Of a DNA stretch of 64,000 nucleotides, positions 1 through 64,000 are shown piece by piece; within the stretch, counting starts at the first letter, position 1; every line of letters starts with the position of its first letter. The notes beneath the pieces were generated by a model, which saw nothing but the letters and a program-made list of their open reading frames with translations, ran no database searches and had not been told where the DNA came from. The stretch is from contig OZ251241.1 in assembly GCA_965240325.2 (NCBI GenBank), positions 1,178,001 to 1,242,000 on the forward strand, given 5' to 3'. Position numbers and translations under genes: made by a program. The stretch is from Rebecca billardiae RCC1528 (Eukaryota > Protista > Haptophyta).

Positions 1-441
1 CCCGCAACTGCGGTTTGCCGCCGCGGCGCGGCGATCGTCACACCGCCGTGCGCTGCGAGTGACCTCTGTGTCATGGCGAAGCACCATGGCAAGGCTAAGC
101 AGCATGCCTTGGCAACACCTTTCGCTACAGCTCAGCGCCCTAGTACGAACATGCGCCAACGACGTGCCATCCCTACTCCGCAATCGCGCCGGCACCCACC
201 ACCAGCGGGCAAGCCGCCATTTTACCCGGTTTTGGCGAATGTCGCCGTTGGGCTCTCGTAGAAATAAAACAGGCCGAGTGTCCTCAGGCCCGTCTACCGA
301 CTACCGTACTGCTCGGCACTACCGTGATACTTAGCAGACGATATATTTTGCTGCTGTCTGCTGATATTCATCATTGATCATCGAGCGCAGCAGTATGTTA
401 ATAATTCTGACAAGTCTCAGGCTCAGCCTAGCGGCCCGGAG

Positions 442-2037
442 TCAATCAGCGCTGCCGCCGCCACCCGCGCCCTTGCTGCCGGCCTGCTTTGCTGCTGCTG
501 AGCCTGAGGCCGCCGCCGCTGCGCCCTTCGCGCCGGCCGCGCCGCGCCCTCGCCGCGGGGCCGCGGCGGCGGGCTCGGGCTTCGCAGCCGGCGGCGCGCT
601 GCCGCCCGCGGCGCTCACCGCGCCCTGCTCGGCCAGCTCGCGCTCGAGCCGCGCCCACTCCGCCCGCTGCGCCTGAGCGACCGCCGCGTGCTCGCGCTCG
701 AAATCGGCGTCAGAGGGCAGCTTGAACTCCCAGCCGTGGCCCGGGCGCGCCGTCGCGATGCACTGCAGCATCTCGCGCGCGGCCTGCGTGGAAAGGCGGC
801 TGATCTCGGCGAACTGCTTCGTCGTGATCGTGCGCTCGCGCGTGAAGTGCAGCAGCAGCCGGTCGCGGCAGCGCGCCTCCTTCTCCGTTGCGCACACGAG
901 CGCCGACTTGGCCACCCAGCAGCCCTGCACGAGCACGCCGGCGTCCGCCGCGTCATCGAGCACCTGCTTGGGCGCGGTGCCGCACAGCTCGCACAGCCGG
1001 CGGAAGGACATGAGGTGCGTGTGCTTCAGGATCGCCGCGACGCGCTCGCCGGGCCGCATCTGCCGAAGGCCCTCCTTTGAGAGCCCCCTGTCGTCGCCGC
1101 CGACCGCCTGGTCCTGCGGCGCGGCGCGCGGCGCGGCGCGGGGCGGGCGCGGCGAGCTCGGCTGAGCGATGCGCGCCCGCCCTCCCGCCCGCCCGCTCCG
1201 CGCACGCGCGCGGGCGCGCACCTGCTCGAGGTCGATGGCGATGCTCAGCACGTCCCGAGCGGGCCTGCCGCACGCGAGCCGCTGCCCGTACTCCTCCACC
1301 GACATGTTGAAGGGCACGTGCGCCTTGGAGGAGCAGACGAGCTTGGCCGCGGCGGCCTCGCTCTCGTCCGAGCCGAACGGGTGGTGCGCGAGCACGCGCC
1401 ACTGCTCGCTCTCCCGGTCGTTGTGCAGCGTCGCGTACGACGTCTTCTTGCGCTCCATCGCACGCTCCGACTCGGGCCGCCGGAACTGCACGTGCAGCTC
1501 CATGGGCTGCTCCTCCTCGGCGGCGCCGGCGGGCTTCTCGTCGTCCGCGTCGTCGTCGGCCGCGCCCGGCCCGAGCCCGAGGCCGCCCTGCGCCGACTCC
1601 TGCCGCGCGCGCCCACCCGCCGTCGCCTTGGCGTCCTTCTCCTTGTCCTGCTTGCTGCGCTCGTGCTCGTCGTCGAGGTGCGCAAACGTCGGGCGCATCT
1701 GCAGCACGCCGTGGAGCGGCGTGAGGTGGAGCTTGCCGTCGGCGACGAGGCCGATGCAGTGGGTCGTCTGCGCGGGGACGAGCGTCGAGCTCATCGTGCT
1801 CCGCTCCATGGCGTGCCGCGTGGACGGATCGTAGTGCTCCGAGTCCTTGTCCATCGCGAGGTCGACCTGCAGCTGCTTGTGCTCCGGGCGGTGGCGCACC
1901 TCGGTGAGGGCGGACATGTCGTAGGGCCGCCCGCGCGGGCGCAGCGGGTACTGCAGCACGTGCAGCTGGTCGGCCAGGTCCTGCGTCAGGTAGACCTCCA
2001 TCTCCTCGACCACGTCGTCGCCCTTGACCGCCGCCAT
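442..2037 (-). CDS. POLR3E: RNA polymerase III subunit RPC5 (Sin-like/C37); likely in-frame intron 1114..1221
   Basis: N-terminus DDVVEEMEVYL..LHVLQYPLRP and GKLHLTPLHGVLQMRPTFAHLD, then GVLVQGCWVAKS and RCRDRLLLHF, match the Sin_N/RPC5 family. A low-complexity R/A stretch is bounded by CAG|GTGCGC and CCGCAG|GAC (108 nt, phase 0). Confidence 0.9.
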   Translation of the reverse strand: MAAVKGDDVVEEMEVYLTQDLADQLHVLQYPLRPRGRPYDMSALTEVRHRPEHKQLQVDLAMDKDSEHYDPSTRHAMERSTMSSTLVPAQTTHCIGLVADGKLHLTPLHGVLQMRPTFAHLDDEHERSKQDKEKDAKATAGGRARQESAQGGLGLGPGAADDDADDEKPAGAAEEEQPMELHVQFRRPESERAMERKKTSYATLHNDRESEQWRVLAHHPFGSDESEAAAAKLVCSSKAHVPFNMSVEEYGQRLACGRPARDVLSIAIDLEQVRARARARSGRAGGRARIAQPSSPRPPRAAPRAAPQDQAVGGDDRGLSKEGLRQMRPGERVAAILKHTHLMSFRRLCELCGTAPKQVLDDAADAGVLVQGCWVAKSALVCATEKEARCRDRLLLHFTRERTITTKQFAEISRLSTQAAREMLQCIATARPGHGWEFKLPSDADFEREHAAVAQAQRAEWARLERELAEQGAVSAAGGSAPPAAKPEPAAAAPRRGRGAAGAKGAAAAASGSAAAKQAGSKGAGGGGSAD

Positions 2038-4172
2038 CGTTTTCGCCGGGTCGTGGGAAAGCCGCGCTGGCGAGCCCGCGACCTGGGCCGGGCCTGGGCT
2101 CTCGTGAGCGCTCTGGCGCGGGCAGCCGGAGCGTCAGAGCAGCGCCCTGGGAGCGGCCTGATAGGAGTGCTCGGCCGGCTAACCATTTCCCTGCAGCCCT
2201 GCGTGGGCGCCGATCCGCGGGAGCTCTCATCAATTGTCGTCGCAGCTGAGTCCGACTTCTGCTCCGGGCAGCCGACCCGCGACACCCGGGAGTCACATCA
2301 GACGGCGGCCGGGACCGTACTACTTGTAGCCGGACCTACTTGTGTATCCAGGAATCTATCCATGCAGGACGGTGCGGCATACGCGCAGCAACTCGCGTGC
2401 CCGCATGCATGCGACCCCATGCATCCGCAACCCCCGCGAGGGCACGCCTCGCAGCTCCCCGTCAGATGCGCGCGGTGTCGCCGCCGCCGGCGGACCGTGT
2501 CGGATCGCCCGGCGCCCGTACTGCTGAGTGCTGATTCCGCTCCCGCGGTGCGGCGCGGTCGAGTGCGCACACTGGCGCCCGTGCTTCGGCCGTGCGAGAT
2601 TGAAAACGTCTTGCAAGGATGCCAGAACGGCCAACCAATCGGCCTCGGAGCACGCGCGTGCGCGGATTCGGTCCTGCCCACGCGTCCCATTCCCGCGTCC
2701 GTGTCCGCACTGGGGATGCACAGGGCACCCAGGGTCGGAGAAAATCGGCGCGCTTTTTATTTCCGCCTTGCATTTATTCAGCCGCGCGCTTCGCGGCGGC
2801 CGCGCGCGTCTCGGGCGAGCGGGCGACGGCGCCGCGCTCCCGTGCGTGTGGACGATCCCGCGAGCGCAGAGCCGGCGAGCTAGGCTGGGCAGTCGTGCTT
2901 AAGTGCCATGCGCCGCTTCGCGCCGCGCATCGCATTCGGCTGTACTTGCCTCGGGCCAGCATGTCTGTGCACACCGCCACACGGCCAGCCTCGCCCGCGT
3001 GCGCCATGCGAGGCGAGACAAACACGGAGCATGCGCTTCCGCGTGGCGAGGCCTACACTGTACGCACTGCGCTGCCTTGCGCCGCCGCGCATGAGCGCGG
3101 GTCCGAACAGCTGCGCTCAGGTGTGCTGATTGCATCATACGATTCGATCGGGTCGAACAAGCGCTCTGGCCCGACGATGACGTTGCAGCGCACGCCATGC
3201 TGATCTGCGGTGACGCGCAGCATGTGCGCTCGCGCGGAGTCGCCGCGCACGTGGCTGTTGTCCAGCTCTGCCTCGGCACTGACCTCCCTGACTTGTGCTC
3301 CGACGTCAACCTTGGCCCGAGGTAGTACGAACTACGAACATGCATGCGTACAATGCAAAACATACTCCTGAACGAGGCCCATGGCCTGCGTGTAAGTGCC
3401 TCCTCGGATGACACGGCGCGTGTATGAACGTGTGTACTACCTTGTCAAGCAGTACCTCACGCCTAGACGTTACTGTCGAACTTCACGGTGCGCATCGCGC
3501 ACACACGGTCAGCCTTGATGGACGCACCCGTGCAGCCGGATTCAGCATCAGCCTGCCCAAGACGTGAGCATCCAGCCCCGACGCCGCGTCCGGTGCCTGA
3601 ATGGCGCGCGCTCCTTTCACGCGGGTATGTGCTCACTACATCACTATCCAGAAGGGCGCATGTCAGTGCTTTTCATGCTCACACGACCCTCGCCGTAGGT
3701 CGATGCCAACCGCTGCGTGATGCTCGATCATGCCTTTTGACGGCTGTGTGACCCGTGCAGATGCGCATACCAGGCAGCGTACTGTGACGAGCGATGACGC
3801 GTGCATAAAGTACCCGGACATTGCCCAGTGCAACCAAGTGCCGGACGCCGACGCCGCTGCTCGCAGCACGCGTGCAGTCAGCCGAGGAATGCACACGAAT
3901 TCCTTTTTGTTGCGGCGCACGCGATGGCCTGAGGCGCGGCGGATGCAGTGACTCCGAATGGCGAGCGGCAGAACGACGCAAATGGCTGCTCTTCAGCCGC
4001 GCTCAACCACGCGCACCGCCTTCGCGGGCACGCAACTACCGCAGGAGTGCGCGCAGTCGGCGCCCATCTCGCCCTCCGGCGCCGCCCAGCGCGCTGTTAG
4101 TGCAGCCGCCAGCGGCAGAGGTTGGTGCCGGGCGGCCTCAGGCCGGCACCAACTTATTCGGAAAAGAAAATC

Positions 4173-5209
4173 CCAGACTTGGGAGTGACTGTGAGTGCAC
4201 GGTGCACTCACTCGGAGTGAGTGCACTTGGTGCACTCACTCCCGGACTCGCACGCACTCACTCGTCGGCGGCCCCCCGCCATCCGGACTCTGCACGCACT
4301 CACTTGGTGGCTGCCACCCTGTCGCACGCACTCACTCCATGGCATGAGGAGTGAGTGCGGCGCCGTCCCCGCCGCCGCGGGCCGCGCAACCGGCGCCGCG
4401 CGGCGCCGGCGCCGGCGCGGGGCCGGCGCGGGCCCGGCGCACGGGGCCGGCGCGGCGGCGCGCGTTCTGCCGCATTAGACCCTCCGGAGCTAAGCCGCGC
4501 TGCGCGCGGCAATGAGTCAGATGGCCCTATCTACACTGCTACTCTGCGCTATACTCTCACTCTCTGTCCGACTGTCATCCAAGTTGACACCACCAGCCTC
4601 CTCCTCGTCCGCTGCGCTGCCGGCATATACTCATATAGCCAGCCTCACCTCGCTCGATGCGGCACTCGAGCTCGGCCTCGATTCGCTTCCTCTTCGCAGG
4701 AGTGAGCGCGGCGATGTGCTTGCAGTCGCCCTTGGCCTTGGTCAGTCAGCAGCGCATCCTCGTTGAGTCGCGCACGACTGACAGGGCGCGCCCCATGGCC
4801 GGGCTCAGGAGCGGGAACGCTTATTAGTTAGCATTCTGCACTGCTGCATTCACAATGCGGCCAAAGAGGCGCTCGGGCTGTCAGATGAGAAACAGAAAAA
4901 ACTGGACGACGACTGAATGAATCAATTAAGTAGCCAGGCTATTTAATTTGAATTGCGTCACGACGGCGGCCGGTAATCCGATTGAATTGTTATTATATTG
5001 AATAATAATAATAATATTATAATGCGGTGCACTCGAGTGCACGCACTCACTGGCCGGCGGAGCCGGCCCCGCACGCACCGTCACTCGTTAGTCGTTCCTG
5101 CGCGGAGTCCTGGCGCCGCGCCAGCCGGACTCTGCACGCACTCACGCATGCCGGCTGCCTGGCACAGGCACGCACTCACTCGAAACCTGCACTCACTCCC
5201 AAGTCTGGA
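4173..5209. mobile_element. Putative non-autonomous element with clustered GCACTCAC(T) subterminal repeats
   Basis: CCAGACTTGGGAGTGA (4173-4188) is the reverse complement of TCACTCCCAAGTCTGG (5194-5209). Many GCACTCACT/GTGAGTGC copies lie at ~4185-4360 and ~5025-5200, and CCGGACTCTGCACGCACTCAC occurs in both clusters. No TSD identified. Confidence 0.45.
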
Positions 5210-6208
5210 AAATCCCCACCCGAAATTCCTGCGCCCAGTGGTGCCGGAGCCCACGCCACGGGCAAGGGACTCCCTCGCCACGGGAGCAGCCGCGAGTCCG
5301 GCCAACAACCGGTCAAAGCAAGGGCGGTAGGCGTCAATGGCCTTGAACCGGTGAAGCATAAAGGTACAGTCATTATGAGGGGAGTGCTTACCGGCTCGCG
5401 AACCGATGAACGACCGAACCGACGTGTATTTGTCTTCAACACTCATTCTTGAGAGGTGCGCGCACTTTCCGGAATGTCTTACATATGTGCGAACTCGTCT
5501 TTGAAACCGGAACTACATATCATCTTGGGGCGCTTCATGTAGTAATGTATGAGGCGGTTCGCTGTAATCAGGAGGCTCCCAAGTGACCCCAACCTCTAAT
5601 TTTCCCAACCCCTCGCAAGGTTGGAGAAGTTTTGGTGAGTATGAGTGCAGTAGGAGTAAAATTTGGCCGCGCAGTCCGATCGATGTGGGCAGTGCCGATC
5701 ACTCCTGAGCTGATTAAATTGCCTGATCACATTTCATATTCAAAGTTCAAGCATCTCTATTACCCAGCTTATGTGCCGTAGTCAAGTGGTACCAAGGCGG
5801 GTTCGGCAACACATGGTAATGTTGCAGTCCGTGTGCTTGGAGGTAGGGATCTTGTCATCCTCACGATAATCAGCCGGTCCAACCACACCCGGATTCATCA
5901 CACTCCCGTAGTTTCCATGCCCTTGGGCGCAGAAGTTGTTAACGCTTCTTACTTGGCTGAAAATGATTGACGCCGGGTCAGCCGTGAGTAAGAAGAAAGT
6001 ATGGACCAGCACAAACTGCGCTGATTCGCTGAGAAGAAGGCCGAAACTTTTCAACCACCGTAGCTAGATAGCGCCGCTTCGCACCCACGCACGCGAGGGT
6101 CGAGCGAAGGTCGACGAAGAGCGCAGAAGCCAAGCGTGAGCCAAGTAGCAGTGAAGTAAGGGCCAGGACGATTCGCACGGCACCACCCCCCTGCCGCGCG
6201 ACGGCAAC

Positions 6209-9114
6209 ATGAACTCGAGCAAGCGCCGGCGCAAGGGCCGGCAGATCGACCTACAGGACGTGGCGTCCGACCCGCGGCCCGGCATGACGGCGCCGTGCGC
6301 CGTACGCTTCTCTAGCGACGACAGCCTCGTCGGCTACCTGCTGTGCAAGCCCGGCTCGCACGGGCAGCAGCTGTTTGTGAACGACGTGCTGCCGACCGGC
6401 GTGGTGAGCGCGCCCAAACAGTTCGTGCGGCACGACGTGGGCGACGCGCCGGAGCAGCGGCTCTCGCTCGAAGAGCGATTACGCCGCGAGCGCGCGCGCT
6501 CGTGGGGCCTCGGCGTGACGGCGTACGCGTGGGGCGAGCAGAGCAAGCTCGCGATGCTGCACATCAACGGCAGCGTCTACGTGCAGCACGGCCCGGCCGG
6601 CGAGCTGCTCTGCGCGGTGGATGCGGAGCAGGCGCAGGCGGGCGGCGGGCCGCCCGCGCCGATCATCGACCCGCGCCTCTCGCCCGACGAGGCGAGCCTC
6701 GCCTTCGTGCGCGGCGGCGAGGTGCACGTGATGGCCGTGCCCGGCAGCAAGCGCGGCGCGGCGCGGCCAAAGCCGACGCAGGTCACGCACGGCGCGAGCA
6801 AGGAGCGGTGCGTGACGCACGGGCTCGCCGAGTTCTGCGCGCAGGAGGAGATGCAGCGCTCGCACGGCTACTGGTGGTCCCGCGACTCCGACTGGATCTG
6901 CTTCCAGGAGACCGACGAGGCGCACATGCCCGCGTTCTCGATCGCGCAGCACGCCGACCAGTCGAGCGCCGCGCCAGAGGTCCACCGCTACCCGTTCGCG
7001 GGCGGGCCGAACCCGACGGTGCGCCTCGGCGTGGTCCCCGCGCGCGGCAACGGCACCGCCGCGCCGCTCTGGCTCGACCTCGGCCTCGGCCTCACCGCGT
7101 GGCACTACGCGAGCTCGTCGCCCGCGTCGGCCACGCCCGCGCCGCCCGACACGAGCGGCGAGGCGGGCTCGGAGACGGCCGGCAGCGGCGAGCGCTTCGC
7201 CGACGGGTACGTCGCCGCGGTGCTGTGGTCGGACGAGGGCGAGCTGTGGGTGCAGGTGCAGGACCGCTCGCAGCGCGTCCTGCGGCTCCTCCGCTTCTCC
7301 GCGCCCGGCGGCAGCTGGCTCGCGCGCGCGGCCGACGCGCCGCCGCTGCAGGGCACGCTCGTGCTCGAGGAGCGCGCTCACGAGTACTGGGTGAATCTGC
7401 ACCGCTGCTTCCGCACGCTGAAGCAGACGGGGCACTTCGTCTGGGCGTCGGAGCGCTCGGGGCACCTGCACCTCTACATGCACACGCGCGAGGGCGCGTG
7501 CCTCGGCGCCATCACCGCCGGCGCGTGGGTGGTGGACAGCCTGTGCGCGGTCGACGAGACGCGAGGCCTCGTCTACTTTGCCGCGTCGCTCGGCGACGCG
7601 CGGCAGCGCAACTTGTTCTCGGCGCCGCTCACGGTGCTCGGCGGCGCGGGCGCGTCGGGCTCGGGCGGCGCGTCGGGCTCGGGCGGCGCGTCGGGCTCGG
7701 GGGGCGGCGCGTCGGGCTCGGGGGGCAGCAGCGACGAGGGCGGCGGCGCGTCGGAGGTGGGCGGCGGCGGCAGCGGCGGCGGCGGCAGCGGCAGCGGCAG
7801 CGGCGCTGGGAGCGCACCCAAGGCGGCGCCCAACAACGTGTTCGTCACGCGCGCGGACTCGGTGGCGAGCCTGGCCTCGACGAACCCGCGCGACGGCAAC
7901 GGCCACGGCAGCAAGGCGAGCGCCCGCCGCCGCGCCGCCGACGCGGTCACGACCTCGCCCACGCGGCTGACGCTGCTTGACGGCTGGCACGACGTGCGGC
8001 TCAACCGCGCGCTCACGCAGTTTGTCGACGTGTACAGCTCGAACAAGACGCCGTTCCGCGTCTCGCTGCACAACCTCACGGACGGCACGCTGCTCGCGCT
8101 GCTCTTCGAGAACTCCGACCCGCGCGTCACGAAGCTCTCGCTTCCGGTGCCCGAGCCGATCACGCTGCTCAACCGCTCGGGCGTCGAGCTGCACGGCATG
8201 CTCTACCGCCCGGCGACGCACGGCGGCACGCCGACGGGCGGCGGCGTGCAGCCGCTGATCGTCTCGTGCTACGGCGGGCCGGACGTGCAGATCGTGACCA
8301 ACACGTGGGGCGCAACCGCGGCGATGCGCGAGCAGCTCCTCGCACAGGTGCGCCCGCGCCCGCGAGCACCGCCACGGCGCCCAACGGGTCGCGCGCGCGC
8401 GCGCGCGCGCGCTCGTGCTCGACTGCGCGCCGGCGCGGCGCGCGACGCGCGCCGCGCTCACCGCCGCCCCGCGCGCCGCGCCGCACGCGCGGTCTGTGCC
8501 GCACGCAGGAGGGCTTTTTGGTCCTGCGGCTGGACAACCGGGGCTCGGGCAGGCGTGGCGTCGCCTTCGTCGCGGCGCTGCACAAGAACATGGGCTCGGC
8601 CGAGGTCGAGGACCAGGTGGACGGCGTGCAGCACCTCGTGAAGCTCGGGCTCGCCGACCCGACGCGCATCGGCATCATCGGCTGGTCGTACGGCGGCTAC
8701 CTCGCGCTGATGTGCCTCGCGCGCGCGCCGACGATCTTCTCGGCGGGCATCGCCGGCGCGCCTGTCACCAGCTGGGACGGCTACGACACGCACTACACCG
8801 AGCGGTACATGGGGCATCCGAAGGAGAACGCCGAAGCGTACACGCGCGCGTCGGTGCTCACGCACATCGGCGGCATGACGCCGCGCACCAAGCTGCTGCT
8901 CGTGCATGGGCTGCTCGACGAGAACGTGCACTTTCGGCACACCGCGCGGCTGATCGACATGCTGATCAAGAAGCGCATCAAGTACCAGCTGCTGCTCTTC
9001 CCGAACGAGCGGCACACGCCGCGCGGGCACGCCGATCGCGTCTACATGGAGGAGGGGATCCTCGAGTTCTTCCAGAAGACGCTGCTCGACGACAACGCCA
9101 AATCGTCCCCGTGA
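6209..9114 (+). CDS. Dipeptidyl peptidase IV/8/9-like serine peptidase (S9B); exons 6209..8347 and 8509..9114
   Basis: Beta-propeller motifs [14 protein letters not shown] and [11 protein letters not shown]; catalytic [15 protein letters not shown] and FPNERH. Intron CAG|GTGCGC..CGCAG|GAG (8348..8508) joins ORFs 6209 and 8266 as LLAQ|EGFL. No signal peptide. Confidence 0.92.
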
Positions 9115-10820
9115 GCGCACGGGCGTGTGCACGGAGGGACGCGGCGCTCTCACAGCAGTGAGCGTGCCCGACAGTCTGCGGCGCCGTGTCCGCCACCTAA
9201 AAAGTGCGGCCTGGCGCCCTGGCTTTTCCGTGGCCGGGTTCTTTTCACGGTAAAACCCGGGTACGGCAAAAGGTAAACCCGGAGCAATAATGGGCGATTC
9301 AGGCTTCCAGCACTCTCCGCGGATCTCATCTTTGAAAGATCGATTATTCATTCATACATTAGTTGGAAGGTTCCAGCGGAACATTCTGCCGCCATCTTTG
9401 CCGGATTGCTCGTCGTCATTATTTGCAACGTATCAGCAACAACTCGAGGAAAAAGATCCGCGGTGAATAACAGCGACAGTGACCAACTTAGCAACGACCG
9501 GGCATCTGATGAGGAGACTGACGATGTGCCCATGCGTGACGACCAGCCGGGGTCATCGTGCGGCGCTGAAGCCTGGCCAGACCTGTGACTCAGTGGTCAC
9601 GGCACCTGACCGCGCTGACCTACCCGAGTACCCGCGCCTCACGCGGCCGCACGGCGTCTGTACAGTACGGTGCGTCCGACCAGGTCGCCTCCAAGTCCAG
9701 CACGAGCCGCAAGTTAAGGTGGCGCGCTCCTTCCGCTTCAATGCCGATTCAGATTTGACACCTGGCATCAATGGTCCAGTGAGCTGCGGCTGCTGCAGCC
9801 GCAACGTGCTGGCGCGGCGAGACAGTGGACCTAGAAAGACCACTAAGCACCATGGCTCACTCGTGCAGCATCCGCACGGCGCGCGCACAAAGAGTTCAGA
9901 GCGTAACGCAGGGCGACGCGCGCGCGCGGCGAGCGAGCCGGGCAACCACCGCCCGCCTCCACATTCAGCCCCCGCGCGCGCGGCGCGCACCATGACCATC
10001 CGCCCCAGTGCCATAGCGCGCAGCGCCTGCAGCGGTCGCACCTGGGTCGTTGGACGTATGCCGTGGCGCGGGCGCAGCGCGGCGATGCCGCGCTTGCTTC
10101 TCCCGAGGGCCTGAGGCCCCCACGCGCGGAGGACTCCGCGCGCGCGCCCCGCCTGATGTGCGCGCGGCGCGCGGCCGCAGCGCGCGGCGGGGCGCTGGCC
10201 ATCGAGCCTCCATGCGCCGGGCCGTTGCGCGGTGCCGCCTGCTGTGCATATCGGTCTCGTCAGATGCGTGCTCGGTCTCGTCAATCGTTACCCGCGTCGC
10301 TTGCGGCAGGCACCCCCCCCCCCCCCCCCCACCCCCACCGAGCGGGCGCGCGCGCCCGGTACGAGAGGTAGACTCCCACATCGTGCCTCCACACCCCGCC
10401 CGCGCCAGCGCACCCGCCCCTGGCGCTCTTCCCGCTCGTCGGCGGCGCTGGGCACCCGAGCCGAGCCGAACGCGTGCACGGCGCACGCCGCAGCGCGGCG
10501 CGACGGGCGCGGCGCGGCGCGCTCGGGATTTTCCGAAGGAGGGCTTTGAGCGTACGGGCCGACGCGCCCCACTCGCGGCGCGCTCCGCCCGCGCCCCGCC
10601 AAATGCGCGTCCATAGACGAGGCGCGGGTCGACACGCTGGGGTGCTCGGCGCGGCCGTCAACAGGGCCCACCCCCAGTGTTGATGAGCGTCCCCGGATTC
10701 CCTTGTCCGGACTCTCCTCCGCGGGGGCGGCCGTCCCGTCGAAACGGACGCACGTGCCCCCCCGCGGAACACATCATTTTTGATTTTTCCGCGCGGTTTG
10801 AACTCGCGTCCGGCCGCGCA

Positions 10821-11573
10821 ATGGAGCTGCTCGACGCCCTGCCAGGCACCTGTGAGCTCGCACTGGTGCTTGATCTAGTAGGTGACGACGACGTCCTGGC
10901 CTGCGCGCTTGTGACCAGCCGATTCTACCAGGCGCTGACGACGGGGAGGCGATTGGGTGCCAACGGGACGCGCCATGTGACGAGTGCGCGCGCCGCTGTC
11001 GCATCGCGAGCGCGGCTTTGCTGGGCTGTCGAAATCGGATGCCCCCTGAGCACGGATCAGGTGTGTCGAGCGGCGGCCGCGACGGGTGATGTGCGGCTCG
11101 TTGCGCTCGCGAACGACTTCGGCTTTGCCTGGGCGAGCGACGTGCTCGAGGTCGCTGCGCGCAACGGGCACGTCGAGGTGTACACATACGCGCGCGCGCA
11201 CGCGCCTCACGCCGCCCTCACGTCCTCGACCCTGCAGCTGGTCCTCGCCGCGGCGGATGGCGGGCATGTGCGCATGCTGAGCGCACTTCACGAGGAGGCC
11301 CCGATCTGCGGGGCTTACGCCCGCGCCTGCGTGTGGAGAGCGGCGAGCAGCGGCCGCGTGGGTGTGCTGCAGTGGCTGTGCTCGCAGGGTGCCACCTTTG
11401 ACGCCCTGGCTGTCGAGGCCGCGGCAAGAGCGACGCAGTTCGATGCGCTGCGCTTCCTCATGCGCGAGGCGCAAGCACGGGGCGCATACGAGGCCGCGCG
11501 TGAGACAGTGATGCGCTCGGGGTCGCAAGAGCTCGCACGGTGGCTGCCGCTGATGCCGATGGCAGATGAATAA
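10821..11573 (+). CDS. Ankyrin-like repeat protein with a possible F-box-like N-terminus
   Basis: Repeated AA..GH/GR..vl.w/y motifs (AARNGHVEVYTY, AADGGHVRMLSAL, AASSGRVGVLQWL) and LCWAVEIGCP. ATG at 10821. Confidence 0.7.
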   Translation: MELLDALPGTCELALVLDLVGDDDVLACALVTSRFYQALTTGRRLGANGTRHVTSARAAVASRARLCWAVEIGCPLSTDQVCRAAAATGDVRLVALANDFGFAWASDVLEVAARNGHVEVYTYARAHAPHAALTSSTLQLVLAAADGGHVRMLSALHEEAPICGAYARACVWRAASSGRVGVLQWLCSQGATFDALAVEAAARATQFDALRFLMREAQARGAYEAARETVMRSGSQELARWLPLMPMADE

Positions 11574-13224
11574 ATAAATAATAAATGATGATGATGACTC
11601 ATCATCAATGTCAATGACAATCTGATGAGCTGGCGGCAGCCGCGGCAAGGCGGGTGGCCCCGGTGATTGCGAATCATCCGCGGCGGCTTCGGCCGGTTAC
11701 CCGGTAACTACTGCGGTATTGCTATACAGTATTATTAAGGCGGCCTATAGGCAGTGCGCGTCTAGCGCTGCGCGCTCACCTTGACTGCCCCCCAGCCCCG
11801 TTTTTGGCCGCACGATTGCGAATCTCAGAGTTACTTGGCCAGTCAATGTTTAGAGTTTTGAAGAAGGCGAAAGACTATCTGGCGGCCGAAACGAGGGACG
11901 GCTGTCCCGATGGCGTTCCGGCCGCGAAGTCCGCCGGTGCCTTGCCCGAGGGCGGCCGATCAGTGGCGCCTAGCCCGGTCGTCCGCGCGGTTGTGTCAGC
12001 GCACGCGCCATGTGTGTGCCCCCCGCTGTCACGGCATGTTGTGCGCCAGCACCGTGGGAGCTCCTCGCCTGTTCCTGTCACTCACGGCCAAGCGACGGTG
12101 CAGAGATCTTCAGTCCGAGCCCGCGACTGCTGAACTTCTGTGATACGTGTGCGAATCCTTGCAGAAAAGCACGCTCTGCTCCCGCAAATCTACCTGGCGA
12201 ACGTGCGCTGGTGTCAATACTTCACGCAGTGCACAAATGCCATGGCGAATCAGTCTTCCCTGCGTGTCACAGGCCTTGGCGTTTGCACATCGATAAGCTA
12301 ACGGAGACGAGTCCCGACGAGCTGCGTATGGCTGTGGTCGCATGTAGTGTGGGCGTCGAACGCCGGAGAAGGTGGTGGCTGAAGGCGATAGAAGTATGCT
12401 CTCCCATCGGGTACAAGCCAGGCTTGGAAGACGTCTGCTTGCATCACACACACAGCTTACGCCGACCCGTGCGACGTGAAGCGCCTCAAGCGTGACGGAA
12501 GCAACCCAAGGTGCGCGCAAGGCGTGAGGAGCAGGGTGATCTAACCTTACGCGGGCCTGCTCATCTAGCAGCGCACTCAGTAGATCGCCCCCGTCCTCAG
12601 GCGCACGATGACCACCGAATCGTGAATGTGTAGACGCTGACGCGTGCCAGCTTGCGGCGAGCAGCGACCGAGTGCCGCGGACTCGGGCCTCGCGCAAGAA
12701 CAAGCAGGTTTTTTTGGCGCGGAGGACGCTAGCATGACCTGCACGTACAGCGGGGAGATTGTTTGCAAGGCGTGCCCTACATACAGCTCGCGTGCCCCTC
12801 AGATATCCCGCGCGGAGAACGTCAGCAGCCCAGCATCGCAGTCCGCGCCGCAGACCCAACCACTCAGCTCCGCCCCTCGCCCACCACGAGACGGCGAGAT
12901 ACCGACGAAGTGGAACGGAGCGAGCTCTATTTCCTATCGGGGCTCGCGGGAGCCGATGTGATCATTTTTCATTGAGCGAAGCCCGAGCTGGCTTCCCATT
13001 GGACGGATTGGCGGCTGCGCTACTCCGCAAGGCGAAACACTTACAGCTTCACATCCCGAAAATGCAAGTTTGGACAATAGAGTGAGGCACCCTCCTCCAA
13101 TGAAATTGCTGAAAATCCCGACGAAACTTTACTGACGTACGTCAGTAAACGCAATCTCCGGGAGATATGGCCATTTCCGCCCACTGGGGTCATTCAAGGT
13201 GGTTTCATTATTGACATTAGAAGC

Positions 13225-13225
<1 letters not shown>

Positions 13226-13291
<66 letters not shown>
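13226..13291. repeat. (TA)n microsatellite
   Basis: Uninterrupted TA run. Confidence 0.98.
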
Positions 13292-13296
<5 letters not shown>

Positions 13297-14082
13297 GCAG
13301 TACGACATTCTAATCCTCGATACTATTATAAATTATAACATTATTATAACGTGAATAAATCATCGAATCTATATGGCAATAACCGCATCAATCGACATCG
13401 TGACCGCGCATCCGAGTGATCGTCAACCGATTATGACGAGTCTACTTTATTGCTGACGAGTCGTCGTATCGTCATTTTTAATATATTTAAATTATTCAGT
13501 CGTGACTAAATAGTCGTATAGTAAATCGACCGTATATTCGACGACATTGGCGACACGGACAGTTACTAGTTATTGTAGTCCCTGGACCGAGTCCTGAGCG
13601 ACCCGGTTCCAGCCATACGCCGGAGTCATTGATGCCGCAATATTTGATGCCGATGCCGATGGCGATGGCTGCTGCTGACTGATGCAGCTGATCCCCGTCG
13701 GATCGCACAGTGACGGAAACAGCACTAAACAGTAAACAGCGGCACTCGGCGGCTGCTGCTACAGTGCTGCTAGACTGACCGACTAGCAGTAGCACTTTGA
13801 CTTAGCAGTCCGGTAGTCACTTATAGTCTAACTACCACGTGATATCTGATAGCAGATAGAAGCGCGCGCCATATAATATATTTAATTTATTAATCGATTA
13901 ATATCATCACTCAGTCATCAGTCGTCGTCGTTGCTGATCGGATTATAGTAACAATATATATATATCGGCCCATATGTATAATATATTGTATATACATAAT
14001 ATTCCAAATTGATCCGCGTCCATTAATAAACAGCTAACAATCGGATCAACGATGATGACGCATTATGTTCGGACCCAGCCTC

Positions 14083-16544
14083 TTATTTCTCCGGCGTGCT
14101 CCACGCACTCCGCGTCTCGCCGCGCGCGACGGCGTCGTTCTCCGCGCGCAGCGCGCGCACGTCGCGCGACAGCCGCTCGACAGCCTCGGCCAGGCGCGCG
14201 CCCTCCAGCATCTTCACGCGCGCCTCGAGCTCTCGGCTCGCGCTCGCGAGCGCGCCCTCTGAGTCGAGGTTGGCGCTGAGCTGCGCGAACGAGCCGTGCA
14301 GCTGGGCTAGCGCCTTGTACGCCGGGCCGAGCGCGCGGTCGCGCGTCGCCTCGAGGAAGACGCGCTCGTCCGCGCACACGTACGCGCGGCGCAGCTGCTC
14401 CGAGGCCTGCGGCGCGGCGCGTGCGGCGGCGCGGCGCGGCGCGCGCGGCGCGCGGCGGCAGGTGTCACGGCCGGCGCGGCGTGCGCTGCGCACGAGGAGC
14501 CTGCGCGCGCGCCGCACCGCGCTACACCGCTTGCGCGCGCCGGCAATGTCGGCGAGCACAGCATTGATCCCAGCCTGTTGCTTCCCCAGCGCGCGCGTCA
14601 GCTCGTGCACCCGCTCCGTGTAGAACGCCCGCCCGAGCGGCGCGTCCGAGCGCGCGCCTCCGCCCTGCTCGGGTTGGGTTCCGGCGAGAAGGGCGGACGC
14701 CTCCGCCTCCGCCGCGGCCAGCTCCACGTCCCGCGCGAGCAGCTGGGGGGCGAGGGCCTGCGGGCGTGGGGCGTGTCGGCGGCGTGGTGTCACGGGGACC
14801 GGCGCGCGCGTGGGCGGGTTTGGGGCCCGGGTGGCGCGTGCACGCTCACCGCCTGAGCCGCGCCGCGCCTGGTGGCGCGAGCGCGGGCGCGCGCCGCGCG
14901 GCGGCGGTGCGCGCGGCGCGGGCAGCGCGCGCTTCGCACCTCGGCCTCCGAACGCAGGCGCGGCAGCTCGCGCGCCATGCGCTCGGCCGCCGCGCGGCGC
15001 GCGCGCTTGCGCTCGGCCTTGCGCGCGATCGCGTCGCGCAGCGGGCCCGCCACCCGCTCCCACTCCGCGCGGACCGCGCCGAATCGCTCGCGCACGGCAG
15101 CCAGCCGCGCGCGGCCCTCCGCCCCCTTCACCCGGGCACCCTCGTCGCCGCCGGCGCTCAGCTCGAGCGCGAGCTCGGAGAAGGAGAGTTGCGAGCGCGC
15201 GTCGTCGAGCTGCGCGCGCACGGCCTCGAGCGACGCGAGTGCCTCGTCGCGCTCGCGCCGCGACTCCTGCAGAGCGGCATCCGCTTCGGCCACGGCCGCG
15301 TGCGCGCGCGCACTCGCCTCCGCCGCCTCCGCCTCCGCCTCCGCGGCGCGCGCGCGGCGCTCAGCCGCCACGCGCGCCACGCGATCAGCAGCGGTCTCCA
15401 CGACGGCGGCGGGCGCATCGGCGGCGGGCGAGACCGCCGAGCGCTCCCGCGCCCGCCAGCCATCCACGCTTCGCCCGCCGCCGCCGCCGCCGCTGTGCGC
15501 CTCCGCCAGCGCGACGGTGCGGGCAAACCCGGACGGCCCGCCGAGCCGACGCCACGCCGGCCGAGCGCCGCGCTCGCGCATGGCGGCCATGGTGGACGTT
15601 GCCGAGGCGTGAGCGGCGGGGTGCGGGCGGGAGGGCTGCGCGAGACTGGCCGGCGACGCGGCCAGGCGCTCGCGTACAACTTGCGCCACGCTGGGAGGGA
15701 GCCCATGCAGCCTCGCCGCAGCCGCGCCTGCACGCGCCTCCGCATCGCCGCCGCCGCCGCCGCCGCTGCTGCCGCCAACGCTGCCGACGCCGCCAACGCT
15801 GCCGCCGCCCGCGCAGCCAGCGGACAGCACCAGCCGCTCGCTCCGGGCCGCGCGCGCGCGCTCGCGCGCGAGAGCCGAGATGGCGCGTGCAGCGGGACAG
15901 AGCGGGGACGGCGCGACGCCGCCCGCGACCTCGCCTGGCCACGCCGCCCAGCCGCCCTGACGCGACGCGTCGCGGCCGGCGAGCGCGCGCGGCGGCTGCG
16001 CGGCGGCAAGCGCCGCCGCGCTCGGCCGGCTCGCGTCCAGCTCGAGCGGCAGCCACAGGCGCGAGCTCCACGCGGCGAGCGTGGCACGTAGCTGCGCCCT
16101 CGTGGGCGCCGCCGAGCGCGCCGGCTCGTCCGCCTCGCTCTCCACGCCGATGGCGACCGTCGGCTTGTGGCTCGGCAAGAGCTCGATCAGAAATGAGAGC
16201 AGCCGCCGCGTCGCGCGCGCGTCCGGGTAGAGCAGGTCGTTGAAGCCGATCTCTTCGGCGTAGCCGAGCCGAGAGATCTCCGACGCAAGCGCAGTGCACG
16301 AGCGGAAGCGCCGCGACGGCTCGTCCGGCAGCACGTCGACGAGCCGCGCGCTCGGAGGCGCGTGGGCGGCGCCAGCGGCGCCATCAGACGCGCGCGCAGA
16401 GACGACCTCGCGCACGCAGCGCGCGCAGCAGTGGAAGAGCGTGGGCGCATCGATCGCGTCCACGGTGGCCAGCTCCTCCGGAAGCTCACACCCGATCGAA
16501 GCGAGCGCGCGCAAGAGGATGCCGTCGGCCTCGGCGAGCGCCAT
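14083..16544 (-). CDS. CCDC22: Coiled-coil domain-containing protein 22 (CCC/Commander complex); introns ~14758..14939 and 14407..14517
   Basis: N-terminus M..EADGILLRAL..IG and LGYAEEIGFNDLLYP..TRRLLSFLIELLP; C-terminus RAFYTERVHEL..KQQAGI, LRRAYVCADERVF and AYKALAQLH. These parallel CCDC22. Both introns are phase-0 GT..AG. Confidence 0.87.
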
Positions 16545-16576
16545 CGTGGCCGCGGCGCATCATCAGCCTGCGCTGA

Positions 16577-17697
16577 GCCAAGGGAGTCAAGGGTGCCCGC
16601 GCCCCAGTGGCGCGCTCGGCGGATGTTGGCACACAGATTTTTGCCCGACGCCTGCGGCGGGCGGCGGCGAGGGCGTGCTCCGCTGGCGGGGCGAGCGCAC
16701 GGGGCACGGCGCTGCGGGCGCGGATGTGCCCGCGAAGCCGGCGCGTGCGGACGGGCTGTTGCGGGAGAGTATCTGGCGCCCTCCTGCGCCGCGCGTCTTG
16801 CGCAACGCCTCTTTCGCCTCGGCTCAGGGCAGCGCGCACGCACGCGCCGCCTCAAGGCCAGCCTTGCCTGCGCCGCAGCCGACCGCGCGCGCGCCGTGCG
16901 CGGATTGGTCGGGAAGGAGCGGGCGCTGCTGCCGGGCGAGATGGCGACATCATGCGCGCACGCCATGCCGCCCCGCCACGCCTTGACGAGCGCGTCGTCG
17001 GTCTGTTTGCATGCCTCTTTGACTTGTCACAAATGTTGTGCACGGCCTCGCGGTCGTGACCCTTGTCGGAATGTCGGGACGATCATTGAGACCCAGAACA
17101 GTGCCAGACGGGCACGCGGGCTACTCTTACATGAATGTTCATCACCGCGTGGTCATGCAGAAGTGCTGGGAGCGACGCTTTCCTCGCGCTGATGCTCTTT
17201 CATCATCTTCTTCGAGCTCAGGTCTGGCTTGGCATGACAAGCGATCAGCACTCGTCAACAGCTGTGCAGATCTATTGCCGTGCCCTGTCGCGGCATCGCA
17301 GGGCGGCATGGCGTGCGCGCATGGTGTCGCCATCTCGCCCGGCAGCAGCGTCCGCTCCTTCCCGACCAATCCGCGCACGGCGCGCGCGCGGTCGGCTGCG
17401 GCGCAGGCAAGGCTGGCCTTGAGGCGGCGCGTGCGTGCGCGCTGCCCTGAGCCGAGGCGAAAGAGGCGTTGCGCAAGTCGCGCGGCGCAGGAGGGCGCCA
17501 TATACTCTCCCGCAACAGCCCGTCCGCACGCGCCGGCTTCGCGGGCACATCCGCGCCCGCAGCGCCGTGCCCCGTGCGCTCGCCCCGCCAGCGGAGCACG
17601 CCCTCGCCGCCGCCCGCCGCAGGCCGCGGGCAAAAAGGTGTGTCCCAACATCCGCTGAGCGCGCCACTGGGGCGCGGGCACCCTTGACTCCCTTGGC
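16577..17697. mobile_element. Non-autonomous foldback/MITE-like DNA transposon, 397-bp TIRs, 3-bp TSD TGA (PIF/Harbinger-like)
   Basis: 16577..16973 is a near-perfect inverted copy of 17301..17697 (GCCAAGGGAGTCAAGGG...CCCTTGACTCCCTTGGC). TGA flanks both ends (16574-16576, 17698-17700). Confidence 0.88.
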
Positions 17698-17783
17698 TGA
17701 GCGGCGCTCACTGAGCCAGCCAGCAGGGACCAGCAGCTAGCGGAGCCATCACGGCCCCACCGTCAGCCCTTGCTCAAAGCCGC

Positions 17784-19748
17784 ATGGGATTTGTCCAGGA
17801 GGCCGCGGCCCGCGCTGGGGCACTCGCCTCGGCGGCCATCGGCCCCGCCACGCTCTCTGACCTCGTGCGCGCGCTCGAGACGACGCCACGTGATGTCGAG
17901 GCCATCGTGAGTGCCCTCACGCCGTTCTGCGTTCCGAAGACGGGCCGCAAGCTTGAAGAGCCCGATGCCATCGAGCGAGGCGGCTCGGTCGCAGCCCTCG
18001 TGCGCATGCTGGGAGCATCACGCGAGGCAAGCGTTCGGGCAGCTGCGGCGGCAGCTCTTGGGGTCATTGCGTCCCATGTCCCTGGCTGCGTGTCACAGGC
18101 TGGCGCGGTGCAGCCCCTCGTGGCCATGCTGCAGACAACCGATGCTGAAGGGATGCACAATGCGGCAGCTATCGCTCTCAGCAACCTGGCTTTCGATCCT
18201 TCGCTCCACGCACCGATCGCCGAGGCTGGCGCGATCTCGCCGCTCGTCGCGCTGCTGGCGTCCAGCACCGATGCGCGGGATCTGCGCGGTGCAGCGTGTG
18301 CTCTCTCCAACCTTACCGTGTCTGACTCGCTCTGCGCACCGATCGCCGAGGCTGGCGCGATCACAGCGCTCGTCGCGCTGCTCACGTCCAGTACCGATGC
18401 GCGGGCTCTGCGCTGTGCAGCGTGTGCTCTCGCCAACCTTACCGTGTGTGACTCGCTCCGCGCACCGATCGTCGAGGCTGGCGCGATCACACCGCTCATC
18501 GCGCTGCTCGCGTCCAGCACCACTGCAAATGCTCTGAGCGATGCAGCGCTCGCTCTCGGCAACCTTGCTTCCGACCCCCCGCTCCGCGCACAGATCGCCG
18601 AGGCTGGTGCGATCGCACCGCTCGTCGCGCTGCTAACATCAAGCACCCATGCGTACGCTCTGCGCGTTGCAGCGAGTACTCTCGCCGACCTCGCCCGGTC
18701 AGACTCGCTCTGCGCCGCGATCGTCGAGGCGGGCGCCATCCCTCCGCTCGCTTCAGCGGCGTGCTCACGCAGCATCACTCAATCATGGGCACAGGATGCG
18801 ATCCATGTCCTCACCAGCTCGGCCGCCGGCCGCGCGGCGGTGGCGAGCAACGAGCTGGCCGTGGGCGCGCTGCTGTGTCGTGCGCACCACGACGCCGGCG
18901 CAGACAGCGGGGACGCCTGCATGCAGGCTGCGAAGAAGCTCGTGCGTGACGACGCGTGCTGTGAGCGCGCGCTGCGCTCGGCGGGCGCGCAGTGCGCCCG
19001 GCTGGCGCAGGAGCTCGACAAGCTGCGCGCGTCGCACGAGCAGCTGCTGTCGCAGTCGGCGTTGGTGAGCGAGCCATCAGCCGCGCAGCACGACGTCGTG
19101 TTCAGCTGCGCGGACGGCACGCAGCTGGGCGGCAGCCGCGCGCTCCTGATCCACGGCTCGAGCTACTTTGCGCGGCAGCTAGGCGGCGGTCTGGCCGAGG
19201 GCAGGCGGCGCGAGGTGGACGCTGACCCGGACTTCAGCTCGGCGGCGCACGAGGCGCTGCTGCGCCAGCTGCACGCTGGCGGTCGCGCCGAGCTGCCCAC
19301 CGAGCCGGGCGAGGTGCTCGAGCTGCTTCGGCTGGCGTGCAAGCTGCAGCCGCCCGGCGAGGGTGCTGCTGGGACCCAGCCAGGCGCACGGCCGTCCGGG
19401 CCAGACGCAGCCCAGGCGGCCTCTGCGCCCGCTGGTGGTGACCTGCTGGGCCTCGTGGCGGGTCGGTGCGAGGAGGCGGTGCTGGGCGTGCTGGACGCGG
19501 ACAACTGCCTGGACATCCTGCGGCACGCGCGCGCGGCGGGAGCTGGCTCTCGGATCAGCGAGGCAGCGCGCGCTGTGGTGAAGGCCAACTTGGAGGCGAT
19601 CGTGAGCCAGGAGCGTTGGAGTGCATTCATGCGCGAGGATCTGCTCGAGGCGTGCACGCTGATGCAGGCCGTGGCGGTGGACGTCGTTCGCGCGCAGCCG
19701 CCAGAGCAGCGCGGCGACAGCACGAGCAAGCGGCAGCGCACGTCGTAA
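17784..19748 (+). CDS. Armadillo-repeat + BTB/POZ(-BACK-like) protein, copy 1
   Basis: 42-aa/126-bp ARM repeats (IAEAGAISPLVALL..AA.AL.NL); BTB motif DVVFSCADG..SRALL..SSYFARQL..GLAE; DADNCLDIL; basic C-terminus SKRQRTS. Confidence 0.88.
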   Translation: MGFVQEAAARAGALASAAIGPATLSDLVRALETTPRDVEAIVSALTPFCVPKTGRKLEEPDAIERGGSVAALVRMLGASREASVRAAAAAALGVIASHVPGCVSQAGAVQPLVAMLQTTDAEGMHNAAAIALSNLAFDPSLHAPIAEAGAISPLVALLASSTDARDLRGAACALSNLTVSDSLCAPIAEAGAITALVALLTSSTDARALRCAACALANLTVCDSLRAPIVEAGAITPLIALLASSTTANALSDAALALGNLASDPPLRAQIAEAGAIAPLVALLTSSTHAYALRVAASTLADLARSDSLCAAIVEAGAIPPLASAACSRSITQSWAQDAIHVLTSSAAGRAAVASNELAVGALLCRAHHDAGADSGDACMQAAKKLVRDDACCERALRSAGAQCARLAQELDKLRASHEQLLSQSALVSEPSAAQHDVVFSCADGTQLGGSRALLIHGSSYFARQLGGGLAEGRRREVDADPDFSSAAHEALLRQLHAGGRAELPTEPGEVLELLRLACKLQPPGEGAAGTQPGARPSGPDAAQAASAPAGGDLLGLVAGRCEEAVLGVLDADNCLDILRHARAAGAGSRISEAARAVVKANLEAIVSQERWSAFMREDLLEACTLMQAVAVDVVRAQPPEQRGDSTSKRQRTS

Positions 19749-19891
19749 GCATTATCCGATAGAGCGAACCATGATGATGCTGATAATTACGGCGACGACA
19801 GTATAGATTAATACTGGCCGCGCGCGCGTTGCTTCGCGCGTCGTTGCTGGAGTCGTCATCATCATCGTCAGATTCGATCTGGCATCGCAGT

Positions 19892-21248
19892 GGGGTGAAA
19901 ATCCCATTTTCTGGCCTGTCCGGGCGGAAAATCCGGCTGCTCAGATCTGACCGGACCGGGACCCGGACAGCACAGTATCTAGGGACCAGAGTCCAGACAC
20001 TTTTACATCTTCGTTCTCTTCGGATTTGAGCATGGGGCGGCGCCCCATTTGCACAGTCAAAAGACCGCGGGTGTAAAAGCAACCGTTGTCGAGTTCGATG
20101 TAGCGGCTGGGCGAATTCGTGACGAATAATAAAAAACAATTCACGAGACACTTGCGCCCACGGCCGCGATGGCGTGCGCCGTCCACCCACGACGGAGTCG
20201 TGGACGGACATCGCTACACAGCCTACGCGACAGGCGTTGTCGTGATCGAGGTGCCCGTGCCCGTTGTCGATAGCCAAACGATTGGCACGACGACCTGGCA
20301 CCACATCCGCGTCAAGCGCGGCGAGGCCGTGGTCCAGCGCGTGTGCGGCAAGCTGGCCGATGTGCGGACGGCGTCGGGTGATGCAGGGGCTCCTGCCGAT
20401 GCTACCTGGCGGCTGCTGCGGGGCCTGCTGCCGTGGTCGAACCTGAGGCAGAGGGTGAGTCAACCGCGGAGCAGCTCAACGCTTCCGAGATCGAGCTGCG
20501 CGCGGTCGGACCAGATGACGGCCCGCGGCCGCCCAAGCGCACACGCAAGGACGCCTGAGCACACGCGTTCAGTCCGAGCAAAGCCTGGTCGGCGTACGAG
20601 CGCGAGCCAGCTCAGACACGGCACGAGCGCACGCGTGACGGCTCGTACGATGAGCTCGTCGGCTTGGTCATCGGGCTGCTGTCGCTCGTCGCCTCGCTTG
20701 TCACGTCACACTCAGCTGAGCAGAGACATCACTCCCGCCGTTCAGCTGATCGACGAGGACGAGGCGGCCAAGGCGGCGGCGGCTCAAACGCCTGGAGGAG
20801 GAGCGCAGGAGGAGGATGAGCTCCCAGCGCTGAGCCTGTGGGGCCGCGCCGAGGCCAGGCACCGCGGCCAGCGGCTGCAGTCGCGGGTAGCTGCCGGACA
20901 GCAGCTCGGCGGCACACGCTCACTCATACGTCGATCCTCTTGCTCGAGAGTCAAGGCGGCGGGCAAGGTGCAGGCCGCACGCGAGCTTGCTGAGCGTGCG
21001 CAGGCCGAGCCACAGCTGAGCCCCGAGGGTGCTCGGGACGCCGCGTGCGCAAGCAGGCCGCCTCGCAGCAGATGGTGCTTCGCATACGGTAACTACGCTG
21101 ATACTACGACCCGAAAAAATTTCTTCGCACTGCGTGCGCTTTATTATTCCCATTCGATCTGATTTTATTCCATATTCGCGTATTAAAATGCCGCCGCTTT
21201 TCCGCCTCCCCAGTGCGGAAGTGCGCCAGAAAATGGGAAATCCACCCA
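19892..21248. mobile_element. Putative degenerate TIR element between the ARM-BTB paralogs
   Basis: TCCCATTTTCTGGC (19902-19915) is inverted at 21225-21238. Outer GGGTG/CACCC and inner GGCGGAAAA/TTTTCCGCC also pair. No clear TSD; internal ORF 20119..21162 is unrecognised. Confidence 0.4.
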
Positions 21249-21448
21249 GCTTGTCATCACGCGACGCCGCGCATATCTGCAGGCGCTGCTGCCACTATTC
21301 ACGAATACGCATCCGCCGATCACTATGCGCACGGTAGGACTCATCACTCACTATATATATGAATGACGATGATGCGCTTATAACAAATGCTTCGATAATG
21401 ATGCTCGGACGATTCGCGCGCCGCGCGGTATGTAATAATTATATTATT

Positions 21449-21560
<112 letters not shown>

Positions 21561-22766
21561 CAGGACCTATTTGACGAGCTAGGCCAGTGATGCTGACATG
21601 ATGACGGGAACGTCGGGACTCGCGAGAGTCGGACCCCACGACTGAGCCAGGTGCGCGCTGACGACTATGCCCGCCGAATGCCCCACCGATAAGACTGAAA
21701 AAGTTATTCAGAATAAGAGGCACATCATGGGCTTGAGCCTCTCGCCTGTTGAGCCACCCACTTGCCAGGCGCCAAGTGGAAGGCGCCAAGATAATGGCTC
21801 AGTCTGGTGAGTGACCAGAGTCTGGTCATCACTAGTCTGGCGTGATGCAGCCGCCGTGTACCCGTAGAAGGCTCATGACGAATTCTGCGAGCAGGGCGGC
21901 TGCAACCAAACAGAGCGAGAGGCCTCACAGTGAGCCTCGCTGTCACGCAGCTCGTACACACTAAGTTCTTGTACCAACACCACCACTTATGCCGTTGGCT
22001 TGATGATTCTCCGCTCACTCTCGTCGCATGACGAGAATACGATGCTGAGGCTTTGCGACGGCAATGATTGCGTGCTTGTACGACCGCTTCGTCGAACGAG
22101 AGCGGTGATTAACGAGTGACAAGTAGCAGTGATAGGGTTTAAGCTACAGTCTATCTATCACTTCTAATCAGAACGACAGAACGGGCGGCGCCCGGCCCGC
22201 CGGGCGCCGATTACAGTACAGCTGACGTGGAGTGGAGAGTGCTCAGCTATTATGACGAGACAGCCCGAAGAAAGTTGCACACGTAGCTTGGTGTCCACTG
22301 CCGCCACACTCCCACCGTGAACGCCGTCAGTCTCGGCCATCGACTGAAGGCTTCGGCCGTTCGGGCCGCTGGTTCGGACCTGATTCGGCGTCCGACGGGG
22401 CCGGGCACTGAGTGCAATGACCACGGTCAGCGCGGTGCGAACACCACCTGCGCGGTCCCGGCGGCTGCATCAGCTACTCACTAGCTAGAAAGCGGCATAC
22501 CACCAGCGGAAGGGCCGGGCGGCGAAGGCTTCGCCATGCATCGGGCCAGAGAGACGGCTGTCCCTACAACTCCAGCGCCATCGCGCTGCTTTCTCCGGCC
22601 GTGGAGCGACCGTTCTCCGAGTTCGCCCAGCGGCAGAGTCCGGCCGGGGAGGGCTCCGGGCGACGATGAGGACGGTTGGCTGCGGCGCTGCTCAGCGCTC
22701 ACTGTCGATCGAGCGCTTTCAGCTTGTCGATCGAGCGGCGACGAGCGGCTGCCCAGCGGCGGCGGC

Positions 22767-24832
22767 ATGGGATTTGTCCAGAAGGCCCTGGCTCGCGCTG
22801 GGTCGCTCGCCTCGGCGGCCATCGGCCCCGCCACGCTCTCTGACCTCGTGCGCGCGCTCGAGGCGACGCCACGTGATGACGAGGCAATCGTGAGCGCGCT
22901 CACGCCATTCTGCGTTCCTATGCCGGGCCGCAAGCTCAAAGAGCCCGATGCAATCGAGCGAGGCGGCTCGATCGCAGCCCTCGTGCGCATGCTGGGAGCA
23001 TCGGGCGAAGCAAGCGTTCGGGCAGCTGCGGCGGCAGCTCTCGCGAGGATCGCCGCCCATGTCCCTGGCTGCGTGTCACGGGCTGGCGCGGTGCAGCCCC
23101 TCGTGGCCCTGCTGCAGACGACCGATGCTGAAGGGATACACAAGGAGGCTGCTCTTGCTCTCGGCACCCTTGCTAACGATTCCTCGCTCTGCGCACCGAT
23201 CGCCGAGGCTGGCGCGATCTCACCGCTCGTCGCGCTGCTTACGTCCAGCACCAATGCGAAGGCTCTGGGGTATGCAGCGGGTGCGCTCGGCAACCTTGCT
23301 GCCGATCCCCCGCTCCGCGCACCGATCGCCGAGGCTGGCGCGATCTCACCGCTCGTCGCGCTGCTCACGTCCAGCACCGATAGGAAAGCTCTGAGCAATG
23401 CAACGCTCGCTCTCGGCAACCTTGCTTACAAACCCTCGCTCTGCGCACCGATCGCCAAGGCTGGCGCGATCTCGCCGCTCGTCGCGCTGCTCACGTCCAG
23501 CACCGATGCGGTGACTCTGGGCGATGCAGCGCTTGCGCTCGGCAACCTTGCTATCGATCCCTCGCTCCGCACACCGATCGCCGAGGCTGGCGCGATCTCG
23601 CCGCTCGTCGCGCTGCTGAAGTCCAGCACCGATGCGATCACTCTGGGCAATGCAGCGGGTGCTCTCGCCGACCTCGCCGAGTCAGACTCGCTCTGCGCGC
23701 CAATCGTCGAGGCTGGCGCCATCCCTCCGCTCGCGTCAGCGGCGTGCTCAGCCGACAGCAACACTCAAACGTTGGCACAGTGTGCGATCGATGCCCTCAC
23801 CAGCTCGGCCGCCGGCCGTGCGGCGATGGCGAGCAACGAGCAGGCCGTGGGCGCTCTGCTGCGTCGTGCGCACCACGACAGCGGGGACGCCTGCATGCAG
23901 GCTGCGAAGAAGCTCGTGCGCGATGACGCGTGCTGTGAGCGCGCGCTGGGCTCGGCGGGCGCGCAGTGCGCCCGGCTGGCGCAGGAGGTGGACGAGCTGC
24001 GCGCGTCGCACGAGCAGCTGCTGNNNNNNNNNNNNNNNNNNNNNNNNNNNNNNNNNNNNNNNNNNNNNNNNNNNNNNNNNNNNNNNNNNNNNNNNNNNNN
24101 NNNNNNNNNNNNNNNNNNNNNNNGCAGCTGCTGTCGCAGTCGGCGTTGGTGAGCGAGCCGTCAGCCGCGCAGCACGACGTCGTGTTCAGCTGCGCGGACG
24201 GCACGCAGCTGGGCGGCAGCCGCGCGCTCCTGATCCACGGCTCGAGCTACTTTGCGCGGCAGCTGGGCGGCGGTCTGGCCGAGGGCAGGCGGCGCGAGGT
24301 GGACGCCGACCCGGACTTCAGCTCGGCGGCGCACGAGGCGCTGCTGCGCCAGCTGCACGCTGGCGGTCGCGCCGAGCTGCCCACCGAGCCGGGCGAGGTG
24401 CTCGAGCTGCTTCGGCTGGCGTGCAAGCTGCAGCCGCCCGGCGAGGGTGCGCCTGGCAGCGAGCCAGGCGCACGGCCGTCTGGGCCAGACGCAGCTGAGA
24501 CTGCCTCTGCGCCCGCTGGTGGTGACCTTCTGGGCCTCGTGGCGGGTCGGTGCGAGGAGGCGGTGCTGGGCGTGCTGGACGCGGACAACTGCCTGGACAT
24601 CCTGCGGCACGCGCGCGCGGCGGGAGCTGGCTCTCGGATCAGCGAGGCAGCGCGCGCTGTGGTGAAGGCCAACTTGGACGCGATCGTGAGCCAGGAGCGT
24701 TGGGGTGCGTTCATGCGCGAGGATCCGCTCGAGGCGTGCATGCTGATGCAGGCCGTGGCGGTGGACCTTGCGCATGCGCAACCGCCAGAGCAGTGCGACG
24801 ACAGCACGAGCAAGCGGCAGCGCACCTCGTAA
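22767..24832 (+). CDS. Armadillo-repeat + BTB/POZ protein, copy 2 (spans assembly gap)
   Basis: Colinear paralog of 17784..19748 from MGFVQ to SKRQRTS. The apparent frameshift coincides with the 100-N gap. Confidence 0.85.
24024..24123. other. Assembly gap (100 N), probably a -10 bp overlap
   Basis: GCAGCTGCTG is on both sides of the gap but occurs once in paralog 1. Confidence 0.9.
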
Positions 24833-26487
24833 TCAGCGACGCGCATCCGAGAACAGATCATGAGATCAGCAGTCATCAGACCGGTCACGGTGACGAATGT
24901 CTAGCAGTGTCAGTGATCATAGGGTCGTCCTCATCACTGGGATTCGTAATGGCAATGCGGCGGCGGTCTATCTGGCGGCCTTATTATAACGTGAGTAGCA
25001 GTCTTATCAGCAGCATATACCTCTGCTGCTCGATCTGCTGCTACAGCTTGCTGACTCTGACGCCTGCCCGTTGCATACCACGTCGTTAATATAATATATA
25101 TATTGTCTGAGTCAGATCAACCCCCGACATCGACTCTCACCGCTGCGCTATTTACTCTGAGGCACAGTGACTCTCTAGCTACAGCACTGCTGTATCATTG
25201 TATATAGATAGCGACAGTCACGGCGCTTACGTATTCGCAGTTCGCACCAAGAAACCCTTTGAATGACAAGCTCACCTCGAGACGTACTTTGGTCTGTTTT
25301 GACTTTTGTGGCGGTGTCTTTGTGCAGTGTTGGATGGCGTCAATCACGCCTTGGCTCCGGTCACTGTCCGGGACGTCCAGCAGGGGTGCATTCAGACTCT
25401 CTGGGGGGGTCTGGGGGGGGCTCCCCCCAGCCGATCGAAGGACCAAATACGCCTCAATAAGGCCCCAACTCGCCAGAATTCGCATAGCAGACCGTGTTCG
25501 CTGGTGTTGGCTGAGGGCTGCGTCGTGCGGCGTCGGCTCTGCGCCGGGCGGCCATGACGCATTGCACACAGCCCCAATATCGGCGCCTCCCTCGCGAGTC
25601 AAGACGTAGCGTAGTGCAGGATCGAGCAACGCATTGACCGCTGCGGCGCACCGCGCAGGCCACGCCGCACCTTAGCACTCGCGAACAAGCTCTGAGCCAG
25701 CCAGCTGTGGCAGTCCTCTGAGGAGCTGCAGCCAAGCACGAGCTCGTGCGCATACCCGTGGCACCACGAGCTGACGGCGCGGCCCGGGGCGCGAGCAGCT
25801 AGAAGCCGACAAGCTCATGCGCACGCCCGCACCGCCGCGAGATGTGGCCGCCGGCGCGAGCAGCTCGACGCGGAAAGCGCGCAGCTTGCTCGAGTCGACG
25901 AGCAGCTTCTCGCCCATCGGTGACTCTCAGTGCACGAAGGTGCACCCGGGGCGCGAGCGCGACAGGGTGCCGCGGCCAACCAGCGGATGCGCCCGGATCA
26001 AGGCCTCCAAGACGTCTCGTCTCCTCGCCCGCTCGGCGGCGCTCCATCGTGCGAGAGACCGGTCCGGGAGCCCAAAAAAAAGTTCAGCACGATGGAGTCC
26101 TCCGTGTTCGACTGTGACGACGCGTTCAAGGACAAGGAAACATACGAAATCGTCTGCGGCTTCGGTTTTGAACCTGCGGCTTCGTCCGCCGCCCCGGAGA
26201 CCTTTCGATTGGTACCCTCATCGCTCCCTGGCTCCCAGGGGTTCGTCTAAATGCACCCCCCCCATAGGGTCAGTGGACGTCCCTGACTGTGGCTGGAGCC
26301 CCTTACAGTTTAGGCGCAGGCAGGTGAGGGGCGCGTTGCCGCACCTCGTCGAGGCGGCCATTGCAGCAAGCGGCCGCCCCGCGCTCGGAGGCACGCGCTC
26401 GGGAGCGCGCTCTGACACCACACGGGGAGGGTGCTGCACCTGGATGTTGTATCCCAGCCCAGTAACCAAGTGTGCACGTTAAAACAT

Positions 26488-27157
26488 GGGAAAAGTTCAG
26501 AACCCCGCCGATTCGCGGCGGCTTGTGCAGAATCCCGCCAAATCGGCCAGAACCTCGCGAGGGGCTTTTCCGGACGCGATGTCCCCCAGAAGTCCGATTG
26601 TCGAACATTCGGGCAAGCCACGCGCACGAAGATACCGAACCCCGCGATTGCGCCGAAACGGCGCAATCGCGTCTTTTGACGTCGCCGATTACGCGCAGTA
26701 CCCGCGAAATGAACCCCGCCGGCGAAACACTTAATCAAACACGGGGTTCGCGTCGTTTCGACGCCCTCGCGTGCTGTTTCGGCCGCGGGGCCCCTCGCGG
26801 CTCTTCGGAGCCCGCAAAAAAGCCCCGAAGAGCCCCCATCGCCCCCACGCGCGCACCTCGCGCGAACGAGGTGCGCGCGCGCGCCCGACGCGCGCGCGCG
26901 CGCGCGCGTCGGGCTGCGGGCGGGGGGAGCGGGGGAGGCGCGCGATGCCGCCGCCTGCGCGCGCGCCGCCTCACGCGCGCGTGGCCTCCCGGCGCGCGCG
27001 CACGCGCTCTGTCCGCGTGCGCCTCCGTTGGTTTGCATAATGTGCACGCCCGCCTCCTGGCGAACTCGCGCGCGACGGCCGTGTGGCGCGCGCGCGCGCA
27101 GGCGGAGCTGGTTCGTGCGGCGTTACGCGCAAGCTACGTGCACAACATGCCGCCGCC
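26488..27157 (+). repeat. Left TIR of MULE (670 bp)
   Basis: Reverse complement of 41692..42361; the translations in the ORF track (26472+ and 41298-) are identical across it. Confidence 0.95.
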
Positions 27158-30100
27158 GCAGTCGATGCGGCCGCAGTCCAAAGAGGACTACTTCGCAGTC
27201 AAGTCGAACGTGCTCGTGCAGCGTGCGTCTGCTGATGGTGAGGGCATTCCAGCCACTGTCTTGTCGTGCGAGATCAAAGCAGTCCCCACGCGCGACGGCA
27301 AGCATCGCGCTTCTTACACGTACATCGTCGGGCCGCTACCCGACGTTGACGCGGAACAGTGGGCGCTCGCAGCTGGTACGATTCTATACCCCCAGATGGC
27401 AGCGAGTCAAAGGCGGGTGACGCCAGAGCAGCTCACGAAGCTGCCGCTCGCGACGGGCGTTGGCGCATCTGTGGCCACGCCCGGCGCGTCGCCGCAGCGG
27501 GCGGCGGCGCCGCAGCCCGGTTCGCAGGCGCCGTCACGCACGAGCGCACGACTTGCTAATGCAGGTGGCGGCGTCGCCGCTGGCGGCGGTGCTGGCAGTG
27601 GTGCAGCCCAGGGTGGCGGCGCAGGCGTGCGCAGCGGCCTGCGCGCAACGGAGACGTGCTGCGACGCCGCCGCCGCCACCACCGGTCGCGGCACCGGTGG
27701 TGCCGCCGGTGTCGCCACCGCCGGCTGCGGCGGTGGCGACACCGGCCGCTGCGACCCTGCCACCACTACATCCAAGGGGGGGAACCGTCGTGTCGGCGGC
27801 GGTGGCCGCCTCGCCGGCACCGCTGCTGCCGGCGCCGCCACCGTCACCGCCGCTGCCGCCACCGCCGCTGCCGCTGGCGGCAGCGGCGGTGACGGTGGCG
27901 GCGCCGGCAGCAGCGGTGTCGGCGGCGGTGGCCGCCCCGCCGGCAGCAGCGGTGTCGGCGGCGGTGGCCGCCCTGCCGGCACCGGTGGCCGCCCCGCCTG
28001 CAGCAGCGGTGCCGGCGGGGCGGCCACCGCGGCCGACACCGCTGCTGCCGCCGCCGCCGCCGCCGCCACCGGCGCCGGCGCCGGCGCCGGCGCCGCCGCG
28101 AGCGGTGGCGCCACCGTCCCCGCAGTCCCCCCCGCCGCCAGCGATGGGGCAGGCGGCGGCGGCGGCAGCGGCGGTGGGATCGGCGGCGGCGGCGGCGGCA
28201 GCGGCGGCGGCGGCAGCGGCGGTGTTCCTGGCGGCGGCGGCGGCGGCAGCAGCGCCGCTGCCGCCGCCGCCGCCGCTGACGCCGCCGGCGATGCCGGCGG
28301 CGTCACTACGGAGGAGATGATGGCGCGCGTGAGCCAGCACCTCACGCCGCCGCGCGCCGCCGCCGGTTCTACCTCTGTCTTGCGCGGTGCCGCGAAGCGG
28401 CAGTCGGTGCCGGCGCCGTCGCCACTCCCGTCGCCACTCGCCGTCTTCGTCACTCCGACCGCTTTGCACGCGTTCGACACGCGCGGATCCTCGGCGTTCA
28501 CGCAGCAGCCTCCTGTCGCGCGTCTGAAGCCGTCGCTCATGATCTTCATGGACAAGCACAGCGCGCAGCTGGGCGACGGGGCGCGGACAATAACGTCCCA
28601 AAACGCGGTCGGCCTGACTTCACGCACGGCGGTGGTCCGCCGTTACCACGCCGTGCTCACGTCGGTGGAGAGCGTGCGCGAACTCACCGAAGCCGGCGCC
28701 CTCCTGCCGGCCGCCGCCGTCGCGGCTGCGGTGCGCGCATCTTTCAGCGCCTGCTCCCCGCCGACACCACCGGCGCCGGGAGGCGCAGGTGCCGCGGACG
28801 CGGCCGCTGCCCTGCGCGCTGCGCGCGCTCACTTCGTGGAGTGCGCTGAGGAGGCTGAGGGGCGCCAGCTGTTGCCCTTGCCGTACGCCCCCGGCCCGCA
28901 CCTGGCCGTCACTGCGCCCCTGCCCGGCGCAGAGCGCCCGGCGGTCGTGCCGCGCGCGCAGCGCACATCGGCTGGGGGCAAGCCGCTGGCGCTCTTGTGG
29001 ACCGCAGCTGAGCACGCGGCGCTGGGCATCCCCGCCGACCTCGCCAACGTCCCGCGTGTGTGGCCCGCGCTGGTGCCCAAACCGGCGGCGTGCGGCGCGG
29101 CGCCGACGCCCTCGTCGGAACCCGCCGCGGCGTCGCCTCCGCTGCTGCTGCACGCCGTGGTGGCAGTGCGCGCTCGCCCGCGCGCTCGCCCGGCGCCGCA
29201 TGCCGGCGGCGATGGCGCCGACGCCAGCGATGGCGCAGCGGCGCGCCCGTCCGCGGAGGCGACGCTGCAGATGGCGTACGCCGTCCGGGACACGGACGGG
29301 TGGCGCGTGCTGCAGCAAGCCGAACTCGTCACCTCCTTGACGGCCGAGGTGACGCACTACGCGGACGCCGACTTCGGCACTGCCGTGAGCAGAGGCGACA
29401 TCGTCGCCGTGCAGCTGGCGTCCATGGCGCCGCCACCGCCGGATGAGCCCGCGTGCGCACGCGCGGCTGCGGGCGGCGCCGGCGGCGGCCCAGCCAGCCG
29501 CACTAGCGGCGCGCCGGTGCTCGACGCTGAGGACGAGGTGGCCAAAATCCCGTCGGGGATGCTCGCGGCGCCCGACATTCTGCTCACGGCGCAGGGCTGG
29601 ACGGCCCTCACCGGCGTCGCCGCTCCCACTACGTGGACGGACGCGGGCGCACCCAAGTCGCACCTGCAGCACGCTGCGTACATCGCAGAGGGCGTGCTCG
29701 CGTTCCTGGGGAGTCTCCGCGCGCACGCGCCCGATGCGCTGCCGCAGCTGTACCGCACGCCCGCCTCTGGCGACCTGCTGGATGTGCTGCGTGTGGTGTG
29801 TCTCGCCGGGAGGCCGCCCGAGTGCGCGCTCGAGGGCACGCCGATCGAACCCTGGCTCGATCTCGCTGAGCGCATGGGCACGTCCTTCGACTTCTCGCGC
29901 TTCGCCGGAAGCGACTCAGGCGACACCCTCGCGGCACTCGCGTGCCACGCGGAGGCTCTGAAACGCCGTGGGGCCGGGGCGACGTGCCTGGCAGCGGCGA
30001 TCGCGTGCGCCACGGTGCTGACGCAGCGCGTCTCCCTCCCTCACTTGCGCTACGACGCGCTGGCAGACGTCTACCAAACCTTGCGCGGGGACGAGTACTC

Positions 30101-31247
30101 GTTCCTCACCAAGGTCCGCGTCGCGCGCGCGCGCTTCGTGCTCCCGCCCCCCGACGGCGCCGACGGCGCGCGCGCCGACGCGACGTCGGGGGGCACCGCC
30201 AAGCAGCAGCAGAAGCAGTCCGCTGCGCCGTCAGCCGACGCGCGCATCCCGTACTTCGAGATCCAGGCAGTGTCCGAGGACTGCATCGCCCTGTACAACC
30301 AGGTGGAGGGGGCTGATGCGGGGTCGCAGTGGGCGCCCAACCCGGCGGACTTGCTCTCCTTCATGTTCGTGCCCGGAAACACGCACTCGTGGAGGTATGA
30401 GGAGATGAGAAACCGCAAGTCACAGAAGCGCACGCGCGGCGTGCCGAAGCCCGCGGGCAACTTCTGCACGCTCTTCTTCACAGTGTGCACGTACCCGCCC
30501 ATGCAGGGAGCTGGCGCGCCGCCCCCCACGGAGCGTGGCCTGAGGGACGAGACTGCCTCCATCACCGACTTCCGCGGGCTGTGCTTCACCATCATGCAGG
30601 ACGAGAAGCCGAGGGGCAATGACGTGCTGTGGACGCACCCGGCTGCCCCCGTGCAGTCCCGCGCTGCGGGCGGCGCCGAGGCGCCGAACGGCGCCGACGC
30701 GCCCAAGATGTACGCGGGGCGCCTGGACGTGCCGTGGCACCCCCCCGCGCCCGCGGACGCGCCCGCGGCTGCCGCCGCCACCGGAGCGCGCAAGCGGCGC
30801 GCTTCCACGCAACGGGCTGCCGCGCCCCCGGATGCCGCGACCACCCGCCCGCCCACCACGCGCGCGCCCGCCCGGGGCGCCGCGCCGGCCGGGGGGAAAG
30901 TCGCCAGACGTGGCGCTGCCCAGCCGCGCGCCTCGCAAGCCGACGTGCCCACCATCAACCTCGACGAGCACGGGCGCGGCGACGACGAGGTCGTCGAGGC
31001 TGTCGCGGCGCGCCTGTCGCGGATGATCGAACCCGTCGCGGCGCGCCTCGACGGCCTCGACGAGCGCACCGCCGGCATCGAAGAGCGCACCGCCGGCATC
31101 GAAGAGCGCACCGCAGCGGGCCAGCGCGAATTGGCCGTCATGCGCGCGCGGCAAGACGATCTCACACGCATGCTGGCACAGACCGGCACTGTCCTTGAGC
31201 GCTTGGTGGCAAGGACCGAGCCGCGCGAGGGCGCGAGCCGGCGCTGA
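27147..31247 (+). CDS. MULE accessory protein (~1,366 aa): N-terminal Tudor/SH3-like segment, Gly/Ala-rich linker, unknown globular regions, C-terminal coiled coil
   Basis: Uninterrupted ORF from the TIR-embedded ATG (MPPPQSM). FAVKSNVLVQR..IPATVLS..YTYIV..RRVTPEQLTKL resembles an SH3-barrel pattern; heptad repeat ERTAGIE near the C-terminus. An upstream start via TIR intron 26871..27101 is possible. Confidence 0.7.
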   Translation: MPPPQSMRPQSKEDYFAVKSNVLVQRASADGEGIPATVLSCEIKAVPTRDGKHRASYTYIVGPLPDVDAEQWALAAGTILYPQMAASQRRVTPEQLTKLPLATGVGASVATPGASPQRAAAPQPGSQAPSRTSARLANAGGGVAAGGGAGSGAAQGGGAGVRSGLRATETCCDAAAATTGRGTGGAAGVATAGCGGGDTGRCDPATTTSKGGNRRVGGGGRLAGTAAAGAATVTAAAATAAAAGGSGGDGGGAGSSGVGGGGRPAGSSGVGGGGRPAGTGGRPACSSGAGGAATAADTAAAAAAAAATGAGAGAGAAASGGATVPAVPPAASDGAGGGGGSGGGIGGGGGGSGGGGSGGVPGGGGGGSSAAAAAAAADAAGDAGGVTTEEMMARVSQHLTPPRAAAGSTSVLRGAAKRQSVPAPSPLPSPLAVFVTPTALHAFDTRGSSAFTQQPPVARLKPSLMIFMDKHSAQLGDGARTITSQNAVGLTSRTAVVRRYHAVLTSVESVRELTEAGALLPAAAVAAAVRASFSACSPPTPPAPGGAGAADAAAALRAARAHFVECAEEAEGRQLLPLPYAPGPHLAVTAPLPGAERPAVVPRAQRTSAGGKPLALLWTAAEHAALGIPADLANVPRVWPALVPKPAACGAAPTPSSEPAAASPPLLLHAVVAVRARPRARPAPHAGGDGADASDGAAARPSAEATLQMAYAVRDTDGWRVLQQAELVTSLTAEVTHYADADFGTAVSRGDIVAVQLASMAPPPPDEPACARAAAGGAGGGPASRTSGAPVLDAEDEVAKIPSGMLAAPDILLTAQGWTALTGVAAPTTWTDAGAPKSHLQHAAYIAEGVLAFLGSLRAHAPDALPQLYRTPASGDLLDVLRVVCLAGRPPECALEGTPIEPWLDLAERMGTSFDFSRFAGSDSGDTLAALACHAEALKRRGAGATCLAAAIACATVLTQRVSLPHLRYDALADVYQTLRGDEYSFLTKVRVARARFVLPPPDGADGARADATSGGTAKQQQKQSAAPSADARIPYFEIQAVSEDCIALYNQVEGADAGSQWAPNPADLLSFMFVPGNTHSWRYEEMRNRKSQKRTRGVPKPAGNFCTLFFTVCTYPPMQGAGAPPPTERGLRDETASITDFRGLCFTIMQDEKPRGNDVLWTHPAAPVQSRAAGGAEAPNGADAPKMYAGRLDVPWHPPAPADAPAAAAATGARKRRASTQRAAAPPDAATTRPPTTRAPARGAAPAGGKVARRGAAQPRASQADVPTINLDEHGRGDDEVVEAVAARLSRMIEPVAARLDGLDERTAGIEERTAGIEERTAAGQRELAVMRARQDDLTRMLAQTGTVLERLVARTEPREGASRR

Positions 31248-32044
31248 CCGTGCGAGCGACCGCTGGGCGGAGGCGGTGCGCCGAACGCACGTCGGCTGCG
31301 GTGCTGCCGAGGGCGCACACCGCCGCCAGCAGTGCGCCGCCGCCGTCGCTGCTCACGCGCTGGGCGCACGCGCCCGGGCCGGTGGGGCGGCGCGGCGGCG
31401 GCGTGCGCGCGCACCGCGCGCCCGGCCAGTGCGCGACACCGTGTCGCACTTACCCGTGCCCATCCATACTGGTGCGCGCCGCGCGACGGGCTTGCGCGTC
31501 TCCGGTGCGCGCGGCACCACGCCCGTGCACACCGCCTGACCCCCCGTTGCTCACCGGTGCCTGCGCGCCGACCCGGTGCACCGTCTGACTGCGCGCGCAT
31601 GCGCATGCGCAGTGACCTTGCCCTTGCCGTATTCCGCCATGCAGTTGCACCCGCAGTCCTTGGCCGACGGTGCTCAATCGGCCGGCTTCGTCCGAGTGCG
31701 CGTCGTCCGCACAGACAGTGCTTCCCGCCGCGAGTTGGCGTGTCACCTTCAGTGTCACCTGCCTAAGTAGGAGTACACAGCCGCTGGTGCCGCCGATGCG
31801 GAGCACCCTTATCACACAGCTCCCCGTGCCGTCTGAGCCTGAGGCAGCCCTGCACTTGTCCGCGGGCGACTCAGCCCCCGACCATCTGAAGCGGCACGAA
31901 TTATTCACCGAGCCCCCATCTATGCACCCATCGACATGCAGTCCCAGTCACGCACATCCCACATCTCTTCCCCCGCACGTGCCCAACTCCCCGTAACGTG
32001 CCCGTCTCCCACTGCGGGGCACGGACGCCACTTCATCCGCCAAT

Positions 32045-35000
32045 CTACTCGCCACTGCCGCCGTCGGCGCCCGCGGGCGCGTGCGCAGACGCGCGCCGGG
32101 CGCGCTCCCGCGACAAGCGCGCGAGCAAACGAGTGGCTGAGTGCTCCTCGTACCCGTCAAGGCGGGAGTCCAGTGCCGGCTGCGCGAGGACACGGTCGTC
32201 GTCCGCGCTGTCGTAGTCCATGGGCTCGCCTTCCGCGGGGTCCTCGGGGCCGGCGGGCGAGTGCAATGAGAACACCCGCGTGTTGAAGCGCCGCGTGGCG
32301 CCACGGTAGCGAGTGAGCCCGACCTCGTCCACGCGCGAGAGCAGCATGCGGTCGGCCATGTGTGGCGCCAGCGTGGGCTGATACTCCGACGCCCCGTTGT
32401 GGGTCTCGTCGTCCTCCACGAGCGCACGCCAGCGTGCACGCGCCTTCGCGCAGTGACGCTCCGCGCACGCCGCCACGTACGGCCAGCGCCCTTCGCCGCC
32501 CGCGGAGAGCGCGCGCGCGGCCGGCGCGGCGTCCGCGCCGGTATCCACCACCGCGTGGAAGTGCCCTGGGTGGTACACGACGGCCACCCAGTCAGTGCCC
32601 ATGGTGCCGAGGTCGAGCCTGCGCAACGCGTGCACGTCCTCCTTCTTCGTCAGGTCGAAGCTCCCCTCGGAGAAGCACCTCCGGCGTGTGGTGCTGTCCG
32701 CCGCCGCATCGCGCGCTCGCTTGGGCGCCCGCCACAACGACACCCGCGGGAACAGGTTCACCTTGTCTGCGTCCATACGATCGCCGCGCGCGGTGAACGC
32801 CAGGACGTGCACACCCAGCGCACGCGACGCGCTGCCCTGCGTCTGCGAGCCTGGCGTCCACTCGCCACCGCGGCGGAATTCCTCCCAGGCCGAGTCGTAG
32901 TCCGCGCCGCCACGGTACAAACGCGCGGCGTACCGCAGGCTGGTCCGGTTCGTGCCCGCCCATCGGCCCTCGAGCTCCATGTCCTGGCCCGTGCCGCGCT
33001 TGCGCAGCTCGTCGGCGCGCACGGCCAGGACGCCGGCGAGCTCACGCTCCGCAAGCTCGCCGTCCATGGGCTGCCCATCCCACATCGTCGGCCCGCACTC
33101 GTTGGGGCCGGTCGGGTGGAAGAACGACGCCATGTAGGACACCGTCGCGGAGCGCGCGCGCTTGGCGCGCACGTTCATGCGCTGCATAAGCGCGTTGCGC
33201 GCCGCGCGCGTGGGGGCCGCCGCGAGGGCGGCCGAATCGTGCGCAAGGATAGCGTGGAAGAAGCAGTCCCCGTCGCCGGGCACGTCCACCTCGCGCACCG
33301 TCGGGCCGAACAACGTCTTCAGCACGTAGGCCACGGTCGGGGCCCTGGACCCACCCCGACCGTCCCCGGCGAGCGACCACAATGGCAAGCCGGTGGCAGA
33401 CGTCGCCAGCAATGGCGCCTCACGCGCGCGCGCGCGGCTCGCGTCCCACCGCGCGAGTGGGAGGCCGAGCTCGGGCATGAGCTGGGCTGCGGCCGACGGC
33501 GGCTCGTGCGCGGCGGTGCCAGGCAACCCAGAGCCTTCGTCCGCCCCGGCCGGACCCGCCTCCGAGCGCCCCGGCCGCGCGCGCGCTGCGAACTGGGCGA
33601 TGATCTTGTCGGGAATGCTTCTGGCGGTCTTCCAGGCGGTGCGCAGTGTGTTGTCCAACGACGTGTGCGCGGGCGCCCGCTCGCGCGCACGCATGAAACG
33701 GTTGGCCGACGCCTCGCCCACGCCGGCGGCGCTCGTGACCACCCTCCTGACCGCGACGTGGCGGTCGCCGAGAGCGGCGTATGCCGCCTCAGCCTCCGCC
33801 ATGACGTTCGCCGCGCCGGGCGCTGGCGGGGCCACCCCTGGCGTGCCCGCGCAGGGGGGAGGGCCTGCACCGTCGCCGTCATCCGCGGGCGCCGTTGGCA
33901 CGGCACCCGGCGGTGGCACTGCACCGCCGCGCGCGTGAGCTGCGTCGGTGCCCGCGCCCGCCCCCGTCGAGGTGCGTGGCGGCGCGCCACGCGACGCCGG
34001 CGGCGCTGCGCCGAAGCGCACTGACGGGCCCGGTGGAGCCTGGGCCGCGTACGCCCGCGCGCTGTGTGGCTTCTTGCGCGGTTTGCGCGGCTGGCGGGCG
34101 GGCTTCGCGGGCGCATCACCCGCGCCGGCGGAGGCGTCAGGTGTGCGCGAGCCACCTGGCGCGCCAGAGGCGCGCGCGCCCCCGCCGCCGCACGCACCGT
34201 CGCCGCCGCCAGCGCGCGCACGGGGCGCGCCGGGCCCGCGCGCGTACGCCGCCTCCTGCGGCCTGGCACCCGTAGGCGGCGCCGCAGCCGGCGCGCCTTC
34301 CTCCTCGGCACGCCACGCGCGCAGCTTCTTCCACGCGCCGGCGACAAGGAGGAAGTAGCAGCACGTGCACATGTACAGCCCACTGTCCATCGGACCCAGA
34401 TGCCACACGTACTCGCATTGCGCGGGTGCGTGGATGAAGCACGCGCACCCCTGGCACGTTAGCCTGGGGTCCACCGGGGGCGCGCTGGCCGGCCACGCAG
34501 CGCCGAGGTCGTCGGCTTGCGGGTCGTAGCACGCGCAGCAGCGCAGCAGGGCCGCCGTCCTCGCGTCGAACGTGGACCAGGCGCGCAGCCGCTGGTTGAA
34601 CGTCTGAGGCGCGGCCACGGTCCCGCCCACGCGCACGTTGACGTTGCGCGTGCAGAGCACGTCCTGGAGCGCGATGCCGTACAGGTGCGACGGGAGTTCA
34701 CTGAGCACCTGCTCGAGCGTCGAGTTCGCCGCTTCGCGCACGCGCGCGGCGAAGCCGCCGTCGGCGGTCAAGGGCCGCACGTACGTTTGCGTCGAGCGCC
34801 CGATGGGCACTGAGTCGTACTCGGAGCGCGAGTGCGGCGCGCGGCGGGCGCGGCCTCCGCGCGGCCCTCGCTCCCAGAAGCTGGGCGCGCGGTCCGCGTT
34901 CGCCGGCCTGCCCGCGCGCGCGGGCATCGCCGGCACGGCGACGTACTCCGCCAAGAGCGATTGCAACTGCTGTGACGGTAGCAGAAGGGGCTGCACAGCG

Positions 35001-38000
35001 TCCTCGAGGCGCCGCGGCGGCGTGATGACGTCCAGCTTCGTGATGGACAGCACTGCGCCCGTCGGGGCTTGCGTGACGCCGAGCCCGACCTGCGCGTACC
35101 AAGTGGCGCTGCGCATGTCCTCGGGGAGGAGCGAGCACACCGGCTCGTTCACGCGGTTGCACACGAGGCAGAAGTGCAAGCACGGCAGGCGCTTGCGGCG
35201 AAGCAGCCCGCAGCACAGGAAGTTGTCGAGGTGCACAAAGCGCTCTTTGGACTGGTCCGTGGTGCTCAGCACGCGGTAGCAACCGGCGTGCTCGCCGTCG
35301 GCGACGAGGTTGCACTCGGCGCCGCCCATGGCGCGCGCGTCCTGCACTGCGCCGCGCACGTACGGCACGTGCCGCGGTGGCAGCCCGTGCAGGTCGCGAT
35401 CGGGGTCGGGGTTGAGGGCGTGGCGCACGGCCACGGCGCGGTGCGTGGCGAAGAGGCGGTAGAGGTTGTCGTGCAGGTCGAGCAGCATCCACACCGGGCC
35501 CTGCGACTTGCGCACAGGGAGCAGCCACTTCATGAACGACTCCGCGGGCGCGCCTGTGACGTAGCCGCGCATCCACACCGGCGCGAAGACAGGGAAGAGC
35601 TCGGCGCGCGGGATGAGATCGATGATGCGCTTGCCCGACTCGGGCATCTCCGCCCAGGCCCGGTCGAAGTCCTCGACGTACAACGCCTGGACGCACCGGT
35701 CGAAGACCTCCAGGATCTTGTTGACGTCGTTCGCCGTGTGCGCGTACCCCGTGATGAAGTTGTCCCGCTTGTGGAAGGTGCACAGGAACAGGTGCCTGCG
35801 GGGGCAGAGGAGCTTCCACGCGCCGCGCAGGCCCTTCTGCCCGTCGGAGATGGTGACGGAGTCGTCGACGTTCCACACGTCGTCACCGCCCAGCTCCTGC
35901 TTCAAGTAGCGCACGTGCGCGCACCACGAGTCTAGGCACTCGACGTCGACGATGTACGACACACAGAGCACGAACAGCTGCCCGTTGGCGTTCACTGCGA
36001 GCGTCACAAAGAGCATGCCTGTGACGCGCGCAGGTGGCACCGGCGGAGAAGGCCGGGGTGCGGGTGAATGTGCGTGCCAGGGCGGGTGTGCATGTGTGTG
36101 TGTGCGTGGGTGTGCGGCCTGCAGGACACGGAAGGGGGGAAGGGGGGAAGGGGGGGGGGTGGGGGTGGGGGGCGCACACCGGCACGCTTGCCACCGCCGC
36201 TCGCCGGCCTGTGCAGGTGGCACGCGTCGCTGAACACGGCGCGGTTGCCCTTGGCCAGGAAGTGCTCACGGTAGAGCTGCTTGGCCTGCTTGGGCACGTA
36301 GTGGAAGCCACCGACGGCCTTCTTCCCGCGCACCTCGTCAATGGCGCGCTTCACCGAGGGCTCCTCCGGGTCGAAGGGCCGCCTGGCGCCGAGCGGCACC
36401 GAGCGCTGGGCGCTGTCGTGCACACGGCGGAACATCGCGAGCACGTCGCTGTGCACTGTGTCCGCGGCGAAGACGATCGGCGCGACCGCGTTGCCCTCCG
36501 CCGAGAGCCCGGCGGTCACTGCCACCAGGTCGCGCGACATGGCGCTGTCGTCGCCGTAAATCTGCTCGCGCGCGACGGCGAGCGCCCTGCGCACGAGGCT
36601 CTCACCCACCTTCTCCGGGACGAGCGCGCGCGCGACGGCCTTGCTCTCCGTGACGCCGTACGCCAACTGCGCGTGCGTGGCGCCGCGCTCGCGCAAGCGC
36701 GCCCGCCAGTCGTGCTCGACTGCCTTGCCCAACTGCTTGGCGGAGTAGGGCCACACGCGCACTCGCGCCTTGGTCCGCGACCGACTCGGCGAGGTGACTG
36801 GGTTCGCGCGCGAGCCGGCGCCGCCGGCGTTGTTGTAACAGTCCGGGCTGTGTGCGGAGGATGCCTCCACGTACCACGCCGGTCGGCCCCACACGGCGTG
36901 ATCCGGCGCGGGGCCCACCTGCACACGGAACGCGCAGTTCGGCGTGGTGCACGTCACCCTCAGCTTGGAATGGTCCAGTTGGGCGGACGGCGGCATGATC
37001 CGCCGGTGCACGGCGCACTCCGCTGCGAGGGTGATGGCGTCCGCGAGGCGCTCGAAGCGCGTGCCGGGTCGCACGAGTGTGTCGCTCGCCAACGAGGAGT
37101 CACGGACCACCTCCGTGTGCGGGCGTGGCGGCCTCGAGCCCAACACCTTCCAGCCTTCCACGGGCGCGAGCGCATGGTGCTGCCCCGCTCTGGACTGCTT
37201 GGGCAGTGGGTGGTACTCGGCATCTCCGCCGTGGTGCTGTGGCAAGGGCTGGCCCTGCGCGCCTGCCGCGGCGCTTGCGCCTGGGACGGCCGTGCGCGTG
37301 GCGGGCGTAGGCTGCGCGCACGCGCCGGACGGGGGGCACGTCACAAGCGCCGCGAGCGGGTCGTGCGCAGTTGACGCACCGGCTGCGCCAGCGTGGGCGG
37401 AGCCCTCCCGAGCGTCGTCGGACACATCGTCGCGGTCGCCGCTGGGACAGAAGCGCGCGCTCTCGTCCTCACAGAGCATGAGTGGGTCGGTGGCCTCCCA
37501 CTCGTCGATCCGCGCGAGCGCGGCACTGCCGGCGTCCGGCTGCGAGATGACACCACTCACGGCCCCCGCGCCATCCTCGCTGAGGAGGAGCGTCTGCCAG
37601 TCCGCGCTCAGGACGAAAAGGGGTGCGTTGCCGCTCGCAGCTGCACGCGTGTGCGCCGAGCGACTGCGGCCGAGGTCCTGCACAACAGTGCCCACTGCCT
37701 TCGCAGCCTGCCGTTGTTCGTCGGTCGCCGTCGCCGCGTGAAAGTGGCCTCCGACATGAGCGGCCTGGCCGGGTCGGAATGCCAGCCTGAGCTCGTGTGG
37801 CGCCAAGTGCAGGGTACCATGTGGTGGCCGCGGCAGCGGCATGTCCGCGTTGTCCGTGCCAGGCCCACCGACGGCGCGAGCCTGGACGTTCGAGGCCAAA
37901 ACGCCCGCGAGCGCGCTCGGTCCGGCGCCGTCGACGCGCTCCTCGCCCAGGCGCACGGCGTTGCCGAGCACGCTCTGCGTCGGCGCGGCCGTGCAATGCG

Positions 38001-41000
38001 CAACCGCGGCGGCAGTGCCACCGGCGCCATGCGCGCCAGTCGCCTCGCCGCCGTCTGGCACATCGGCGCTGCCGGGGGACCCTTCGCGCAGCACGCGCGC
38101 ATTGGCGTGCGGACCACCTCCGCCGCCGCCGCCGCCGTCACAGCCCGTGGACGCCGGCGCGCCATGCACCGCCACGACGACACACGGGCTCGTGCAGGCG
38201 GCGGAGGCGTCCGCCTGCGTGCACAACAGCGGCGCCCGCGCAGCGGGAGGGGGGGCAGGCCAGGGGCAGACGGGTGGCGAGCTGCTGATGGCCCCCGGAG
38301 GACGTGGGCCGGCGTCGGCGCCTGGCGCGCGGCCGTCCACGCCGCGCGGCGTCGGTGTCCCCGGCCCTGCACGGACAGGGCCCGTGCCGTGCGACGTGTC
38401 GCGCTGCCCGTGCGGGCCCGCAGGTGGCGAGCGGGCTGCAGCTGTCAGCGACGCGTCGCCGTTGTCAGCACCGGGGAGCGCGAGCAGAAGCGCCGAGTGC
38501 GCCCATTGGCGCTGCGCGCGTTCTGGCGGCACATGCACGCACTGCGTCACGCCGCGCAAGAGCTCCTCGGGATCGGCCGTCGGCGCGTCGCCCAGCGCGT
38601 GTTGGACGCAGTCGGCCACGTACTGCTGGTGCTGGGGCGAGCCCATGTTGAATGCGGGGAATGCGCCCTGCGCGTCGCCAGGCGCGCCAGCGCGCAGCTT
38701 CCGGCTGTACAGGTGCCGCAAGCCCGATTCGAGCGTGAGGACGAAGCGATGGGGCGTGAGCGGCGCAGGCGCAGAGACGAGAGCTGCAGGCGAGGCTGCC
38801 GGCGCGGCCAGCACCATCGGGCTGCGGTGGCGGCCCGCCGCGCGCAGCGCGGCGGCGAGTTCGGGCGACCCGAACAAGAACACAGCCTTGATGACATCGC
38901 CGTCGAGAGTGTGCGCGCGCCGCGGCTTTTTCCCCGACATGTCGCTGTGCGCAGGGGCGGTCCCGCCCCGCGGCGCCTGCGCCGAGCGGTGGTACAGCAT
39001 GGACGGGAAGATGTGCACGGTGCCTGCCACGTCGCCGCCCTCCACGTCGCCGCCATGCAGCGGAGCGGCGACGGGGTGTCCGTCCGGGCCCGCGTCCAGG
39101 AGCTCGAGCGGGTAGGGGTTCCCCCCGTGAGGTGCGACGGCACGTGCACGACGAGCACGGCCGTCCAGACGTGGGGGTCGTGCACCATGTCGCTGTCCAC
39201 GTGCCAGCCGTATGTGGTGGCCTCGCCCGCTGCGGTCTGGCCATCGCTGGTTGCGCCCGCGTGCGCGTCCGCAGGCGACGGGCGCGCGAAGACGTGCCAC
39301 GCAGTGAGAACGGGGCTGGAGTGCTCCACGTCGAACACCGCCTCCATGAAGGCCTGCAGTGTAGTCACCACGTCCGCGAATGGTGGGCAGTCCAGCACCG
39401 CTGTCGGCGTGCCCGCCTCGGCGCCATGGTCGCCCACCCCCCAGCGGCGCTGCTCGGCGGCGACGCCGGCGGCATCGGCGGAGTGATAGGCGAGTGCAGT
39501 GCGGATGAGGGCATGGTCCGCAGCGTGGAGGGGCATGGAGGCGTCGCCCGCCTAACCTGGCGTGGACAAAGACGTAGTCGCGCAACGCCTGCACAGCGTG
39601 TGGTGGTATGCGAACGCTGTGGGCAGTGGCCGCAGCGTCGCCGAAGGCTCGGCGAAGCGCGTGCTGGACCGCCAAGTTGTGCACGAGCATGTCGCACAGG
39701 CTCAGGGACGACGCGGGGGTGTTCGGCGGGGCTTGGCGCGGTGGCGGTGCGCGCAGGGCCGGTGAGGGGTCCTGCGGCACCCCCGGCGGGCGAGGGCACC
39801 CCGCCGAAAGAGCGCCTGACACCGCGCTCACGGCTTCTCCGGACACGCGCGCGGCGGCGCCGGCGACGGCGTGCGCGCCGACCAGAGTCACCACCAGCGT
39901 CACCGGCGGCATCGCCACCGCTGCATCGGCCACCAAGGCTTCGGCGAACGTCGCGTCGAGGAACGGGTGCAGACGTGCGCCCACGCCGACGTGCACCAGT
40001 GCGGGCGTGAGCGGGATGACGACAGCCCACACAGTGCGACGCTCGAGGACGGAGATCGCGTGCAGCAACGGCCGCGCCAGCCAGCCCTCGCACAGCGCAC
40101 GCCCTTCGCACGCGTCGAGAAAGGCCGTCAGCCCAGCGCGGCCGTCGTCGCCGACGTCAGACACGGACGCGCGCAGCGCCCGCGCGGCAGCGACCCGCCG
40201 GTCGCAGTCTGCACCGTCTGCATCGTCGTGGACTGCGTGGCCGGCCGCACGGCGGCACTCGGCGTCAGCGCGCAGCGCTTGGTCCACAGCGCGCAACCAC
40301 GTGGCGCGCGCGCGCAGCAGTTCCCGCCAGAGCAGATCCGCCCGTTGGCCCGCCTGCACCGACGAAGACGTCTCCATGTAGAGCGCGTGGTCCGCAAGCG
40401 GCGGCGCGGGGGCCAGCGCCCCACGTAAGCTCGTGTACGCACGGGTACGCAGGTGGTCTGCCGCGTGCGCGTCGGACACGCCGGGGGCTGACGCCGACGC
40501 CACGCGCACAAAGGCGGCGAAGAGGTCTTCGCGGCATCCGGCGTCGGCGCCGAACACCGCGCGCGCGTAGTATTCCACGGCCGGCGCCGGCTTAGCCCCT
40601 GTGCCACCCGCTCGCGCATCCACAGTCGAGAACACGCCGTGTATGTCCCCCGCGTCCGGGCGGGGCGCGCACAGCGCAGCGAGCGCCACCTTCACCTGCA
40701 GAGGCGAGCTCGCCCATGCCGCACGCACCGCGATGGCAGCAGGGGCGCGAGGCAACGGCGGCGGCGACCCCTGCCGCCGCCGTTGCGCCGGCACACCCCA
40801 GCCCACAGAGCCCCCCCCCGAGTCCGAGGTCGGGTCGTGACCTAGCAACCCACCGCCGGCAGCGCCTCCGGCAGCGGCGCCGTGCGCATCGCCAGGCGGG
40901 GGCGACGACACCGGGTCACACCCAGCTGGGCACAGCGAGGTGGGCACCGGCAAGTGCTCGGCGCCGGGAGCGCCGGCGCAGCCGGCGCCATGCATCGCCG

Positions 41001-41702
41001 CAAACGCCAGGGCGCGGAACCACAGGGCAGCAGACGACAGCCTAGACAGCCTGTCGCAAGAGCCGCCCATGTCGCCGCCCAGGTCCAGTACAGCCTCGGC
41101 TGAGGCCAGCACACCGACGCACTCGGTGAAGCAGAGAAGCGCCTCCGCACTCGCCAGATCCGACACCACCGGCGGCACGCAGCCGGTGCCACCAACACGA
41201 CCACCAGCCTGGGCGGCGCTCACCGAGCCCAGCACGCACAGCACGAGGACCAAGCTGAACTCCCACGGGGTGTTCTGTGGAGTCATCCGCAGAGCATTCA
41301 GCGCGCTCTCCGCTCCGCTGACGAACTCGTCAATCCGCAACGCGCGCACAGTGGTGCCGTCGACGCGCCTGGGCTGCACCACGTCAGATGACGCCTCCGC
41401 CTGCGCGCGACAGATGCACGGTGCGCAACGGATGCACGATGGCGGGCAAAAGGGGCGGGGGGGGGGGGGGTGGGGGTGGGGGGCGCGGGGTGCGACGTTG
41501 GAGGCACCGGCACGCACGTCGGTGCAGGCAGTACCCTCTGCCAGCCGCCCGCGCGCAGCACCGCCACCCAGCCGCGCGCACCATCGTCCTTGCGTGCGCA
41601 GCAGTTCCGTCGTACAACCACCAAAGCGGGCAAAGGGCGACACCTGCGCGCGCGTCCGGAGGCCACGCGCGCGTGAGGCGGCGCGCGCGCAGGCGGCGGC
41701 AT
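32045..41702 (-). CDS. Giant MULE transposase polyprotein (~3,100 aa predicted): 2OG-Fe(II) dioxygenase, MuDR zinc-finger DBD, DDE, SWIM, PHD, HhH, OTU; exons 41702..41535, 41400..36180, 36018..32045
   Basis: DBD RVTCTTPNCAFRV..WYV..HSPDC. DDE: VFSDACHL..G|MLFVTLAVNANGQLF, TISDGQKGL, LCTFH, TGAPAESF. SWIM CCGL..LPCLH; PHD C4HC3; OTU VPGDGDCFFHAI..HFHAV. Introns 41401..41534 (phase 0) and 36019..36179 (phase 1) have GT..AG and restore frame. Core transposase is firm; the 5' exon model is less so. Confidence 0.85.
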
Positions 41703-42361
41703 GTTGTGCACGTAGCTTGCGCGTAACGCCGCACGAACCAGCTCCGCCTGCGCGCGCGCGCGCCACACGGCCGTCGCGCGCGAGTTCGCCAGGAGGCGGG
41801 CGTGCACATTATGCAAACCAACGGAGGCGCACGCGGACAGAGCGCGTGCGCGCGCGCCGGGAGGCCACGCGCGCGTGAGGCGGCGCGCGCGCAGGCGGCG
41901 GCATCGCGCGCCTCCCCCGCTCCCCCCGCCCGCAGCCCGACGCGCGCGCGCGCGCGCGCGTCGGGCGCGCGCGCGCACCTCGTTCGCGCGAGGTGCGCGC
42001 GTGGGGGCGATGGGGGCTCTTCGGGGCTTTTTTGCGGGCTCCGAAGAGCCGCGAGGGGCCCCGCGGCCGAAACAGCACGCGAGGGCGTCGAAACGACGCG
42101 AACCCCGTGTTTGATTAAGTGTTTCGCCGGCGGGGTTCATTTCGCGGGTACTGCGCGTAATCGGCGACGTCAAAAGACGCGATTGCGCCGTTTCGGCGCA
42201 ATCGCGGGGTTCGGTATCTTCGTGCGCGTGGCTTGCCCGAATGTTCGACAATCGGACTTCTGGGGGACATCGCGTCCGGAAAAGCCCCTCGCGAGGTTCT
42301 GGCCGATTTGGCGGGATTCTGCACAAGCCGCCGCGAATCGGCGGGGTTCTGAACTTTTCCC
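41692..42361 (-). repeat. Right TIR of MULE (670 bp)
   Basis: Reverse complement of 26488..27157. Confidence 0.95.
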
Positions 42362-42373
42362 TTAAAACATCTA

Positions 42374-45300
42374 CTCGGGCCGGGGGTTTGGTGGTAAGGA
42401 TTTTCCGAAAAATCGGCGGCCGCTTTTTCGGAAAATCGCGGGACCTGAGGTGGCGGACGCGATCCATGCCGCACGACGGTGATGGCCGCGCCGGGGGAGG
42501 ACGCGGGACCGGAGGTGCAAGCAGGCCGCAGCTGCGATTGTTGCGTTGATGGGACGGGCGGCGCGGCGGCCAATGCGCCGGCCCATGATCCGGGCGATAC
42601 CCGGATGTCGAGACCGGGGCACAAGTCCCCGAGCGGGTGCCGTAGGAGAATCAGCACCTGCTCACACGTAGCGAGCATTGCCCTTGGTCTTGTTCGCGCG
42701 GGGATCAATCTGGCCCACAGCTTCGCGATGCTGCGCACTGTGGGCCAGGTGGTGCAGGCTTTCCAGTTCGCCGAACTCAAGAGGACTGCTCGCACTGCCA
42801 AGGCTTGGGCCTGTACCGCGGTGGTGCTCGGCGGACCTGATCCAAAGCCACAGCTGTGGTTTGACCTCGCGGGCGTACATGGCAAGACTGTATGGTCGCA
42901 AGGCCATCGATGTGAACGTGTGCACGGCACCACTCTGCCATGCTTCAACTCGTCTGGGTCGAGCTGAGGGCAATCATTCGTGCCCGGAGCATCTGTCAGG
43001 CGCGCGTGCATGCATGCGCGCTGCGCGCCGCGCTGCGGCCCGCGGCTACAGCTCCTGTCACCTTAGCAGATATCTAATGCTGACCACCCTTTTGCGCATC
43101 CTGCAGTAGGCTGTGACAGGTGGGCCTTTCGCGACTGCGCCCATCGTCATCATGTCGCCGTGATCATCTGTCAGCAGCTGACTGTGGAGTCGTCTGCAGC
43201 TGGTCAGACTGTCCGCCCGTCCGGGCCCGGCCTCAGGCTCAGGCTGCTCTCGATCGGGCTGGCGCCGAGCTCAAGTGCTAATCTTCGGCTCACACGTAGT
43301 CACATATCCGGCGGCGGATGGCAGCAGTGGGAGAAACAAGTCTCACGCGCAGGCTCAGCTGATGGCCGCCGAGGCCAGCAGCGCGTCAAAATCGTCAGTA
43401 TAGTAGTACGCGTAGCATCATCGTCAACGGTCAGCGACTACTCATAGTCATACTGCATCCCGTCGACTCGTCCTCAGCCGCCGGTTGCGCCTAGGAGCGG
43501 GCGCAGCGTCGCCCTGGCGACCTCAACTGCAGGCCAATCGCGTCGGGCGGCAGCGGGGGCAGCATGATGAACGCCAAGTCGACGAGTGCGTGGCGCCTCG
43601 CCCGCCGCTCGCCGCGCAGCACTCTCAGGGATGACTGCCGGCAGCGCGCGCAGCTCTGAGCTCACCGGCGATCAGCGCGCGCAGCTCATGCGCGCGCGCT
43701 GACCGGTGAGCGTGCCCGCGCCCATCGCGCGGACGAGCGCGGCGTAGGCCGAGAGCAGTGCGGCTCTCCGCACGTACGTGTGCTTCGCCAAGCCCCGCGC
43801 GAGCTCGAGCTACACGCCGTGCGCAAGCAGCTCAACCGCAATCCGCATCGCACGCTTGAGATCACTGCGCGACAGAACGCAGAGGTCGGTGAGGCTTTCA
43901 GAGCGGCGCTCACTGAGGCGGCTTGCGCAGGGCGTAGCTCGGCGAAGCGCTACTGGAGATGAATACCTGTCCCCGAGACGCAAGCCACGACATGTCTGTC
44001 AACTGGGACAGCACACTGAGGGAAGCATCAGCTGCGAGGTCAGGGTGTCTACTGCCAGACATCTGCCAGTTGAACGCCTCGCGCCCCACCTTCGTGCCAG
44101 CTGGGCCGAGCAGGTAGCAGCAAGGGTTCGCGCAGTACGGTATGGCAGCGTCCGCGGACGGCGAGAGGGTCGACCAGCCGCCATGTACTTGGATCGACAG
44201 CTCGGCGCGCGCGCTGAACGATTGGAAATGTCCTTCTGCGTGAACGGCAGCTTGCGCGCCTGCTTGCCCGCGGCAGGAGCAAGCACGACGGCGGCGCACG
44301 CAACAAGGAACGTCAGCACGCTCATGGCGAATGTTTGCCGTCCTCCGCCTCGCCGCTCGCATCCGAATCGCGGCCGATTCGGCGACGTGCAGATGGCCAC
44401 CATGGCGACCCTCCGGCGAGCGCTCGCCGGCTGGAATCCCTATGTGCGACGCGCTCCCAGTACCCGCATGCTATTCACACATAGGAGCAGCCTTCATAGG
44501 CGACGGGCGTGTTGAATAGCCGCTGCCTTCATAGGCGCGCGCTCAAAATAGCGCGCGAAGGTGAAACGGGAAAATCTGGCCGCGGGCTTGTCAGACAAAC
44601 CCACGCTGGGCGGCCCCGCGCGCGCACGGCACGATGGCGACCTCACGCGGCGCGCTCGGACGCGCACCCACGGCCGCTGCGGGTGCGCGCGCGAGGTCGG
44701 CGCGGCTCAAGACACCTATGGGGCTCAGTCGCGCTCGCTCCCGCCCGCCCTCGCCGCCCTCGCCGCGCGCAGGGCCCGGCTACTTTCCGCGCGACGCGTC
44801 CAGGAGGCGGCCCGCCGCACGAGAGCGCGCGCGCGCGTGTGCCAGAGGCCCAATTAAGACGAGCCACGGCCTCTGCCCGATGGGCCTAGGTATTGGCGCA
44901 TCGACGAGCCCCAGCGCGCGACGATGCCCTCGCGTACTCAGCGGAGATGAGCGGTTTTGTTGCTTGTTGAGCATATTGTTCGAACAGCTCAAATGCACAT
45001 GTTGCTGCAGAGTGCGTTCTCGGGCACCTGCTGGCCGTAGACAGTGCGCTCGACCTGTGAGCGATCGTCTGCAGGCTCGTGTGCGCCCACGCTGGTGGCG
45101 TGGTGTGGTCCGATCTGGAGCAGGAAGGTGTCCACTGCTGCACGAAGAAGGCCGGTCACGGCTGTGACTTGTGAGTCACCCGGGCCGGTCGCCGCGCCGC
45201 CGCGCCGCCATTCGTACACGGTAGGGCGATCGAGGCATGAGCGACGAATCAGAGCGCAAGGTATCGGGAGAAGACGCAACAGATGTGCTAGCGTAGTTGT

Positions 45301-45950
45301 TGGTCGAGGCTATGCGTGTAGAAGCAGCACTGACTGAATTGGCGGCGCCGGGCCGCACGGTGACTCGCTGGCCTGTCAGCTGTCACACATGCGTGCGGTC
45401 TCGGACTGATGCCAGCATGGCTCAAGGCGCAGCGGTGATGCTAGTACTATCAGCCCCCTCGCACAGAAGCGAAAGAACCCGACCGTTGAGTACCTGAGGG
45501 GTGCACGCGTGCCGACCATCATGCTCATCGGGCAGGCCTTCCAATCTAGAGCCGCGCGTGCCAGTCAGCAGGTCTTTGCGCGCATAAAGGGTGACGAGAG
45601 CGTGGACAAGGCGGCGGAAATGCTGCCATCGGGTCTTCTCGCCACCACGAGGCGCCCGCGCACGGCCGTCAAGCTCGTATGCGGCCCTGGGCGCATGGCG
45701 CAGACGGGCCCTCGCGTCGCCCAGTGAGCGCCATCCGCCCCGTTGGGGCTGGCGTCCGCAGCCCGCGCACGCGCGACGCCTATTCGATGCGCACCGGACG
45801 GCGGACGACCCCCCTCCCTTAGGAAGGGGGGTCGTCCGGTTGCTGATCTGCGCTTCCCGGACATTATGCCGCCAGCGTGGGTTTGTCTGACAAGCCGCGC
45901 CGGCGGGCCAGATTTTGCTCCCGGGCTTACCGCCAAACCCCCGGCCCGAG
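42374..45950. mobile_element. Non-autonomous TIR element (~3.6 kb), 25-bp TIR, probable TA TSD (Tc1/mariner-like)
   Basis: CTACTCGGGCCGGGGGTTTGGTGGTAAG (42371-42398) vs CTTACCGCCAAACCCCCGGCCCGAGTAG (45926-45953), 1 mismatch. Best read as TA|CTCGGG...CCCGAG|TA. No transposase seen inside. Confidence 0.75.
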
Positions 45951-45975
45951 TAGTAAACTGTACTCATCAGCGACG

Positions 45976-46782
45976 ATGGCGCCCGTCACCGCCCTCGCGG
46001 CTCTCTTGCTGTGGAGCTTGGGAGCCACCAGCTCCACGCAGCCCTCGCCAAGGCGCGCGTTGTCGCCGCGCGCCGCGCCAACGTGCTCCGACATCAACGC
46101 GGCGGCTTCCGCCAAGCGCGAGCTCCTCGCCGCCGTCGCGCCGCTCGACCGCGGCTTTGGCGTCGGCGCTGTCGAGCGCATGCGTGTGAACGCGCTGATC
46201 GACCGCCTCGTCGCCGCGGGTGACGGCGCGACGGAGCCGGCGGCGTGCTTTTACGACGAGGGCCTGGCATCAACCGCTATGCCCGGGCCCTCCCTCGCCG
46301 GCCGCTGGCGCCTCGTCTGGACGGATGCACCCGACATCACGAGCCTCGGGTCGAACCCACTCGCGCGCGTCGGCCGCATTGGGCAGGAGTGCGACAGCTC
46401 TGCGCGCACGATTGCCAACGTGATCGAGTGGGCGCCGCCACAGGCGGTGCTATCACTGCCGCTTCCATTCGACCTGGCCGCCGAGTCCGTCGAGCAGCGC
46501 GTCGTCCTGCGCGCGCGGGCCACCCCCGAGCGGCCGCGCAGGGTCGAGCTGAGCGTCGAAGGCCTAGACGTCGTGCCCGTGCGCGTGCTCGGCCGGGACG
46601 GCGCTGGGCAGCCGCTGCGGCTACGTGGGCCGCTGAGCGGCCGCGTGCCCTTCGGCGCGTTCGAGATTGTGTACATCGACGACGACCTCCGCGTTGTGCG
46701 CACGTCCAATGGAAACATCGCGGTCAACGTGCGCGATGAGCGGGAGATCATCGACGAGCCCGGGCTGGCATCGGACATCTGA
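45976..46782 (+). CDS. PAP/fibrillin family plastid lipid-associated protein
   Basis: Signal peptide MAPVTALAALLLWSLGA; AKRELLAAV..DRG, LAGRWRLVWT, FEIVYIDDDLRVVRT..GN. Confidence 0.88.
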   Translation: MAPVTALAALLLWSLGATSSTQPSPRRALSPRAAPTCSDINAAASAKRELLAAVAPLDRGFGVGAVERMRVNALIDRLVAAGDGATEPAACFYDEGLASTAMPGPSLAGRWRLVWTDAPDITSLGSNPLARVGRIGQECDSSARTIANVIEWAPPQAVLSLPLPFDLAAESVEQRVVLRARATPERPRRVELSVEGLDVVPVRVLGRDGAGQPLRLRGPLSGRVPFGAFEIVYIDDDLRVVRTSNGNIAVNVRDEREIIDEPGLASDI

Positions 46783-47480
46783 TCTAGATGAGGACTCCCG
46801 CCGCGGACCGTTTACGAGCTATATGTCGGATTCGCACTCATCATCATTCAGCAGTCCGTGACAAGTGCGTGGCAGCGTGGCATCGCGGCAACTACTTATC
46901 TGACAACCCTGACAAGTATATCAGTGCCGGACGACAGATCTGCCGCGGTATATGCGATCGGCAGCCGATCACGTCAGCGCGGCCGGGCACGAGTACAGCC
47001 AGTAAGCTATATATACGTTGCTACAGTATATATATATAATATTAATATGGCCGCCGGCGGGCGGTCGCCTGCTGCCCCGCCGCCCGCCCGGCGCCCAGCG
47101 CATCTCGGCCCACAGTGGTATGTCACAGGATGGCTGGCTGGTCTCGACCGTGTTTCAGAGGCTTCACGGGCTGGTCTGACTGCGCGACTCACACCGTCGA
47201 CAGGCCTGACGGACCTCCCGGGCTGAGCTGCGGACCATTCGCGTCGCCGCGGCGACACATTCTGCGGTCGTCATTCCCAGCAATAAGGGAAAACGGGCCC
47301 GACGTGAAGTCCCAAGGTTAAGGTAGCAGCGGCGACACGGCCAGCTCAGGCGGCAGCCGAGGGCCGGTCGCTCCACCCGTTCGGGAGGCAAAGCGCACCG
47401 TCCATGCTGCGGGCCGCTGAGCAGGTCACTTGGAGCGGTCCGCGAGACGAGCGATGGCCGTGAGGTGACCAGGCGACGCG

Positions 47481-47960
47481 CTATGTCTGCCGGCACCGGG
47501 GAAGCGCTATTCTGATGGGAGGGATCAGCGGCGGGTTGATGGTCACCGCGGCGATGTCATTGGTGTGCTCATACTCTGCCGAGTCCAGGGACACGCCCAT
47601 TCGCCTGAGCATCTGCTTCGTGCTTTGGCTGAGCTCGAAGCAGAGAGCGCCGGATGGGTCGAGCCGGTAGAGGATGGGCTCGTCCAGATTGATTGCGCCG
47701 TCGAGTCGAATCCGCGCCATGCTTGCCGTGCAGATCTCGAGCCTGAGCTTCTGGAGGCCGATGACTGGCAGCCGGAGCTCGCGAGCGTAGTGGGCACCGA
47801 CAGGTGGCGGTAGATTTCCGTCCACCAGCCCGCGGAGTGCGAAGGCCGAGCAACGGCACGCCACCAGAGACCACGCGAACGCGCTCAGCACCACCCGCTG
47901 AAGTGCGCTGCCCGCTCTTGTGCGGCGCCGCGCCGGTGGCATCCCTCCGCCCCGCGCCAT
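47481..47960 (-). CDS. Hypothetical protein with a hydrophobic/signal-like segment
   Basis: Normal-complexity ORF (VVLSAFAWSLVACRCSAF then LPVIGLQKLRLEI..). No family recognised; start uncertain. Confidence 0.55.
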   Translation of the reverse strand: MARGGGMPPARRRTRAGSALQRVVLSAFAWSLVACRCSAFALRGLVDGNLPPPVGAHYARELRLPVIGLQKLRLEICTASMARIRLDGAINLDEPILYRLDPSGALCFELSQSTKQMLRRMGVSLDSAEYEHTNDIAAVTINPPLIPPIRIALPRCRQT

Positions 47961-48313
47961 GCACACAAGCCGCACCAGACGACGCGCAAGTTGGTCGACC
48001 AAGATTCAGCTTCGTCAGCAGAGGCTGGTACAATACTGTACCGCACTGGTGTGCCCGCGCATCCGGTTGGCAATGACAAGCCCGAACCGTCGGCAGATCT
48101 AAACGGCAAGACGCGCGGGCTGCGGGCCGTGGGGTTTAATGACGCCCGGCGCCCGGCGGGGCGGCGGTGGCTCCGCGGTCGTGCCGCCGCCATTGGCGCC
48201 AATCTCAACGTCCATCGTCAACGCACCGATGCCGCGTCGACGATCCCGAATCATGCGAGTGGTCCTTGAGCAGTGATGCTGCCTCGCAACTTGTACGTCA
48301 CTCAGCGGCGCCT

Positions 48314-50272
48314 TCAGTCGCGGCTCCCGCCGGCGCCCGCGCGGGGCGCACATGCGAGCTTGTGCCCCGCCTTCCAATCGGCGCGTTGGCACTCCTGGGA
48401 GCAGTACACGACCGCGCTGCAGCGCTGGCACTTCTTGAGCTCGGGCCCACCCTTGTGGCAGCGCGCGCACATCTTGGGCAGGCTGGCCTCGGCGTGCTGC
48501 TTGCGGTCAGCGAGCGCAGCCTGGATCGCAGCCATGATGTCGGTGGCATTCCCGCCCTGGGGCGCCCGTGGCGGCCTCGTCGTCTCGTCCGCAGACGCGC
48601 GCGCCGCCAGCCGACGGTGCCACTCCTGGTACGGGCCCTCGCCGGCAGCGCGCAGCGCGTCAATCATCTCCTCGCCACCGAGGCCCCACCAGTACAGCCT
48701 GGTCGCCCACACGTAATTCTGCGCGACGCCCTCGTCGCCAAAGGTGTGCATGCCGCGCATACAGGTCACGATCTGCGGCCCGCTGCCGACATTCTCCACC
48801 GGCTTGTCGCGCACGAGCAGCGGGTAGACGTGCGGGTTCGCCTCGATCGCCGCCGCGACCGCCTGGCGCGAGCGCTTGGCGCGCAGCCCGCTGACGCGCA
48901 TGTTGAGCAGCGCGTTGTCCCACGCCCACTTGCCACCGTCGAAGCCCACGTTGTCTGCGCGCGCGTACCGGTGCAGCAGCGTGAGCGCCTCCTGCCACCG
49001 GCCGGACTCGAGCAGCAGGTCCATGCGGAACAGGCGCACGTTCTCCGAGTCTTGGAAGTCCTCGTCGAGGAGCGCGAGCGAGAGCTCGAGCGCGCGCGCC
49101 ACCGGACCCTCCTGCTCGAGCTCCCAGAGGGCGTTGGCCAGCGCGAAGCTGTGCGCACGCCACACGCCGCGATCCTTCGCGCCGGCCGCCTCGGCCGGCG
49201 GCTGGCCCGGCGGCGGCGTGGGCGAGAGCGAGAGCGGCGCGGCGCTCAGGTTGCCCGCGCGAAGCTTGAAGTGCTGCCCGCCCGGCGGGCCGTCAGCCGT
49301 CGTCTGCGGAGCCGCGCTCGGCTCGGCGGCGTCGAGCCGCACCTCGTAGCGCTCCGAGGCGGCGTCGAAGCCGAGCACGCGGCCGGTCCGGCCGTTCAGC
49401 TCCGGGCGGGCGACCAGGCCGGCAATCAGCACGCGCCGGCAGGTGAGCGCGGGCAGCTTGGCGAGCATCGCCTGGTGATAGGCCACCTTCTCGCCCACCG
49501 TGACGACCGAGGGCGGCGGCTGTACCCGGCAGCACGCCGACGGCTCCGAGGCCCACGGCCGGTCCTTCGAGCTGAAGTCCGTGGGGCCGGGCGGGAACTC
49601 CGGCTTGAAGAGCACTGCGCGCGTGTCACGCCCACGGCAGCCGTACCCTGACTCGATCGTCTCGTCCTCGCCGCCGCGCGGCTCGAACGTGTACGCAGTC
49701 GGGTACGGCGGCGGCGGCACCGGGCGCGACATCACCTTGCGCTCGAAGAAGGACACGGAGAGCGCCATCGCGGCCTCGAGCAGGCGCAGGTCTTCGAGTT
49801 TGAGGGCGCGCGAGTGCTCGTTCGAGTCGAGCGGGAAGGGGAAGACGCGACCCTGCGGGTCGCGCGCGGTGGAGAGACGACCGCCCACACGGCGCATCAG
49901 CGCGACGTCAAAGGTCTCGGCCACGTACTCGAAATGCGTCGCCCAGAAGTGCAGCTCGAGCGTGCCGGGGGTGGGCTTCCACCCCGCGGGGCTCCGGTGC
50001 GAGGCAGTCATGCGCTCGTCGATGAAGCCGCGCATGTTCGGGTGCACCTTGAGCCCAAAGTGCTGGCCGCCCGCGCCGTGGATCTGCACGATAGCATCTT
50101 GCCCGCGCGCCGCAAGCTCGCCCGTCGCGCCCATGCGGAAGCAGTGAAACTCGCGGCCCGAGTGGTCCCACGGCGCGGCGTCTCGCAGCGCGGCCGCGTG
50201 CTCGTAGAAGCTCCGCGCGAACGCGGGGTACTTGTCGAGGCCGCGGATCCCAGAGAGGCCAGGCGGTGCCAT
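48314..50272 (-). CDS. MYND zinc-finger protein with SH3-like and TPR/ST7-like helical regions
   Basis: C-terminal CARC..LKKCQRCSAVVYCSQECQRADWKAGHKLAC (MYND); VLIAGLVARPELNGRTGRV..RYEVRL..LRAGNL motif; helical D..NVR..LL..ANPHV region. Confidence 0.88.
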   Translation of the reverse strand: MAPPGLSGIRGLDKYPAFARSFYEHAAALRDAAPWDHSGREFHCFRMGATGELAARGQDAIVQIHGAGGQHFGLKVHPNMRGFIDERMTASHRSPAGWKPTPGTLELHFWATHFEYVAETFDVALMRRVGGRLSTARDPQGRVFPFPLDSNEHSRALKLEDLRLLEAAMALSVSFFERKVMSRPVPPPPYPTAYTFEPRGGEDETIESGYGCRGRDTRAVLFKPEFPPGPTDFSSKDRPWASEPSACCRVQPPPSVVTVGEKVAYHQAMLAKLPALTCRRVLIAGLVARPELNGRTGRVLGFDAASERYEVRLDAAEPSAAPQTTADGPPGGQHFKLRAGNLSAAPLSLSPTPPPGQPPAEAAGAKDRGVWRAHSFALANALWELEQEGPVARALELSLALLDEDFQDSENVRLFRMDLLLESGRWQEALTLLHRYARADNVGFDGGKWAWDNALLNMRVSGLRAKRSRQAVAAAIEANPHVYPLLVRDKPVENVGSGPQIVTCMRGMHTFGDEGVAQNYVWATRLYWWGLGGEEMIDALRAAGEGPYQEWHRRLAARASADETTRPPRAPQGGNATDIMAAIQAALADRKQHAEASLPKMCARCHKGGPELKKCQRCSAVVYCSQECQRADWKAGHKLACAPRAGAGGSRD

Positions 50273-51609
50273 GAGTTCGTGAGCTCGTCGGTCGTGCGAG
50301 GGCGGCGTTCGTCGTCGCGCGGCGGTCCGAATGCCTCGCTTGACTCCTCGAATGCTCGAAAGGCGAACTGATACTGCATGGGTAATTGACGATGGATTTC
50401 GTCATCGTCTCCGCGCTCTACTGTTAATTGATTACGCCTGTCCATTATACCCCATACGTAGTTATTTTTGCTGTAATGCCTTATTATGGGCGGGCCGCCG
50501 GGGTAATTGATGTTCCGACGGCGACGAGACGACTTCGCAGGGGCAAGGGCGTTCCCGGGATCCTGCCACACGCTCCCGAAAAGCAAAGCCCCCCCTGGGG
50601 GGGCTTTGCCTTTTTCCGTATTCAATGTACCCGCTTCAAATGGACGAAGCCCGTTCCAATAGGAAGACGGTTCAATTTGGCGTATGACCGATGCGGGGAA
50701 CGCCCCTGGTCCGCTGGACCGACTAATCACTCATCAGCAGCCTGATAGTCTGATATTCGGATCACTGCTCATCAGTCGAGGGCGCCAGGCCCAGGACTGG
50801 CCAGGAGAGCCAGTGAACGTGTTCCGCGGCGTTGGCGTGTCGTAAGCGGCGGTCGTAGTAGTGTGTCCGACACACCGTTTACATACCGTTACTGCTGATC
50901 GGAAGCCTGTAGTCTCAAGTCAGTGCACTGCCTGCAATGCCATATCTGCGGGACTGTAGACCGAGACGGTCAGAGACAGACTAAGAGTGCCGGACACTAG
51001 CTCCGACGGTCAGTCCGGACAGCCGCGGCGCGCCGCGCGGTGCGGCCGAGCCCGAGGGCCGCCGACTACGGACTAGTTCATAATGCTTGAAACACGGTAT
51101 TATTATTATTATAATACTGCTTTGCTTCACTGGCGGCGCGGTTTGCCGTGGCGGCCCCGTCGGCGCGGGAGCCATCGATTGCGGGTCACCCGATCATCGG
51201 CATCATCATCACTTCGGACCGAACTAGTTCCGACGGGACGACCGGTTCGCCGCGGCATCGCCGATCGATCGTCGCGGTTCGGACCGGCCCGCTGGCCGCT
51301 GCCGCGACGGTGCGCCGGTGGAGCACTGAAATACATCGTCGGTATACTCGGATGACCGCCAGACTACTACACTTGATGCGGTGCTGCTGATTTAAAACTG
51401 TTTAATGACTACGACAGTAACAGCAATGCGCAGACGGCTTCGCCGTCCCGAGACGCCGGGACGCCGTCCCGGCGTCCCCGAGCCCGCTGGCAGCAGCTGC
51501 GGCCGAGCCCGAGGCGCGGCTCGCGTTTCAAGTGGCATGGCGTATGACCTCGTCGGCTCACGCACACCATGATGACGCCATGCGCGGCGAAGCTCGTGGG
51601 CGGCCGCGG

Positions 51610-52842
51610 TCATCGTCGCAAGCGTCGCTGCGCCGCCACGCGCCTGCGAGCCACGGCCCCGACGGGCGCGGCTCCCGCTCCGCGCGTGCCCGGCTGCGCG
51701 GGAGCCGCGCCGCCCGCTTGCGGCAGGTTGCGCCCGAGCACGCCGAGCCGCTTTCGGCACGTCGCCGCCTTCTCAGGCGGGATGCCGTGGCCGTTCTCGT
51801 GGAACGAGAAGCCGACGCTGAGCACGTCGAACAGGTATGACGAGAGCGGCCCCAGCCCCTTCGTGTCGCAGAACTTGTCGACACGGCCGGTGATCATCCA
51901 CGGGTTTTTGAACGGGTTGATGTGTGCGATCGGGCACTTGGGCTTGTCGAGCAGCGTGAGGTCGGGGGGCTGGTTGAAGGCCTTGAGGTAGAGCAGGCTC
52001 TCCTCCTTGTTCTTCCACATCTCCGGCCGGCACGCCTGCAGCTCGAACGGCATCTCGGCGAACGTGAGCTCGCCGTCCTTGCGCATGCGCGTGAGCAGCT
52101 TGAGCAGGTCGGGCTGGTCGAGCACCTTGCCCACGGCGTTTGTGTTGCGCCGCGCGGCGCACGAGTTGCCGACGCGCTCGAGCCAGCGCGCGGTGAGCGC
52201 GCGCACGGCGGCGTTGTTCTTCGCCGCTATGAACCCCGAGTTGTACCCGTTCTTCCGCCGCGTGGGCTCGGGCATGAACATCATGTCCGCGCCCGACGCG
52301 TCGTGCGCGTCGAAGACGCGCATCAGCCGCTCCGAGCACGGGAAGGCGTCCGCGTCCATGAAGACGGTGTGCTCGTACGGCGAGCGGCCGATGGTGAGGA
52401 TCTTCTGCAGGCGAAATGCGCACGAGTCGTTCACGCTGCGCGCCTGCAGCCCGAGCCCGCGCGCCGAGCCGTCGTGCCGCGAGAGCAGCGTCGTCGCGTC
52501 GACGACCATGTCGAACGGCGACGAGCCCAGCTTGACCGTGAGCGCGCTCAGCATGGCGATGCCCTCGGCGTTCGTGAACAGTGTGGCGCTCACGTTGACG
52601 TGGCGCCGAAGGAGCGTCGCCGACGCGAACGCCACGGGCACGTAGCACCCTTCGCCCACCATCACGATGCCGCGCCGCCCGAACGCGCGGTAGAGCGATT
52701 CGCCGTACCCGTCCGCGCGCGGCGCCGCGACGCCCGCGAGCGCGCGCTGGTAGCGCTGCCAGCCGACGAGCGTGACGACGCCGACGAGTATGCTCGCGAT
52801 CAGCAGCGCGGCGACGGACGTGCGCCGCGCACTGGTCAGCAT
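51610..52842 (-). CDS. Type II membrane GT-A fold glycosyltransferase (nucleotide-diphospho-sugar transferase-like)
   Basis: N-terminal TM helix VAALLIASILVGVVTLVGW; SPYEHTVFMDAD (DxD), YNSGFI, DQPDL. Confidence 0.8.
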   Translation of the reverse strand: MLTSARRTSVAALLIASILVGVVTLVGWQRYQRALAGVAAPRADGYGESLYRAFGRRGIVMVGEGCYVPVAFASATLLRRHVNVSATLFTNAEGIAMLSALTVKLGSSPFDMVVDATTLLSRHDGSARGLGLQARSVNDSCAFRLQKILTIGRSPYEHTVFMDADAFPCSERLMRVFDAHDASGADMMFMPEPTRRKNGYNSGFIAAKNNAAVRALTARWLERVGNSCAARRNTNAVGKVLDQPDLLKLLTRMRKDGELTFAEMPFELQACRPEMWKNKEESLLYLKAFNQPPDLTLLDKPKCPIAHINPFKNPWMITGRVDKFCDTKGLGPLSSYLFDVLSVGFSFHENGHGIPPEKAATCRKRLGVLGRNLPQAGGAAPAQPGTRGAGAAPVGAVARRRVAAQRRLRR

Positions 52843-53251
52843 CGCGTGCGAGGTGTCGTCGCCCCTGCGTGTCCCCGCCGCGAGCGCTGCAGTTCGCACG
52901 GCTGTTGACTGTCTTCAGCCGAGCCCAACGCACGATGGCTGCGTCGGCGACTCGGCGAAAAAAAAAATGGCGCGATTGTTTTCCCTGTGGGACGTCGTGC
53001 GCACGCGGTGTCCTGGCCGACGTTCCCACGGTCCCGGACGCCCTTCCACCTCGTTTCCACTTTTTGACGAGACTCAGGCCGACTGTCCTTGTCTCTAAGT
53101 AGTGATGAGAAGAATCGAGCAATTAAGATTCGGAGATTCCATCTCGTCATCGCGTCATTGGCCACAAGGCCCACGTGCCGTTGCCTGGACGCCGTTTGGC
53201 GTCAGCGCAGACGGGTCGAACGAAGTCGACTGCTCATCACCGCCGTCAACG

Positions 53252-54343
53252 ATGACCGCGTGCCTTCTCGCGCTCATGCTGCTCGGCTCTGCGCCGCGTA
53301 GGGTGCACATCGGGCGCACTGGACCCTCCGTGTCCCGCCCGCTCCGCTCGAGCGCGCTGGCGCCCCCTCTCAGCACATCGCTCGACGAGCACGTGGTGGC
53401 ACCTGAGCCCTTTCTCAGCGATGGCGACGGCATCGACGGCATCGACGGCATCGGCGGGCCCGGGGGCGGCGGCGCGGGTGGACGGGGCGGCGACGACGGC
53501 GACTTCAACCTCGACGGCGACGACGAGCAACTCCCGGCCGTGCAGCAGCTGCTGACCGAGTCGGGCTTCTCGGTTGACGACATCCCGCGCGACCTGCAGC
53601 TCGCCATCGCGAGCGGACGTCTCTCGCTGACGGAGCTGGGCAACTACGTGCAGGTGCTGGGCAACCCGGTGCTGCGCGCGATCGCGGGCGCGAGCGAGTT
53701 CATTCGCAACAGGCTCATCGCCTCGCCCAAGCTGTGCACGGTCATCGCGGTCGAGACGGTCGTCGGGCTCGCGACGATGATGGCGGCTGAGGTGAACTCA
53801 CGAGGCGATCGCTTCTGGAAGGAGATCGACTTCGTGGTGTGCGACCTCGCGCTGATCATCGCGACGAACATGGCGCTCGTCGTCAGCCTCTCGCCCAGCG
53901 CCGCCGTCGCCGCGCCGGCGCAGGCGGGCGTGGGCCGCGTGCTCGCCTCGTTCCCGTCGACCTGCCTGCAGCCGGGCGCGTTCACGCCGCTGCAGCGGCT
54001 CGGCTGCTTCGTGAGCAACGCGCTGATGTTCGGCTCGATCGGGATGGCGTCGAGCGTCGTCGGCGCGAGCGCGACGAAGGGCCTGGTCCACGCGCGCGAG
54101 CGCCTCACCGGCGAGCGCCCCGACGTCGAGCTCGCGCCCGTGCTGCGCACGTCATCCGCTTACGGTGCGTTTGTCTCGACCTCGTCGTCCACGCGCTACC
54201 AGCTCGTCAACGCGCTCGAGGCGTCGGTGTTCCCGCTGCTGCGGCTGCCGCACGGGATGCTCACGCTTGCGGTGCGCACGGGAAATAACTTCCTCGGCGG
54301 CGTGCACTGGATCTCGTGGGCGCGCTGGATGGGTGTGCAGTGA
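53252..54343 (+). CDS. RETICULATA-related (DUF3411) plastid envelope protein
   Basis: Signal peptide; Gly-rich GGGGAGGRGGDDG; RNRLIASP..K..VE, AE..RGDRFWKEIDFV, FTPLQRLGC, SSSTRYQLVN, RTGNNFLGG..WARWMGVQ. Confidence 0.9.
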   Translation: MTACLLALMLLGSAPRRVHIGRTGPSVSRPLRSSALAPPLSTSLDEHVVAPEPFLSDGDGIDGIDGIGGPGGGGAGGRGGDDGDFNLDGDDEQLPAVQQLLTESGFSVDDIPRDLQLAIASGRLSLTELGNYVQVLGNPVLRAIAGASEFIRNRLIASPKLCTVIAVETVVGLATMMAAEVNSRGDRFWKEIDFVVCDLALIIATNMALVVSLSPSAAVAAPAQAGVGRVLASFPSTCLQPGAFTPLQRLGCFVSNALMFGSIGMASSVVGASATKGLVHARERLTGERPDVELAPVLRTSSAYGAFVSTSSSTRYQLVNALEASVFPLLRLPHGMLTLAVRTGNNFLGGVHWISWARWMGVQ

Positions 54344-54509
54344 ACGATGCGGCGCGTCAGTCGGCCGCGCCTCTGCCATCCGGACATTGGCAGTCAGCCA
54401 TTGCGCGGCGGGCACCGGGGCACGCTGAGTGACTGTGGGTGTGACGCCGACGATCCACGCCGCCTAGTGAGGGCCGTGCCTGGGCCTTATGCACGCGTGC
54501 CATGTGATT

Positions 54510-54614
<105 letters not shown>

Positions 54615-57057
54615 AGCATCTGCTCTCAGACACTCAGTCCCCCTGGCCGACGCCAACATGCTCACTCGCCTTTGATTTCGTACCCATGCACTTCCTGGTG
54701 GGCCTGACGACGTCCGGACGACGACAACAACGACATCCGCCATGGGGACCAACATCAACGCGCTCACACCACTGCAACTGCTAGGGGGTCCAAGCGAGCA
54801 GCCCACTGATTTGTGATATTTGACAACCATGCCATGTAGGCGTCTGCTGAGCGTGGCGCTTGCGGAGTCACCCTCAAATATGTCCCACAGCCCAGCCCAG
54901 CCGTCAGAAGCACTAAAAACCGACTCCGCGTGTCGTCGCGCGGTCGTGCGCGCGCGCAGCGGCGCCCGCTGTGTCACATAGAGATTCAGCCGAATGTTAC
55001 CTACTTGTCATTGCAGCTAGATGACGATACGCGGTCGGACTTACCTATTGACAAGCGCTGCCCCCTATCCGAAGGATTTTATGGTGAAAATACCGAAAAA
55101 GTGGGGCACAATGCTGTGCGCGTAGACGTCCATGAAAAACTACTCCAAGATCGAGCACATTACCCATTTAATTATAGGAATTTACCGGCGTATAAGAGCA
55201 TGTTTACCCACTGTATATCAAATGTGGTTATACTTTTATAATATGTATTCAAGTACGTGCCTATACATGGGTACCTTGCTCACTATTTGCTGGGTCATCC
55301 GAATACGGAATACGGCGGCGCCGAGACGGCTCATGCTGCCACTGGACTCACATCAGTGAGCGCCGGCCCGCGAACGCGGGCCTGATGCCGGTGGCGGGCT
55401 GCACGTGCTGCGGCACACGGCCAACTCCGCCACTGAACATGCCACCATCCCCGTATGAGAGGCCTCTCCGCCGTCGAGGCTGGCGTGCGCAGACTAGCTC
55501 GCCATGTGTGGCGGCTTCCTTGCCGGTCTCAGGTGTCACCGGCACCGCCGTTCGTCGTACACCAGCCCACGCGAGGCCGCCACCGGTCCACCTCTGCTGC
55601 GGCTACAGCGCTTGCAGTCGAGGGTGCTCCAGGTTACCTCTGACTCGGCGAGCTGCTCGGTGGCGAGCGTTGAGCTCTCTGCCTCCGCTGCCGCGCCCAG
55701 CGCGCACGCCTGCCCCGAGCACCATGCAGTCTGCACGCTGCTCCAAGACGGCCGCCAACAGTGGCGGCGGCACTCCCGAGACGAAGACACGGTGTACAGA
55801 TGTGGCAGCGGCCATAGCGGAGCTTGGCGGCGCGCGTCTGCTCCGCAGCAAGCTTGACGTTCGTGACAAGGTGCACGCTCTTCGCCTCAGGGCAGCTCGG
55901 CTGCTGCATGCAGCCAAGCGGCACGCCAAGTGGCACAACAAACAAGCCGACGCGTGCCGGCTGGAGCTTCTGGCGGTACTACTGTGGGCTGGAAGACAGG
56001 CCCCGCACGTACACAGGGTCGCCGAGCTTGCTTACCACCCACGACTGCCGCGCGCTCCCGTTTGCGCACGAGCGGCCAGCGATCGCGCGAGTGCATGCGC
56101 AGCGCGTGGGGAGGTGAGCACTGCACGCACCGGGCCAAGCGCCGGGGGCTGACTCATTCTTCTCATGAACTGATGGAACCAGTAGGGAACCAGGGCGCAG
56201 CGTGCACGGTTCACCTGGAACCGGGGCTGCGTTGTCCGCGCTCATCCGGATGAGAGTTCGAACGGCGCGCAGAGCGGGGCTGTGAGGTTCAAGATGTCCG
56301 GTGAGAGCGAGCTGCCAGCGATCATTTGGCCGAACGCTGCCATGGTGGCCACCCTGACTCGCCCGCCCGCGCGCCTCTGACGCCAGAGCGCGCTCCGCCG
56401 CGCCGACGCGACGATGAAGTCCACCGCCCAGGCGTGCTGCTCGCCCGATCTCGGGCTCGACCGTGCTCTGAACGGCCACGGCCCGTGCTGCCGCAATTCG
56501 AGGCCAAAATGTTCGGAAATGCTCAGCGCGAAATCGGTCAGTCGATTTTCGATTTTAAATTCCGCGGCTTGGACCCCCTACTGAGTGAACTGCTGCAAGC
56601 TTCGACCAGTACCACTACAGACGAATCAGGAGAGCTGCGCCCTCGTGCCTGTGTCTTTAAATCATAGAATTAGTCTCAGGCGTCTCAGTGAGCCCTGGTC
56701 CAAACGCTGCCGGCGCCCAAAATCCGAATAAAATATAAAGGCTTTTTCAGTGGCGAAAATCGGGATGGACCAGGCTAGACTCACTCACTCTCACACTCTC
56801 ACTCTCAGCCAGTCAGACTGTGACGACGGATCAGTGATTATGACGACAGTGTCAGAGTGCAATGCTCGTCGTCCATCGCTGACTGATGATCTGCGCTCGG
56901 TCCAATCACTGACGATGTCGATGAGTGATGATCCGGTCATCATTCATCAGTCTCACTCTCAGACCCACGTCACCCACGGCCACTCGCCGACGCGCACCGC
57001 GCCTCGGTTCGGGTTTGTTTGTGTGTTGTGCAGTTGTAAACAGCTTGTCTGCTGACA

Positions 57058-57756
57058 TCACAGGACTTTGTCGCGGAAATCTGTGACGAGGCCACCTCCC
57101 CAGCCCGTCATGTCCCACGCGGAGCCGCTGGTGCCCCCCGCGGTGACCGCGCCCTCACCGAGCATGAGGAGCGCGACGACCGCCTTCCAATCGAGCGGCC
57201 GCGCGACGAGCGCGATGAGGGCGGCGAGGAACAGGCGCGCGCCCGCCCAGAGCAGCGGGCTGTCAGCGAGCGCGCCGGCGGGTGCGGCTGTGCGCGAGGT
57301 GCGGTACAGGCAGTACAGCCCGGCCAGCGCGCCCTTGAGCGTCGCGCGCTTTGCACGGAACCAGAGCACATGCAGCTTCCCAAGCTGCTCTGCTGAGTAG
57401 GCGGGCGGCGATGTGCCGCGCGCGCTGCGCACGGTGGGCTGCAGGAGGTCGGAGCCGCCGCGCAGCCTGAGCACGTTGCGCGCGGGGAAGAGGCCCGGTG
57501 GCTCTGCCTGCGCCCGCCGCGTGCTCGCGTGTGCGCACAGGGCGCCCTCGAGCGAAGCACCCAGCAGCACGAGAGCAAGCAGCCTCGAGCACCTTGCGAG
57601 CGCGCCGTGCGGCTGGTGGTGGCGGGACGGGCCGCGGCGCGGGCGAGTGGGTCGTGGTGGGAAGGGCGGGGCGGGGATGCGCGCGCGTGCGTGAGGTTTC
57701 TGCGCCTGCACCACGTGGCGTGCCCTCCCTCGCGCCGGTGCGCATCTCAGAGCCAT
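57058..57756 (-). CDS. Hypothetical membrane protein with an LRLRGG motif (5' end/intron uncertain)
   Basis: Signal-like LLALVLLGASLEGALC, then LRLRGG and 2-3 hydrophobic helices. The first ~50 codons look intron-like. Confidence 0.5.
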   Translation of the reverse strand: MALRCAPARGRARHVVQAQKPHARARIPAPPFPPRPTRPRRGPSRHHQPHGALARCSRLLALVLLGASLEGALCAHASTRRAQAEPPGLFPARNVLRLRGGSDLLQPTVRSARGTSPPAYSAEQLGKLHVLWFRAKRATLKGALAGLYCLYRTSRTAAPAGALADSPLLWAGARLFLAALIALVARPLDWKAVVALLMLGEGAVTAGGTSGSAWDMTGWGGGLVTDFRDKVL

Positions 57757-58335
57757 GGAAGACTCTCAGCGGAGCGAGCTCTGGGCTGCCCCTCGATAAG
57801 TGTGTAACAAATTGGAGGTCATCACGGATGCGCGAGCGCGGTGGGCAGGGCGCGAGTGCACGGCGCGCATACCCGCCCTCGACTTGTCGCCATGTCCGGC
57901 TGCGCCCGACGAGCGCGCGCACCTACGCGCGGGGGATGCACGCACAGCATGGCGGCGCGTCGCGCGATTGTGTGGGCGACGTGAGATGAGGGCGGACGCG
58001 GCTAGGTGCGCTGCCGCCCGAACCAAACGAGGCCGGTCGTGTCGCACTAGCCATTAGCTGACACCACTGTGGTGCCACCTTGCCCAGCCGTGTGCATCGC
58101 GCGCGCACGCGCGAGCGGGGCGCTCGGTCGGCCCACTTACCGTCTTCGCACGTGGCCACCGCACAACCACGCGGCGGCACAGCTGGGACGAATTGACGAT
58201 CGTTGCGGATTTTCATTTTGCTCGCTTTTCTAGAGTGGGATGATTTTCTCCGGAATCCACCCCGCCTGCGCAGCAGCGCCGCTTCTTCACGCCCGGCTTG
58301 TTCAGGCTCAGCCCGGGGCGGCCGCGTCGAGCGAG

Positions 58336-58644
58336 ATGAACATGCTCGCGAAGTTCCTCGTCCTCTTTGCGTCGCTTCTGGCGCCAGCCGCGGCCTTCTC
58401 TCCCGTGCGCTCGCCTGTGTGCCTGTCCCGCGTGAGCACACCTCGCGCCAACACGCACGCGGTGATTTACTGATCCATCAAGACAGCCTTTGACGCGGCT
58501 CGGTACGCGCTGGGCGACATCGACAAGATGCAGGGCACGGGCGTCTGGAGTGGCTTCAAGCTCGAGCGCGAGCGCGAGGACGGCGCAAAGGCCGAGGGCG
58601 CGCGGCCGGCCGAGGAGAACAAGAAGGGCTCCAAGCGCAACTAG
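58336..58644 (+). CDS. Small plastid-targeted protein with in-frame TGA at 58471-58473 (candidate selenoprotein, or pseudogene)
   Basis: Signal peptide plus AF motif (MNMLAKFLVLFASLLAPAAAFSP). The frame continues 56 sense codons after TGA (SIKTAFDAARYALGDIDKMQGTGVWSGFKLER..) with GC3-rich codons to TAG at 58642-58644. Confidence 0.6.
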
Positions 58645-58703
58645 GCTGCACCGCAGTGCAGCATATGCAGAGCATTGCCGTGGGCCAGCGGTCAAACAGC
58701 AAT

Positions 58704-58788
58704 GAGTGCCGGGGCGACATGACGGACGCGCCTAAAGGAAAGACATTTCCTGGCGTACGGTTCCAGACGCACAGCCCTCCGGGAACTC
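58704..58788 (+). promoter_or_regulatory. SECIS-like stem-loop in the 3' UTR
   Basis: ATGA (58719) - 11 nt - AAA - apical minihelix GGAAA/TTTCC - GA (58766); lower stem GAGT.CCGGGGC / GCCC.CCGG..ACTC. Helix II is asymmetric (9 vs 13 nt). Confidence 0.45.
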
Positions 58789-59737
58789 GCCTGTATTCAC
58801 GGCGGCCCAATGCTACTGCGCCACGAGGCTCCCGCTAAGCCGCGACTCCGACCGCGGGCTGCGCGGCAGATCGGCGCGCTGGCCAGCGGTCCGATCCGCA
58901 TCGACCATCAAAGTCGCGCCCGCCGGACCCGCGGACCGACCTTGAACTGACCAAGGTTGGCCACGCGTCAGACTATACCGCGCGGCGCGCAGTATAATTA
59001 TTCCGGTGACGCCTGATGATGAACTCGGCGGGTCGACGTGCCGCCGCCTCCCTTTATAATTTCCGCCATCCGCGCCTGACTCACTCACGCAGTCACTCTG
59101 GCCGCCAACGCCGCAACGGGCCGAACGGTGAGCACTCACTTAGCCCGCCGGCCTCGGATATCAGTAGTCTAGCCAACGGTAGTTAGAATCTGACTGAGTG
59201 ATCACGCGACTCACGGGGCGCCGCATGAGTCACAGGCGGCAGGCCGCGGATCAATTGGGCGGGCTATAGGCCGCTAGGCGGGCGCGTGCCACGTCCGAGC
59301 CACTCCGGCCGCGGACTAGCACGTTAAAACATAGTAAACTGTACTTAGTTAGGCGGCCGGCGCCCGCGCGTTGTCAGCCCGCGACTCCAGCGAGACTCAA
59401 GTCAATACATATAATAATAATATCTGCTATCCGCGTACTTATTCGTACTCGTAGGCGATCCGTTTACCGTTACGGCGGCATCACTTGTCAGGCTCCATGC
59501 CCGACCATGGCCATATCATCAGCAAAGTCTACTTTGCGAATACTGCTGCTAGTGCTACTAGTACTGCTAAGCTATGAGAGTTGAGACAGTACCCGTCAGG
59601 CTGTCGCCGTCTGTCGGCCCGTCAGGTCGCCGACAGACGCGAATAGTTAGTCTCGCGGATCCATGATGCCAGCGGAGCTAAGTCACATATATATAAGACT
59701 AACTACCGATATCGGATATGATGAGTATCTGATGGCG

Positions 59738-59870
<133 letters not shown>

Positions 59871-60508
59871 CAGCAGCATCAGTATTACTCATTCGTCCCG
59901 ACTGAGTCCGCGCACACCGGCACGGGCAGACGCGTAGACCGCCGTGTCGGCCTCAGTCAGCCTTAGCAGCACCCGGCCGGAAGTCCGAACCGTGACCGGG
60001 GTCCGCGCGCGGCGCGCCATATTGGCATTACCCCGGGGGCTAGCTCAGGCTGCGAGTGGCGGCTGACTCATGACTGTGAGCCGACTGAGCCGAGCGGACT
60101 TACTCAATACTCACTTAGCCCGGTCATGAGCCTGGCTGCTGCCAGTCCGAGTAGTATATAACGACGTCGTAGTACGATATCTGAGACGGACGACTGCGAT
60201 GGTCAGACCCTGCCAGTCTGTCACTGGCTGTGTCCGCGCACGGGCCCGGCCCCGGGCCGGTCAGGCCCCGCCTGCCGCCGGGCAGCCTGCAGCCAGCGGC
60301 AGCGTGCGCGTGACTGCTGCGGCAGTTCGCCGCACAGACCCAGAGCCACGGATCGAGAGCGCGGTCTCGCCAAGGCTCGAGAGTCGAGCCCCGGCCACAT
60401 CAGCATTCGCCACGAGCGCCCCAGAAGCGGGCAGGCGTGCGTGCGGTGACAGGTGACAGTGCCGTCAGCCTCCGGCCTGCCCTGCCACCTCACTCAGACA
60501 GACTCAGC

Positions 60509-61259
60509 TCAGAAGTAGGGAGGGCCAACGTCGTACAGGGCGGACTGCGTGACGATGCCCGAGAAGGCGAGCATGGCGAGGCGGCCGTTCTTGATCTCCT
60601 TGAGCTCGAGGTCCGCGCGCCTCTCCGGAGAGTCCGCCATCTCAAGCGGGTCAAAAAAATAGTCGCCCGCTGCGCGGTGGCCGCAGCGGAGGGCGCACGT
60701 GGGGGAGGGTCGCGATCGGACCGCGGTCTCGTCAGCCGCGGGGCAAGGCGGCACGCCACGCGAGGCGGGTGCGCGCCGGGCCCCGCGAGCAGCAGGAGGC
60801 AGCGTGCCACGCACCTGGCCGCCCACTGCCCTCCGCCTGCTCGTACAGCGCCAGGCCAGCGAAGACCTCGCAAATGCCCACGACGGTGAGGAGGAAGCCC
60901 ATGTTGCCAGATGCCACCATGGCGTCGTGCGCGGCGAAGGCGGTGAGGCCCGCGTACTTGGCGCCGGGGAATTTGATGCCCATATCGACCGCGAGCCAGC
61001 CCGCCGTCGCGAGCATAGCCAACCGCCCGTGCTTCAGCTCGGCCTCCCGGAACCAGGTGATCGCCTGCGGGAAGCGCGACGTGAAGCCGAGCGGATCGAA
61101 GCCCTTGTCGCCGACCATCGAGCCGTCGAGCGCTGGTGGCGCGTCGAGGAATGGCAACGACTCGGACTTGGCCATCATCGCCAGGCCGCTGGCGCCGCGC
61201 GCGCGCGGCACCGGCGCCGTGTACGCCGCGAGTCCATGGATCAGCGCTGCGAGCACCAT
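60509..61259 (-). CDS. Light-harvesting chlorophyll a/c-fucoxanthin binding protein (Lhcr-like); intron 60670..60814
   Basis: [54 protein letters not shown]. Phase-1 intron G|GTGCGT..CGCAG|CG. Confidence 0.95.
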
Positions 61260-61434
61260 GTCGATCACGCGAGCGAGAGATTCACGACCGCTCACTCGCT
61301 CCGGACCGTCAATCGCCAGTCGCCACATTTACTAATGGCCTCCCTCACCCGGACTCGGCCGGTGGAGCGGAACTCGGCTTTTTGCGCGCTTCAAAAACCG
61401 CTGGCGATCGAGATCTCACGCCCAAAAGCCGTTG

Positions 61435-63204
61435 ATGGCGGACGCCTCGCGCACGCGGCATGAGCTGCAGCTCGCGCAGCTGAGGTGGCAGCAGAACCAG
61501 ACGATCGTCGAGGCGGGGCCGGCGACGCAGCTGTACGCTCCCCCTGCGCAGCCCTGGGCCGCGCCCTCGATGCCGATGAACCGGCCAAGGGGCGGACCGC
61601 AGTGCCTGCCGCCCCTCGTCGCCGCGCCGGCGCTGCCAGCAGGCGCCGCCGCGGCAGCTGCGCCGTCCCCGCCACGGCAAGCGCAGGCATGCGCGCTCGC
61701 CGAAGCGTCCGTCGGCCGAGCCAACGCAGCTGCGTGCGTCACCGCGCCCCACGCTGCCGCCGCGCCCGGTGGCATGGCGGCATCGAGCGCGACCAAGCGC
61801 GAGGCTGTCCTGGACCTGAGCACGCGCAGGTGCGAGCAGGCGTTCGACCTGATCGCGCGCTCGCGACGGGGCGCGATCGACCGCCCGCTGCTCGAGGCAG
61901 TGCTCCAGATGCTCGGCCTGCGACTCACGACCGCCGAGCTCGACACGCTCCTCGCGGCGCGGCACGCCGGCAACGCGGCGGAGGCGGCCGCTGACGACGT
62001 CCACGACCTCGTCGACGTCCTGGGGGTGGTCGACGCGCTCCGGCAGGGCGGGCCCGGGCGGCCCAAGCCGCCGGCGCACTCGGTGCGGTACCAGGGCGAC
62101 GCGCCGTGGAGCAAGGTCGATCCGGTCCTCATCCTGCCGCTCGCCTCCGTCAACCACCGGCGCATACGCACGCAGCCGCGCGTGGTGCCGACGCGCGCGC
62201 CGGGCGCCGCAGCGGCCAGCGGCGCAGCCGGAGTGGCGGGCGCGAGCGGCGCCGGCGCGGGCGGCGCGAGCGGCGGCGGGGGGAGCGGGACCGCGTGCTC
62301 GCGCACGACCGGCGGTGGTGCCGACCCCGCCCCCGGGGCCGCGTGCTCCGCCGCAGAGGGGCGGCGAGGGCTGCCAATCGACCCGCTGCCACACCTTCCG
62401 CCGCTCACCGAGGACGAGCAGGTGCGCGCGCACATGCAGACGCTGCTGCACGCGTACACGAACAAGCCGCTGAACGCCGCGGACGCGCTGGTGCGCACGT
62501 ACGCTCAGGTCGCCGTGGGCGGCGCGTGCATCTGCCTCCGGCTCGTCCTCGGCGAGCGCGACGCGTGCGACCGGCCGTTTGGGCTCTGGCTGCTCGTGCA
62601 GGGCGCGCTGTGGCTGGGCGGTGTGGCGCTCCAGCTGCTCTCGTCCTCGTCGGTCGCGAATCGTGATCCGGTGCACCTGATGCGCTTCCCGCTCGAGGCG
62701 GGGGCGTGCGAGTTTGTGCTCGACGGCACGCGCGTGCTCCTCCTGCTCCCGCTGATGTGCGTCTGGTGGCTCGTCGGCGCAGTGTGGGCGCTGCCAGTCG
62801 GCAACGCGCCGGTAGACCCGAGTGTGGTCCCGGTAGGTGGGGGCGACATTGTGTGCGACGGAGCGCTCACGCCGCTGTGGTTGGCTACCGTCACTGCCCT
62901 GGCGGTCGGCGTGCTGCACGCGTGCCTCACCGTCACAGCCGTGCTCGTGCGGCTGTCCCGCCCGAGGGGTGAGCGGCAGCCGCGGGGCCGGGGGCGCGCG
63001 CGCAAGCCAATGTCGCGTCGCGGACGATTGCGGCGCGTAGACGCGATGGACTCGTCCGGAGAGGAGTCGGACGGCTCGGCGGGTTGGGCTGGCAGCTGGG
63101 ATGCGGCGGCGGGCGAAAGCGACCGTGACTTCATGATGCCGTCGCACGGTCCGCCGCCTCACTCGCCTGCCACCGCCGCCAGCGGAGGCGGCACGGGGGT
63201 CTGA
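61435..63204 (+). CDS. Hypothetical membrane protein with a degenerate EF-hand-like region and ~4 TM helices
   Basis: EQAFDLIARSRRGAIDRPLLEAVLQMLGLRLTTAELDTLL resembles a calmodulin-type helix-loop-helix. Hydrophobic C-terminal block with CDRPFGLWLLVQG. Confidence 0.6.
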   Translation: MADASRTRHELQLAQLRWQQNQTIVEAGPATQLYAPPAQPWAAPSMPMNRPRGGPQCLPPLVAAPALPAGAAAAAAPSPPRQAQACALAEASVGRANAAACVTAPHAAAAPGGMAASSATKREAVLDLSTRRCEQAFDLIARSRRGAIDRPLLEAVLQMLGLRLTTAELDTLLAARHAGNAAEAAADDVHDLVDVLGVVDALRQGGPGRPKPPAHSVRYQGDAPWSKVDPVLILPLASVNHRRIRTQPRVVPTRAPGAAAASGAAGVAGASGAGAGGASGGGGSGTACSRTTGGGADPAPGAACSAAEGRRGLPIDPLPHLPPLTEDEQVRAHMQTLLHAYTNKPLNAADALVRTYAQVAVGGACICLRLVLGERDACDRPFGLWLLVQGALWLGGVALQLLSSSSVANRDPVHLMRFPLEAGACEFVLDGTRVLLLLPLMCVWWLVGAVWALPVGNAPVDPSVVPVGGGDIVCDGALTPLWLATVTALAVGVLHACLTVTAVLVRLSRPRGERQPRGRGRARKPMSRRGRLRRVDAMDSSGEESDGSAGWAGSWDAAAGESDRDFMMPSHGPPPHSPATAASGGGTGV

Positions 63205-63543
63205 GAAACGACGCCGAATCCGAGCTGGCCGGAGTGGCCGCCGAGTGGCGAACCGCGCGCGAGTGTCATCTATCGGACAACTCCGATTCCGACGTCGTAT
63301 AGTCCGTCGTCCGATATATAATGGACGATGATGATGATGATTAATAATAATATATATAATCCGGCGGCACATAAGTAGTTAATCAGTAGTAGATATATGT
63401 TAGAGCAGGACAGATACGATTGCACTCGATACAGCACGTGTGGGCTGCAGTCCGCCTGGATCGACCCCGCTGAGACGGCGGCGCTCCATCCGTGAGCGCC
63501 GGCGGCCGTTCACATGTCAATGCGTCGCAACCAACGGGCGCGC

Positions 63544-64000
63544 GCTGAAACCGATCACTCCGGGGCCAACCTTCCGAGACTCCACTGAGCTTCGGACTCT
63601 GCGGTTGTCCGGACCGTTCCGTGCAGCGCGCCCTCAATGGCTGTAAGCTTGTCCGTGCGGGTAGACGAGTGTGTACAATCAGCTCGTAGTGCATCAGTGC
63701 CAGAATACTCTGACACTCCTCCTCACTGAGCACAGCGAGATGCAGTTAGTGTGCTGTACGCGTGTGCGCGGTGTTGTTGCGCGCGATGATGCCGGCGTAC
63801 ATGTCTGTGACCATGTCGACTGTTGTCCCAACCAGTTTGGTCCGTCGAGGTGTTGACGGCGGTATCTCCGACTCGGGTGTATCAACCCGTCCCCCCTTGA
63901 TTCCTTTGCTGAAACCGATCACTCCGGGGCCAACCTTCCGAGACTCCACTGAGCTTCGGACTCTGGTTGTCCGGACCGTTCTGCAGCGCGCCCTCAATGG
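63544..64000 (+). repeat. Direct repeat of ~95 bp (63544..63640 and 63908..64000+), spacing 364 bp
   Basis: GCTGAAACCGATCACTCCGGGGCCAACCTTCCGAGACTCCACTGAGCTTCGGACTCT...CCCTCAATGG occurs twice with two small indels. The second copy runs to the window edge. Confidence 0.9.

Follow-up and report, generated by a model that had tools for sequence, protein, structure and literature searches.

We think it reasonably probable that the window (the whole 64,000-nucleotide stretch of DNA analyzed here) carries a recent 15.9-kb Mutator element in which a divergent, complete MULE transposase core is joined by a probable PiuC/P4H-type oxygenase (broken in this copy), a C-terminal OTU-like protease, and a second gene. 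The element itself, as judged from its sequence, is a DNA transposon of the Mutator superfamily that lies in a non-coding part of a GC-rich eukaryotic genome. Its 670-nt inverted repeat arms are 100% complementary, and the 9-mer that flanks them, read directly from the sequence, matches at 9/9 positions (chance figure ~4e-6). Because the arms are identical and the 9-bp duplication is intact, the insertion is recent. An earlier sequence-only reading had likewise described a large Mutator-superfamily element of recent insertion, with identical 670-bp TIRs and a perfect 9-bp TSD, and these parts of its account are upheld.

Two long open frames converge within the element (Table 1), and the same ATG inside the repeat arm is usable as the start of each. 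The plus-strand frame is free of stops, compared to 7 to 32 in the other five frames, and the minus-strand frame has none in 1931 + 1323 codons (3,254), compared to 10 to 20 in the off-frames. Both frames are coding as judged by GC3 periodicity, which agrees with the MuDR-like layout of two convergent genes proposed earlier. With the two introns assumed in that proposal, the minus-strand coding sequence is 9,360 nt long, and the predicted product of ~3,118 amino acids fits the ~3,100-aa transposase that had been expected. The minus-strand gene would therefore have three exons, with the transposase core embedded in a far longer protein. The intron that splits the DDE core is backed by two observations: the product spliced across it matches an intron-less relative (P0009/L005), and the L003/L004 relatives have an exon boundary at the same residue. 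Each repeat arm probably acts as the promoter and 5' leader of an inward-facing gene whose ATG lies in the arm's inner end. Separately, positions 41645-41702 are a 97% copy of a stretch within the repeat arm.

Table 1. Features of the element, in window coordinates
Feature	Position	Strand	Basis
Left TSD copy, TTAAAACAT	26479..26487	.	Equal to 42362-42370
Left TIR, 670 bp; gene ATG (27147, plus strand) near inner end	26488..27157	+	Repeat search
Second gene, 1,366 codons	27147..31247	+	0 stops vs 7-32 in other frames; GC3
Transposase last exon (stop 32045-32047): DDE second half, SWIM-like finger, Cys/His finger, disordered linker, OTU-like domain	32045..36018	-	Strong GC3 periodicity; alignment of relatives; ORF
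OTU-like cysteine protease domain	32540..33300	-	PDB matches, atlas look-alikes, motifs
Clade-specific Cys/His (C4HC3-like) zinc module	34355..34543	-	Cys/His positions all conserved in P0002, P0005, P0006
SWIM-like CxC...CxH finger	35150..35215	-	Aligns to SWIM fingers of P0015 and P0019 (both pass Pfam SWIM)
DDE core: D codons 36226-36228 and 35843-35845, CxxH motif, E codon 35540-35542; split by intron	35540..36228	-	MAFFT with 19 relatives; weak Pfam MULE match; relatives match MULE, Transposase_mut, SWIM
Intron, 161 nt, GT..AG, C-rich tract and CA-rich repeat	36019..36179	-	m1->m0 frame change; splice enumeration; relatives
Middle exon, large: unknown N-terminal region, oxygenase-like domain, long linker, WRKY/GCM1-type finger, first DDE D	36180..41400	-	0 stops/1931 codons; GC3
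N-terminal CX4C...HX3C zinc finger, MULE (WRKY-GCM1) type, insert-bearing	36830..37075	-	Aligned to CX4C...HxC fingers of P0012, P0015, P0017, P0019
2OG-Fe(II) oxygenase-like domain, PiuC/P4H type	38890..39551	-	GC3, atlas features, custom profile, hhalign
Downstream frame change m2->m1, G6 run short by one base	39121..39126	-	Three-frame reading; X1 contig with extra base
Upstream frame change m1->m2, one surplus base in G-rich run	39543..39551	-	Three-frame reading; no read covering
Putative intron 1, 134 nt	41401..41534	-	Frame-keeping GT-AG combination, 1 of ~30
Putative exon 1, ATG in right arm's inner end; coding signal weak	41535..41702	-	ATG position; GT-AG enumeration
Right TIR, 670 bp	41692..42361	-	Repeat search
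Right TSD copy, 9 bp	42362..42370	.	Read directly

Alignment of the transposase with 19 relatives using MAFFT revealed that the DDE catalytic residues and the zinc residues are all present. The core is thus a divergent MULE transposase, predicted to be catalytically complete, with a WRKY-type finger, the D/D/CxxH/E residues, and SWIM-like and clade-specific Cys/His fingers. The WRKY-GCM1 finger family of MULEs has been described previously (PMC1702500). The MuDR zinc finger, DDE, and SWIM domains named in the earlier account are supported by this alignment, but the Pfam MULE match remains below threshold (E 0.0077, 17.1 bits versus a cut-off of 27.6). Pfam gave the transposase protein no match for OTU, 2OG oxygenase, PHD, or SWIM, and the relatives match Pfam MULE, Transposase_mut, and SWIM. 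The two structure models made (pLDDT 37, and 33 for the second gene) were both unusable, and neither confirms a fold.

No more than 20 relatives emerged from an exhaustive HMMER search, and each of them matches the DDE part. They end shortly past the Cys/His finger, and their short contigs carry neither OTU nor oxygenase, so the long architecture is known from this genome only. The N- and C-terminal extras could instead be captured host gene fragments on a Pack-MULE-like carrier rather than functional transposase parts, given that only the core is seen in the public-data relatives and that capture of host DNA is common in MULEs (PMC6431247). However, extras and core share a single stop-free frame with the same GC3 bias, and the element has a complete DDE core of its own. 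We regard such capture as very unlikely.

The C-terminal domain is probably an OTU-like cysteine protease. It has a Cys box (DVPGDGDCFFH, Cys codon 33263-33265), a His box (GHFH, ~32555-32563), and a central W..E..A block between them. Its PDB sequence matches are solely OTU (nairovirus OTU domains and EschOTU; E 0.019, 0.021, and 0.28), and its atlas look-alikes are OTU clusters. The proposed OTU assignment is thus supported by these matches and motifs, but the domain does not reach the Pfam OTU threshold. The protease could cut the giant precursor into working parts, strip ubiquitin-like modifiers during transposition, or both. Polyprotein processing by OTU has been proposed for MULE transposases (PMC1702500), and on our analysis it would be at least as likely as a role in anti-silencing or target choice.

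Upstream of the core, the evidence moderately supports a 2OG-Fe(II) oxygenase. Its HxD block (His 39201-39203, Asp 39195-39197) lies in frame m2 and its distal His block (His 38989-38991) in m1, and the GC3 coding frame moves to m2 over 39000-39550, exactly the HxD half. We searched with a custom profile of 16 phage 2OG-Fe(II) oxygenases and YbiX (PiuC/P4H-type), in a region picked after the sequence-only reading had already seen its motifs. The two blocks were colinear at the right profile positions, with an E value of 7.7e-4 and 0/3000 shuffles scoring as high; in absolute terms, the score is low (5.3 bits, from two short blocks). Such a stretch could also arise by chance, as an HxD...H motif in coding sequence that is GC-rich and of low complexity. 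Consistent with this possibility, separate searches of the two halves against Pfam, NCBIfam, PHROGs, and PDB were blank, an atlas search of the distal half returned only noise, and a profile of YbiX alone picked up the HxD block but nothing else. Against it, the colinear stretch is the sole scoring region for the custom profile among the 4,480 residues of both element proteins, hhalign gave P 1.5e-4 for the distal His block, and the proximal-half atlas features (PF13640, OGFOD2-like, and DUF6445) belong to one clan. On balance, a chance motif seems unlikely. The 2OG dioxygenase claimed earlier therefore gains support from the custom profile and hhalign, but in this copy the HxD half lies outside the open frame, and Pfam and PDB were blank for the separate halves. 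The oxygenase would hydroxylate a protein or nucleic-acid substrate.

Iyer and colleagues reportedly described, in 2014, Kyakuja-Dileera-Zisupton transposons with TET/JBP dioxygenases, which the sequence-only reading had cited as a known case. There too, a cut-and-paste transposon is accompanied by a 2OG-Fe(II) dioxygenase, but those elements differ from ours in transposase superfamily and in oxygenase family. No TET/JBP features were found in the domain, which by its atlas features and the custom profile looks like the PiuC/prolyl-hydroxylase type (PF13640-like) rather than TET/JBP or JmjC.

Two opposite 1-nt changes, both at G-runs and 425 nt apart, put the two oxygenase blocks in different frames. 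They shift the HxD half out of frame but leave the long frame open, so the transposase encoded by this copy as assembled would have a non-functional oxygenase. Both changes may be assembly errors. A contig from the independent run X1 (depth 2) has G7 for G6 at the downstream site, which restores the frame, plus A>G at 39130; the remaining X1 contigs over the element show no difference from the window. If both changes were homopolymer errors, the true element would have one clean ORF and an intact oxygenase, and the location of both changes in G-runs fits this explanation, as does the identity of the other X1 contigs. However, the substitution 10 nt away suggests that the X1 contig derives from another copy or allele rather than from the same locus, the upstream site has no read coverage, and no other frame break was seen in the 9.4 kb of coding sequence. 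We therefore view assembly error as a real but less probable explanation. For the downstream site, the contig does indicate that one or more other copies or alleles carry the base that restores the frame.

The second gene begins with an N-terminal block of ~90 aa. A GGC-repeat Gly/Ala block comes next (~27480-28300), then the central coding block at 28290-30750, and the C-terminal part is a coiled-coil-like repeat. Its protein has no match in Pfam, PDB, PHROGs, or NCBIfam, which leaves the Tudor-like partner postulated earlier without support, and its AF2 model (pLDDT 33) is unusable for fold. The product may serve as an accessory factor. Similarly, the transposase module previously called a PHD finger has no PHD match in Pfam or PDB, though its Cys/His positions are conserved in relatives, and the proposed HhH-like domain has no Pfam match in the transposase protein.

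These results bear on the proposal that the fused domains and the partner protein form a chromatin toolkit that reads histone marks, removes ubiquitin, and oxidizes methyl marks to counter silencing or guide target choice. Anti-silencing genes are known on MULEs (VANC; PMC5735166, PMC10398659), the element probably has OTU and oxygenase domains, and a conserved Cys/His finger follows the core. However, a histone-reading PHD or Tudor domain finds no support in Pfam, PDB, or library searches, the oxygenase is not of the TET/JBP or JmjC type, and it is out of frame in a copy that moved recently. We consider the toolkit improbable, and an anti-silencing role for the accessory domains is speculation.

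The element resembles MuDR and other MULEs in its 9-bp TSD, long TIRs, DDE with CxxH, WRKY/GCM1-type N-terminal finger, and SWIM-like finger. Maize MuDR has mudrA and mudrB in convergent orientation, with a repeat arm driving each of them, and the element here likewise has two convergent genes. In contrast, its transposase ORF is ~4x the length of MURA, its core is too divergent for Pfam MULE, its second gene resembles nothing searched, and its 670-bp arms hold start codons. VANDAL MULEs with VANC (PMC5735166, PMC10398659) also have a gene beyond the transposase and offer an anti-silencing precedent, but the second gene here has no detected similarity to anything searched.

Several of the individual fusions have precedents. 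A C-terminal OTU-type papain-like protease on a WRKY-finger MULE transposase was published for Medicago (Babu et al. 2006, PMC1702500). Compared by description only, that protein belongs to another host lineage, whereas in our protein a clade-specific Cys/His finger and a long disordered linker precede the OTU, and an oxygenase-like domain is added. Mutator and Ginger1 transposases carry a Ulp1 or OTU protease and a PHD finger (Bao et al. 2010, PMC2836005), and PHD has been published on MULE or Rehavkus transposases (PMC2836005, PMC6446971). These proteins share with ours a C-terminal protease for ubiquitin-like modifiers, in some cases joined by a Cys/His finger, on a cut-and-paste transposase. 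However, neither Pfam nor PDB recognizes PHD in our Cys/His module, the protease is OTU and not Ulp1, and an oxygenase is reported in none of those elements. HLE2/Helentrons (HELIANO, PMC11417382) are a eukaryotic DNA transposon lineage of Helitron-like elements that stably bear OTU and 2OG-FeII_Oxy_2, but theirs accompany RepHel, with an AlkB-like (Oxy_2) oxygenase and mostly separate ORFs, whereas the oxygenase here is PiuC/P4H-like and lies inside the transposase ORF. The sequence-only reading had not recognized this combination in one MULE; although OTU and PHD fusions are published, an oxygenase on a MULE transposase and the full domain combination appear to be unreported within the literature searched.

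The 15.9-kb element is bounded by two arms that a repeat search of the window recovered as a single inverted pair with 100% complementarity, and both arms are flanked by a perfect 9-bp target site duplication (TTAAAACAT; chance ~4e-6). The identical repeats and the perfect duplication claimed in the sequence-only reading are thus both seen. Mutator elements (MULEs) generate duplications of 8-11 bp, typically 9 bp, and often have long terminal inverted repeats; the values here are 9 bp and 670 bp. Because these features are accompanied by catalytic and zinc-binding columns that align in register with those of relatives, the element is assigned by alignment to the Mutator superfamily and, within it, to a sparsely sampled clade. 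The element is real, a giant MULE; it was inserted recently and has probably been active recently. Blastn and tblastn detected no further copy or relative of it elsewhere in the 64-kb window, where G+C content ranges from 58 to 78% (about 70-76% in the element). The insertion site has no codon periodicity and therefore is non-coding DNA, and the element is placed close to a host gene. About 550-750 nt upstream of this site, third-position G+C (GC3) shows an exon-like signal of a host gene.

Long open reading frames are common in an element this rich in G+C, and therefore its coding capacity was tested in two ways, by stop counts and by GC3 periodicity. One plus-strand frame and the minus-strand frames m1 and m0 are each free of stop codons (see table); with stops as dense as in the off-frames, frames this open would arise with a probability <1e-5. 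Furthermore, GC3 reaches 0.85-1.0 in exactly these long open frames. The two convergent genes proposed earlier are borne out by both measures, and the second gene is clearly coding. The ATG of ATGCCGCCGCC, which sits in the final 11 bases of each repeat arm, is a possible start common to both genes, such that the arms would serve both inward-facing genes as promoter and leader, with transcription of both beginning in the arms. The arms of maize MuDR act in this manner for both of its inward-facing genes. In addition, the first 58 nt of putative exon 1 of the transposase gene copy a stretch within the arm (97%), and the start motif is therefore present twice per arm.

Coordinates of the element, its genes, and neighboring features in the window
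Feature	Position	Strand	Detail
Exon-like signal of host gene	~25740-25950
Element	26488-42361
Left arm	26488-27157		670 nt
Right arm	41692-42361		670 nt
Stretch copied in exon 1	26945-27002		within left arm
Second gene	27147..31247	+
Possible start, second gene	27147	+
Open plus frame	from 27147	+	0 stops in 1,366 codons; 7-32 in the other five frames
GGC/GCC-repeat block	27480-28300		in second gene
Counterpart of Logan contig L001	34160-31085
Last exon of transposase	32045..36018	-
Open frame m0	36018-32048	-	0 stops in 1,323 codons; 10 and 13 in off-frames
Intron between m1 and m0	36179..36019	-	161 nt, GT..AG
Oxygenase-like region	38890..39551	-
Downstream frame change	39121-39126	-	G6 run, one base too few
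Upstream frame change	about 39543-39551	-	G-run, one base too many
Upstream protein-like stretch	39553-41400	-	about 600 residues
Open frame m1	41799-36007	-	0 stops in 1,931 codons; 15 and 20 in off-frames
Putative first intron	41534..41401	-
Start of putative exon 1	41645-41702	-	first 58 nt
Possible start, transposase	41702	-

An intron with a CA-rich simple repeat and a C-rich tract accounts for the change from m1 to m0. Once this intron is removed, the product aligns to the intron-less relative P0009/L005 (a Logan contig and its protein) with one single-residue gap, and in two metagenomic relatives (L003 and L004) an exon boundary falls at the same residue. Because these lines agree, the intron is well supported, as is the junction predicted earlier. 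Words from sequencing run X1 pile up on this intron to a depth of ~90,000 and derive from unrelated repeats. The putative first intron is one among about 30 frame-keeping GT-AG pairs, and putative exon 1 lacks a clear coding signal; the 5′ end of the transposase gene model is accordingly putative. With both introns, the transposase coding sequence would comprise about 3,118 codons. Its long stretch upstream of the oxygenase-like region is Ala-rich yet protein-like, and it may be a domain not yet recognised: the stretch has no Pfam match, and the N-terminal 616 aa have no PDB sequence match.

Pfam searches with three long ORFs and eight in-frame pieces yielded nothing beyond one weak match, to MULE (PF10551; 17.1 bits versus a cut-off of 27.6, E 0.0077), which misses the gathering score. 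By sequence comparison the window transposase is a divergent MULE whose membership rests on a chain of relatives. These were sought exhaustively with HMMER among 1.84 billion representatives, using a 1,200-residue query that extends from the second DDE half to the OTU part, and 20 proteins were found (E <=0.001). One, from a Logan assembly, is an identical C-terminal 585 aa; the other 19 align with the core alone, and several core relatives reach or approach Pfam MULE, Transposase_mut, or SWIM. In a MAFFT alignment with these 19 relatives, the first Asp, second Asp, CxxH, and Glu are all in register, as are a SWIM-like CxC...CxH finger and a CX4C...H..C finger of the WRKY/GCM1 kind, which is known from MULEs (PMC1702500). 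Neither finger gives a Pfam match on the window protein itself, where the Cys/His columns align with those of the relatives. The DDE region claimed earlier thus stands by alignment, and the claimed MuDR zinc finger and SWIM region are partly borne out by it; Pfam places MULE below threshold and recognizes no finger. The near-absence of relatives from public protein sets (20 in 1.8 billion) indicates a poorly sampled MULE clade. A word-index homologue search with the DDE part was empty; the relatives are below the length band of that search.

A Pack-MULE lacks a transposase and holds captured host fragments between MULE ends, whereas this element has a complete DDE core. Capture of the dioxygenase region in the Pack-MULE manner, a refuting case named in the sequence-only reading, is unlikely. 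Among the contigs recovered, L005 (68% G+C) carries, at positions 1-591 and 602-2296, a core relative that is intron-less at the window's intron site and, beside it, a U1-70K snRNP gene. This context implies that core relatives live in other GC-rich eukaryotes. Another contig, L001, comes from a different run and covers the 3′ portion of that gene in the window, the transposase gene, plus the intergenic spacer, differing from the window by two substitutions (33857 and 31676) in 3,076 nt.

An OTU-like protease domain is likely present at the C-terminus of the transposase, as had been proposed. When its last 485 residues were compared with all PDB sequences using phmmer (E <=10), the three matches were all OTU proteins, namely two nairovirus L-protein OTU domains (E 0.019 and 0.021) and EschOTU (E 0.28). 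The Cys box (D-G-x-C) is identical to that of nairovirus OTU at 11 of 15 positions and is followed, in order, by a central W..E..A..hydrophobic block and a GHFH His box. The region also adjoins OTU clusters in a language-model atlas. Pfam gave no OTU (PF02338) match on the in-frame pieces, and no second, tandem OTU-like unit was detected in the C-terminal region. An AlphaFold2 model of the Cys/His-to-OTU part, built without an alignment, was unusable (mean pLDDT 36.9).

Between the SWIM-like finger and the OTU-like domain lies a Cys/His module (residues 561-622 of the last exon) with the pattern C-x2-C...C-x2-C-x4-H-x4-C...C-x2-C, and every Cys/His position is kept in three relatives (P0002, P0005, and P0006). 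Its spacing resembles C4HC3, but it has H-x4-C where PHD fingers have H-x2-C, and no PHD finger was recognized in it by Pfam or by PDB sequence searches at E <=10. Thus, of the PHD finger claimed earlier, what remains is a conserved C4HC3-like module, which we interpret from its conservation as a clade-specific zinc module that is possibly PHD-like. The relatives extend little beyond it, and a CCHC knuckle closes two of them. The HhH domain also claimed has no Pfam support on the in-frame pieces.

The claimed 2OG-Fe(II) dioxygenase presents a more complex case. GC3 periodicity leaves m1 for a third minus-strand frame, m2, between about 39550 and 39100. The m2 reading contains a Y-G-W-H-V-D motif, and m1 just downstream contains G-x-V-H-I-F-P...L-Y-H-R-S. 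When the frame is restored, 67 residues separate HxD from the distal His, and an Arg follows 8 residues beyond the latter; this is the HxD...H triad of 2OG-Fe(II) enzymes with its usual spacing and with a basic residue downstream of that His. In the window copy the halves do not share a reading frame, and the domain therefore is not encoded intact. Introns are ruled out as the source of the frame changes, since at the G-runs one reading gives way to the other within a few bases. Programmed frameshifting was likewise rejected, as nothing points to it and a variant with a restoring base exists. Frame m1 stays open across 141 misread codons, for which the chance at the off-frame stop density is ~0.28.

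The restoring variant was found among contigs of run X1 on 36000-41999, which comprise a few 151-nt pieces at ~2x depth that leave the upstream frame-change site uncovered. Most of these pieces show no difference from the window. At 39061-39210, the covering piece has A>G at 39130 and a G-run longer by one base, which is precisely the restoring change. Thus, an in-frame version of the downstream site exists, and it reflects either another copy or allele, or else an assembly error in the window.

Separately, the two oxygenase halves have no recognisable family in Pfam, PDB, PHROGs, or NCBIfam, and the sole PHROGs/NCBIfam match is one unannotated PHROG (E 0.28) on the HxD half. The HxD half returned nothing from a word-index homologue search and noise from tblastn against phages, and its atlas features adjoin PF13640, OGFOD2-like, and DUF6445 clusters; the atlas search with the distal half gave noise. 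A homologue search with E. coli YbiX as a profile seed was too narrow (only matches of at least 80% identity), and a custom profile was built from YbiX together with 16 phage proteins (of cyanophages and pelagiphages) annotated as 2OG-Fe(II) oxygenases. Its target was the oxygenase region read through, with X at both frame breaks. HMMER aligned the two in two colinear blocks, the HxD block (positions 90-105) and the distal His block (144-160). The full score was 5.3 bits (single-target E 7.7e-4) and the highest among 3,000 shuffles was 2.6; sliding windows over both element proteins exceeded 2 bits only where the oxygenase region was covered, and the as-assembled m1 translation scored 1.1. For the distal block, hhalign gave P 1.5e-4 and a probability of 51%. 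These profile matches suggest that the region is probably a 2OG-Fe(II) oxygenase of the PiuC/prolyl-hydroxylase type, not TET/JBP. The dioxygenase claim thus has moderate support from the colinear blocks, and the two halves lie in different frames in this copy.

Of the domains claimed, roughly half are retained. OTU domains on MULE transposases are already published (PMC1702500), as are Mutator transposases with Ulp1 and PHD, Ginger1 with OTU (PMC2836005), and Rehavkus with PHD (PMC6446971); the C-terminal module therefore is a known theme. Helitron-like elements carry OTU and 2OG-FeII_Oxy_2 together (PMC11417382). Full-text literature searches returned no report of a MULE with a 2OG oxygenase, and a survey of MULE diversity from 2019 lists neither oxygenase nor OTU. 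What appears to be unreported is the oxygenase fusion, the size of the element, and the full combination. Should both the oxygenase and the OTU domain prove genuine and active, the element would be the first Mutator element reported with both in its transposase, within the literature searched. It would then be an independent parallel to Helitron-like and KDZ elements and would suggest that DNA transposons recurrently need ubiquitin-system and hydroxylase activities.

The element holds the ends, the duplication, and the complete catalytic core of a cut-and-paste MULE. With its perfect ends and complete core, it is a candidate for an active element and might be of use as a genetic tool in its host. 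The giant precursor might be cleaved by its own OTU protease, or the OTU domain could act as a deubiquitinase in transposition and repair. Viral OTU proteases are known to cut precursors. Self-cutting of the precursor has been suggested for Medicago MULE-OTU fusions (PMC1702500) and a deubiquitinase role for Ginger1 (PMC2836005). The oxygenase perhaps hydroxylates some protein or nucleic-acid substrate.

The sequence-only reading had combined these domains into a candidate anti-silencing system. Such a role is possible by analogy with VANC on VANDAL MULEs (PMC5735166), but half of the oxygenase is out of frame in the freshly inserted window copy. We also consider it unlikely that an algal or protist MULE lineage stably carries a PiuC/P4H-type oxygenase and an OTU deubiquitinase in one giant transposase of 3,100-3,600 aa, with an orphan partner, that modify chromatin or repair factors at the lineage's own copies for anti-silencing or target choice. 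If such a lineage does exist, the frame-preserving double frameshift would be a natural separation-of-function allele, and the oxygenase would be dispensable in cis for transposition. The paired frame changes offer a natural handle on the need for the oxygenase.

The partner encoded by the second gene had been described as Tudor-like. This description was not sustained, as no Tudor-family or other profile match was obtained in Pfam, PHROGs, NCBIfam, or PDB. Its AlphaFold2 model, built without an alignment, is unusable (mean pLDDT 33.1), and the N-terminal strands have a pLDDT of about 45. The GGC/GCC-repeat block within this gene encodes a Gly/Ala-rich product and includes dozens of imperfect palindromes.

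Follow-up and report, generated by a model that had tools for sequence, protein, structure and literature searches.

A motif block on the minus strand of the window (the whole stretch of 64,000 nucleotides analysed here) probably represents a very diverged Fe(II)/2-oxoglutarate (2OG) oxygenase-like domain of the prolyl-hydroxylase (P4H) branch, slightly damaged in this copy and lying within the transposase of a giant Mutator-like element (MULE). The fold and the family branch have indirect support; oxygenase activity, a substrate and a benefit to the element are suggested by inference only.

A giant Mutator-like element and its transposase gene

The window is very GC-rich (GC 0.51-0.78 in 2-kb windows), and the genome searched for copies is a 72-Mb eukaryotic assembly of 41 contigs. 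Using blastn, copies on contigs C27 and C13 were found to be 99.6-99.7 % identical to the window across exactly 26488-42361, and comparison with these copies delimits a complete giant Mutator-like element of 15.9 kb on the minus strand (26488..42361). Its ends are formed by two terminal inverted repeats of approximately 670 bp, the left at 26488..27157 on the plus strand and the right at 41692..42361 on the minus strand (terminal bases GGGAAAAGTTCAG), which match each other in reverse orientation at 99.7-99.9 %. The flanks carry a 9-bp target-site duplication, TTAAAACAT, at 26479-26487 and 42362-42370, and the insertion on C27 has a 9-bp duplication of its own, TATATAATA. MULEs are marked by long terminal inverted repeats, a target-site duplication of 9-11 bp and a MULE DDE transposase. 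Membership is indicated here by 670-bp inverted repeats together with 9-bp duplications at two independent insertions, and because of these features the element is assigned to the Mutator type; it is complete and young. The Pfam MULE match is weak (E 0.008-0.015, under the gathering score), and the motifs of the MULE family are readable once a putative intron has been removed.

The first large exon of the transposase gene extends over 36180..41295 on the minus strand, within an open frame at 36004-41766, and the same stretch is also open in the C27 and C13 copies and in a second element family described below. It encodes a long, conserved N-terminal extension, in which the oxygenase-like domain lies, together with a variable linker, a zinc-finger-like part and the beginning of the MULE catalytic domain. 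An ATG at approximately 41284-41286 is the first in frame and would be the start codon; further introns are presumed to be absent. By their motifs, the zinc-finger-like DNA-binding part (LRVTCTTPNCAF) was placed at 36928-36963 and the start of the catalytic domain (FSDACHL) at 36214-36234, both on the minus strand.

The catalytic domain is split by the putative intron, GTGTGC...CACAG, which was read from the sequence at 36017..36179 (minus strand) and is rich in poly-C and CA microsatellites. Its removal makes the MULE motif whole again over the junction (...KRAG|MLFVTLAVN), and splicing of 36017-36179 is considered likely because of this restored motif and the splice signals. The intron would join two overlapping open reading frames of the window, 36004-41766 and 32045-36223. 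Compared with the C27 copy, the window has a 2-bp GT indel at 36160, within the putative intron, and because of this indel there are two overlapping frames in the window versus a single frame of 3,254 codons in C27. The second exon or exons (32045..36016, minus strand) would encode the remainder of the MULE DDE domain together with two fingers, one SWIM-like and one Cys-rich, and an OTU-like protease motif. On the minus strand, the SWIM-like finger (35162-35182) and the C-terminal OTU-like motif DGDCFFHAI (33248-33274) were recognised by sequence reading alone.

Within this layout the oxygenase-like domain is located in the N-terminal extension, of approximately 1,500 residues, of the MULE transposase. 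The preliminary description had placed the domain inside the transposase gene, and judging from the sequence this appears justified, since the oxygenase-like block shares one exon with the zinc-finger-like part and the first catalytic segment of the transposase.

The motif block, its second family and the two deletions

The block spans 38872-39609 on the minus strand, with its motifs divided between two reading frames. In order, it comprises an N-terminal helix (IPPHAVQALRDY, 39574-39609); a strand LTAWHVF; the H-x-D motif YGWHVDSD (39189-39212, with the His at 39201-39203 and the Asp at 39195-39197); the strand WTAVLVV (39147-39167); GGNPYPLELL (39097-39126); the stretch GTVHIF...YHRS (GTVHIFPSMLYHRS, 38983-39024), which holds the distal His at 38989-38991; a loop of 24 residues; and the last strand VIKAVFLF (38872-38895), in which the Lys is at 38887-38889. 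The helix and the part from GGNPYPLELL through VIKAVFLF belong to the 1,920-codon open reading frame 36004-41766, and LTAWHVF, the H-x-D and WTAVLVV to one of 329 codons at 38547-39536. All of the motifs that had previously been noted, and their order, were found again in place on the minus strand. The further proposal, that they make up one domain, holds for the motif order, which is conserved in a second family at 48 % identity, but not for the window copy, in which the domain is disrupted by two deletions.

This second element family (family 2; the window copy and its near-identical relatives form family 1) numbers at least 10 identical copies, each open for 1,790 codons, and it carries the domain at 48 % identity to family 1. 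The H, the D, the distal His, the Lys strand and the distance from His to Lys are unchanged between the two families, and because H, D, distal His and Lys are retained in a family that is only 48 % identical, the motif block is beyond chance. The GG ahead of strand V is missing in family 2. Over approximately 1,080 residues, the N-terminal extensions of the two families are 41 % identical, compared with 63 % for the transposase core, and in 50-residue windows the identity within the domain region is 42-66 %. The domain has a dN/dS of approximately 0.46 and a GC3 of 0.86. Its conservation across families, the dN/dS and the GC3 indicate that the block is protein-coding and somewhat constrained in two lineages that were active recently.

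A recent capture of a host P4H gene, in the style of a Pack-MULE, was considered as a source of the domain and rejected: when the genome was searched at E 1 with a profile of the domain, copies of the elements alone were returned.

A single frame covers the whole domain in the intact copies, with 3,254 open codons on C27 and 2,046 on C13. A DNA alignment of the three copies shows that the window copy is without 5 bp at approximately 39546, between short CGGG repeats, and without 1 bp of a G7 run at approximately 39120. Because of these two deletions, the H-x-D of the window copy is out of frame, as is the rest of a stretch of approximately 143 codons with the H-x-D and three core strands (39120..39546, minus strand), as seen from the alignment, the list of differences and the list of open reading frames. 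Together the 5 bp and the 1 bp amount to 6 bp lost, therefore the downstream transposase frame is restored. The 143 misread codons are Arg-rich and stop-free, so the transposase frame remains open through them. Over the whole element the window copy and that on C27 are separated by 35 differences, of which 25 are substitutions and 10 are indels, and in the N-terminal open reading frame the two deletions are the only ones that shift the frame.

If the assembly is right, the transposase frame of the window copy would be full-length and its oxygenase domain dead, because the deletions cause 143 codons, including the H-x-D, to be misread. It is also conceivable, although somewhat unlikely, that both deletions are errors of assembly, in which case the window copy would encode an intact domain as well. 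Loss of 1 bp from a homopolymer is a classic long-read error, and one of the two deletions is such a loss, in the G7 run; that the two losses add up to 6 bp and restore the frame also fits this explanation. The 5-bp loss, however, lies between short CGGG direct repeats, which fits replication slippage and is not a typical sequencing error, and there are other real-looking indels among the copies, of 2, 3 and 21 bp.

Evidence for the fold and for the branch of the superfamily

Direct homology searches do not identify the domain. Searches of Pfam and PHROGs with the pieces, the intact domain or the cores of either family gave no relevant match, even at E 10, and neither family reached the gathering score of the curated PF13640 profile with the whole domain or the core. 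Two profiles run against PDB sequences found no relative, the only match being a chance one to a dUTPase (E 0.21). An exhaustive HMMER search of 1.84 billion protein representatives at E 0.001 and a word-index search at E 10 each returned 0 matches. When the genome was scanned with PF13640, at least 54 host places were found, none of them within the elements.

Indirect methods point to a fold of the PF13640 type. In the ESM-Atlas, the family-1 domain had a score of 0.94, and its top clusters, which carry PF13640, bear the names 2OG-Fe(II) oxygenase or P4H; the family-2 core had a score of 0.91, with the PF13640 set making up 24 of 30 matches. Such language-model matches may in part mirror the same short motifs.

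A host profile was built from 35 PF13640 domains of this genome. With HMMER, the family-1 core aligned to it over the region bounded by the H-x-D and the distal His (single-sequence E 0.0027), and shuffled sequences equalled the real score in 16 out of 1000 cases for family 1 and 44 out of 1000 for family 2. With hhalign, 77 columns were matched against the host profile with the H-x-D and the distal His in register (P 0.0077); against a null of 11.3 ± 2.3 the real score was 20.2, which only 1 of 300 queries with permuted columns equalled or exceeded. These profile statistics are nominally significant for one family named beforehand and are far under the standards of a database search. An earlier profile comparison by hhalign with 15 host sequences had given a 24-column match (P 0.045). 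Just three columns are invariant in the unaided MAFFT alignment of 37 sequences, and it is in these that the H, D and H of the two families fall. In the intact copies the order and spacing of the iron triad H-x-D...H are those of the family, with 71 residues from the H-x-D to the His, compared with 50-115 (median 68) in the host enzymes.

Modelling by AlphaFold from the two element families alone gave a pLDDT of 38, and the Foldseek matches of that model are meaningless. With host PF13640 rows added to the alignment, a jelly-roll was obtained (pLDDT 73.6, pTM 0.69); here the fold is partly built in, and the result is partly circular because the alignment holds genuine oxygenases. The VIKAVFLF strand has a pLDDT of approximately 86 in this mixed-alignment model, although there are no host rows in its columns. 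The best structural matches of the model all belong to the 2OG oxygenases, namely the Pseudomonas putida P4H, PiuC and PHD2, with Z 7.5-7.8 and TM 0.4-0.5, and values of Z below 8 and TM of approximately 0.4-0.5 are inside the range of the tool for unrelated models. The mixed-alignment model would therefore be compatible with an oxygenase fold, rather than proof of one. The check that had been proposed for the domain, a search and model with the frame-corrected peptide, has thus given a divided answer: there is no match to a curated profile or to the PDB and the model of the two families alone has low confidence, and the jelly-roll appears when host rows are present.

These results leave some room for a chance resemblance, in which the block would be a conserved, non-oxygenase part of the N-terminal extension with another fold or partly disordered. 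The blank results of all standard homology searches, the pLDDT of the unbiased AlphaFold run, the pairwise statistics (P 0.003-0.04) and the middling structural Z are what would be expected if this were so. It is nevertheless judged quite unlikely, since a single family was named in advance, three different methods give the same register and the same family, and the four key residues are invariant across families that are just 48 % identical.

Accepting the domain as an oxygenase-like fold, the preliminary description held it to be closer to prolyl-hydroxylase-like 2OG-FeII_Oxy_3 enzymes than to AlkB or TET/JBP. The ESM-Atlas, the host profile, MAFFT, the matches of the model and the genome scans agree in supporting this. 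The Tet_JBP model (PF12851) has no match in the whole genome at E 0.1, and the TET/JBP family is absent among the language-model matches of both element families. AlkB-type domains (PF13532) occur at 13 host places in the genome and JmjC domains (PF02373) at 18, none of either in the elements. AlkB enzymes are marked by an R-x5-R past the distal His, and JmjC enzymes by a Lys approximately 15 residues past the H-x-D/E; the domain sequence contains no AlkB R-x5-R, and no basic residue within 20 residues past the H-x-D that could correspond to the JmjC Lys. It is therefore quite probable that the domain is prolyl-hydroxylase-like, and not of the TET/JBP, AlkB or JmjC type.

The Lys in the place where an Arg normally binds 2OG had been pointed out as an oddity, which it is not among the host PF13640 domains: at that position Lys is present in 20 of the 35 and Arg in 13. 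The Lys of the elements lies in a conserved hydrophobic strand, and the unusual feature is the 24-residue insertion that shifts it to +34 from the distal His, compared with 9-14 in the host enzymes. There is also a conserved Arg at +7 from the distal His, which may be an alternative ligand of 2OG.

Among known enzymes, those of the PF13640 P4H type (algal and bacterial P4H, PHD2/EGLN and PiuC) are the nearest to the element domain. Both have the succession of a strand, the H-x-D, a T-containing strand, GG, G-x-x-x-F and H; the Lys on the last strand of the element domain may correspond to the basic 2OG-binding residue of the family, which is Lys in most host members; and the best language-model, profile and structural matches of the element domain are of this type. 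Unlike these enzymes, the element domain stays under all curated thresholds and carries two insertions, one of 24 residues that separates the distal His from the Lys strand and one, rich in Gly and Ala, ahead of the H-x-D. It is also fused to a transposase, whereas the relatives are free or secretory-pathway enzymes.

Possible roles and known transposon cargo

In the intact copies (C27, C13 and all of family 2), Fe(II) would be coordinated by the H-x-D and by the distal His in YHRS, and the C5 carboxylate of 2-oxoglutarate would be bound by the last-strand Lys or else by the conserved Arg at +7 from that His. The nearest relatives suggest, by analogy, that a protein side chain may be what the domain hydroxylates. 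Its target could be either the transposase or a host protein of chromatin or silencing, with the DNA-binding parts of the transposase bringing the domain to DNA or chromatin, and the outcome might be that transposition is aided or that silencing is escaped.

A real 2OG oxygenase could instead act on nucleic acid, for example on methylated bases of the element DNA, and would then be a functional analogue of the fungal TET/JBP cargo, erasing silencing marks. There is a precedent in transposon-borne TET/JBP dioxygenases (PMC12730594), the domain is fused to a protein that binds and cuts DNA, and proteins of phages and giant viruses, with no substrate assigned to them, make up many of the nearest language-model clusters. 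A substrate of this kind is nonetheless very unlikely: no feature of the sequence points to TET/JBP or AlkB, the genome has 0 Tet_JBP matches, the AlkB-type places are all in the host, the named look-alikes all belong to PF13640, and the structural matches are protein hydroxylases.

Returning to a protein substrate, a wider proposal can be made, which is speculative and, taken as a whole, unlikely. An active giant Mutator lineage would have recruited a protein hydroxylase of the P4H/PHD type and fused it to its transposase, either to modify host chromatin or silencing proteins, perhaps with the OTU-like protease, or to couple transposition to oxygen or 2OG status, with the window copy as a natural allele whose oxygenase is dead.

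The literature that was searched, with incomplete coverage, contained no Mutator element with a cargo of the prolyl-hydroxylase type or any other oxygenase. To our knowledge, the oxygenases so far known as transposon cargo are TET/JBP proteins, in fungi only. If confirmed, the domain described here would be the first oxygenase outside the TET group to be carried as cargo by a DNA transposon, and a P4H-type domain on a Mutator transposase would widen the picture of cargo to protein hydroxylation and to algae. Chromatin- and DNA-modifying enzymes borne by transposons reveal how mobile DNA counters host silencing, and here one genome supplies both intact and naturally broken copies of the domain for comparison.

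Accessory functions of Mutator elements cited in one paper are VANC of VANDAL elements and the SET-domain genes in oomycete MuDR (PMC12730594). These resemble the present case in adding a function beyond the transposase, possibly aimed at the control of host chromatin. They differ in kind, as VANC is not an enzyme of the oxygenase fold and SET is a methyltransferase.

TET/JBP dioxygenase genes are carried by fungal DNA transposons of the Kyakuja-Dileera-Zisupton group and others (PMC12730594). In both systems a 2OG/Fe(II) dioxygenase, or in the present case a candidate for one, is on a cut-and-paste DNA transposon and is kept in active copies, and by analogy an anti-silencing role is plausible in both. 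The fungal cargo, however, belongs to another branch of the superfamily, of which this genome has no match, and the element described here is of the Mutator superfamily in a GC-rich, alga-like host. Furthermore, the fungal dioxygenase is encoded by a neighbouring gene, whereas in the present element the domain and the transposase form one in-frame fusion.

A second Mutator family and the conserved N-terminal block

The oxygenase-like domain is also carried by a second, larger Mutator family in the organism's own genome assembly (G000), with 48 % identity to family 1, the family of the window copy. In at least 10 copies of family 2 (loci L004 and L022-L031; for example, C22:975383-976225 and C1:2963918-2964760 in G000) the domain sequence is identical, showing that this family has been active very recently. 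The most conserved block of the N-terminal extension comprises family-1 residues 551-650, encoded on the minus strand at window positions of about 39860-40160, and lies immediately upstream of the oxygenase-like domain. With 64-82 % identity between families 1 and 2, its conservation exceeds that of the oxygenase-like block, and no known family was matched by it.

Remaining transposase frame and variation between copies

The same minus-strand transposase frame contains a zinc-finger-like DNA-binding motif, LRVTCTTPNCAF (36928-36963), as well as an OTU-protease-like motif, DGDCFFHAI (33248-33274), and a SWIM-like finger, CLHFCLV (35162-35182), neither OTU nor SWIM being returned by Pfam for this frame at E 0.1. 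The MULE catalytic domain is interrupted by a putative intron containing poly-C and CA microsatellites (36017-36179, minus strand), which differs in size among element copies and includes a 2 bp GT indel at 36160. Due to this length variation, the transposase appears as a single ORF in one of the copies, whereas another seems to have two ORFs that overlap.

Relative to the C27 copy, the window copy has insertions of in-frame size at 31072 (21 bp), 28049, 31902, and 41459 (3 bp each). These two copies differ at 35 places, 10 of which are indels, a high share given their 99.6 % identity.

Oxygenases of the host genome

Across the whole genome, there were no Tet_JBP matches; AlkB-type domains were found in 13 places and JmjC domains in 18. 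Prolyl-hydroxylase-type (PF13640) domains form a large set, in at least 54 places.
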